64,000 nucleotides of DNA, from positions 5,576,587-5,640,586 of the forward strand of contig CM120648.1 of the NCBI GenBank assembly GCA_051362555.1, read 5' to 3'. The notes under the pieces were generated by a model. It was not told the DNA's origin and made no database searches. It saw nothing but the letters and a program-made list of their open reading frames with translations. The number at the start of each line of letters is the position of its first letter. The stretch's first letter is position 1. The position numbers were made by a program, and so were the translations under genes. The stretch is from Lingula anatina (taxonomy: Eukaryota > Animalia > Brachiopoda). This document shows, piece by piece, positions 1 to 64,000 of the stretch.

Positions 1-1316
1 AAAAGTCTCATCCCTGAGAGTGACATTGAAAAACATCTTTGTGTACCTTTTGTTACCAATTCACATTACCAAACTGATCAGCCTTTGTCGACATCATATC
101 TCTGCTATTTTGTTGCTCCTAGAATGCACAATAAGCATTTTTGTCAAACCAGAAATTTTATCTAGTATATGTCTTTCTATGCAGTTATTCCTTGGTGCAT
201 CTCAAAACACGGCAAAAGTTCAGGTATTGATATTGTAGACATCGGCAGCCATCTCGAAATCCTTGAGACTTCTTTTTCCCATTTGCTTTTTTTGGAAAAG
301 AGAGAAACACCTTTACATACTTGTACTGTGTGGTTTGATAAAATGCTTTACATTTGACCTTTGTTTGCTAGATTTCCTTTTAAGACTATTATTGGAAGAA
401 AATATAATATTAAGTCTGCCAGTTTTCCTCTTAATCTTGCTTAAAACTGCTTTTCACAATTTTGTTTTTTTTTTACAAAATGGGGGAGTTGAGCATATAA
501 TTTTTTATACCATTTTACATCACCTTTGCCTAAGGATTTTTAAAAGTTCATAAAGACTCTTTATACTGAAACCAACCATTTGTTTTAAAGCTGGCTTGTT
601 GATTCTCTTTGTGATTATACAAGAAGTCTCTTCTTGATTGAAAAAGAGGAAAATAAACTGTAACCTTAAAATGATCATGTTTAGATTAAAATCTGTCTGC
701 TTGTAGCTTTGTGCATAGGAGTTGTCCATGTTTTAGGATAAAAAGTTCTACTTCCTCTTCCTTATGATCATAATTATATGATTGACTACATTTTCACTAA
801 GTGACATAAAATTCATAAAATCCATAAAATTTGATTTGTTCCTTCATAAATAGCTTCAGCAAAATTGTAACCTTTCAGTTCCTGCAGAGACCTATATTGT
901 AACATAAGAGAATTAAAAATGAACTTTTTGGAATATATCCATTTACAATTTACTTTGACTACTTTTTCTAATGAAGAGAGTTTGCACATCTACAAGACAT
1001 TAGCTGTACCCATTGAAACATAAGATGCAAAGAATTTGAAAAATTTTCTCAAAAAGACAACTAATGAGGAGAAATCGCTGTGACGGTCATATATGTAGAT
1101 CAGCAAAGCTCTGGAAAGTCGTTGAGATAAGATATGTAAGATCGTTGATAAAACTTGACATATTTTGATAACATCTGTCAATGAATTGTATTTAAACAAT
1201 TAAAAAGCATGAACAAATTTATGATAATTATAACTGCTGTACCCTTACGAAAAAGTCCCATAGGATCCTGTAGGACTTTTTCATTAGGGTAACTCTTCTA
1301 TTTCCATATATATCAG

Positions 1317-5621
<4,305 letters not shown>

Positions 5622-5882
5622 TCCCCTGATATGTATATTGGAACTTTAAATTTAAGAAATACAATCCTGGTGCAATAATTCTGTGTATTTAGATATTATT
5701 TTCAACTAAATTCTGTCATTTTGAGTGACTCGGTATATAACTATGTGCAAGAAAGAAATTGGGAAATTGTAGGGACTGTTGTGCGAATATCTTGTGGAGG
5801 AAGACTTTTAAGTTAAAAGTTTTACAAGCTTTTGAGATGAGAAGAACTAACTGCAGTCCTTGCAGGTTCTTTATAGAATAGC

Positions 5883-6107
5883 ACCCCATTTCCATAGATT
5901 TTTAGATCGATCTATCCCTGTGGGGAGTCTCACTAGATTACTGTCAGCTTGGCCGGCTTAAGCGTCTGTCCCGCCTACTAAAAGCTGTAATGGGGTAATT
6001 AAATAAGGTGTCCGCTCGGCTGACTGCAATTTAGCCTGAACCCCCAGGGAGTTAGGTCGATCTAAAACTTAATCTTTAGATCGATCTAAATCTCTGGGAA
6101 AGCACCC
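5883..6107. mobile_element. Non-autonomous DNA transposon (MITE) downstream of the PIK3R4 stop; inverted copy at about 44559-44803
   Basis: Imperfect terminal inverted repeats (tttccatagatttttagatcgatcta / tagatcgatctaaatctctgggaaa). The internal sequence (gggagtctcacta, ggcttaagcgtctgtc, gaacccccagggagttagg) recurs reverse-complemented in a REV1 intron. Confidence 0.7.
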
Positions 6108-6502
6108 ATAGATAGCAGAAATTCAGATGAATGTGGCAGAGACTACTCTAGAGAAAGGAATAGGGTGAAATACATTAACCCTGGTGAATTTTTTGTCATT
6201 TGATATCAGTACTTATGGACTTGATTATAAATAAGAGAAAAAAATTAAATCTGTTCAATAAATGAAATTGTAGCGGAGAGTACAATTGAATTTTAAGAAT
6301 AAAGTGTGACAGATAATGAAATTATAAGATGTTGTAATCAGCTACTGCCTCGTGGCATGAAGCACAACTAAGTTATTTTAATATTCATTGAAAAATTTAT
6401 ATGAGGTAGTGAGTCAAAGAATTAATACTCTTACTTTCATTGTACTGATCATGAAATGATCCTATTTGATTTATGAAGTAGTGAGAATGGTGGAACATAC
6501 CA

Positions 6503-7565
6503 TTTTTATGTACAGACACAGATGTGTCTGTACATATAGCCATCATCTGCGTCTGTCGTCGCCGTCGCCGTCGTCGCCGTCGTCGCCGTCGCCGTGCACT
6601 TTTACCGATAACACGATAAGTGGAAAACCATTTTGCCTTTTGATTTGAAACTTGCAGAACTGAAGAATATTCATAATACGCAGGTCAAGTTTGAAAATCA
6701 GCATGATCGGGTCACTCTTAGGGAATTTATGCTGTTTTTTCACTTTTTTCAACATATATGCAGCACCGATAACACGATAAGTGGAAAACCATTGTACCTT
6801 TTGGCTTGAAACTTACAGTACTGATGAATATTCATAATACGCAGGTCGAGTTCGAAAATCAGCATGATCGGGTCACTTATAGGGAATTTATGCTGTTTTT
6901 TCACTTTTTTCAGCATATATGCAGCACCGATAACACGATAAGTGGAAAACCATTTTACCTTTTGGCTTGAAACTTACAGAACTGATGAATATACATAATA
7001 CGCAGGTCAAGTTCGAAAATCAGCGTGATTGGGTCATTTTTAGTGAATTTAGGCTATTTTTTATTCTCTTTTTTCAGCATATAAGCAGCACCGATAACAC
7101 CATAAATGGAAAACCATTTGACCTTTTGGCTTGAAACCTACAGAACTGATGAATATTCATAATACGCAGGTCAAGTTCGAAAATCAGCATGATTGGGTCA
7201 TTTTTAGTGAATTTAGGCTATTTTTTCACTTTTTTTCAGCATTTTTGCAACACTGATAACACAATAAATGAAGAGCTGTTTTACCCTTTGGCTTGAAACT
7301 TACAGAACTGATAAATATTCATAATACGCAGGTCAAATTCGAAAATCAGCACGATCGGGTCACTTATAGGGAATTTATGCTGTTTTTTTTTCACTTTTTT
7401 CAGTATATATGCAACACTGATAACACAATATAAGAAAAACAGATTGGCCAATTGTCATTATACTCACAGGAGGGGCCAATCTTACTAAAACGCAGGTTGA
7501 GTTTGAAAATCAGCATAATCAGTCCATTATTTTAAAAGGTAATGCTGTTTTTTCACATTTCCTCA
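6503..7565. mobile_element. Helentron/DINE-1-like non-autonomous element with internal ~162-bp tandem array (about 6 units)
   Basis: T-run, then hairpin tgtacagacaca-ga-tgtgtctgtaca (6509-6534), then a (gtcgcc)n microsatellite. Units starting accgataacacgataag follow at about 6604, 6766, 6926, 7090, 7252 and 7415. This layout matches HINE-type elements known from molluscs. Confidence 0.65.
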
Positions 7566-7899
7566 CATTCAATTCTTAGGCATGTTAACAGTCTCATTAT
7601 TGAACTAATAAGATATGTAAATGTGTTTGTTTGGCATTTCCTGCATCTTTACAACATTGTTAGTTGATTTTGTAAAAATGATGGTAAACTTGTTATCATG
7701 TATTGTGTAATAAAGTGTCAAAAATGGAAATAAACTCATATCATTGCAGTTTGTCAGATGCATTCATCCACTATGTTCAGAATCTCAGAATGGAGGAAGT
7801 TGGGCATTTAAAACTGTTCTATTGATACTTTTCCCATCTCATCAATTTTCTTCATTGGTCATATAAAAATGGCAGTAAACTGTTTATTTTGTTTTATGT

Positions 7900-9500
7900 T
7901 TAAAAAGTGCTAAAAATGGAAATAAACCCATTTCAGAACAGTGCTGTATTGTTTACATTTTGGCATTTTCAATATGTGACTTTGAAGTTCCATGGGCCTG
8001 AAGGCTTTTGCTAGTCACATTTTCTGAATAACCATGATACTAATATTTTATAATTAAAAATTGATGGTCATTATGCTGTAAAACATTATGTGATATTGCA
8101 TGAAAATTTGAAGAAACCCCTATTTTGGGCACTGCTCCCATGATGACCATTTAAGGAAAATCATGTCACTTACTGTTCTCAAACTTACAGGAAAGAAACA
8201 TGGGACTAAAATACAGCTCCAGTAGGCAATGCAGTCTGTTTGGTAAATTTTTCTGGCAATTAAACAGTTTTTTGTGAAAATTTAATTTTTCACTTATTGG
8301 CATTTTCAAGGTGTGACTTTGAAGTTCCATGATCCTGAAGACCTTTGCTTGTCACATTTCCTGAATATCCGTGATACTAATATTTTATAATTAAAAATTG
8401 ATGGTCATTATGCTGTTAAACATTATGTAATGTTGCATCAAAATTTGAAGAAACCCCTATTTTGGGCACTGCTCCCATGATGACCATTTAACAAAAATCA
8501 TGTCAATTACTGTTCTCAAACTTACAGGAAAGAAACATGGGTCTAAAATACAGCTTCAGTTGGCAATGCAGTCTGTTTGGTAATTTTTTTCTGGCAATTA
8601 AACAGTTTTTTGTGAAAATTTAATTTTTCACATATTGGCATTTCCAAGGTGCGACTTAGAACCTCCACGGGCTTGAAGACCCGTGCTAGTCACATTTTGT
8701 GAAAATCCATGACACTTATATTTTATTATTAAAAATCGATGGTCATTATGCTGTTAAGCATTATGTAATGTTGCATCAAAATAGCAGAAAACACAATTTT
8801 TGGTGCTGCTGCCTTGATGACCATTATGGAAAAACCGTGTTACTTATGACTGTCAAACTTTCAAAAAAGAAACACAGGACTAAAATGCAGCCTGAGTTAG
8901 AAAAGCAGTCTAATTGGCTTCTTTTTCTGGAAGTTATACATTTTAGTGTTATATTCATTATCTTTTTTGGCATATTCATTATGGGACTCGGAGCTCCCAT
9001 GGACATGAAGCCAAATGGTAATCATATTTTCTACATGTCCATCCTATTTATAGTCAATAAACAAAAATTGGTGATAATTATTCTCTAATTTATTATGTAA
9101 TGTTACATCAAAATTGACAATCTTTTTGCACTGCTACTGCAAACATTATGAAAAGAAAACTGTGCTACTTATTATAATTTTAAACTTACAAGTACGATTT
9201 TTAGGATTGGCCTTCAGCTCATGAGAAAACCAGCTCTATCGGATTATCATGTTTATTGTATTTATGCATTTTTTGTGAAATTTTCATTTTTCTCATTCTG
9301 GCACTTTCTAAGTATAAACTTGAACTCTGATGGGCCTGAAACCTTATGCATTTACTTTCGTCTGTGTTACCTGTTGTGCATAAGTTGATGTTGACTGTGC
9401 AGTTAAACATAATGTATTATTGCATCAGGATTGGTAGTCTCCTATTTTGGGCATTATGGTTTTGTGCTTTTCTTAAGGTGTGACTTATGGGCCTGAAGAC
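7900..9500. repeat. Diverged ~337-bp tandem repeat (4-5 units)
   Basis: ttggcattttcaa..tgtgactttgaagttccatg recurs at about 7960, 8297, 8634, 8967 and 9299; related fragments continue to about 10560. Confidence 0.8.
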
Positions 9501-9719
9501 CTTTGAGTGGGTCAGTCTGTAAATTACCCTTGGGTATCACTAGATTAATTTCAGAGTTATAAAGTCATTTGCTTTAATAGGCCATTAAATGAGATTACGT
9601 AAAGCACACTTGTTGATATTTCCCTGTAAACTCCCAAAGGTAAAGCTCTTTGCTAGATAATGATAAGGAAGCAGTGATAATTATGCAGGTAAATTTTGTT
9701 TAATATTGCAAATAAGTTT

Positions 9720-9790
<71 letters not shown>

Positions 9791-9835
9791 AACTGGAAGA
9801 TTAAAAGTTTGAATAGCAGCTTCATTGGAATTATA

Positions 9836-10071
9836 TTTACCTCAAGCTCTGCCAAGGAGGTTATATTTTCACCCCTGTTTGTCTGTCATCCACATAACAC
9901 AAAAAGTTATGGACTGATTTTGCAGAAATTTTCAGGAACTGTCGGAAGTGGGCCAAAGAGGACAATGATTAATTTTTGGTGGTGGTCCGGATCAATAATC
10001 AATCAATTATCAATATAATCAACAATTGCTGCCTTGGCAGAGGTCTGCACTCTCAAAGTGCTTTTCTAGTT
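9836..10071 (-). mobile_element. Non-autonomous interspersed element (Helentron-associated type)
   Basis: End aactagaaaagcact..gagagtgcagacct...ccaaggcagc (read on -) with an inverted ctgccaaggagg at the other end. The same family occurs at 16333-16378 (fragment) and 22843-23242. Confidence 0.65.
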
Positions 10072-11518
10072 TTGTTGTTTTCCTTTATAATTTTTTCTCA
10101 AACACTTGCATTTGTGACTTTTAGCCCCAGGCAGGCTCTCATCTGCCTGGGGCTCTGCACATTTTCTGTATTTCTACATAAGCAGTTGTATTGTTTTTTA
10201 TATCTTTAAACATTATGTAATATTATTTTATGCACTGTCATCATTTTTCAAATATTGAGACTTTCATAATGTGAATTTGAACTCTCATGGTCCTGAAACT
10301 GTAATCTTATTGAAGGGGTGGATTGAGACCATCTTCTGGGTCTTCCGGAAGACAGTCAGGTTATTAAGTTTATATTGACTGGTATCTATTTTTTCTGTTG
10401 GAAGACCATCAAAATGGAGGATGGATCAACATAGATACTTTGTAATACTGGGTCCACTCCTGTTATTGACCATGTTACCTGTTGTGCAAGATTAAAATTC
10501 AGTGTTGACTGACAGTGCTATTATAAGCATTATTTATTATTGCATCAAAATTGACAAAATGACCTTTTTTGCATCTTTATTTTCTGTTTTTTGTCTGTAC
10601 ATTTGACAGCTTTGCTGCCTTGTTAAGAATTCATTTGTGATTTTTCATATTATTTGTTTGTGTTGTTTATTGTTGTTAATATGTTATTTCAGTGCTTACT
10701 GAAATTTTCAAGTATTATTGAAGTAGCAGCAATGAAAAAAAACTTGTAAAATAACACATAATAGAATGTTATTTACAGAACCTGAACTGCTACTAGTTAT
10801 TGGTTGTATGATGTGTCAGAAAATGTGTGATAAAATTATTTGAGAAATATTCCTCTCTCTCTTTTGTTTTTTAAAATGACTTTTATTTAAAATAGACCCG
10901 TTTAACACCCACATTGGAGATAGCATGATATCAACCAACTAAAAAAAAGTGAAAATAATTTTTCTCTTGTACATTTTTTATTAAAGATATATACTCAATT
11001 TATTTACATTAAAAATATTATTTTACAGAGTACCTCACAAGAGGGGGGAAGTGATACAGTTACAAGTAAAATTCATTCAGAGACATGATCCAATATATTA
11101 ATATAGATATATATGAATGGACAGTTTTAAGGTAAGACTTGACTGTGCGATAAGAAATTATGATATATGTTATCGGGGCAGAAAGCTCTTGGAATTCATG
11201 GAAGAAGGAATCAAGATTTCCCTTAAATATCACTCTGCCAATATTTTTATCAAATCTTCTTTGGTTGTGATACAACTTCATGCTATTTGGCACAACAAAA
11301 CTGCCTAGTAATTATGCAAAAATACATTGGACATTCAGTTCACTTCACTCTCCAAACACATACCACTTTGATGTAGAATTCAGACACTGTGGTGTGTCAT
11401 GATTTCACTGTTTGTGGTGTGTCATGATTTCAGTTTTCTTTGTTACTTGGGACCAGACTGAACTTGAGTCATTGCTTCAAAGCGCACAAATAGAATCAGT
11501 TCATTTATCAGACTAGAC

Positions 11519-14500
11519 CTATTTTCCCTTCTTATCTTTTTTCTGTGTCTTTTCTCTGGCGTTTGATAGATCGTACTTAAATCCCTCTTTTCTTGCTGCT
11601 GATTCTCGTTTCCGAACAGTTTTCATGACTTTGTGTTGTAGCTCTGATCGAGTAAATGGACGACTTTCCTCATCGCTGGCTTCACTGACCTCGCTGTCAT
11701 ATTCATCGCTGTAAAAAAGACAAAAACCTTGTCAGGATTTGAAAGTCACTTTGGTAATTGCTTTACATTGTCCAAATGCCTCACCATTTCTAAAGTTTTA
11801 CTTTCTCAAAATTTATCATTTTCAGACACTGACAATGTATTTTCTGGCACAAAGCCAACTAACGTTTCAATCTTCTGAATGAGCTATTCAACTATTCAAC
11901 TATTGCCAACAAAACTTTTTTTGGGAGGGGGAGGCATAAACATACAATATAACACAAATCTCATATCATTCATAATCATAATTCTTTTAATTTTTTTTCT
12001 CTTATTTTGTTGATATGACCGAACTGTTTATAAGTCAAACCTATCTTGGAGGAGGAAGAGGGGTGGGTGGGTGGATGGGGGGGGGGGGGGGGGGGCTAGA
12101 TCTATTAAATCTGTGACTCACCCAACAGTTGGAGGGACTATATGAGGTTGTTGTGTGGGTGCGTCTGGTCCTTCTCCCAGCAGACCTGGTGTCTTTGAAT
12201 CATACTTCGTCTCATCCTGGAGAAATTAAAAAAGAAGAAAAAAATGAATTCTTTCATCAAACATAATGAAGTAATCATGTAAGCCTGCGTATTGGATCCC
12301 ATATTCAGGCAGCAAATTAAAATTTTCATTACCTTTTGTCTTTGAGCCAAATTAATGTCATAACCATTTCATTCATTTCAAAAATAACTTTCAATAAATG
12401 AAATTTTGGTCATAATCATTACAAATGGATGGATTTTAGCCACTGAGAAACATTCAGATTATAAATGCTTGAGCACTGCATCTCCACCATTCGTGTTAGC
12501 CCTTAACTTAGAGTAGGTAAATGCCTGTACACTCGTGTTAGCCCTTACCTTAGAGTAGGTAAATGCCTGTACAGAGAGCAGCTCATTGGTCCTCTGCTCT
12601 ATGATGCCCAGGTACTGTAACATGTTGTTATTGGTCACTCCAGACTGAGCTCCCAGCATGTCATCTATAGCTGACCTATCACAGTTGATCTTATTGAACA
12701 GAGATTCCACACCTTGGGAGAGAGGAATTAATTTTGATTAGCACTATTATTATCAAATTGAAATGATTATATCATAATATCATATTTATTCATAATAAAA
12801 GAAGAAAATTCTGTAAAATCATTATTAAAATGTGCAAAGTCACTCTCAAGTTTGTCCCAAGTACTGAGGCCTATACAAATATTTCTTTTCAAAAATTAAA
12901 AAACTATTAAAAAATCTAAATATAAATTTTATGTTGGTATGGAATCAAACACCACCCATATCCGGTGCAAAAAATATTGCCCTTCATATTTTCAGCATGT
13001 AAGTCATTTTTACCAAAATTGATATATCTACCTGCTTTAAGCTGGTCTAGAATCTTAGATGTGCCTTTATATTTCTCATCATATTCATCTGCACTCTTGG
13101 AAGCAGCTGCTTGTCTCTCTTCCAGTTGTTTTAAGATTATTTTACGTTGTTTCTCCATCTCAATGCCCTGTGCCTTGAATTTCTCAATTTCATTCTGAAT
13201 CTGTGGAGAAAAAAGTGGATATGAGAATTAAAAAACTGCCTTGTTCAATGTCAGATTTCTTAAATTTTTATTTTTATGTGTAACACAAAATCATCACATG
13301 AATACTCACTGATACTGAAGGTTAATTCTTACTTTTAAAGAACCTTAAGCTTGTTTGATAAAATAATTTTAAGATAATATAAGCTCTCAAAAGAATAAAA
13401 AAAATTATTTTCCTCACCTCCTGAATCTGGTCCTGTAGCATCTCTGTCTCGTTATTTTGTTCGTTGACGTAGTTGAAAAGGGCAAAATTGCGATCCTCCA
13501 CTTCAATAAACCTGTTAACAAGCAGGTCAATCTCCTCCTCACCAGTGAGCTCACGAATTCTGCGGAAGGCAGCCTCGTAAGATTCCACGGAGTCCTCCTG
13601 GTCTCCCTTCTTACGCTCGTTTTCAAGAGACTCTGCAACCAGTGAGGTAAAATCATGTTTAAAGAACATATCACAGTCACATTTCAAAATACATGCTAAA
13701 ACATACAATTAAACTAATTTTCAATTTATTACATTTAATTTGATTGCAATTTTGTTTATTTTGTATATCAAGATAGCATGGATTTTTAGCTTTCAATGGA
13801 AATTTTGTCTGCATACAATACAATACAATACAACACAATACAATACAATACCTTTCTTGTTTCTCCAAGCCACCAGCTGTGGGTCCTCCTGTCTCTCCTG
13901 ACCTTTGATCCCCATGAACTCTTTCAGCTTGCGGTCATGGTCGATGATTCTAATCAGTTCCTTCATCTCAGCATTGTGTTGCTGCATGTCCTTGTCTGCC
14001 TTCTCCTTCAGCAGGATCATCTTGGCTTGGGCTTCATCTCTGTGGGAGATAATTGGGTTAGGTGAGATTTTGGAGATTGTGTCGGTTGAGATTTGATGTT
14101 TTTCTGCATTGTTTTTGGTCTGTCGTTGGTTTTTTGTAAATATTTCAGGTTGTAAACTATTCTAAAAATGCATTCAGAATCTTAAAAATTGTTTTAGTTT
14201 TTGGGGGACAGAATCTTTGTATTGGGATATGTCATGGTTTCAAAGAAACCAGCCAGTAAAAGAGAACTTCAAGACTAGTTGCAAACTTGAGTTTTTCTGT
14301 GAATAGATATTTGCAGAAAATTTTAGAAACAAAATGTTGAAGTGACCTAAAATTTGTTAGAGTAAAAGGGTTACAAATGGAAATTATAATATCTATTAAT
14401 ATTCTATTAACTATATGAAGATGCTAAAAAGCTTTGCTATTTCAGAAAACTGGGTAACCAGACAACAATGGAACCGGCTTGTCAAAAAGGTACAAAATTC

Positions 14501-16290
14501 ACCCAATATTATAGATCTTATATCTCTGTACAGATCCATCACTTATAACTAATCCCTAACCTGGCATCATAAGCAGACGTGGACTGCTCAACAATATCTC
14601 CAATCTCTCTCCTCAGTGTGTTCAGCTCTTTCTCCAGTTTCTTAAAAAGTCCCTCGAACCTTGCCCTTTCCACACGCAGGCTGTCAATCTCCTCACGCAG
14701 GGAAGCATTACGAGTGAGCATCTTGTTGAATTCTTTCAAATTCTGGAAAGTTACAATTAAATTATTAGTTTATTATTAAAAGAAATGCATTGTTGCAGAA
14801 ATCCTAATTGCTGCCCTTCTGGTCATGACCCAATCGCTAAAAATAAAAAGCCAATTTTAATTTGAATTCTCCATATCATTAATTCACTGGTAATCAAATA
14901 ATATATTGAGTGATTCTGCTCCATAGTATTTTTTCAGCATGCTTAGTTACACTATGGCTGTTCAATGTGCCACGCCCAACCCCTGTCAATCACATTAATC
15001 CCACCCACCCAACCTGTCACTCAACCTGTCATTCACGTACCCCATCAAGTTTGTTCTCCAGTACACGGGTCTGTTTGTGTACTTTGGCAGTATGGAGAGC
15101 TGACATGTGGACTCCGCCCATATTCTTGTGCTGGGCGTGGATCTTCCTCTCCCATTCCTTAATCTTGGCGTCCAACTCGTCGTGAAGCTGCTTCTCCTGG
15201 CCTATCTCAGCCACCTTCTCATCTGTAGTAAACAAATATTAATGTGTTTAATATCTCAAATGGTATTTATTGAATATGAAATAATAGTTTTCTTTTGATT
15301 TGATTCAAATATATTTATCATGTAAATGCAGTAAAACTGTCTAATATATAACGATTGAACATGGCTGAACATTGAGACAAAAAGAAAATGATGTCACTAT
15401 ATTTAAAAACTTTTTTCATGACTGAACTTTCTTTATATGACTGACCTTTGGCCTCTAGCAATCCCTGCAACATGTCAGTGTTATCATCATCCACAATCTG
15501 ATTGGCTCTACTTTCAGCCAATCGTAATTCCTTCAGTATTTCCTGCTTCTCACTTTCCAGCTGTTCCATCTCCGCCCTAAAAAAAATTATACTTGCACAT
15601 GAATTTACTAAGATTAAAACAATTTTAACTTCACGTAAGCTTTCTCTTATGGTATCAAAACATTTAGAATTTGAACGGCAAATAAAAATTCTGTAGTTTT
15701 AACACCAATAACTACTGTATTAATAGTAGCATTAACATATATATTGCATGTATGGAGCATATACCTGGACTGTTTTATCATATAGTTATAAAGATTTTAT
15801 GCTTGTAACAAAGCAAACTATGAATTAGATGTTATGTATAGAGTTATAGCCAAATATTTGATTGGAAGAGTCCTAAAAGAAATGTAAGTCTTCAAAAGAA
15901 AAAGACAATTGGAGAGGGATGAGTGGGGGGAGGGAGGGGGGGGGGGGAGGTACTTGATTCTGGACTTTATTAAACGAAGAAGTATCTGATCCATCAAGTT
16001 TGCTAAGATAAAAATTCAAGACCAAATACTAACTGTTAATTCATACAATATCCCCCAGGACATAAATACACAAAAATAACTGAAATAAGCAATATCCATT
16101 TTTTGTTAACCATTTCCAGGTGTCACACCTACCTCTGTTTTCTGATGATATTCTGCGACTCCTCCGTGTATGCAGCACGGTCATTATCCATGACACGTTG
16201 CTGTCGCAGGAGCTTCTGGAGCTCTTGCTCCGCCAGACCCTCCTGGTCCACATCGCTGGCGTCTGACCCTGGGGAACGTGCTCGTGGCAT
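11519..16290 (-). CDS. ODAD1: Outer dynein arm docking complex subunit 1 (CCDC114/CCDC63 family), about 10 coding exons
   Basis: ATG at 16290 (MPRARSPGSDASD..EQELQKLLRQQRVMD). Conserved motifs RVLENKLD, FNKMLTRNASLREEID, RIIDHDRKLKEFM, FIEVEDRNFALFNYVNEQN and MLQYLGIIEQRTNELL. Last exon ends ...KKDKKGK* at 11519. Confidence 0.9.
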
Positions 16291-16928
16291 GACTGGTTTC
16301 TACGTCAAAGGAATACATATATAAATATATGTAACTAGAAAAGCACTCAGAGAGTGCAGACCTTCACCAAGGCAGCTCAATAACCTTTTCTAAAGTCAAT
16401 CATTCAATTATGTCATTGAATGGATTTTATGTTTACCCATTTCTGACCAAAGGTAAAAACATACATTAATTTCCCTCCTTGGTATAGTCATAATGATAAA
16501 TATATTAAATATCTTATTAAATAAAGAAGTGAATTTTTTTACTACAGCATTTTGCAGAGAAATTTCATACATGTACAAGTAACTTCAAAGATCAAACTGA
16601 TGCAGTACTGAGTACCCATTGTGAGAAATATTGCTTTAAAATATATAATGAGATGATGATTAAATAATGGAAGGTTTATTTCACCATTACTTTTAAGAAT
16701 TGTAAATAAGTTGTTAATTAACGAGAAAAAATCTTCGCCACTCCGATAACGTCTGAGATACCTTTACATATGTCTGTGATTGTGAATCTTTTATTATACT
16801 GGCACTGCAGCGCTACACTAACCACAAATTACAAATTACGGTAAGCGAATTATATTACTGTATGCTTATGTTATCGATGTGCTATATATTTTGCAGTTTT
16901 GATTATGTTCATAACGGAATCGTCTTAC

Positions 16929-17422
16929 CTTTTTTTTAGCTTAACTTTCAACAATATTCTTCTCAAAATGTATTACTTCAACTGCTGAGACCGTGTAAAG
17001 CTTAATGAACAGAGGTGTTTCAAGTTGCCATGAGAGATAAACAGTAGCGAAAACGAGGCTATAGTCTCAAACCTTGTTATCGTAAATATTTGAAAGAAAT
17101 TACCATTTACAGAACAAAGGAAATACAAATACAATATGTAGCTAGTATCAATTCATTGTTATAATATCATTTTCTGTTCTTGTGTAAATTATATTTTCAA
17201 TTTAACAAAGAACGCAATAGTTGATAAAAAATCAGTTTGGTAAATGGACTATCGCACCTGCCACTTGCACCCTGTGGCGCCATCTATCGACGAAGAGGGA
17301 AACAAAATGTAAAGACCAACATCAACACCTGAGCCGACGTTAAAGGGAATATAAATACATCGTTCTAGTAATAACCGAGAGACGTTTTGATTACATACGT
17401 TATAAACTCACTTAGAATATAG
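16929..17422. promoter_or_regulatory. Probable bidirectional promoter and non-coding first exons of ODAD1 (-) and VEPH1 (+)
   Basis: CpG-richer stretch with outward-facing donors (minus AAG|GTAAGA near 16928; plus TAG|GTAAGA at 17423). RFX X-box half-site GTTGCCATG at 17024-17032 next to forkhead ATAAACA at 17037-17043; GGCGCCATCTA near 17276. Confidence 0.5.
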
Positions 17423-18375
17423 GTAAGAACTCACAGGGTGATGGTTATTTGGGTGGATATATATAAATATGGTCATTTTACGTCTTCAATCTTGTAATGT
17501 CGAGGTCCCCGACGAGACGAGGGTAATTTTTGTCAACACAAGTCACGCATGTTCTAGTTCCTGTGACTTGACTGCCTTTATGACTTGCATATTTTCGTCC
17601 TCATCAGTTTCAATTAAGATCTAATTCCAACTTGAGATGTGTTTTTTATACGAGTACATGTAATTCACAATATTTTTATGGTGGCACAGTTCTGGTTTAG
17701 AACCGGTTTAATCACTAATTAGGCTACAATTTCTGTCTCTTGCCCAGCAGTTCACTTTATTTTCCGTACTTTTTTTACCCTGGCAAACAGAGCAGTGAAG
17801 AAAAACAGGTGTTTTTTACTGTCTCGCCTTTTAAATAATGTTAAATAAACAAGGATTTTATGGATTATGTTCTGCCATAATTGAATGAGTTATCTTGGGC
17901 TGTGCCAGAAAATTTTGGCAGAATTCCAACTCACCATAAACCATAGAATTGCATGTTTTTCTCCTACACCTGGGATATTTTTGCCAACTAGAAACATGGC
18001 ATGATTCACTATTTACCACATTACATGTACTTGTAGAAGCTTGGTAGAGTACGTTAGTGCAGACATGGGGAAACTGCCTATATCTGGCCAGTCCTATGAC
18101 TACTTTAAATGCCAGAGGACCAGCTTGATTTTTTTATATCATCATATATGTACCAAAGTAGACAATTTTATTATTTAATTATGAAACTGCATTACAGGAT
18201 GACAAGTTACTATTAATTAAAGAATAAGCATACTGTATTAACCTAGCTCAGAACAAAATTAGTTATCATAAAGCCCCCCACCCCCATTTCCTTAGACTAA
18301 TATATCAGCACTAATAAATAAAACCATTTTTACCATTACAGGATGCTGCTAAGATGAGATAACGAGAAAAACAAA

Positions 18376-21300
18376 ATGCATGAACTTTTCGAAAAAGTTC
18401 TCACCAATAGGGACCTCTCCAAGGCAGGAGACCTGTTCTCCGTGGACAGCAAGTCCATAGTTCATGACCTGTCCATCATCCTGCAGAAACTACGGGAGAT
18501 TTCGGACACCAGCGGGTACTTGGAGAATTTGAACGACCAGAGCGTGGTGGAGATCTGCATTACCAGGGTGACTTCAGCTGTCAGGTGAGTGATGTGCGTG
18601 ACAGACAGACAGATGGATAAATGGACAGACGGATACAGACAAATGGACAGATAGTCAGACAGATAGACAGACAGATGGGTAAATGGACAGACAGACACAG
18701 ACAGACGTACAGATATAAATGGACAGACAGACAGACTAACAGATAGGAGAGCTGCATCACCAGGGTGACTTCTGCTGTCAGGTAAGTGATGTGCGAGACA
18801 GACAGGCAGACAAACAGACAGAAAGACGGGTGATATGCATTAATAGGGTGACTTCTGCTGTGAAATGATTTTTGTGAGACAGGCAGACAGAAAGATGATC
18901 AGGCAGACAAACAGACGGACAAAGACAACTGATTGACAAATAGAGGTAGATGATGGGACAGGTTGACAGACAGGCACATAGACAGGTGGGCAGATGGAAC
19001 ATTAGACAGGCAGAGATTAATTATGGTTATCGTAAAGATACCCCAAATAAAAGGCTCTTCAGTTGCTCAGAATTTGTACCAGATCAATAATAATACAAAT
19101 CCTCATGAGTCTCAATGTCAAATTTTATATTTAAACAGATCTATATTTCGGCGAATTTATTTTTAGTCAATCTTATCACTCAAGGCATTGCTCTTCCCTG
19201 ATGTTCACTTGATCCAAGTAATTAGGTAATTGATTAAGGATCAATAATTTCAAATGAACTGAAATTAATATGTCAGTGTTAATTTTCAGGGAGACCAGCA
19301 CAATTGAGGAACACTCACCGTCTTTAATAGCCCTGTTGGAGTCATGTTTGAAGCACGATCTGAAGCCAACCAATAAAGATGAGGATACGCCACATGCCAA
19401 GATTGCATCTGACGTGCTCAGCTGCATGTTTCTTGTAGGTATCAGAATTGCAGCAAATGTGGTCAGCTAGGCCCTTTTTACTTTTAACCAAAATTTTCAT
19501 TAGCTAAGCACGCCTTTTTAATGTATAAATCTTATAATTTTCATTCATGTTTTATCAAATGATTTGTCCTATTAAAACACAATATTTTGTAGATCTGCAA
19601 TAGTATTACTTTGAGTATTTTGTTAGTTAAAGATTTCTATAGCAGTCAGTAAGATGATATATTCTGTTATGTACATCTTGTTTTTAAACACCACTGCCAT
19701 AGTATGGTCATGGAATACTCTCTGCTGGATTGATACAATTCCTTAAGCATAGGTTAAAAGAAAGTGATCACAAATATCTGACTGATTATGGAATGAATTG
19801 ACCCATCAGTGATACATTTGTTTATATGTAAAAAATATATACATCTTTTTTATTTCAGCATTATTCCAAGCGTCCGGTCATGCAGCTGGCTATCCCCGTA
19901 GCAGTGCAGTTTCTTCAAGCAGGGAATAAAGAACTTGGTCGCAATGTGTCCAGTTACTTAACACTGGCAGCCATAGACAGCCCTGACTTGCTGGCAAAAC
20001 ACATGAAACCAATTCTAGAGAGTGTGCTGATAGGTGGATTAGTTAATTTGCTTTTCTTTTTTATTTTACCTTAATACATGTACAAGATCTTAACTGCTCA
20101 GAAAATCAGTATTTTATCTTAAAAGTAGTTCATATGTTTTACATTAAAGAAAATAATTGATTAAAAATTATTCATTAGAACATGAGTATTTTACATGAAT
20201 TAATAAGCCATGAATTCAGTAGTTAATTTACATAATAAAATTGTACTTACTGTAGTATTTTAAATTTCTTTCTCCTTTCTGAACTTATCTATTTGAAAAA
20301 AATAATAGACTTCACATAAGTAATGTGCAACAGTATTTAAGTCTTTCAAAGATTTGAGTTTGGGCAGTGTCCACATAACATTTTTCCACAATAATACAGT
20401 GTACCAGTGAAGTTAATTTCAACGTGGAAGATAGTATTTGATTTTAAAAAATGGTGATTCGTGTTGCAGGTAACCATGGCCTTATCCGCATCCTTCCACA
20501 GATTTATAAACAAAACAAAGACCCAGTCCATGACATGCTTTCTGATCTGGTTGATCTCCTTCCTGACTGTGATACCCCTGCTGCTACTGATGTGACCCCC
20601 GCACCAACAAATGGAAGTGAGGCTATGACTTCCACTCCTGAGAACTCTGAGTTACCAGAGAAAAATAGTCTGCTCCATCTCTTTGGGTTGGTTGCCAAAC
20701 ATAAACCATCTGTGAGTTCAATAATACTGTACAGTATCTTTTGGTGGTGCTTAGTAGCTAATTTTACCATGTGAATTCCATTTATGCCTGGTACAGAAAC
20801 TGGATCTATTTAATCTCACAATGCTCTCTCAGTCTTCTAATTTTTAAATTGATATTAGACATGAAAACTGATTAACAAATGAAAAAATGAATATTAGGTA
20901 TTTCAGATTTATGTTTCACTGATTTGGGATTTCTGGGACTGTGGCTTAATTAAAATGGTCACAACTATAAGTAAAAATTAGATAGTGATGATAAACATAC
21001 TTATTCTATGGCTGGTGCCTTGAACAGTAGGAACATTTTACTTGCGTTTTCATACACTTTGATGTGTTCATCCTTTAGTTCAAAGTGCCAGCAGCGGGAT
21101 AAGTCTGTTTTATATCATTGACAATTTTTCTTTACTAATGCTGTAAGTGTCACCACTTTAGGGCACAGTCTGATCTTAGAAAGTCTGTATATACTAGTAA
21201 TTGCTGACTTTAAGATTACATTTGGAAGATTGGTCTTGATTTTATCCTTTTTCTCTGAAATTTCAGCTACTTGAACCTCATCTCTCTAAACTTGTGCCGC

Positions 21301-21610
21301 ACTTGTCGTCAACAGCAACAGTTGCCATGGTGATACAGTTACTGTTAGATGTGGCGCTGAACAATGCAGAACCTTTTATTCCTCACATGGCCAAGGTGAA
21401 GGCCACAGCGCAGCAACATCCTGCGTTTATATGTCAAGTTATTCAAATAACAGGAGCAGTGGGGAGACTTTCAGAGGTAATTTATATCATAATTCTTCAA
21501 GCATTGATCTTGGACTGGATGTTGCAACAAAGTAGTGTACTGGTAATCATACGGGATATAATCTTGTTATAGAGATATTGAGTAATGTAATGTTTTTTCT
21601 CATAAGCTGC

Positions 21611-21647
<37 letters not shown>

Positions 21648-22778
21648 CCATAGGTAAAAAAAAATGGTGTGCACTGAAAACAATTTTAGTACAGTTACCA
21701 AAATTTGCAGTTTGTATAATGCTACTCATTTTTCTATTCCTTGAAAAACTGCGGTCTTTTATTTAATTTATAGAATTTCAGGTTACCGTCAGTCATTATT
21801 AATGATTATTGATCTTTTTTTTATCTATTCCATTATATGATAACTTAAACCATAGTTATTGGAACATTTGGATTTTATTTAAGAGCAGAAAAAAATAATT
21901 ACAAAGTTAAAAGCAAATGATACAATATTTCTCAGTCAATCAGTCAAAGCCATCTTTTCACCTCCCTTCACAGACATATGTACAACAACAAAATTTATTT
22001 GATATCTGATATGTTTGCAGTTAGATAGTGATGATAAACATACTTTTCATCTGGCTGGTGCCTTGAACAAATGATAATTTTACTTGCATTTTCATACACT
22101 TTGATGTGTTCATCTTTTAGTTCAAAGTCATCACTGTCATCACAGTTATCACTGTGACATTAATATTTCTATGTACAATTATTACACTTTATTTCAGGCT
22201 TTGACGGAAATATAGCTAGTTTAATTGTCAAATGCAATCTCCCACCCCAATAAAAATGTTAGAATAAAAGAAGAAAAAAGCAAACAAAATAAGTAAAAGG
22301 ATAAATATACACATAAATAAAAAGAGAAAAAATTATCATTATCTGCAAAGAATCCAAATTTTACTGCAAACCCATTTGGTATTCAGACCTTCATCTTATT
22401 TGAAATATTTTTGTACCCTTAGTAATTTTTTTCCAAATACAATACACATTGAAATAAGCATATAATTATTTTTGGTACAAATATCAGTTGTTATTTGTAT
22501 CAAAGTCTTTTTTTCTGATTTTTGCCAAATAATGGCTAAATAGCCCTTAATAGAAAATATTTAATCAAGGTTTACTTTACTTATGACAAATGATTTTTTC
22601 CCCTCTGATGTTCATCTTTGCTCATTTCTTTTTTATCATTTCAAGATGAAAAAACATTTTCATTAATAAAACAACACTTTCTTTTCCATGCACATTATGC
22701 AATACAACAATTTTCCTTCACATAATGCTGTAATTGTTAAATGGTTGTTTTATCACAGCTAAGTATTTGTATGTGTTG

Positions 22779-22819
<41 letters not shown>

Positions 22820-25763
22820 TATGTTCTGTAGAATACACCAGAAACTAGAAAAGCACTCAGAAAGCGCAGACCTACACCAAGGCAGCAAAGTCTCCATCCA
22901 ATGCCGTTTCACCCCTAAATTTTTGATATATTTTATTATTGATTATTGATTGATTGATTATTGATCCAGATCACCACCAAAAACTAATCATCTGTTCCTT
23001 GGCCCACTTCTGACAGTTCCTGAAAATTTCATAAAAATTGGTCCATAACTTAGTTTTTTGATTATTAACTATTGATTATTGACCTGGATCACCACCAAAA
23101 ACTAATCACTTCTATATTAACCTATTTCGGGCCTACCCTGAAAATTACATCGAAATTCATCCATAACTTTTTGAATTATGTTGATGACAAACATACAGAC
23201 GGACAGAAAGACAGACAGACAAACAAATAGGGGTGAAAGCAATTAGTTCTGAGAGTTTTAAAGAACGTCATTTTTCCAAGTATTGGAGTACTTTCACTTT
23301 CCCGTCCCATTGGGTCATAGTCAGATCTTCATCCTGGTTGATGGTACATGCCCATGGGTATTCTAGTCCATCAGCTTTGGTTGCTATGTACTGGATGAAC
23401 TTCCCATCTGGGGAAACCAGGTGTATGCGGTGGTTATCATAGTCAGTAACCAGTATGTTGTCATATGCATCAACACAGACACCTCCTGGTCGATCTAACT
23501 TGTTATCAGGTCCTGTGTACTGATACAGTGGGTCACCAGATGGGGTTAGGATGTGAAGTTTCTTTTGTGATATATCACTAACGACAAGGCACCCCTTGCT
23601 CATATATGCCACTTTATATGGTGCACTGAACATCTGTTTCCAATCTTTGTCTTTTATCACTTCAGTTAAAGTTATTTCCTCTTTGATATCAATACTGAAC
23701 ACACTCACAGACTTTTGTTTCTCACCCTGTGCCACAGCCATCTTAGTGCAGCTGTTATTGAGAGCCACGCCCCATGGGTTGTTGACATCTACAGTTTGCT
23801 GTACTTCCAGCTTTGGTGACAAGATGAACATTTTGTTATTTTCTGCATCAGCTAGAACCACCCTTCCATCAGGGAAGTGACAGATCCCTGTTGGACAACG
23901 CAGATGTGTGTTAGAGACACTGGTGATCTCCTTTCTTAATGTACCATATGAACTAAAAACCTTGAATTTGTTATGAATGTCATGTGTAGTAACATACTCC
24001 TTGTTTGGACCCATTGAAATGTCAACTGGTATCACCCACCTGGCTAAATATTGATAAAAATGTTTAGTTCTACAGTCAAACTCCCTAATACATTTTGCCT
24101 GTGGTTTGATTTTCGGCAAAGCAGTTTGTCTAGATATCTTCTCATTCCCCAGGCCAGCCCCACTGGATATCTCTTGGTCCATTTCTGTGTTGGTGGTTAG
24201 TGTGACATTAAGTTCTTCAGGGGCTTTATCCACAACTGAAGTGGACAGTAGCTCATCTAGTCTCTGTCCAAGTTGGTGTTGTAACATGAGGACATCAATG
24301 GGGTCAAAATGCTGAATGATATTCTTTACTACATCTGTTGAGGTTTCAATAGAGGAGCAAGTGGCACTGCAGTCATTGCGAGAAGTTTGTAATTTCTTCT
24401 TGTGAGTGCTGGTTTCTTGGTGAAGCTTCTGCAATAAGGTTTGCTCTCGTTGGTCTACCAGGTGACGTAGGTGAGTGGCGCGATCTTTTATCTTCTGCTG
24501 AACAGAGCTTTCATTTTTTTGAAGATTTGCCAATGTCTCATCAATTGCAGCTAATGTTTTCTTGCCTGTTGCTAATTTTCTGTCAGTCCCATGACATTTT
24601 GTCTGAAGTTGTGGTTTAAGTCTGCAGCTTTTTCAGGGGAGATAACTTTGTGATCATCATGGTGTAGGTTTTTGCAGTCGGGACAAATGAGGATATTGCA
24701 ATTTGCACAAAAATATCTTATCATCAAATCTTTGTGCTTTGGGCAGACAATCTTTTGATGCTCTTTGATTTCCCTTTTGTACTCACTGCTACGAAATTGT
24801 TGAAAGGTGAGTACTCTGTGGTCTTTATTGAGTCTGCTACCACAGTGGAATGGAGAACATCTCTCACATAGGTAGTCATGGCAGGTGATACATTTTGAAG
24901 TAGCCACTGTTTCTGTTTGGGACACCAAAGCACAAGTGCTGCACTTTTTCTTATGTGTTGACTGAAGTACAGTGTCCTGCAAGCTTCCAATGTAGAAATT
25001 GTGAGTGAAGCCCTCAAGTCCATCTTTAGGAACTTCAGTTTCTTTCTGACACATTGGACATCTGAATTTACTTCCTGATGTTAAGTCAGGAATATAATCC
25101 TTCAGACAGCCTTTACAAAATGTATGCCTACATGGTAAATCTGTGGGATCCTTATACTCCTCAAAGCACAAAGAACAACTCACAAAATGTTCAGTTATTT
25201 TGGCGAGTAGGCTTTCCTCGTCATCTCTGCTTACTAGAGCTGTAGCCATTTGGCGTTATGGAGTGAACTGTTCTCTGGAGAGCAGATATATATTCAATTT
25301 ATTGACCAGTTAGCTTGCTTTTAAGGCCAAGGTAGTTTGTTTTTGCTTTTCAGTGACATTTTTAAAAATTAAGCATATCATTAGAGATTTGTATGAATGA
25401 TATATTTGCAAAAATGTGCTCGCATTTTAAGTACTCATATTTTGTGAGTAAAATATCTTTGTTAATAAATGCTCCTGAAGATATGATGAAAAATAATTTA
25501 CATATGTAGCATGTCAATTTAAAATCTAGCCAGATTGCAACACACCCTCACATGCACACACACACGAACACACATATTATATCAATTTTTTTTACATGCC
25601 CTGGTGGAAAATGCAAGAAATATGTATGTGTGTGTGTGTCCATATGTGCATGAATGTGCACGCCTGTCATTTAATAAATATCCTCACAAGCATGTAACTC
25701 TCATTCTCTCTCCTTGTGAAAAAAATGTTTATCATGTCAAATTAAAATCTAGCCAGATTACAA

Positions 25764-25807
<44 letters not shown>

Positions 25808-27549
25808 CACACTATAGGGTATACAAATTCAGAATCCAGGAATTTTTTTAGTTGTCCTTCCAGGTGTATGAGTAATGCATTACTGTCTCCTTTAATCATT
25901 TGATAATTAATTTTCACTGTATCCACATATAGGCACACAAGACTGGTCTATGGGATGTCTGGAGCCTTATGACTCTGGTTTTTATCTACAAGATAACCCA
26001 CTTGTTCTGAACAATAGTTATATTATCATGGGAGTGCTTTTATCATATCTTGATGAATGGTGATAGCCTTCAATTTCTCGTGATTGGTGATTAACCTGAT
26101 TATGTCTGCAATACCTTTCATTAATTCTTTTATTCCTTCATTTAATTTATAATATTAACCCCCCCCCCCCGTCTGATACTTCCTCCCCCCCCCTCTTCCA
26201 TTCTTAATCCCGTTATTATTAGATATGATAAAATACTCTTTTTAAAGCAAGTCAGAGATTATGAGGTACTAGGATATATCTATACTTGTAATATCAGGTA
26301 CAGAGCATTGGAGTTTGTGACAGCGTGTATGTGTGATCTCTCGTGCATACACACTTACATGATATCACGAGCAAGAAATTATTTTTTTACAGAAGCAAAT
26401 TATAACCCTTCTTTTTTTTCTTGTGAAAAAATTTTGAAGCCATCCCTTATCAGATATGCCAGCACCATAGCATTTATTATAAGATTCCAAATAATATTTC
26501 AAGAGGTTGGATTTTTTCGTAATTGTTCATATTAGTTTATTTCATAAACACAGCATAGCTTGACCTTTTTATTATTAACTTCCATGGTGTTAGTATACAC
26601 ACACACACGCACGCATGCACAGACACATGCACACATGCACGCACACATGCACACATGCGTGACTGGCCTACGTGATGTTTGTCACCATATGCCTCAGCTA
26701 TCTGTCAACAAGATAAGCTGAACATTTCTAGCTTGTATGACACAAATGTTTTCATCCTGTAAATTCAACACTACTGTCAGTGGTTTCATAAGGCAAAAGA
26801 AATGATATCACATCTAAAAAACATAGGTGCTCACTGTTGTTTACCTTATGCAATTGAGGAGAGATGAGAGGGGGGCGGGTAATTGTTACAATCCATTCTG
26901 ATACCCTGATAAAAATATATAATATATAGTTTAGAATTGAAAATAAGATTTGATGGGAAGGATACCTTCAAAAAACAAATTTCTGATCCAGTTGCAGCGA
27001 CTTGGAATGCCTAAAAAGTATTAATAAGTGAAGTCATGCAGTTTTCTTTTATTGCACTCTATTGCCCACTTTAAACAAAAATGTAATTATTATACTTACT
27101 GAATTAGCCCTATTTATAATGACAAGAATTCCTGGTACTATATTTCAGATTCAAGCCATTTCTTATATGCATGAAATACCTGATGTTACTAAACCCTGAT
27201 ACGAAGTGTTGGTAATTCGATCAGTACTATATTTCAGATCCAGGCCATAGCTTGTATGGAGTATCTGATGTCTCTAACTCCTGATGCAGAGCGTCAGACC
27301 CTGCTGGTAATATTGCGTGCAATCAAAAATATCACTGAGAAATACAGGAACGTTGTGGGCAAACATATCAAAACGCTGCACCAATACTCTGAGCATGCAT
27401 CAAATGGAGTAAGGGCACTCGTGCAACAGATTAAGGATATCCATACAAAAGGGTGAGTGGAGCTTGAATAGAGCCATGTTGTGTGTGTGTGTGTCTGCAT
27501 TATTGTGACCATAACATCATGACCAAGAGAATGAATATTTTCATAAGTA

Positions 27550-27627
<78 letters not shown>

Positions 27628-30600
27628 GAAATAAAACGTTTGTAAGTCTTTTATTTATTGCCATACCTTTCAGAGTTCACACAGAAAAGGTTCAGGTCTT
27701 CTGCATGTTGTCATACTTTTCAGAGTTCAATCAAGGAAAGAATTTTAGGTCTTCTGTATATTGTCACTATACCTTTCAGATGTCACACACTGAAAGAGTT
27801 CCAAGTTTTCTATTTATTGTCCTACCTTTCAGAGTTCATACAGAGAAAGAGTTCAAGTCCTCATACAGTCAGACAGAGGGGGGTGTGACAGTTATTACTG
27901 TGGGGAACCCTCCACCCCTGACCTCCTCCACCACAGCACAAGTAACCAATGGAAGACCAGGAAATGCTCACTCTTTCTCAAAGTAAAGGTTTTTATAGTG
28001 ATATACTAGTTAACGCAATTCTTGTGCATACATTGTTAATCATAGTTCAAGTCATGTTTGATCATAATATATTAAATGCATGTGAAAGTAAACAAGCTAT
28101 TGGGTGTAAGCTGTCCAAAAAGCTGTGAATGACAAAAGAGTGTGGGATTTTGATGTGGGGGGAGGGGGGGCGGTATTTAATAGCTGATACATTACAGGGA
28201 AACAATTATTTATTTATAAGTGCTTGTTGGGACAGATGAACTTGGTTAGCACCATAAAAAATTGGAAAAAAGTTACATTGTGATATATCCTACGAAGAAT
28301 ACAGTTTCATATGTTGTGTAATGATAATTCAGATATCAAGATGCTCGTCCCAAACACGACCGCCCTCACAGTGCGGCCACAGTCAGTAGCACTTACTCTG
28401 AGAGAACAGTGTCTGGTATCAGTGGTATCACTGCTATGAGCAACAATAGTACCTCTACCTCTACTCAGGTAAATATATAATAACAACAGTACCTCTACCT
28501 CTACTCAGGTAAATATATAACAACAACAGTACCTCTACCTCTACACAGGTAAATATATAACAACAACAGTGACTCTACCTCTACACAGGTAAATATATAA
28601 CAACAACAGTACCTCTACCTCTACACAGGTAAATATATAACAGCAACAGTACCTCTACCTCTACACAGGTAAATATATATAACAACAACAGTACCTCTAC
28701 ACAGGTAAATATATAACAGCAACAGTACCTCTACCTCTACTCAGGTAAATATATAACAACAACAGTACCTCTACCTCTACACAGGTAAATATATAACAAC
28801 AACAGTACCTCTACCTCTACACAGGTAAATATATAACAACAACAGTACCTCTACCTCTACACAGGTAAATATATAACAGCAACAGTACCTCTACCTCTAC
28901 ACAGGTAAATATATATAACAACAACAGTACCTCTACACAGGTAAATATATAACAGCAACAGTACCTCTACCTCTACTCAGGTAAATATATAACAACAACA
29001 GTACCTCTACCTCTACACAGGTAAATATATAACAACAACAGTGACTCTACCTCTACACAGGTAAATATATAACAACAACAGTACCTCTACCTCTACACAG
29101 GTAAATATATAACAACAACAGTACCTCTACCTCTACACAGGTAAATATATAACAACAACAGTACCTCTACCTCTACACAGGTAAATATATAACAACAACA
29201 GTACCTCTACCTCTACACAGGTAAATATATAACAACAACAGTACCTCTACCTCTACACAGGTAAATATATAACAACAACAGTACCTCTACCTCTACACAG
29301 GTAAATATATAACAACAACAGTACCTCTACCTCTACTCAGGTAAATATATAACAACAACAGTACCTCTACCTCTACACAGGTAAATATATAACAACAACA
29401 GTACCTCTACCTCTACACAGGTAAATATATAACAACAACAGTACCTCTACCTCTACACAGGTAAATATATAACAACAACAGTACCTCTACCTCTACACAG
29501 GTAAATATATATTACAACAACAGTACCTCTACCTCTACACAGGTAAATATATAACAACAACAGTACCTCTACCTCTACACAGGTAAATATATAACAACAG
29601 TACCACTACCTCTACATAGGTATTATATTAATATTACAACAGCAGTTCTTCTAGTATTACATGGATAGATATACACCAACAACACTTTCATCTAAGTTTG
29701 TAAACAGAGATCAACAACTTGTAAATAACAGTTAAAAGAGATACTTGTCTACATATTCTAGCAGTACTATCCACAGAAGGATGCGACCCAACATTTCTGT
29801 GAGAAGCACTTTGATAAGATCAAGGTATACATGGAGAGGGTGGCGCTGAGGATACCACTGCCTAGTAAAATAACACTGGAAGGTAATGCAGTGAATTTGC
29901 AGTTGATCAGTGGTTTTTAAAAGAGTTGTTATTATAATGAATTGTCCTTCTCTTATATTTCCCTCTTCTCCCCCCCCCAAAGAAATGATAATTCAGTTCT
30001 TTATTTATTTATTTATTTATTTTTTGTTTTCTTTTTTTGATTCATCTATTCATTTGTTTATTTATTTATTTTGTTCACTATAATATTATTAAAAATTCAG
30101 CTGGTGTTCTGAGAATACAGATGAACAACTATTTGCAGTCTGTATTTTCAGTAGACCAACTGAAGCCTCTGAGAGGGAGATGCAACATTGTCAACTAGAC
30201 AAAAATTATTGCAAGTCAAGTAGTTGATTTAAATTTTTTATTGGAAAATACGCTTGGATGTATAACATAGATATTATTATGTGTCAGTCAATATTTTGTT
30301 GAATAAAGCACATACCTACTAACCTTTTCAATTCATTTTACCTTTGATTATATGTATCTGGATATTCCCATTTCAGGGCACAGGCACAAGAAGCGTCCTA
30401 AAGTTCATTTTCTGTGTGAGAAGAAAGGAGATCAGTGCTTGTATTGTCAGCATTCCTTCAACATCAAAACCAAGCAGGCAAAAACCTGGATACATCTCAT
30501 GTTTTTAGACAGACAGGTGCTTGAATTAATACCTCACTAGGTCAACAAACATAAACAGACATAAGCTTTTTTTCTGTGGAATCACAGATTTCCACGATTT

Positions 30601-32813
30601 TTAATTCTGCTTAGTCATTTTTTGAGATAAAAAGTGTTTTTTTCTGTAAGTGGTAAATGTGCGTAGAAATATTTATATTTATTTATAACCTTTTTGTATC
30701 CTGATCTATATTATTAATGTGTGAATATATTTTAAAATTTTATTTGTATTAAAATCAGAATTATCCCACCTTTAACTCTCCTTTCTACTCCTGCAAAACA
30801 GTTTATTTAGTGTAATATCTTGCTCTAGGCCAAAGCTCCATCAGCTTTAAGTCCTCGTGACCCTTCTGTGGCAGAGCTGCGGGAAATCTGGGAGACTATG
30901 ATGCATACAGCAGACAGTGGGAGGAGCTTTGTCACAGTGGTCACCTCTTCATTTCCAACAACAAAGGTTTGATCACTGATTGATTGATTGTAGATTTTTT
31001 TTTTTTTACTTAATTGAAAATTCCATGTTTTTTTTTTTTTTCAAAATTTTGTGGGATTTTTTAAATCTCTCAATCCAAGAGTTTTTTAATACTTCAAGCA
31101 ATGTTAGATAATTGTTTCCATTGACAATATTTTAATTTAATTTTCTGAATGGATGATTTTACACCTCACGCATAGTATACACATTTTTCAACTTCAAGGA
31201 CCAAGGAATCAAGAATTTCTATTATTTTATGAATTAAAAGTTTGGCATTGCAATAAAATATATACTAGAAGAGGACAATTATTACTGTAATATGTCGAGA
31301 CCAGAGATGGATAATTTCTTGCATTTGTCTTGCTTTACTTGTTATTCTGTAATTTTGGGAAAGGGGAGGGGTGTTACATGACCCACTATGCCCCACCCCT
31401 GGTCCCTCTACTGTCATTTTTTATGTATAAAGTCCAGTTTTCTTTCAGGATCAGGACAGTCTGAGGCAGGAACTGGACAGTGTCAGATTCTTTGATGTGT
31501 TTGAGTTTAATGGCAGTCAGCGATGCTGGGCATGTTTCCTGTGTAACCACCCAGAGAAGGCAACAGGCTTGTTACAAGATGGACACCCAATTATTGCTGT
31601 ATGTGAATGAATTAAGCTGGAAATCATTTCACTTTTACTGGGAGTGGATTTTAAATCAGTGTTTCTGATGAAAGTTTGTATTGCTTGGGGTATTTCCTAG
31701 GCAACTATTGTGAAACTTAGATCTGCCACGATGAGCTCTTTTTTAATTCATTGTGAAAATGTAACTATTTCTTATGGGATGTATCCCTCATATATTTTAG
31801 CACCATGGTAATAAATAACCATAATAACATTATTTAGATAAAGTTTATATTCAACATGTTCACAGGTTACAATTAAGAGATAGTGGGTGATATGTAGTGA
31901 TCTGCAGGTAAAATGTACTTAAGAACCTGTTAAGAAATGCATATTTATATACATCTAGGAAAATTTATGCTTGTTTTTTTTTCAGGGTCATCTGAAAGAG
32001 AAGAAAGGTCGCTGGAAATTCTTCAAACGCTGGAAAACGAGATATTTTACTTTGTCTGGTTCAACAATGACATATTCTGTTAGTAAAGGAGGGGTGGTAA
32101 GGATCTCTTTTGCCAACATAATTTACTTTTTACAAAAAAAAGGTTTTAATGACCCTTCATATTAAAATAAAAGAAGGAGTCACTGGTTTTGATTCAAAAA
32201 CTCTCCATGGTGTGTGGCTGGAACTTTTTCAGGAGGACTGAGGCCGAGGAAAGGGGGGGGGGAGCAGCCCAATAGCCCCATTCATGAAGATGACTGAAAA
32301 TCACAAATATGTATTGTAAAAAGAATTATGATGATATTTCTGATGATTGAAACAACTTTTACCCTGGTGTATTTAAAAGTTGATTATATGACATTACATG
32401 ACATTTTCCTTACTGGTGTATTTTATTAATTTAGAAAGGATATGATGGATATTTAACAAAATCAATGTTTGCTTATCATTTTGTTTTAAAATCCATCAAC
32501 ACTTGGCTTTCTTGGGGCCTACACCATGTACAAAGTATTTGTTTCATTCCAGACCCAAGAAACGTATCTTCCAATCAACAAGATCCAGAGTGTGAAAGCC
32601 ATCAAGAAGGGCTCGAGAGACATTCCACGAGCTTTTGAGATATTTGCCAATGATCAGAAGTTTATTCTAAAACCAAAAGAACGCAAGTGTGCTGAACAGT
32701 GGGTCCAGTGTATTCACATAGCAGTAGCCAGGTCGCACAAGTCGCCCTCTTCAGGACCCCCAATTCCAGAGCAGTTTTTACTGGAACAGGAGACTAAAGT
32801 TAGCCGTCTTTGA
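18376..32813 (+). CDS. VEPH1: Ventricular zone-expressed PH-domain protein / Melted
   Basis: [65 protein letters not shown], and a C-terminal PH domain [25 protein letters not shown]...DIPRAFEIF. About 14 GT-AG coding exons. Confidence 0.95.
22843..23242 (+). mobile_element. Interspersed element (same family as 9836-10071) inserted just after the nested TRIM stop codon
   Basis: aactagaaaagcactcagaaagcgcagacctacaccaaggcagc...(gaca)n...ggggtgaaa; absent from the paralogous position near 35650. Confidence 0.7.
23268..25249 (-). pseudogene. TRIM-NHL (RING-Bbox-Bbox-coiled coil-NHL) copy with a 4-bp deletion frameshift, nested antisense in a VEPH1 intron
   Basis: ORFs 24572-25249 and 23268-24533 align end to end with the intact 35677-37629 protein. 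GAC AAG GTA AAG CCA in the intact copy is GAC TT AAA CCA here (deletion at about 24619/24620). Confidence 0.85.
28440..29625 (+). repeat. 40-bp minisatellite (about 30 copies) derived from a VEPH1 exon end plus donor site
   Basis: Unit aacaacaacagtacctctacctctacacag|gtaaatatat; the first unit overlaps the coding NNSTSTSTQ exon end at 28468. Confidence 0.97.
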
Positions 32814-35676
32814 TAAAATTATTTTTATTTCCCCATAAAAGCACTGTCCCATTCATTTACACAAAAGATCTGCACTTGGTCTATATAAGTGAAAAAAATC
32901 AACTTCAAAAAGCAAAAATTTTGAAGTGAAATGGTTTTTCACATTGGTATTACGCAAGGTGCCCTTTTCAGGGCCACCCATATTCCTGTTCCAGTAAATA
33001 GGAGATTAAATTTAACCTTATATAAACAAGTACTATGTTCTGTATATCCTTCAAATTTGGTCATATCAGAAATTATATTTGTACTTGAGCCTTACTCTTA
33101 AATGATTTACCACTAAAAACATCAACTTGTCAAAGGAAAAACAGTTCTCTTACAAACTGGAAACTAAGAATATTTATCTCTAAGATCAAAATGTTTTCAG
33201 GTTTTCTTTACACTTATGCAGCACTTTTCACAAGTCACCAAGATGAATGGATTTTTTAAGTGGTTGTGATGCAAAATTAGCTGTTTAGGAATCAAATTTT
33301 TTTTAAGACATCAAATTTACTTTTTATATTAGGAAGTTTCACTACCCCCACCCCCACTGAAAGTGTATGTAGCCATGTATATATAGCTATGCAATATAAT
33401 ATGTACATATATGTCAGGTGCACATATGGTGTATGGAAGAAAAAGAAAATAATGCACAAATTTAGTGAAATGATACAACCAGTAGCGATCTATTAATTGT
33501 TACATGTAAATGGTGTGGATCTTTCCCACAGTTTTTATAGTGTGTAGTTATAGTGTATAATGCATTTATGTATATCTGTATGCTAGCATAGATATCAAAT
33601 ATCACTGTATATGCATTCAGAAAGTGCAATAGAATTCTATGTAATACTATGTACCTGTATTTTATATATATTAACTAGCTGTAGAAATTTTATAATAGAT
33701 ATAGATATTTCATATTTATTCCAAGTGAGTAGAAGAGAGGGGAGGCAGTGTATGCATGCTTGCAAAGGTATGGAACTAAAAAAATTATGATTCTTTTTCT
33801 ACAAATCACCCAAGAAATTTTGTTTTTATAGCTCATTTTACATATCTTGATTGAAGGCATAAATTTTGAGGTGGTAAAACCATGTGTAAGGTGAATAAAA
33901 GTCATTGCTCATTTCTTTGGTACAAAATTTTTTATGAAGTAATTTTTACAGTTGGAAATGAGAAAGTTTGGAATTGAGGAGAATTGGGAATTGAGAAAAT
34001 GCATTTTCTAGCTGCATTGTTTTATGAAACTGTCACACAATAATAGCAAACATTCTCTGGAAAAAAAGGTCAAGGTCTATGAATTTCCAATTTGAATTGA
34101 ATTATTGATGTTAGCTGATTTTTTCAAGAATATTAACATTTTGCTGCATCATTTGTTTGAGAATTATGTTTTTCAATTTCTTATATATGACTTCAATTTT
34201 ACTTTTTTTTCATGAAATGTACAAGATATTTGACATTTTGAAATGTTTTGCTTTATACACAAGCTTGCATGCAATATTATTTATGATAAGTCTTATTATA
34301 TTTTGTTTAATTTAACTGTGGCATGACTGATTAAAAATATCTCTATTATATAATAGTAGCTTTGAAAATGGTAAAAAGATAATTTTCATTTTTTAAATCA
34401 ATTAAAGTATGTCTTTAGGTAGTGCTGTGTATAAATTGCTATCATATTATTGAAACTTTCGTGAAATGTCCAGAAACGAAGCTATGATATCAATCAAATA
34501 AACGAGAAAGATGACAGAAAAAGCGGGCCGAGGTGGTGTGGACTGGCAGGAGGGACGTGGATTAATTGAGGGCGTTGCCAGGAACAGGTCAAGGGGGGGG
34601 GGGGGGGGGGGAAAGGGGGGAGATCTCTACTTCCAGGAGTAAAAGATAGGTGGAGTTATGATCATCAAATGGGTTTAATGTTCTGTTTGTTACAGTACTT
34701 CCAAACATATTAGTTACAAAGTATCAGTTTTATTTACGATGTTTATCACATTTTTTGTGCTGCTGTCCTTTCACTCGCCTGGTTTCAAATATATCATTTG
34801 ATTGATTAAATTTGAATAATGTTTATTGAATATTTGTACAAAAAGGGCCTATATATTGACACAATATTTCTATTTTTCATTGAATAATTATTTTTCCTAA
34901 AAGTTCTCAATGATGCAAAAGGTTGTGTTATATTTTTCATTGTTTAAGGAGTCATAAAAATAGATTTTTTACTTTTTATCTTTCTGTCTGCTTTGGTATA
35001 GAGCATGTATATCTATATGTTAGTATATGCTATTTACAAATAAACAATATCAAGTTTCCAAACATAATTTTTGTATCGTTTGCTTAATAATTCCCAATAA
35101 ATTTTCCATCAGGTATTAAAAATGTAACATGGAAAACTGGAAGAAATATTTAATAATAAAAATATTGCATATTTAATACACTGTCTCAGATGAAACCTTA
35201 ATTAGACTCAATTTTGGGACAATTTCTTTCCAAATGTGAAAAAATAATCCTCATAGTTTCATCTTTATTATCTTTGTCATACAATCTGGATGTATTGAAT
35301 GTGCTGCCATCTATGGTTGACAGAGAGGTCTGCAGTGCTGCCCTCTACTGTCTTATTGGTGCTGAAGATAAGCATATTATTCAATTATGGTATAAAAACA
35401 AACATCAGTTGTTACTGGTGCTGCAGGCAATTGTCTGATTCCTGTCATCACATGCACTAAATAGCCTGTAAATGAACATCTTCAAGAAATATCTCACACA
35501 GTCATATCTTACATTTCTTTACATGCGCATATTATCAGCATTTCATTATATGGAAAAGATCCTTTTCATGTCATTTGTGCAATACAAAATTTTAATTTAT
35601 TCATAATATAATACCATTTTTGTGAAATAGACAAAAAAACTTCATAATGTTCAGTTTCTGAGCATTTTAAAGCACG

Positions 35677-37629
35677 TCACATTTCCAAGTATTGAAATAC
35701 TTTCACTTTCCCATCAAGTTCAGTCACAACCAGATCTCCATCTTGGTTGATTGCACATCCCCATGGTTTATATAGTCCATCAGCTTTGGTTGCTATGTAC
35801 TGGATGAACTTCCCATCTTGGGATACAAGGTGTATACAGTTGTTATCATAATCAGAAACCAGTATGTTGTCATATGCATCAACACAGACACCACGATGTT
35901 GACCTAACTTGTTTTCAGGTCCTGTGTACTGATACAGTGGGTCACCAGATGGGGTTAGGATGTGAAGTTGGTTTGATGTATCACTGACAACAAGGGACTC
36001 GTTACTCATATATGCCACTTTATATGGTGAATTGAACAACTGTTTCCCATCTTTGTCTTTTATCACATCAGTTAAAGTTATTTGCCCTTTGGTATCAATA
36101 CTGAACACACTCACAGACCTTTTTTTCTCACCCTGTGCCACAGCAATCTTAGTGCAGTTGTCATTGAGAGCCACACCCCATGGGTTGTTGACATCTACAG
36201 TTTGCTGTACATTGCACTGTGGTGACAAGATGAACAGTTTGTTATTGTCTCTACAGGCTAGAACCATCCTTCCATCAGGGAAGTGACAAATCCCTACTGG
36301 CCATTTCATTTTTGTGTCTGAAATATTTGTGATCTCCTTGCTAAATGTACCATCTGAACTAAAAACCTTTACCTTATTTTTGACGTCATGTGTAGTAACA
36401 TAATTCCCATTTGGACTCACTGAAATGTCGACTGGTCTCCAACAGCCAGTGTCAAACTCCAGCATACATTCAGCCTGTGGTTTAAACTTGGGCAAAGCTG
36501 GTTGTCTAGATATCTGCACATTCCCCAGGCCATCCCCACTGGATATCTCTTGGTCCACTTCCGAGTTGGTGGAAAATGTGAGATTTACTTCTTCGGGAAT
36601 TTCCTCCACAGCTGAAGTGAACCATAGTTCATCTAGTTTCTGTCCATGTTGGTGTTGTAACATGAGGACATCTATGGGGGCACCATGCTTAAGGATGTTC
36701 TTTACTACATCTGTTGCGGTTTTGATGGAGGAGCACGTGGCACTGCAGTTATTGCGGAAAGTTTGTAATTTTTTCTTGTGAGTGCTGGTTTCTTGGCAAA
36801 GCTCCTGTAGTAAGGTCTTCTCTTTTTGATCTACCAGGTGGCGTAGGTGAGCTGCCCGATCTTTTATCTGCTGCTGGACAGAGCTTTCATTTTCTTGGAG
36901 TTTTGCCAATGTAACATCAATTTTAAGTAATGTTTTCTCACCTTTAGATAATTTTCTCTCAATCCCACGAAATTTTGTCTGCATTTGTGGCTTTACCTTG
37001 TCTGCAGCTTTTTCAGGGGAGATGACTTTGTGACCATCATGGTGTAGATCTCTGCAGTCACAACAAATGGGGACTTCACAGTCTGAACAAAAGTATCTTA
37101 TCATCTCATCTTTGTGCTCAGGGCAGAAAATCTTTTGCTGCTCTTGGATTTCTTTTTTGTATTCTTTGCTCTGTAGCTGTTGGAAAGTGAGCACTCTATG
37201 ATCTTTTGTGAACTTCGTGCCACAGTGTAATATGGAACACCTCTCACATAGGTAGTCGTGGCAGTTGATACATTTTGATGTTGCTACAGTTTCAGTTTGT
37301 GAAGTTAAGGCACAAAAGCCACACTTTTTGTTATGTATTGGCTGAAGTACAGTGTCCTGCAGGCTTTCAATGAAGAAATTGTGAGTGAAGCCCTCAAGTC
37401 CATCTTTAGGTACTTTAGTTTCTTTCTGACACACGGGACATTGTAATTTACTTCCTGGAGTTAAGTCAGGTATATAAGTCTTCAGACAACCTTTGCAAAA
37501 TGTATGCCTACATGGTAAATCTGTCGGATCTTTGTACTCCTCAAGGCATAATGGACAGCTGATAAAATGTTCAGTTATTTTGGTTCGTAGGCTTTCTTCG
37601 TCATCTCTGCTTACACAAGCTGTAGCCAT
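35677..37629 (-). CDS. Intact TRIM-NHL E3 ligase (TRIM2/3/56/71-like, no filamin domain), single coding exon, 650 aa
   Basis: [27 protein letters not shown], two B-boxes, a coiled coil and NHL repeats ([22 protein letters not shown]). Probable 5'UTR exon with donor CAC|GTAGGC near 38058. Confidence 0.93.
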   Translation of the reverse strand: MATACVSRDDEESLRTKITEHFISCPLCLEEYKDPTDLPCRHTFCKGCLKTYIPDLTPGSKLQCPVCQKETKVPKDGLEGFTHNFFIESLQDTVLQPIHNKKCGFCALTSQTETVATSKCINCHDYLCERCSILHCGTKFTKDHRVLTFQQLQSKEYKKEIQEQQKIFCPEHKDEMIRYFCSDCEVPICCDCRDLHHDGHKVISPEKAADKVKPQMQTKFRGIERKLSKGEKTLLKIDVTLAKLQENESSVQQQIKDRAAHLRHLVDQKEKTLLQELCQETSTHKKKLQTFRNNCSATCSSIKTATDVVKNILKHGAPIDVLMLQHQHGQKLDELWFTSAVEEIPEEVNLTFSTNSEVDQEISSGDGLGNVQISRQPALPKFKPQAECMLEFDTGCWRPVDISVSPNGNYVTTHDVKNKVKVFSSDGTFSKEITNISDTKMKWPVGICHFPDGRMVLACRDNNKLFILSPQCNVQQTVDVNNPWGVALNDNCTKIAVAQGEKKRSVSVFSIDTKGQITLTDVIKDKDGKQLFNSPYKVAYMSNESLVVSDTSNQLHILTPSGDPLYQYTGPENKLGQHRGVCVDAYDNILVSDYDNNCIHLVSQDGKFIQYIATKADGLYKPWGCAINQDGDLVVTELDGKVKVFQYLEM

Positions 37630-38741
37630 CTTGGGGGTGTGGAACAAACTGTTCTTTGTAGAGCAGAGTTATATATTATCTATGCACCAGTTAGCTGTCT
37701 TTTAAGGCCAGGGTAGTTTGTTTTTGCATTTCACTGACAATTTTCTTTTTGGAAATTAATGATATAATTAGTGTTTTATTGAATTTATGCACATTTGAAA
37801 AAAATTTTGTGGTATTATTATTAAAATATTGTTAGAATATTAGAAAATAAATATGTTCTGAAAAATAATATACTAACAGTTTCAGACAAAGGCTTGGTTG
37901 TCATTAAAATTCAGTATGAAATTTTAGAATCCAGGAAATTTTCGAGTTGTCCTAATCTGTTAATATGATTGCATGCGATAAGAGTCTAGCTAATGATCTA
38001 TTCGCTTCATTTATGATTTTCCATAGAGTCAACATACATGTACATGTGACTGGCCTACGTGATGTTTGTCACCAAGTGCCTCAGGTCTCTGTCAACAAGA
38101 TAAGCTGAATACTGCTGTCGTCTATGGCATGAGTGTTTTCATCATGTGACTGTATGAGTTCACAGTACTGTCAGTGGATTCATAAGGAAAGAAAAAGGAG
38201 AATAATATTGCTACACTCTATTCTGATACCCTAAATCCATGTTCTGTCCTGTAAGTGAAGGAAAAACAACAATGGTTGGAAAAGAATAGTGCATAGACTT
38301 AATTATAGTATATTAGAAATTGAAAGGGATAATAACTGTTCGTTTTGGCCAAAAAAATGAATTTTGAATGACTAGAGTTGTAAATAAAATTTAAATTCCA
38401 TCTTTTATTCTATGGAAACTTAAACAGAATGTGGAATCTTCCCATTGTAAACAGTAATGCTGTTCAAAAGGCAGTACAAATTCAATGCTGCTCATACTTT
38501 TATCTTTATCAAATATCTTTGGATAAGAAAACTGAATTGATTAAATGTGCTGCCACCTATAGTTGAAAGACAGGTATGCAGTGCTGGCCTCTATTGTTTT
38601 ATTCCAGGCAGAATATTATCTGCCTCACCTCATGCTCCAGGAGGAGCAAAGGAGATATGTTTATCAACAAATACATATGATGCTATGTGAACTTCATGTC
38701 TATATGTTTTAGAGCTGGTGGCCAGCTATTATTATAAATGT

Positions 38742-41700
38742 TTATTCCCACTTGAGGGAGCTACCGTAGAAAGCCTGGACCACCAGCTGAGCCATACGGA
38801 GCACATTTTGGAAACCGCTACTCCACTCCTTAGATGCAGTTTTCTGGACTTGTCTGAAATTAGAATAATGTCATGTTTTGTTCAATAAGTGTTATCACCA
38901 GCTATATACAAATACTATAATTGTGTACAAATGTGCTACATTGAAAGGATCCCTTTGGTAACAGGTTCTGTAAAATATCCTAGTAAAAACTAAATCAAAT
39001 GATACTTTATTGAGGTTAGTGTAGTAAATGTATGTGACTATTGAACATGTAGCTTTATGTATAAGAATTGATGACCAATATGTTCTCTGCATCAAGTTAA
39101 AATACATGATATGACAGAGAGAGAGGGAGAAAGAGAGAGAGAGAGACTGCAACATTTACCTTCTTAGAAACTTCAATGTCAGGTCCACCATCTCCAAGTT
39201 CTTGTCCTCCACAAGTTCAGAAACATATTGCACAATTATGTCCAAGTCCTCTTCAACTGGAGCTGCAAATACCAACCAGTGAAAAATGAGTAACTGTACA
39301 AAATAAAATACTTGTGCTTTAATAATAATGATGATAGTCTGCAACACTGAATGCAAACTGTTCATGTTCTATTTTTGAATTACTAACATATTCCTTACCC
39401 TTTCAATAAGTGACAAATATTAGCATTACCTTAAAAATCTAAGTACTGTAGAGATACCAGTCCCAGAAACATACGAATACAAATTTTTTTTCGATTATCT
39501 ACTCAGCTTTTTTTTATTAACAGACAGTCTAAAATAGTTCATTTTAATTCTAAGTAAAATTACATCCCCTACAACCAACCTGTCATTGATTGCACCCACT
39601 CCATCAGTAGAGTTTTAACTTCACACCATGTCACTGCACCACAGAGATTCACAGCAGGCTTGTCTTGCTCCACAGTGACCCCTTTTGTTTGCACCGACCC
39701 CACGCCACCTGGTGTTTTGTTACTGCTGTTCATCTGTTACGTGTAAATTCAAATCAAGGATAGTTATCCAATGGTAAAGGTTTTAATTACTTTTATATAT
39801 TTTGAAATGAATACTTCAATAGCTCACAAGAAAAATATAGAAAACAAAACTTGTTACAGTTATCCTATGAAGGAAATCACTTGCCACCATTTGCAATAAA
39901 ATAAATAAATGTAAAAGATTAAAAAAATACAGAAGGCAATACCTGATTTCTGGTTTGTTCCGTTACTACACCTTTAGCTGGTTGATTCATCACACTACTG
40001 ATCTTCGGCTGATTGGTAAAATTCAGCTTCTTTGGGCTGAGCTTTTTGTGTTTGCCTGGCTTCCCATGGGGGACCTAATGTAAATATCAAGTTGTAACAC
40101 AAATACATATAGGGCTAATTCCCAACTGAAACAATCTGTCCAAGTAAATATCAGGTTGTAACACAAATACATAGGACTCATTCCCAACTGAAACAATCTG
40201 TCCAAGTAAATATCAGGTTGTAACACAAATACATAGGACTCATTCCCAACTGAAACAATCTGTCCAAGTAAATATCAGGTTGTAACACAAATACATAGGA
40301 CTCATTCCCAACTGAAACAATCAGTCTTAGTAAATTAATCCAGTTCTGCCAGGATTAATTCTCACTGAATGCAATCAGATTAACAGATCAACAGGTGTTG
40401 AGAAGAATATAAAAAAAGCTGGTGATTATACGAGTATATTGGAAACAAGAGGAGGCATGTGAATCTGTTTATCTGAAAGTAAACCCTTTCGAAACTGGTG
40501 GCTATTCAAAGGCTCAAGGGGGGGTCTAAAAATGGTCTGTTTTACCCATACAACATTGAGAAATTGCACTGAACCTTCATGAAATTTTTATTCAGAGCAG
40601 ACCTTTTTTTGACCATTTATTTTGAACCACCAAACTCCCTCTAGAAGCAGATGACCCCTTATAAGTTTATGATTATTGCAAACCTTGAACAGTGGGCTGC
40701 CCTTTTTCTTTCCAGCTCTGTTGGGTGAGGCATTTTTAGTTGGTGACTTTTCTTTTGACAACTGAAATAAATAAAAAAATTGAGATAACATATAATGAAT
40801 ACACTTTGGGTATTTAGAAGATATTTATAACATGAACACAGGCCTGGTGTACACACATTGGCACATGTACTGCAAATGAACACATCACAGGGCTTGACAT
40901 ACCTAATGGCATTAACTTCCCAGCGCAAGTAATTTCTGTTGTCCAGAAACTATAATTTTGCCGAACTTGTCCAAAAATGCAAGCGACATACTAATGAATC
41001 ACTTGCATGACACCTCTGTGTAATTCTCCAGAGAATCAAGAAAATCTGAATAAAGTAGTACCTTGCCGATCATTTATTTGTCCACTTTATGTCTACTGAT
41101 ATTTTAGTATCTACACAACACCGTCTCTCCATGCTCTTCTATCCCTACCCCCTGAGAGTGGGACAAGTAGATTTTCAGACCTACTTGCCCCCCAGGCAAG
41201 TACCTCAAAATAGTTTGTCAAGCCCTGACATCATGCAAAAAAAAGTGCAATAACAAATGTTGTGCTTCATAAACAATTATGCAGCAATGGAAAAAATCAC
41301 AAAATACACACCTGGGGTTTACAACTCTATTTGAAACTCCTCTTTATAAACATCAGTTGAGTCTATGCAAACACTAATAGCCTAATTACCCGTGTGCTTA
41401 GTGCAGTGAACCACATTAATAAAAATACTGTACTGATCCACTCCACTGGCAGGTTGTATTCACACCTGGGCTAACATATATGACATAAAATTGATACGAC
41501 AGGAATGGTAGTCTCCCCATACACTGACCCTGATACTTCCAGCTGACCCTTACCTTCAGCAGTCATGTAGTATTTAGGCCTTCTATTCCTAGGACTACAA
41601 TTCCTGTCTCTACGGCCCCACTCACAACAGCAAACAAACTAGTCCTCGTTTCAAAAGTGACCAACCTACTTGAATGCTTGTTACCCAATCCCCACCGGGA

Positions 41701-44700
41701 ATCTATTCAGTGTCTATTAGGGGATTAGGTGGGAAGTTTTTAAGTGGTTTGCCATGTTTTGATCTGCGGACTAGTTAGACAGCTGTTCTGAATGCAGCTT
41801 ATGTTTATTTTTACACAACCAAACCAAACTGGAAATGTCACATGTCAGTTTAAACATTCCACATAGATATACCGCAATGCACAAAACACAACACAGATCA
41901 CTCTGAGCACACCCTTTTTTTCCTCGATGAGTCTCCCGATTGCAGCATTTGGAACTAAAAAATCATCCATATATTCAGGTTATGCAAAAACTATCAATTA
42001 AAAAATTAAGAATGAGAAGGAATGAATCAAGAGTCTCTTCACAAAATGACTTTAAAATTTTTAAAATTCAGATCGTGGGACAAAAGAAACAAGTGTAGTA
42101 CAATGTAAAGTACAACAGCCCAGTTATATTTATATGATAAATACATGAATATTTTTCCATCTCTTTCAATGCACTCTAAGTTCTATCACATTTTCATCCA
42201 AAAGCAATTCCCTTTCTTCTTTTAATCTAAACAATTAATTAAACTTAGCTGTAAAAACATTTAAAATACTTGTTTATAAACAATGTGGCACTTGCCAGGA
42301 AGGGAAAGTGATAAAAGTTTTTTTTACCAGTTCTTGCTGCTGCTGTTTCTTTTCTTGTCTTTCATAGGCATCTTTAAGTTCCTTTTGCATTTCAGGTGGC
42401 AATGCATCAAAACAGCTCATATCAACCTGAAAATATGGTCATTTGTGAAGAGGGTTTATTGTTTGTTTGTTTGTCTGTTTGTTTATTTGAGGATAAATAA
42501 TGCTTATAAAAAACTGGGTTCTAGTTGTCAAAAAAGGCAAAATCATCTACTTATCCTTCTTTTCTGTTAGTGTTTTTAGAATAGAACTGAAGGTTACAGG
42601 ATTATCTAGAAAAACAATTATTTAAATAAAACACAATAACATCTGCTTGAAGCCAAATGAAAAAAAATACAAAATTGCTTATTATGTAGCAGTTTTTAAG
42701 GGAGCAACAACCTGTACCTGAGACAGAGAGGGAAGAGGGACAATGGGACCAGACAGATGCCTGGGCCTCTTCTCTGCGTCATCAACATCAATGTTTGTTT
42801 TATCTCTGGTGTCATTCTTAGTTGTAGACTGAGTGCTTGGTGGAGTGGGCACTCTCCAGTGTGAACAGCCTGGTAAAGGTTCTCCATCTTCAATAAATAT
42901 ATAATTAAATAACAGCAATGCAGTCAGAACAGGTTCACAAAGATGCAAAGTAACTTTTTTAATTTTTTAAATTTGTAATATACACAGCATGTTAAATGAA
43001 TTGCAATGATATTTTATGTGAAAATATCTGGCTGTCTAAGACTAATTTATAGTTTATTTGTGTATCGACTTTGTACCATTCTCTGCTGCCATCTTGGCAA
43101 GAGGTGCATTCTGGGTAAACGCAGCTGCAGTGGCTTTTTCTTTGTGGCTTTTGATCTGATTTTCTATCTGCTCTCTAATGTCTGGAGGCAGCTCTCTCAG
43201 TACCTCAGGGTCCACCTGTCTCCAGCAAATTGTACAAAAATTCAATGATGTCTCAAAAGGGTATTTTCAAACATTTTTTTTTAGTTTCAAACCTAACAGA
43301 GTGACAATACATTAATAACAGAATACAGTCAATGATGCCAAGAACATAAGTTACAAATTGTTTTTTTCTATATTTTTTCATACCAATTTTCCCTTATCTG
43401 CCCTTACCAGTATAATGAACACTTTCAAATTCATTATCTTCAATAAATTGAATCCTAAATACATACACGTACCTGAGATGGGGACGGCAGATAGGTCTCT
43501 GCCTCAGCCTGTACAGCGCGGGCCGTGGTCACAGGAACATTAAGGTTGGGGAGAGGGGGAAGGACACCCTTGGCAGTCTTCCTTCTGGTTAAAACAAAGC
43601 ATAAGAACAAATTATTAATTTTAAACACAACTTTGTATTCAACCTTAAAATCTACATGGCAGTCTACATATTTTTCTTATATATTATCAAATTATCCTGC
43701 TGACTATTAGAACTAAAGATCACAAAAAAGAGGCCAAGAACAAACTATTTTCTTGGTACAAAACTAATAAACAGTGCATATAGTCAACTACGTATATTGT
43801 TCCAATAGCAGTTTTTCTTTTTCTTTCTTTCTTTTTCTTTTTTTTTTTTTTTTTTTGGGGGGGGGGAGATTAAGACGTTTGTTTTCTCAGGTTATCACAA
43901 CTCTGACCCTACAATTAGCTTTAATCTTTTACAAAAATTTTCTGCTAACTGACTTAAAACAAGTAGTTTGAAGGCGTTCAGTGTTGCTTTACCTTGCCAA
44001 CTCAAACATGTCAGGTGTCTCTGCCATTTTCGTTCCTGAGTCCACAGTAACTTCAGCTTTGGTCTGTCTTGATGTACCTGAGACATTAGAGCCATCTTGC
44101 CCAGGTCCTGGTAACTGTTTTGTGTAAGCTAATATGCTTTGTTTCCCACCCCTCACTGTGGATTTGCCACTGTTGTCTTCCAGTTTGCTTACCTGGATTC
44201 CTATCTGGAAATGTAATACAATAGTTGTTCATGAGTATGAATGGCAAAATAATTTTATATGATCATGCAAAAACAAAATAATCAAATGTCTAAAATGGAA
44301 GGTTTAATGTTTGGGCACCAGATTTTTTTCTGCTTTTATTTATTACACTACATTAAATTTTAAAAAAAAGATTGAAAGAAATTATACTTTACCCCTCTGA
44401 AATCTTCTGCATCAATCTTAAGTTGACGTACAAGTTTGACACTCTCTTGTCCAATCAGATCTGCTTCATCAGTGACGGTTGCCAAGGTGACAGATTTGGC
44501 CAGGTTGTCACATACTCCATGTCCTAGTCATACAATAGTCACATGGTAAAAGCTAAGACTGGGTTCCGATACTTAGATCGATCCATCTGGATCAACCTAA
44601 CTCCCTGGGGGTTCATGCTATATTGCTATCAGCTCAAGAGGCTTAAATGTCTTTCACGCCTACCGAATTGGCTTGGAGTAAAGATAACCACCCCCTAACA

Positions 44701-47700
44701 GTTTTACTAGGCGTGACAGACGTTTAAGCCAGTTAATTTGATAGCAATTTAGTGAGACTCCCCATGGAGATAGATTGATCCAAATATCTGTGGGAAAGGT
44801 CCCTAAGTGAATATGAGGCTGCATTCACAACCAGTTGATCTGTGGACTAACAAATCCACAGATTACACATGGCCGACACAAACCTAAATGAAGTGTGAAA
44901 GGGATAACTACAAATACAAAACTACTTTTGACTTAGCATCAAAATAAATAAATAAAAGTGAAGGTGAATGGGGGGATTCTTAGGATAATTCTGCTTAACA
45001 AAATTATCACTTGTATGTCATAATTTCTAACCATTTATTTGATCATTTTCGTCCCCAATATCCCATCTATCCATCATACTTGACCCTAGTGGTCACAACG
45101 CATAAAACAAAGGACCAATCAAAAATATAGTGAAAGTATAGGAATGGCACAAGATTAAGAGGCATGGTGATCCATGACAGCCAACCTGCTGAAAGTGGAT
45201 GGCACCCAATAATAATTACTCACAATGTACAGACTGGGTGATGTTGGAACATGTAGATGAAATAATTAACTTGTGTGAATAAGTTTTCCTTCTTACCCAT
45301 AAACTTGGCAGTCTCTTTAGGAGCATCCTGGCTCCTGACCTTCAACTTCACTGTTATACATTTGCCCTTCACCTTGACCTTTGACATGCGATTGTGAACC
45401 TCCTCTGCTAATTCATATAAGAACTTTTCCACTTCCTCCCACTGTTAAAATGAAAAGGATATAAATTAATATGTTGAACTAAATGATTAAGTATAAATAT
45501 TTGAGTTCATAGTCATTTGAAAAACTTCTTGGAACACAGCAAGTTGATGTAAATATGATGCAATTTTGACCAAAAGAAGGAGAATTTCTATGATAACTGA
45601 AAGCATAAAGCTTTTGTCCCAAGACTTGAGACCTTCACTGCAAGAACAAGCAAGGGGGGGGGGGGGGGAGCACAACTTGTCTGACACCTGGGACAGTGTT
45701 ACAGTGAGCAGTTCTCACTATACTGTTCAATATAAACTGTCTCGCAACTTCAATGTGACTGATGAAATCCCAAATGTTCACCTATTACAGGTATGCTTTC
45801 AGTAAGTGTAAAAATTGAACAGTTTTAAAATGTCATTATGCTGGACAGTTTAGCTAATTTAAAAAATGAAAATAAACAAGCAGTCTACCTTCGTGAACCT
45901 AATCCCATAATTGATCTCAGCAGAGACGGATTTTCTTTCCTTCTCCACTTTGATTGGACGATCATCTATGCCCCGACAAAACCTGTGCAGTGATTGGCCA
46001 GTTTTGGGGCCGAATTCCTTCTGCAGAGTGGACAGGGAGACTTTCTGAAGGTCACCACACGTCTGAATGTTCATGGACTTTAGTCTGCTGGAGGTTGACC
46101 TGCCCACACCTATGGGGAATTGTAGAGCAGGTAAAAGGGACAAAGTTTATCCAATAATTACCTTGTTTTAACAAATTAATTAAAATTAAAATTGCAAATT
46201 AAATTGCAATTGCAATTTAATTTAATTAATTGCAATTTAATTAAAATTAATTGCAATTTAAAATTAAAATTAAAATTAATTGCAATTTAATTAAAATTGC
46301 AAAAATTAACTTTACCAAATAAGAGAATTGTTTGATTTGATTTGATTTAAAAAAAAAAGAGCTGTTGCATTTTTCATACACAAGTTTTAAGGTGAAACTT
46401 TCCTTGGTTTCATCAATCATCATAGAGATCATATTCCTCAATTTGCTGAGAAAACTGCTTGTTTGTATGAGTTGACAGGGAATAAAAGTGTTTTCAATTG
46501 GTCAGATGAACATCAAATAGCATTTGAAAGTTTAAAACAAGAGTTAACAACTGCCCCTTGTTTAGCCTTTCCTTTGTCTGAAGGTGAATTTATACTTGAT
46601 ACAGATGCATCATATTCATGTATAGGAGCAGAACTTTCACAGTTACAACATGGTGAAGAAAAGGTTATTGCTTATGGAAGTAAAATTATGTCACCTATAC
46701 AGCGGCGTTATTGTACAACTAGAAAAGAGCTCTTAGCTGTTGTAAACTTCTGTAGACAATATAGACATTATTTGTTGGGAAGAAAGTTCAGAATCCGAAC
46801 AGATCATCATAGTTTAGTGTCGTTGTTAGGATTTAAAAACCCAGATGGTCAGTTAGCAAGATGGTTAGAAGAATTATCTCAGTATAATTTTACCATTGAA
46901 CATAAACCAGGAAAGAAGCATGGAAATGCAGATGCATAATCAAGAATACCTGTAGCTATGAAAGAATGTGATTGCTATAAGGTGGGAGTGAAATTGAGTG
47001 AATTACCCTGTGCAGGATGTCATTATTGTCAGAGAGTACATAATAATTGGTCAAGGTTTGAGACTGATGTGAATGATGTAATTCCTCTGGGAAGTAAGAA
47101 ATCAGATGACAATGTAGTTGAATCGAATGCAATGGATGATATGAAGAATGAAACAAATTGTGAAAAATTCAGTTCAGTTTTGATGTGTCAGAGGGCTGAT
47201 ACAAATGATAAAACTGATAAGAATGAAAGAGATGAATTATGCAATTGGTTGAAAGGATATGACTTGAAAAAATTGCAGAGAAAAGATGCAGATTTGAAAA
47301 TAATCATAGGTTGGTTAGAGAATGGTGAACCTAAAGAATCAGAGTTGTATTTGTGTAGTATGGCAGTGAAAGGATTGTGGAATTGCAAAGAACAATTGAT
47401 TCTTTTGAATGATGTCTTATATTACAAATGGGAAAAGAGAGAGGATAGAAATTTATGTTTAATTGTACCAAAAGATTTGGTCAATGAAGTTTTATTTTTC
47501 CGTCATGATTCAAAAACAGCTGGTCATTTTGCTTATGAGAAAACTTTGCAAAAATTCAAACAATCATTCAAGTGGCATGGAATGAATAGAGATTGTAAAT
47601 TGTATGTAAGTTCATGTGAACTTTGCAATAAAAACAAGCATAGTACTGTTCGACCAAAAGCCAAAATGAAATTACATCATGCAGGATTTCCTATGGAAAA

Positions 47701-50700
47701 GGTTCATTTAGATATACTTGGACCATTTACTCAAAGTGAATTTGGGAATTCTTATATTTTGGTTATGATAGATCAGTTTACTAAGTGGATAGAATGTGTG
47801 GCATTGCCAAATCAGACAGCTGAATTAGTAGCAAAAGCATTTTTTGAAAAATTCATAGTTACTTTTGGTTGTCCACAAGAGATATATACAGATCAAGGTT
47901 CAAATTTTCAAAGTAGCCTATTTAGAAATTTGTGTAAATTATTAGAAATCAAACAACTTAGAACAACTGGTTTTAGAGCAAGTGCTAATGGACAAGTTGA
48001 AAGATGCATGGGTATTATTACACAGATGATTAGATATAATGTAGAAGGGAATGTAAGATATTGGGATAGAGATTTACCTCAATTAGTTATGGCATTACAT
48101 TCAACTGTGAATGCATCAACAGGGTTTACTCCTAACATGATGATGTTAGGGAGAGAAGTTTTTATGCCATTGTATTTACTAACAGGTTGTGTGAATGAAA
48201 ATTTGATACCATATGAGACTCATGAATGGTTGAAAAACTTGAATGAAAGCCTAAATAGATCACATGAAATGGCTAGAGAAAAATTGAAAGGTGTGCAGAG
48301 ACGTCAAAAACAATTGTTTGATGCAAAATTGAGAGAGAGTGAATATACTTGTGGTCAGAAGGTATATTTGAAGGATGAAAGTCATAAAAAGGGAGAAAGT
48401 AAGAAACTTAGACCCTTATATAGAGGACCATATGATGTTATCAAAGCATCCCCACCTCTCTATACCATTAACGATAAAAAAGGAAAAAACCAGGTGGTAC
48501 ATCATGATAGATTGAGAAAATTTGTTGAAAGAGAGAGTGATTTTCAGTTGAATGAACCACAATTGGTGGAACCAATTGTAAAAAGATCAAGATTTGGTAG
48601 ACAAATTAAGATGCCATCTCATTTAAGAGATTTCGCCTTAGAATGATTATATTGATGTATATTTAGTTTATTAGTTAAGGTATAGTTGTATATAAATACT
48701 TCCTTAATGTTCGGCAGTGCCGAAATAAAAGGAATTTAATTATTTGTATTTTTTTGTCTAGGTGATGGATGATACCAACATAAACAGCATTTTGCTAGAC
48801 ATAGATATCACGTGGACCAAACAATGGATAGAGAATCCTTCATCTCTGTTTCAAATTTCATTACAAAACTTAAAACCAAACTCTCTGTATGAAGCCAGAA
48901 CTATAATCTATCTAGGAAAGATATTGAATGAAAACCTTCTAAAAGAGAAGGGAATGGATTTTCTTATTGATAATATGCATATTTATAATAATGAGATTTC
49001 CAAAGAAGAAATGATACAAATAATTTTTTTTCTGAGAGACAAATTATATGGATAAAGATATATATTTGATAAAGTATATTATAGTTTGTACTTCCTATCA
49101 TATTACAGGTAATTTGATCAAAACAACAGTCCAAGTTGGTATATTTTTTTACATATTTGTTCGAATTTTATTGTTGAGCATGATACATTGAACACTGCAT
49201 GAATAAGTTTATAGCTATTTCTTTTGGATTAGGGTTATAGAAAAAAAAATTTGTTAAATATTGCCTAACATAGTTACACTGTTCAAACTTATATGTTGCA
49301 GTTGAGCATGTGTTTTGCATGTAAGGTAGTTGGATTGGATATTGTTACGGTATTTATGGTAGTTGGATTGGATATTGTTGAGGTAATTTTTTCTTATTAT
49401 ATATTTTCATGATAAAGTTTTTCATAGATTTAATATAAAAGTAATTTAACTTTGCTTTTGGTTTGAATATTTGAACATAGTTAATGCGGCAATGCTGTAT
49501 TACTATGTTAGTAATGTAATGCTATGCTGATAGTGTAATACTATATTAATAATGTAAAATTATGTTAATATTCATTTGAAAGAAAAGCTCATTATCATGT
49601 ATATTCATTCAAGAAAATAAACCATTGCATAAGTTTATTTCAGATATGGATGATTTAGACATGCTAGGTGAAGCCTATTTTGTCCTGGATTATGATGACA
49701 CTGATTTGGTGGAAGATCCTACTGCCCCAATTGGTGAAGAGGGGGAGGAAGTTACCCACCCAAAGAACCAAAACAATCTAAAAAAAATAAATAAAATAAA
49801 ATACATCTATTAAGCTCTCAATGTACAAGCTAATGTATGTTTCCCTTCTTTGCTATGGTCTGCCTGGTAGTAAATTCCTACTCACCAGGGATATCTTGTA
49901 TGGACTGTGTTTTCATGAAGTCTGTCACTTGATCAGGGGGCAAGTAGAACTGACCGTTTGGTTTGGCCACTCTGGTACACATCCGGGCAAGTAGTATGTT
50001 ACTGGCTGAGAAAATGTAAAATATCTTGTTGTGAAATCTCAACTAACGCTATTAAAACAGAAAAAAAGTGCATTTATTCTGTAGAACCAACTTGAAAGCT
50101 TGCTGTGTAATCCCTGTAAAACAGAATAACATTTATTTGAAAAATGAAAATCAGAAGTGTTTATATCTTGGTGGTGGGATAATGGAATAACAAGGGTATC
50201 AATATGAAGTTTCATTTTTTGCACTAGTACCAACTACAGGTCCATTTGAATGGCTGAACAGTATGCATGTGATCAGTTTCAGACACAAACACAATTATGA
50301 ATTTTCATAAACAAATAATCAACAAAAGTAAATGCACATCTCTTTGGATCATATATGTATTTAACTTTCTCTCTGCACTCCTCTCTCTGTCTCAAGGATA
50401 CACACAGTGACACAAACACACAGTGACACACACAGTGACACACACAGAGAGTGACACACACAGTCACAAACACACACACACACACACACACACAGAGCAA
50501 AACTACAAACACCTTCAGTACCTAAACCTGCCGAGGCATTGCACTTGGTGACCGCTCTAATCTGCTGTCTTACAATGGCCGCCAGTTCCTCAGGCGAGGC
50601 CCCAGTGTCCTGCAGCAGTTCTGTACAGTCAACATACATCTCATCACAACTTACAGCCTCTATGTCATGAGTGTAGCTGAATGGGAGAAAATGTGTTTAA

Positions 50701-51990
50701 CGCTCAGAAGTTTCTTTTCTTAATTATCTAAATATATCAATTTCAATCTAATTATGCTTTTCCTTTTTTAAACAATACAAATTAATAAAACACGATGTAT
50801 TATGTATCAATACTGAGGCATCAAGTATAATTTTATTCAAATTCAATGAAACACAATTACCGCTGTAAAAAACAATAAAATATTTATATATCTAAACCTA
50901 ATTTTCAAAAAAAAAAAAAAAAAAATACAATTTTCTTTGGTAGCCAGAATGTAGAAATCATGGTAAAAACAGTTTAAAATGCATGCATCACGCCCAAGCA
51001 TCCCCATTTTCATTACTTAACAATTACTGAGATATATTTTACTCTTTACTACCTTGCTATGATATCATAGAGTTGCTGGGCCACCGTTTTGTAGCCTTCG
51101 AAGTCATAGGGTATGGTGACTAGCTCAGGGCAGAGCCTCCTGGCCTGACCCATGAACATACCATTCTTCACTCCTACCTGGAAATATGTACAACATTGTG
51201 TCACAACAGTATAATGTGTTAGTTGAAATCTACTGTGTTAGTTAGGGTGCATTATGGTAGATTTTCTTAGATTAGATGCAGTGTGTTCTGATTAAGTGTG
51301 CTAGTTGAGGTTTGTTATGTTAGTTGAAGTTGTGTTAGATAAGATGCTTTGTGCTAGTTGAGCTTGTGTTAGATAAGATGCAGTGTGTTAGTTGAGATAC
51401 AATGTCACATGAGATATGTTGTTATGATAATTTTGCATCAAACTTGTGTGGACATTTTACATTCACTTAGCACGGCATCTCCTCACCTTCCTTGCTTCGT
51501 AACTACAAGATGCAATCTCAGCCATGGAATGAAAGGTTGCTTCGCTGCTTTGCTGAACTGGACCTGGCTTGTCTTGTACCTCACCAAGGTCAGTATCAAG
51601 ATCATCATCCAGGTTCGTTTGGGAATCGAGTTCACTGGATTGTTGAATGACAGATTTTTTATTTTTTCTCATTCTCTCTTCTTTTTTCTTGTGCCAAAGA
51701 GAGAATTCTTTCTCAACGTCTTTTTCTGACTTGTCAGGGACCCCCTTTCCTCTGGAATGTGTGACTGCTACAGGTTTTCCTGTGGAAAAAAATCCAAAAT
51801 CATCCAAGTTTCAATCAGTGCTTTCAGTTTAATATCAAACTGAATTCAATACCATTGTGAAGCATATACTTTAGTTCTAAAAAACAAAAATATGTACACT
51901 CAAATGTCAAAATGTCACAGATTTACAAAATTTACATATTTTAGATATATTATCTTGTGGTAAACTTGTGACAAATTTTCAAATCATTCA

Positions 51991-52033
<43 letters not shown>

Positions 52034-55000
52034 ACGACACTGACTCACCACTTAAATCTGGCCTGTTCCTCAGTCCAACTGACACAAAAAATGAGTCCAT
52101 ATCAATGTGCATTATAACCCGCCCTGATTCCTCACTGAGCTGCTTGATTTTGTCACTATTGAACTTTTTTATACCCATTCCACTAATATCACAAATTTCA
52201 GAGGACAACTTTTCACCATAAGACACAGAAAGACGATCAAGAGCAATATCCCATGATGCATCAGTACCGTTCTTTCTTTTCTGCATCATCTCCTTCAGAT
52301 GAGCACGCCCCAGAAAATCGCAGCTTTTGCTTTGTAGCTCATTAACATAAGCCTTGAACTCTGCCCCCCAAGTTGACAAATAGTGGAGGCGAGAGTGACT
52401 GTAGAACTCTGCAACAAAGTTTGCCTCGCCAGCCTTGGACATACGGGAATGTGGGGAATACTGCCCTCTGCTACTGGACCCTTGACCACTTCTGGCCGTG
52501 CTGGCCACACTGGATGAAGGGTGCAGCTGGCCACCTGAACCAGAAGTTTGACCACTACCACCAGACCCTTGACCACTTTCTGAGATTTTGGACTGAGGGG
52601 ACACAGAGAACGGCTGTACATTAGAACTTGATCTTTGAGCATTGACTAGAATTCTGGAAGGAGAAATCTGCTGACTGGCTGATCTTTCAACATTGTCTGA
52701 CATTCTGAAGGGTCCAGAAAAATGAGCACTTTTATCTGGAACATGTTGATTTGTATTTGGTGGAGTAGTAGAACTGGCATTATTTTCATCTGGGCCTTTG
52801 TTTAAAGTTTGTAACAAACATGATGATGGTGATGTTGATGCAGGCATTGGTGACGATGTTCCTGCTGATGATAGTGATGACACGGATGATGTTGATGATA
52901 AATCTTTAAAAACTGGGTCGGAGTTTTTCAAAAATGGATGATCACGGCTGACATCAACTGTCCTCCTAGGAGGTGGAATGTGGAATGCGCTGTCTTTTAA
53001 AAAACTTGCTGCTTCTCCAGAGCTGTCTCTTTGACCTGAGACCTTCTCTCTCATTAGTGTTGTAGACTTGAAATGCTTTGATCCAGAATCTGATAGCTCC
53101 TTATTAAGATTTTGTTCAGACATGGAGGGTTGAGCTGCCCCATGATGAAAATCAGGTAATTTTTTAACAACTGAGACAGATTCTGTGATAGGAGAATGAT
53201 GCGAAATTGTGGCAGGTGAAATAGAGTTCCTAATTGGTGAATGTCGCGATAGCGAAGTACAACCAGAAAGATAACCTTCTTCACAAAAAAGATCATTTCT
53301 AGAACTTGAATAGTGTTTCGTTTTACTACTGCTGACAGAATTTCCATTGCTTTCAGTTTCCAATCTTGAGCTATATGCAGACTGGCAACTAGAGTTGTTG
53401 TTACTGACAGCCTCATTTCCAAAGTGAGGCTGGTGTGTGGAGGATGTTGCATGACTGGAGAAGCTGAGAGCTGGCTGTAGCTTTGATCTGGCTGTATACA
53501 GAAGATAGGGCACATGTGACAACAGTTTGCCTGCCTTGATGCTGGAATATATCAAAATATCAATAATTTTATTTATTGATATGAAGATATTGTTAATAAT
53601 ATATTCAGACTACTGTATTAAAACAGCAATATTGCAATCACATTTATTTGTTGAGTTTTTTTCCAGGAACCTTCTCGCAAAAGAGAAAAGAAGGCCCATA
53701 ATGATGCATACAATTTCATATAGATGAAGAAAATGAACTCATAAACTCGATACTAACAAATGTATCACCAGCCAAGTTCAAAAGACTTTCGTTAGACTGA
53801 GTCAGTGTCACTAACTGACCAGTGCATGGTTTAGAGCTGGTCATTGTGTCATTCACCTGTCTGTAATCCAGTCTGGCCTGACCACTTTCTGTACCTTAAG
53901 GTCCCTGATCTTACTGTCCGGCAAGTTGGACGCTATGACGTGGGTGACTGAGAGTTTGGACAGGTAGTGGATGTACTTCCCGCCATGAAGCATCATAAGA
54001 CGCTTTAACTGGTTGGCTGATGGATCTGAGGAGAGCAAAATATAGAAATAAATTAATAAATAGTCATACCATATATATCGATAAATACATTTATAAATAG
54101 ATCAATAAATAAATTAAAAGGTAAATATGTATTTATCTATTTCATGTCATGTAAAATACAATTTAAAGGGCAGTTGCAAAAATTGTTACGGACAATATAA
54201 TTCCTACATGCTATTTGATTTAGGTAAATATATTCTCTTATGTTTTGTAGTTGCATTTATTTTAAAATGTAGTACATGCAAAATCATATCAAGTTGCCCT
54301 ACATACTTGTATATCCATTTACAAAGATAGCTACTCCATGGAATATATTTGAACTTTGCCCTTCTTCAGTTTGGGCTACAGGCTTTTCTTCCTGGAACTG
54401 TTCCTGAAGTTTCTGTTTCTTGGCATTCATATAGCCTCCCTGAAACCACACAAACAAAGGCATGACAGCATTTTACTGGCAAGGATGCATTTCAACTAGA
54501 TTTATCAGGGGCTTCTCAATAATCTGAAGGTCCATTGGTCCAAAGAATTGTATGCACACACCTCTGATGAACTTTACTTTATTACCAGTACACTATGACT
54601 AAACACTTTATTCATGCATCAGCTGTGGACTATCAAACCTTCGGACCAATGGACCTTAATTTGGACTATTGCTAAGCCCCAATTTATCAACAAAAATTAA
54701 TAACGCTCATACACGCTCGGCTGTCACCTTGATTGGATAGTAAACAATTGTCGTAAAATCGCTAAATGATATTAAAATCGGGTACATAAACTTAAAAACC
54801 ACCTAGGACAACCTCAGACTGCCACATTAATCCAATACAATGCAAAAATAAACTATAACAAGTGGTTAAAGCCTTCAAACCGAATGTCGTAAAGTCCCCA
54901 TATACCTCCATAGAGACAATAAAATAGAATAAGCTTCTGAAACAAACCTGACCCAGTTCCAACAGAATAATCGAAATAAAATACTGCCGGGCATCGGAGC

Positions 55001-56044
55001 GGCCTAAAACTTGGCACGCTTACCGCTAATACTGCAGGCTACATCATCCCGTCGCTCGTTTGTAAATTCCGTGCATGGCATACGCTGTAAATGAAAATTC
55101 CACCTCTGATGTTTATCTCAGTCCTCTCTAACCTACCATTACGAAAAAGAAGCCATGCCATTGGACAATGCGACCTCTGCGGTTACGTCATTTCCTGAAT
55201 TGGATTGTTGAGAGGACCAAGATAAACATCAGGGGTGATATTTGGTGATATTTGGATTTACGGTTTGATTGTGCGTATGCCATGCACGGAATTTACAAAC
55301 GAGCGACGGGATGATGTAGCCTGCAGTATTAGCGGTAAGCGTGCCAAGTTTTAGGCCGCTCCGATGCCCGGCAGTATTTTATTTCGATTATTCTGTTGGA
55401 ACTGGGTCAGGTTTGTTTCAGAAGCTTATTCTATTTTATTGTCTCTATGGAGGTATATGGGGACTTTACGACATTCGTTTTGAAGGCTTTAACCACTTGT
55501 TATAGTTTATTTTTGCATTGTATTGGATTAATGTGGCAGTCTTAGGTTGTCCTAGGTGGTTTTTAAGTTTATGTACCCGATTTTAATATCATTTAGCGAT
55601 TTTACGACAATCGTTTACTATCCAATCAAGGTGACAGCCGAGCGTGCGCTCATATTGCAGGTTTATTGCTCAGACACCGTTTGCAGTCTTTGGGGACTGG
55701 ACATCTCAATGTGTAATGTATCTGAAGATTTTTTTTTCAGAAATTGTCAAAAAATAATGACGATATAACATTGTTGTGATTATAATAAATAACTTCATCT
55801 TCTTTTTGTAAAACATTCGAACCAGAGGATCTATTTAAAATCTGGATGAGCGTTAAATGCAGACGTGGAAGATAGACCGCTTTCGATATTTGATATGATA
55901 CATGACATGTACTCAGTATACAGTATTTGAACGTCTTTCGAGTTTCGTTTTCACATCGTTTTGAAGTAATTCTAATCTCACCCGAGATCCCCATCCGTCC
56001 TTGTCCACAGTCTGACGTTTCGTACCTCTCTGCATTGAGCTCAT
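38742..56044 (-). CDS. REV1: DNA repair protein REV1 (Y-family deoxycytidyl transferase)
   Basis: Exon 1 at 55982-56044 (MSSMQRGTKRQTVDKDGWGSR) splices to GGYMNAKKQKLQEQF..IFHGVAIFVNGYT. BRCT motif VVRPDWITD; EFYSHSRLHYLSTW; IMHIDMDSFFVSV; EIASCSYEAR; AVSCDEMYVD; RKSVSAEINYGIRF; ubiquitin-binding VDPEVLRELPPDIR; C-terminus ...FYGSSLKWE*. Confidence 0.96.
40080..40325. repeat. 62-bp tandem repeat x4 abutting a REV1 acceptor site
   Basis: taaatatcaggttgtaacacaaatacataggactcattcccaactgaaacaatctgtccaag starts at about 40081, 40145, 40207 and 40269. Confidence 0.95.
40888..41227. mobile_element. hAT-like MITE
   Basis: 12-bp perfect TIRs CAGGGCTTGACA / TGTCAAGCCCTG with acatca on both flanks (imperfect TSD). 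Confidence 0.6.
44559..44803. mobile_element. MITE, same family as 5883-6107
   Basis: Reverse-complement similarity across about 240 bp. Confidence 0.65.
46390..48646 (+). mobile_element. 5'-truncated Ty3/Gypsy LTR retrotransposon pol (RT end, RNase H, integrase), antisense in a REV1 intron
   Basis: FILDTDAS, RRYCTTRKELLAVV, RTDHHSL, QLARWLEEL, zinc-binding H-H-C-C, VHLDILGPF, IYTDQGSNF, ANGQVER, YRGPY and VVHHDRLR. There is a nonsense TAA at 46937-46939 within ADA(L)SR, and no gag or LTR pair is seen. Confidence 0.93.
54508..54680. mobile_element. 173-bp MITE with ~9-bp TSD (Mutator-like)
   Basis: TIRs ggggctt.caata.tc...aaggtccattggtcc / ggaccaatggacctt...gactattgctaagcccc; flanks gatttatca / aatttatca. 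Confidence 0.65.
54712..55646. mobile_element. 935-bp foldback non-autonomous DNA transposon with ~374-bp TIRs and 8-bp TSD
   Basis: 54712-55085 is a near-perfect inverted copy of 55273-55646. Termini are CACGCTCGG..CCGAGCGTG, and the TSD cgctcata is at 54704-54711 and 55647-55654. Confidence 0.92.
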
Positions 56045-56222
56045 TGCATCTTTTAAGTTAAAACCTCACGTAATATCCACCATTCACCAGAACTTCACGT
56101 CATCGCATTTTGCAACAAGCCCAAACATGGAAGAATCCATCTTTAAAATGCCCGGATGCAAGCTATAAATAGGTCACTTCCGGGCACCTGTAGAAAGCGC
56201 CAGTGTGCCAAACGTAAATAAG
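56045..56222. promoter_or_regulatory. Probable compact bidirectional promoter for REV1 (-) and CPLANE2 (+)
   Basis: REV1 ATG at 56044 and a plus-strand donor AAG|GTGAGG at 56223, less than 200 bp apart; ETS-type CACTTCCGG near 56175 and CCGGATG near 56152. Confidence 0.5.
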
Positions 56223-56638
56223 GTGAGGTTTAGAAGCAAGTCTTTGACTAAGTTTCAGTTGTGTGTTGTTCACTGAAGCTGTCTACTTTTGAGTGAAAAT
56301 ATGAAAAGAAAAATAAGTATGGTAGAAAGTTCAATGAAGATATACATTTTACCAAGCAGTAAATGCACTTGTGCTACGTACTAGTATTTGTAACTTTCAC
56401 ATTTTGTAGCTGACATTGGTACACCTGTACTGTAGGTTGTATGTTGCTCCCTCCATGGCTGTGCTTGCTTTCAGTTTGTACGCTGTGTTTTGCAACGATC
56501 GTTTTAAGCTACACATCCTAAGCTTCGTTACATGGGCCATGCGAAAGGAATCACATTCACATGCTAGAAGTTTTTGGTCCACTGTACAGTGTACAATGTA
56601 ATGAAATGAGATTAGATACAGATGTGTGAAAGCAGTCC

Positions 56639-56721
<83 letters not shown>

Positions 56722-56847
56722 TGAAGTCAGTTCCCTGGCTTAGTTGACTAGGATATCCATGAGACTGCTATCTCACTGCTCCTGATAGGGTAAGCTGTTA
56801 CCATATAACCATGTAACCTTGGTAATTAAGTTCATGGTCATTACAGA

Positions 56848-59336
56848 ATGGACATCCTGGTCAAGCCAGGCAGTCATGTCCAGTGGGACTGGTACAAGAG
56901 TCACGAGGGACGAGAGGTCATTATGTCCATTATGCACAGGAATCTTCATCAACGAAAAGTCTTCGGTGAGAGTGACATTTTTTTTTGTAAATTTTGTTGC
57001 AGCCATACTAGTAGTTCTTGTCAACTGAATTGAGTTCATTTAGTAATTTTAACTGGTTTTGGATGTTTTATTATAAAGATTTACTGTCATACCAATTAAT
57101 AATGTCAGATTTTTCATATTCTAGACTGTGCTAATTATATAATATTTCACAGTCATGCTGAAATACTACATGCAGTTTGCCTCCTTTTCTATCTCAAGAT
57201 TAAACCTTGTTTAAAAAAAATACTGGTACAATATAAGACCCTATGTATTTTATGCTAATGATATAATATTCCACACTCACAATTGGCATTGTTTTCTGAC
57301 AGGGCTGCTGGAAAGACCCAGTTTTCCCCCACATTTGGCTCCGGAGGAGTACAGGTTTAAGATATTCGTGTGTGGAAAGAGTGGCGTTGGTAAAACAAGC
57401 ACCATTTCTAAGCTGTCAGGGAATGAAGTGCCTTCCATACACAGCGAAACACCAGGTATAAGTACTGGTAGATATAGGTCTAGGATGTTAGCTGCTGGTC
57501 ATAGAGAGTAGACCAGTACATTTGACATAGTGGAATTATTTTGCAGTTATTTAGAGGTTGTTTTCAAGTCTGTTATCTGTACATTTCATGCTTGGGCTTG
57601 TTACTTTTGGTCCTTTCAAATTGTACATGTATATATATCAGGCCTGTAGGTAGAATGGTTTCAAGGCGGTTGAAAGAACTCCCTTTATGTGTTTGGAGAA
57701 AACATCTGCTGCGAATCAAGTTTGATTAAGAAATTCTAAACCAGTCAAGGGGGGTTAAAAAAAGATAAACTTTTGCAGAAAATAAGAATATATGCCTGTG
57801 CTCAGTACACATTCATGTATATCATTTCTATAAAATGCCACATCTTCCCACTGTTTACTATATACTACGTAGTACTGTTTAATATAAAATGTCACATTTT
57901 CCCCCCAGGTATCCAGACTACAGAAGTATACTGGCCAGTGAAGATCTTACATGAGGACAAAGTGGTCATGTTTCAGCTCCAGTTCTGGGACGCAGGAGAA
58001 AATGCCCTCAAGAAGTTTGACCATGTTTTACCAGTAAGTCCATCATGCACTAGCATAACAAGGGATTTAATGAAAGTTTGATCATGTTTTACCTGTAAGT
58101 GCAGCAATGCACGGGCATTATGAGAGATTTAATAAAAGTTGGATGATTGTTAAATAGAAATATGAAATATGGGTTTTTAAACAAAATTTATACTGGAACT
58201 TGTTCAGATAGATAAAGAAAGTAGGGAATGCATAATGAGTAATGATAATGTGTTTAATTTGACCACATTGAAGGGAAGTAGTCAAGCTCTGGATTTTAAT
58301 ATCCATGCTTGAATTTGTGGTAGTAATTCACAAAATTGATTGCAATTTTTAACATAATTTAAGTTGATAAAATGTGGACTAAGAAATAATTTCCTTTATA
58401 GGCCTGCAAGGACCAAGCAGATGCTGTGATGTTTGTCTTCAGTTTTGTGGACAAGTCTGGATTTGAGGATCTTCCGCAGCAGATGTCAAGGGTTATAGAG
58501 CCCCAAGACAACGTTTGTAGATTTATAATGGGAACTAAGTATCCTTTGTAATGATATCGTCTGCTGTGGTTATCGCACTCGACTCTGTAAAGGGAAAGCT
58601 ACCAAAAAGCATGAGAGTTTTTATACATCACACAGGGCCTAGTTTACTTGGTGAACACTAGATGGCACTTGTGTCCTGCTCGGCCCCTTTTTATACATAT
58701 AATTTTAATATATCATATATTTTTTTTGTGGTTAGAAGTTGTTGTGATTTTGTAGTAAACTTAAATATTCATTTGTTTTATACTAGTTCTTGGATCAAGT
58801 ATGGATTCCCACCTCTCACACGCACTGTCCCTGCTGGGGCAGAGGAATTAAATCTTGGCATGCTTTGAAGTGGATCATGGCACTAGTTTGTCCACAGTTT
58901 GTCCACAACTGGTTGTGAATGTGACCTAACTTTGTTTGAATATGTTCCATTTTCTTTCTAATCCAGTAGGATGAAGCTGTTGTAATAAGTGACATGTGCA
59001 GGTAAATTATTTTCTTCTGATCTGATCATTTACAGATCTATTATTTATTTATTTATTTATATAAAATTATTTATTTATAAAAAAATTGATTTCCTTAACC
59101 CCTGTCTCAGATATGACCTCCACGCACACAGCGAGATCACGCAGAGGGACATACGAGACTTTGAACAACAATGGAGGACGCCAGTGCTCCGCATTAAAAA
59201 CATCACAGACTATAGGCAGACTGAACTCAGGGGCGACCTTAACGAGGTAGCACCAATACTTAACACGATATGTGAACACTTGTGGCACAGGGAACAAATA
59301 CTACAAGGACGATACAGTATACCTGTAGAAGTTTGA
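56848..59336 (+). CDS. CPLANE2: Ciliogenesis and planar polarity effector 2 (RSG1, atypical Rab-like small GTPase)
   Basis: Exons at about 56848-56966, 57303-57455, 57909-58033, 58402-58538 and 59111-59336. They give RKVFGLLERP, FKIFVCGKSGVGKT, HSETPGIQTTEVYWPVK, LQFWDAGENALKKFDHVLPACK, MGTKYD and LNTICEHLWHRE. Confidence 0.92.
58539..59110 (+). other. U12-type (minor spliceosome) GT-AG intron
   Basis: 5' site GTATCCTTT at 58539; branch site TTCCTTAAC at 59091-59099, 11 nt before the intron end; splicing restores GTK/YD. Confidence 0.9.
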
Positions 59337-60027
59337 GGGAGGTTTTCAGTGTGCGAGAAAGGACTGAGCCTCAGAAACATTCGTTTTTTAGTTCTCTTTA
59401 TGCTGTTCAAGAATTTGTTTTTTTTTTTAAGGTCAGTTCTTATTCTCAGCATTTACTACTGGTGGATTTTTAGTCTACGAGATAAGCAATACATTTAGAT
59501 GATATAATTGTGCTTGTATGATCTGCAAAACTTTTTATTCTCTTCGTCATTAGCGCGTTTGGCATTTTGTGACATCTGATTTCCGAGAAATACCAATCTC
59601 CATAACTTGAGATTATAAAAGTTAAGGTGCTTGAGAACAATCTGGTGTCGTCTGACCAGACCCGCACCATCAAATTAATTAAGACGCATTTGTCAGCAGG
59701 CACAGAAGAGAGAGAGAGACAGGAGAGAGAAAGAAAGAATGAGATAATGAATGAGACAGAAAGGAGAGGTGAGAGAGAGGGAAAGAGCGTGTGTGTGCGT
59801 GTATGAGAGAGAGAGGGGGAAGTGAGTGTGCTGAAACGTGCTCCGCCCCTCAAAGATGGTTGCAGCTAAGATTTTCCATACGATGCAAAAGCAAACACTT
59901 GAACAGCTCTTAGTCGACTTTTTCTACAATTTTATTGCTGCGGAAAGTTGATTTTGATCAAAAATCTCAACATGACGGTCTCCTGACAGGACATTACTTC
60001 TGTGTTTAAGTCACGTGGTTGGATCAG

Positions 60028-61181
60028 CTATTCGACTTTCTCTACAAATAAATGGTAAATGATGTAGAACTACATGAATAAAGTTTTTTTCAATCAACGT
60101 CTATTAACGCTACATACACTGTAGTTTTAAACAGGTGGGAATTATGGACCATATGGTAGTGTAAAATCCAAAGGGGTAAATGATAACCCAAGTGAAATTA
60201 GTTTTTTAATGGATCCAGTGGTACTGGTAGTGGAAACTTCTATTTCACTTCAATAAAACAACTATGTTTTCCCTCACATTGTAGACGGAATGAGTTGAGA
60301 TGGTGGTAAACTGGAGGGTAGTGGATAGGTGAGATGATGGAACTTTTTAAATTGAAAAACACTATTCAGTAACAAGTAAGAGGAACATAATCAAATAGGC
60401 ATGTTCATCAGCAAAACGCGACATAATGAGTTTTCTTACCGGTGTCGTCCGAGTTCGGAAAGTCGGCTGTGTCTTCAAATTCGTCCGAGTCGGATGTTAT
60501 TTCTCTCTCCATCTCTGCAATCTCTTCATCGGATAGAGTATCTGGCTGATCCTAGTGTTAAATAAAAAATCAAATCAAGTGCTAAAATTAAGAAAACAAC
60601 AAACAGATGAAATAGGAAGAAAAACCAATGTGGAGTTTGCCAATGAGCCACTTTTGGGGGGAAAATAATCTACTTCTCTTATAAATGTGTCAATGTGAAT
60701 TTTAATCCTGGTGTGTTCTACAAAATAGCAATCACACCAGTGCCAATGTCTCTCCTGAACTTACCCGGCTGAACAAAACCTCTGCTGCCCTCACAATTGC
60801 ATTCGTGAAGCCCTGCTCATTACGGGGACCGTGAGCAACGTAGAAATCGAATGCTTTGTTGCACAAGTTGGCCACATCGGAAGCATGCACATCGGGCTCC
60901 TGTTCACGCACTGCTTTTGTGCACTCTGGCACGAAAACCCCTCTGTTAGCGAGCATTTCCCATTGACTGGGCGGTTTTCTCATTGTTAATCTCTTAAGGG
61001 CATGCTTGATCCTGTTAAAGCGTATTCGAAGGCGAATTCGGGGTAGCCTGACGGGTGGTAACCGGATGCGTGGTATTCGGATGCGTACGCGAAATCGGAA
61101 TCTTCTTCTAAAAGCATCCGCCTCATGGACGTAATATACTGCAAAGGCGACGGCCAGTAGACATAAAATCGTGAACTTCAT
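60028..61181 (-). CDS. Unknown secreted prepro-protein, about 180 aa; candidate Arg/Pro-rich antimicrobial peptide precursor
   Basis: Exons 61181-60765 (donor CGG|GTAAGT), 60551-60440 (donor CCG|GTAAGA) and 60041-60028 splice in frame. The product is signal MKFTILCLLAVAFAVYYVHEADA, FRRRFRFRVRIRIPRIRLPPVRLPRIRLRIRFNRIKHALKR, a 75-aa 2-Cys domain, and acidic DQPD...DDTEKVE*. An acceptor lies just upstream of the ATG. Confidence 0.8.
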
Positions 61182-62091
61182 CGCAGAGCTGCTCTGAAAG
61201 ATAAAGTAATAATGTTTTTGGCGCTCTTTTTTTAAAATTAATACACGTGTGCTTGCGCGTGCGAGTTTGACGTTTGTTCGAGAAGGACTGTGTTCACGTG
61301 TATGTGCGTGCGTGTTTGTGCGCGGGCTTTTGCAGACATGAGTGGAAGGGCTGTCCTGTACCGCACCAGTTTGTCCAGTGTAACGTACGTGACAGAGACT
61401 CCCCCATGAAAGAGAGTCCGCTTTCTCTTCATTTGTATAGGTAAGCCTCTCCCTAGATTTTGACACACTTTAGGTACAGGCTAACCCTAACCATTATAAC
61501 TATATGGAGGGCGGACTATCTGTTACACAGACCCTCAGTTTCGTCACACCTGTTCTAAATGCAGGATTTTTACTCCCTTTCACAATTAATATTCTATTCA
61601 ATATTAATCTAGTTTTAACTGGTCGCGTCGAGTGTAGGTGACTCTCTGAGGTCATAGAAAGCATATAAGCTTGGTCAGTCTCTCAAACTGGAGCGCTACA
61701 GAAAGCTGCACTGTTCAATAACATAAGACCAGAAGGTCATTGAAGTGTGCACTAACTATTCTATTCAGTAAGGTTGAAGTGAAATTTACATGAAAGCATA
61801 TATGTATTAATACACGGGTGCGTGCGCGTGCGAGATTGACGTTTGTTCGAGAAAGATTGTGTATATATATATACAGACCTATGTGAACACATACGTTATA
61901 ACGATGACGTCAACAAACAGACTGTCTAATCTAGGAAATTTCATGTTCTTATACCAGATCTAATAGACTTATCAAAAGTAAAAGAATGAAAAAATAGCTT
62001 ATGACCGAAAGAACTTCTGGTTCGTTTTGGCTAAACCTTTGTCGCAAAACACGGTGATATTAAAAACAAAAGGTCTACCTACTTTACTTAC

Positions 62092-62440
62092 AGTTAACCT
62101 ACAGTTGATCTCGGTCGTTTTTGATATAATCAGCCTCCAATGGTTTTCGACTTCTTCCACTTCTGTCCAGTCCCCCAGTCATGTGCAAATGCAGGGAGTA
62201 GACGGTGCTTAAATACTCGTCTCCAGGATCGAGTTACCTGACACCGCTAGTGACACAAACAGAGCGAGACTGCGACGAGATTTCCATCAAAATTTCAGGA
62301 AATTTGCGCTCCTTTGCTGGGATGGAGTTTCCAGGTATGTCATGATATGGTTAGTAAAATGACGCAATATGATAACTCGGGTCAGAGGAAAATATTTGCT
62401 TCTACGACAGGTTCTGGCAGAAAAACTCGGAATTTCAATG
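62092..62440 (-). promoter_or_regulatory. Probable 5'UTR exon and promoter of the secreted cationic-peptide gene
   Basis: Minus-strand donor ACT|GTAAGT at 62091 and TATA variant TATTTAA at 62209-62215. kB-like motifs at 62277, 62298, 62324 and 62429; TGACGCAAT at 62360. Confidence 0.45.
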
Positions 62441-63123
62441 CGATTTCTGTATTGTGCCTTGGTTTTTAGTGATTATCTATCTAGCCTAAGATTAACAGGC
62501 TGGGTTCATTGAACGATTTAAACGGTGTTTAGTTCAACAGAAAATGATAATTAAAGAAATTGTTCTCAAAGTCAAGGTATAGAAATATTGAGATTGCTTG
62601 CGTGATTTTTCACTTCGTGTATTAGGGGACTGCACGAGGATGGCCAAATTCTTTCTTCGATATACACGTTATACACACGGGCGTCTTGCTAAAACAAATC
62701 AGCTAGGTTTATGCCACGTCAAGCTGCGAAAGAGGAGAGAGAGAATGGGAGAATGAATGGATGAGAGAGAGCGAGAGAGAGAGAGAAGATGAGCGTGCTG
62801 AAACGTACTTCAGGGATGGCCGCAGCTAAGATTTTCCATACGATGCAAAAGCAAACACAACGGCAATGGTAGTGGAACAGTCTGCTTATGAACAGTTTCC
62901 CATTACTATGTCAGGTGACATTCAGTCCCTTTGCTGACCCCAATACTCCAACTAACCCTTACCCATACTTATCATATGGGACCCCGGACTTCTATTAATT
63001 CCTAAGACTACCGTTCCTATTACACCCGACCCTACAGAGTACATGTAAGCTACACCTCAAATTCTTACGTACAAGATACTGATTTTTGGTATTGAATATT
63101 TTACCTTCATTCAGCACAGATTT

Positions 63124-63280
63124 CAGGGGCGGATCCATAGCTATTTTCTGACCGTTTTCCAAATTATCTTTGTTGATCCATTCTTTATTTTTGACCGACT
63201 TCCGACAAAAAGAAATAGATCCCCATCAATGTAAACTTGAAAATCCAAAAGACCCAGAAGACGGCCTCGATCCGCCCTTG
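63124..63280. mobile_element. Short MITE
   Basis: TIRs CAGGGGCGGATC / GATCCGCCCTTG. Confidence 0.5.
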
Positions 63281-64000
63281 TGATTTGTATGCGTGTGACT
63301 TTGTTGGTTTGGTGACAACTTTGGAGATAAAAAAGAATAGATATTCCATGACTATTTTCTTAAATTTCCGTTGCTGATGAAGCGAACGTGAGCTTTGGGG
63401 CGTGAGGTTTGGCCTTCTGACGGTCTCGAGTATACCTTAATCTTAATTATTACAACTTAGGCATTCTTTGAATCCATTGTTTTCAATGTTTATATTTCTT
63501 GATTATCATCTCTCCATGATTCAAGTGAAATGGAGGTCTAGGAAATGTTTGGGTGTCTCCGAGTTTCTTGATACAAAGGATGTCCACGTGTACGATACCC
63601 GCCCATCTTTTCTATCAAAGCCGTGCAATTAGAAGTTTTTATTTGAAATGACATTTTTAATTTAAATATATAGCATCTAATAATTTAATACTTATCACTA
63701 GAAGTCCGCAAAACAGACCCTCTTCGATAAGTGGATATTTTGGTGGACAATGGTATAGGCCTACCACGCTAGACGTTTCAATAACAAGTTTTTTTTTTAT
63801 TCTGGATTGATAATGGGTTAGAAGGTAGATTAGAATGAAATACCTTTTTGTCGAGAAAAAGTAGCAATATTTAAAATAGGTCTCGCGACGAAAAGTTAAT
63901 TTTTTCAGTAAAAAAAGGACCCTTCTCTAAAATTGCTTCACCCCTCTCAACCCCGAGTTAGCAGATAAGGTTATGCCGCCGCCAATTGCATGCAGTATAC

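What the first reader, a model, noticed from the sequence alone, without database searches (positions are those of the whole stretch)
60028..61181. Unrecognised secreted precursor: cationic Arg/Pro-rich peptide with a charge-matched acidic tail (candidate new antimicrobial peptide family)
Seen: a 23-aa signal peptide ending in A-D-A. It is followed by a 41-residue segment with 18 Arg/Lys and no acidic residue, mostly alternating Arg with hydrophobic residues (FRRRFRFRVRIRIPRIRLPPVRLPRIRLRIRF) and ending in dibasic KR. Next is a 75-aa domain with two Cys. Separate exons then encode a 41-residue tail with 18 Asp/Glu. Established: many host-defence peptides are made as precursors with anionic neutralising pro-pieces and are released at dibasic sites; Arg/Pro-rich linear peptides include mussel myticalins and bactenecins. 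Inference: KR cleavage releases an amphipathic cationic peptide that the tail keeps inactive, and the middle domain may be a second product. I do not recognise the family. The ORF track misses the tail and adds a false N-terminus.
Basis: partly seen in the sequence, partly recalled or inferred. Interest (0 to 1): 0.85.

Follow-up and report, generated by a model that had tools for sequence, protein, structure and literature searches.

The report
Lamp-shell arginine-rich defence peptide precursor
This lamp-shell (brachiopod) gene encodes a predicted secreted protein that is likely cut to release a very arginine-rich, likely antibacterial peptide, and it carries a small predicted helical domain found here only in lamp-shell proteins; the activity is untested.

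Summary
Three minus-strand coding exons give 180 aa: signal peptide (23), Arg-rich segment ending in KR (41 aa, +18), two-Cys domain (75 aa, net 0) and acidic tail (41 aa, net -16). It matches the unannotated Lingula anatina RefSeq protein LOC106164468 (residues 1-139 identical; 6 of 41 tail residues differ). A diverged paralogue (LOC106164485/LOC106166363) keeps the signal peptide, a shorter weakly cationic peptide, LKR and an acidic tail, but has two copies of the domain. The domain is therefore the conserved core. It is predicted to be a small helical bundle (pLDDT 83). No real relative outside Lingula was found. Best reading (0.55): a host-defence precursor that works like mussel myticalins but is not one. 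Against it: no sense-strand read in 8 RNA runs of unknown tissue while the neighbouring gene was spliced; charge matching is not beyond chance; cleavage and activity are untested. The one paper on Lingula immunity could not be read.

The parts
61182..61193 (-). Last 12 nt of the 5' UTR after a predicted splice acceptor (intron ends at 61194); the upstream exon was not located
   Evidence: pyrimidine tract and CAG in the sequence; not seen in reads
61113..61181 (-). Predicted signal peptide, residues 1-23
   Evidence: hydrophobic core; same length and similar sequence in the paralogue, 0 of 5000 shuffles reach the score; SignalP not available
60996..61112 (-). Predicted mature cationic peptide, residues 24-62: 39 aa, about 5.1 kDa, net +16, Arg alternating with Phe/Val/Ile/Leu, 4 Pro
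   Evidence: AlphaFold2 gives pLDDT under 50 for residues 19-55
61055..61086 (-). 15-nt tandem repeat (2.1 copies, 88% match) inside the peptide, a likely route by which it lengthened
60990..60995 (-). Lys-Arg, residues 63-64, predicted convertase site
   Evidence: LKR kept in both paralogue records; cleavage untested
60765..60989 (-). Two-Cys domain, residues 65-139, net charge 0, predicted small helical bundle; present twice in the paralogue
60552..60764 (-). Phase-0 intron, 213 nt, between domain and tail
   Evidence: GT..AG; junction agrees with the RefSeq protein
60440..60551 (-). Exon encoding most of the acidic tail (residues 140-176 and one base of 177)
60042..60439 (-). Phase-1 intron, 398 nt
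   Evidence: GT..AG; junction agrees with the RefSeq protein
60028..60041 (-). Last coding exon: end of the tail and stop codon
59931..59936 (-). AATAAA, predicted polyadenylation signal

Best explanation
This Lingula gene encodes a predicted secreted precursor that is likely cut after its signal peptide and at Lys-Arg to release a 39-residue, +16 arginine-rich peptide that likely kills bacteria by binding and breaking their membranes. Shown: the gene, its parts, their charges, the alternating pattern and the paralogue. Inferred: signal peptidase cuts after residue 23; a kexin/furin-type convertase cuts after Arg64 and a carboxypeptidase trims KR; the acidic tail offsets the peptide's charge in the secretory pathway; the two-Cys helical domain is released as a second, folded product (or stays with the tail) and has a role of its own, because it is the conserved and duplicated part. 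A lytic rather than ribosome-binding action is inferred from low Pro content (4 of 39), no PRP motif and strong beta-strand amphipathicity. Expression would be limited to one tissue or stage, or induced.
For: Order of parts (signal peptide, cationic peptide of 23-42 aa with pI over 11 and over 10% Arg, KR, anionic C-terminal part) is that of myticalin precursors, whose synthetic peptides kill bacteria (PMC5577615); here 39 aa, net +16. Signal peptide, the start of the peptide, LKR, both Cys and an acidic end are kept in a paralogue at 35% identity, while the peptide varies in length and charge, as in myticalins. Residues 1-139 are identical between the window and RefSeq versions while 6 of 41 tail residues differ (Fisher p = 1e-4), which fits constraint on peptide and domain and a tail that needs only be acidic. 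Hydrophobic moment of residues 27-36 is 1.89 at 180 degrees against 0.18 at 100 degrees. Not in the 54-protein Lingula shell list of 2026; no length match among the 14 novel shell proteins of 2015.
Against: No sense-strand read on any exon in 8 of 9 listed RNA runs (6-30% of each read; tissues unknown), while the neighbouring + strand gene gave 27-61 spliced reads per junction in X2 and X3; defence peptides are often abundant transcripts (recalled). In the paralogue the peptide is 25 aa and only +5 with KR, a weak antimicrobial candidate, and the domain is doubled. The residue after KR is Leu, which convertases disfavour (recalled), and the full-length model puts KR inside a low-confidence helix, 55-66. 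Near-neutral total charge has a chance probability of 0.31 per protein. Only two distinct genes are known, both in one species, so no family expansion typical of defence peptides is shown. No excess of kappa-B-like sites.
Confidence: 0.55

Rival explanations
1. The helical two-Cys domain is the real product (a secreted signal, pheromone or gamete-surface ligand), and the cationic and acidic ends are pro-pieces for sorting, condensation in granules or charge balance.
For: The domain is the best conserved part and is doubled in the paralogue: 22-23 identities in 63-69 columns among three copies, scores 101-109 against shuffle maxima of 39-49. It folds confidently from one sequence (pLDDT 83, pTM 0.69). 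It is flanked by KR and by a single Arg at the domain/tail border. Silence in 8 runs fits a narrow tissue or stage.
Against: It does not explain why a pro-piece should be an invariant, strictly alternating +16 peptide. No amidation-type repeats of neuropeptide precursors are seen in the sequence.
Confidence: 0.2
2. It is a structural or adhesive secretion (mucus, pedicle glue, periostracum or apatite-binding protein) in which the cationic peptide and a phosphorylated acidic tail condense with each other or with mineral.
For: Oppositely charged blocks in one secreted chain. Two S-x-E motifs in the tail (146, 161), the recalled target of the secretory kinase Fam20C. Lingula builds calcium phosphate shells and many of its novel shell proteins are basic (PMC4595640 supplement).
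Against: Absent from both shell lists (the 2015 list uses other gene ids, so only lengths were compared). The paralogue has no S-x-E motif. No Gly/Ala/Tyr-rich repeats. Those lists come from cleaned shells and do not cover mucus or pedicle.
Confidence: 0.15
3. The window copy is a silent or decaying duplicate, or a gene present in only some individuals, and makes no product.
For: No sense reads in 8 runs. The last exon is overlapped by antisense reads from the neighbour's 3' end. The tail differs from the RefSeq version at 6 of 41 residues.
Against: Intact frame, canonical splice sites and polyadenylation signal. Four RefSeq accessions give the same 180-aa protein, which usually reflects transcript evidence (recalled). 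Residues 1-139 are unchanged.
Confidence: 0.1

Closest known systems
Myticalins and modiocalins of mussels (PMC5577615, PMC12294457)
   Same: Signal peptide, then a linear Arg-rich peptide, Lys-Arg, and an anionic C-terminal part; variable peptide between conserved flanks; start codon near the 5' end of the first coding exon; a phase-1 intron in the acidic part.
   Different: A folded 75-aa two-Cys domain (one or two copies) lies between KR and the acidic tail; one more coding intron; no Gly amidation signal; brachiopod rather than Mytilidae; no sequence link found.
BRICHOS-containing precursors of polychaete peptides such as nicomicin and arenicin (PMC6265681)
   Same: A cationic peptide made together with a folded domain and an acidic region and released at a dibasic site.
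   Different: The peptide is N-terminal and has no Cys; the domain gives no BRICHOS or other Pfam match and is predicted all-helical.
Penaeidins and arasin (PMC11678341)
   Same: Pro/Arg-rich N-terminal stretch followed by a disulfide-bearing, partly helical part.
   Different: Those keep both parts in one mature peptide with 6 or 4 Cys; here KR separates them, the domain has 2 Cys and is neutral, and an acidic tail follows.
Proline-rich ribosome-binding peptides (Bac7, oncocin, apidaecin; PMC11678341)
   Same: Linear, Arg- and Pro-containing, N-terminal Arg cluster.
   Different: Pro is only 10% and there is no PRP motif; Arg alternates with aliphatic residues.
Designed self-assembling antibacterial peptides MAX1, MARG1, PEP6R (PMC12940918)
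   Same: Alternating cationic and aliphatic arms around a central Pro-Pro.
   Different: The designs need a D-Pro-L-Pro turn; this peptide is all-L with further Pro in the arms, and its mirror symmetry is not beyond chance (9 of 13, p = 0.10).

Membership tests
Myticalin/modiocalin | Mature peptide 23-42 aa, pI over 11, over 10% Arg, right after the signal peptide | tested here: met
   39 aa, 15 Arg, computed pI at the program's ceiling of 12; definition
Myticalin/modiocalin | Tripartite precursor: anionic extension of 35-75 aa directly after the dibasic site | tested here: not met
   a neutral 75-aa two-Cys domain lies between KR and the acidic tail
Myticalin/modiocalin | Three exons, two introns, one phase-1 intron in the coding sequence | tested here: not met
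   two coding introns (phase 0 and phase 1) plus a predicted 5' UTR intron; definition
Myticalin/modiocalin | Conserved signal peptide consensus and sequence similarity to family members | tested here: not met
   compared by eye with the published consensus: only the first two residues agree; no mussel protein among the hits (the word-based searches are weak for short peptides)
Myticalin/modiocalin | Antibacterial activity of the synthetic peptide; gill-specific expression | not testable with these tools
   no assay; tissues of the 8 runs are unknown
Penaeidin/arasin | Pro/Arg-rich part joined to a 6- or 4-Cys part in one mature peptide | tested here: not met
   two Cys after the signal peptide, KR between the parts; no Pfam match
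Ribosome-binding proline-rich peptides | High Pro content with Pro-Arg-Pro motifs | tested here: not met
   4 Pro in 39 aa, no PRP; definition
BRICHOS-related peptides | BRICHOS domain in an acidic pro-region before a C-terminal peptide | tested here: not met
   0 Pfam families for P0002 and P0004; the peptide is N-terminal
Saposin-like/NK-lysin | Six Cys in three disulfides | tested here: not met
   two Cys per domain copy
Saposin-like/NK-lysin | Saposin fold | tested here: inconclusive
   fold searches gave only middling helical-bundle matches, best Z 6.3, rmsd 2.9, 60 aligned
Lingula shell matrix proteins | Detected in the shell proteome | tested here: not met
   accessions absent from the 54-row list and the whole supplement of PMC13425148; no length match in Table 26 of PMC4595640 (indirect)
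Convertase-processed precursor (general) | Cleavage at the dibasic site | not testable with these tools
   LKR is conserved; ProP and peptidomics not available

The most novel reading that the evidence does not exclude
A brachiopod-specific defence system in which an alternating Arg/aliphatic peptide, once freed into sea-water salt, assembles into beta-sheet fibrils or nets that trap and kill bacteria, a natural counterpart of designed MAX1/PEP6R gels, while the new helical two-Cys domain and the acidic tail act as a built-in anti-aggregation chaperone, a convergent equivalent of BRICHOS.
Probability: 0.12. Interest if true: 0.75.

Novelty: new variant of a known kind. Interest (0 to 1): 0.5.

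Why it matters
None of the papers opened here describes a linear antimicrobial peptide from brachiopods (two recent reviews have 0 mentions of the phylum), although the key paper on Lingula immunity could not be read. If active, the 39-mer is a cheap-to-make new scaffold with unusual beta-strand patterning from a marine host, and the precursor adds a new design: peptide, folded domain and acidic tail in one chain. The two-Cys domain is a small, well-predicted, lineage-restricted module with no assigned family, and is easy to express and solve.

Tried and rejected
No whole genome was held, so paralogues could not be counted and allele versus near-identical paralogue (window against RefSeq) stays open; no second copy lies in the window. 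Run search: no RNA holder listed; 9 runs came by species label, 8 were laid, X6 was not. Pfam, NCBIfam and PDB sequence searches (one hit at E 0.92) gave nothing usable. Of 8 hits in the representative search, 6 were dropped as summed weak matches to bacterial cadherin-like or TPR repeats. Profile searches: 2 of 7947 candidates at 99-408 aa, both Lingula; 0 of 7994 at 409-2000 aa; proteins under 76 aa were not searched by words. Atlas: no feature hit, structure rows under the bar. Fold searches found no clear relative: VIA best Z 6.5 for the full model and 6.3 for the domain, none at 8 or more of 48,161 chains; Foldseek best E 0.74; this shows neither that the fold is new nor that it differs. 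Complex prediction of peptide with domain plus tail: no answer, score 0.02. Mirror symmetry of the peptide: p = 0.10. Tail similarity between paralogues is compositional only, p = 0.26. Kappa-B scan: 58 matches against 66 expected. Earlier findings: none. Accession search in papers: 0 papers. Gerdol et al. 2018 is not held.

Full report
What is there. The window is animal DNA with spliced genes. On the minus strand, exons 61181-60765, 60551-60440 and 60041-60028 give a 180-residue protein. Both introns are GT..AG with pyrimidine tracts, an AATAAA follows 91 nt after the stop, and the long open frame has no Met before the proposed start. The alternation of basic and hydrophobic residues is real: 21 of 30 pairs, shuffle mean 11.7, p = 6e-5. 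A leader-plus-cationic rule fires once in the window and in 0 of 60 shuffled windows. The signal peptide is judged from sequence and from the paralogue; SignalP was not available.

Identity. A search with residues 62-139 returned 1 of 2 candidates: the Lingula anatina RefSeq protein LOC106164468, 180 aa, named only 'uncharacterized', with four accessions for one sequence. It is identical to the window protein over residues 1-139 and differs at 6 of 41 tail residues (Fisher p = 1e-4). Its length and junction residues agree with the two coding splice junctions. Whether the window holds an allele or a near-identical paralogue is open, as no genome was held; there is no second copy in the window.

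Relatives. HMMER over 1.84 billion representatives with the domain alone gave 8 hits. One is the protein itself, six are summed weak matches to bacterial cadherin-like or TPR repeats and were dropped, and one is real: LOC106164485, 232 aa, on a contig of the same recorded length as LOC106164468, with a close variant LOC106166363. The paralogue has a similar signal peptide (0 of 5000 shuffles reach the score), a 25-residue N-terminal peptide that shares a short Pro-Arg-Ile-Arg-Leu stretch (p = 0.013) but is only +5, the same LKR, two copies of the domain and an acidic tail of net -7. The three domain copies share 22-23 identities in 63-69 columns, with invariant Trp, Leu, Asn, Phe, two Cys 20 residues apart, Tyr and an Arg-Asn motif. 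Profile searches found nothing further. So this is a small family seen so far only in Lingula, and its conserved core is the domain. The long Arg-rich peptide is the variable part and holds a 15-nt tandem repeat. Coverage of brachiopods and their relatives in these databases is probably thin, so the restriction to Lingula is provisional.

Structure. AlphaFold2 folds the domain from its single sequence with mean pLDDT 83 and pTM 0.69 into a short helix and three long helices. A disulfide between the two Cys is inferred from conservation and secretion, not measured. In the full-length model the peptide is low-confidence, and helices are drawn at 55-66 (covering KR) and 147-160. No family could be assigned by Pfam or NCBIfam.

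Expression. Eight of nine listed RNA runs were laid, 6-30% of each; tissues are not given. X2, X3, X5 and X8 show zero depth from 60222 to 61278, while the neighbouring + strand gene shows four spliced junctions with 27-61 reads each in X2 and X3. X4, X7 and X9 show zero depth from 60128 to 61375; X1 shows depth 0.8-2.6 in a few bins, unspliced, in the orientation that the neighbour's reads have in the same study, so antisense. The gene is therefore not detectably transcribed in these samples. That counts against broad, high expression; it does not exclude a tissue-, stage- or infection-limited gene, or absence of the gene from some individuals. The junctions rest on sequence signals and on agreement with RefSeq, not on reads seen here.

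Charge matching. Trimmed peptide +16, domain 0, tail -16 in the window (-15 in RefSeq). After the signal peptide the totals are +2, +3, +2 and +4 for the four sequences, though the charge is spread differently in the paralogue. This fits a neutral precursor, but a total this close to zero has a binomial chance of 0.31-0.48 per protein, and two S-x-E motifs could add phosphate (kinase motif recalled). It is suggestive only.

How it most likely works. Shown: gene, parts, charges, pattern, paralogue. Inferred: secretion, cleavage after residue 23 and after KR, trimming, charge masking by the tail, membrane attack by the freed peptide, and a separate role for the domain. The model is the myticalin precursor: signal peptide, cationic peptide of 23-42 aa, KR, anionic extension, with synthetic peptides active on bacteria (PMC5577615: passages and section 2.1 read; PMC12294457: passages, which notes that the cleavage is unproven there too). 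Low Pro and no PRP motif point to lysis rather than ribosome binding (PMC11678341: passages). Against: silence in 8 runs, a weakly cationic peptide in the paralogue, Leu after KR (recalled as disfavoured), only two genes known. I put this at 0.55. Rivals: the domain is the main product (0.2), a structural or adhesive secretion (0.15), a silent copy (0.1). The shell-matrix form of the second rival was checked: the accessions are absent from the 54-protein list and the whole supplement of PMC13425148 (supplement part 1 read and file searched; passages), and none of the 14 novel shell proteins of PMC4595640 has a matching length (passages and supplement part 9).

Comparison. It works like a myticalin precursor but fails membership on the inserted domain, the extra intron and the signal peptide. 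It is not a penaeidin, arasin, BRICHOS precursor or saposin-like protein by Cys count, order of parts and Pfam. Polychaete precursors show that a folded chaperone domain can travel with a cationic peptide (PMC6265681: passages); big defensins show bacteria-trapping nets in marine hosts (PMC7203481: passages); designed alternating Arg/Val peptides gel in salt and kill bacteria (PMC12940918: passages). These three facts frame the novel case (0.12). The designs need a D-Pro turn and the symmetry of this peptide is not beyond chance.

Novelty. No paper in the library names the accessions; searches on Lingula or brachiopods with antimicrobial terms listed none on this gene by title or abstract start (listings only); two reviews have 0 mentions of brachiopods. 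The study of the Lingula immune gene set (Gerdol et al. 2018, cited) is not held; I saw nothing of it or its supplements, and it may list this gene. Verdict: a real, uncharacterised, lineage-restricted precursor, a new variant of a known kind, interest 0.5.

Noticed in passing
window 56900-60200 (+): Spliced gene with a small-GTPase-like P-loop (weak Roc/RsgA matches under the cut-offs; recalled as CPLANE2/RSG1-like). Junctions 56964-57302, 57451-57905, 58033-58402 and 58538-59111 are seen in reads, and its 3' reads trail to about 60200, overlapping the candidate's last exon in antisense.
   Followed up: partly
window 35680-37629 (-) and 23271-25255 (-): Intronless RING/B-box/NHL (TRIM-NHL-like) gene of 650 aa and a close copy whose frame is split over two reading frames near 24575-24632: a likely frameshifted duplicate or an assembly error.
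   Followed up: partly
window 46391-48643 (+): LTR retrotransposon pol remnant: RNase H-like stretch (by eye) and integrase domains, interrupted by a stop.
   Followed up: partly
window 45862-53609 (-): Exons that look like the translesion polymerase REV1 (recalled motifs; the one stretch scanned gave no Pfam match), with the retroelement inside an intron.
   Followed up: no
window 59807-59898 and 62773-62858; 61237-61293 and 61806-61862: Two pairs of direct repeats (83% and 91% identical) flank or lie upstream of the gene; reads show the first is a dispersed repeat family.
   Followed up: no
window 61477-61550: A short dispersed repeat element that draws thousands of partly matching RNA reads (depth about 1800 per direction in X9), mostly from one other transcript.
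   Followed up: no
window 61182-61194 (-): Several AG dinucleotides follow the predicted 5' UTR acceptor; tandem acceptors could account for several transcript forms that give one protein.
   Followed up: no
P0004 residues 170-191: The second domain copy of the paralogue has a third Cys at 191 with no partner in the sequence; it could link two chains.
   Followed up: no
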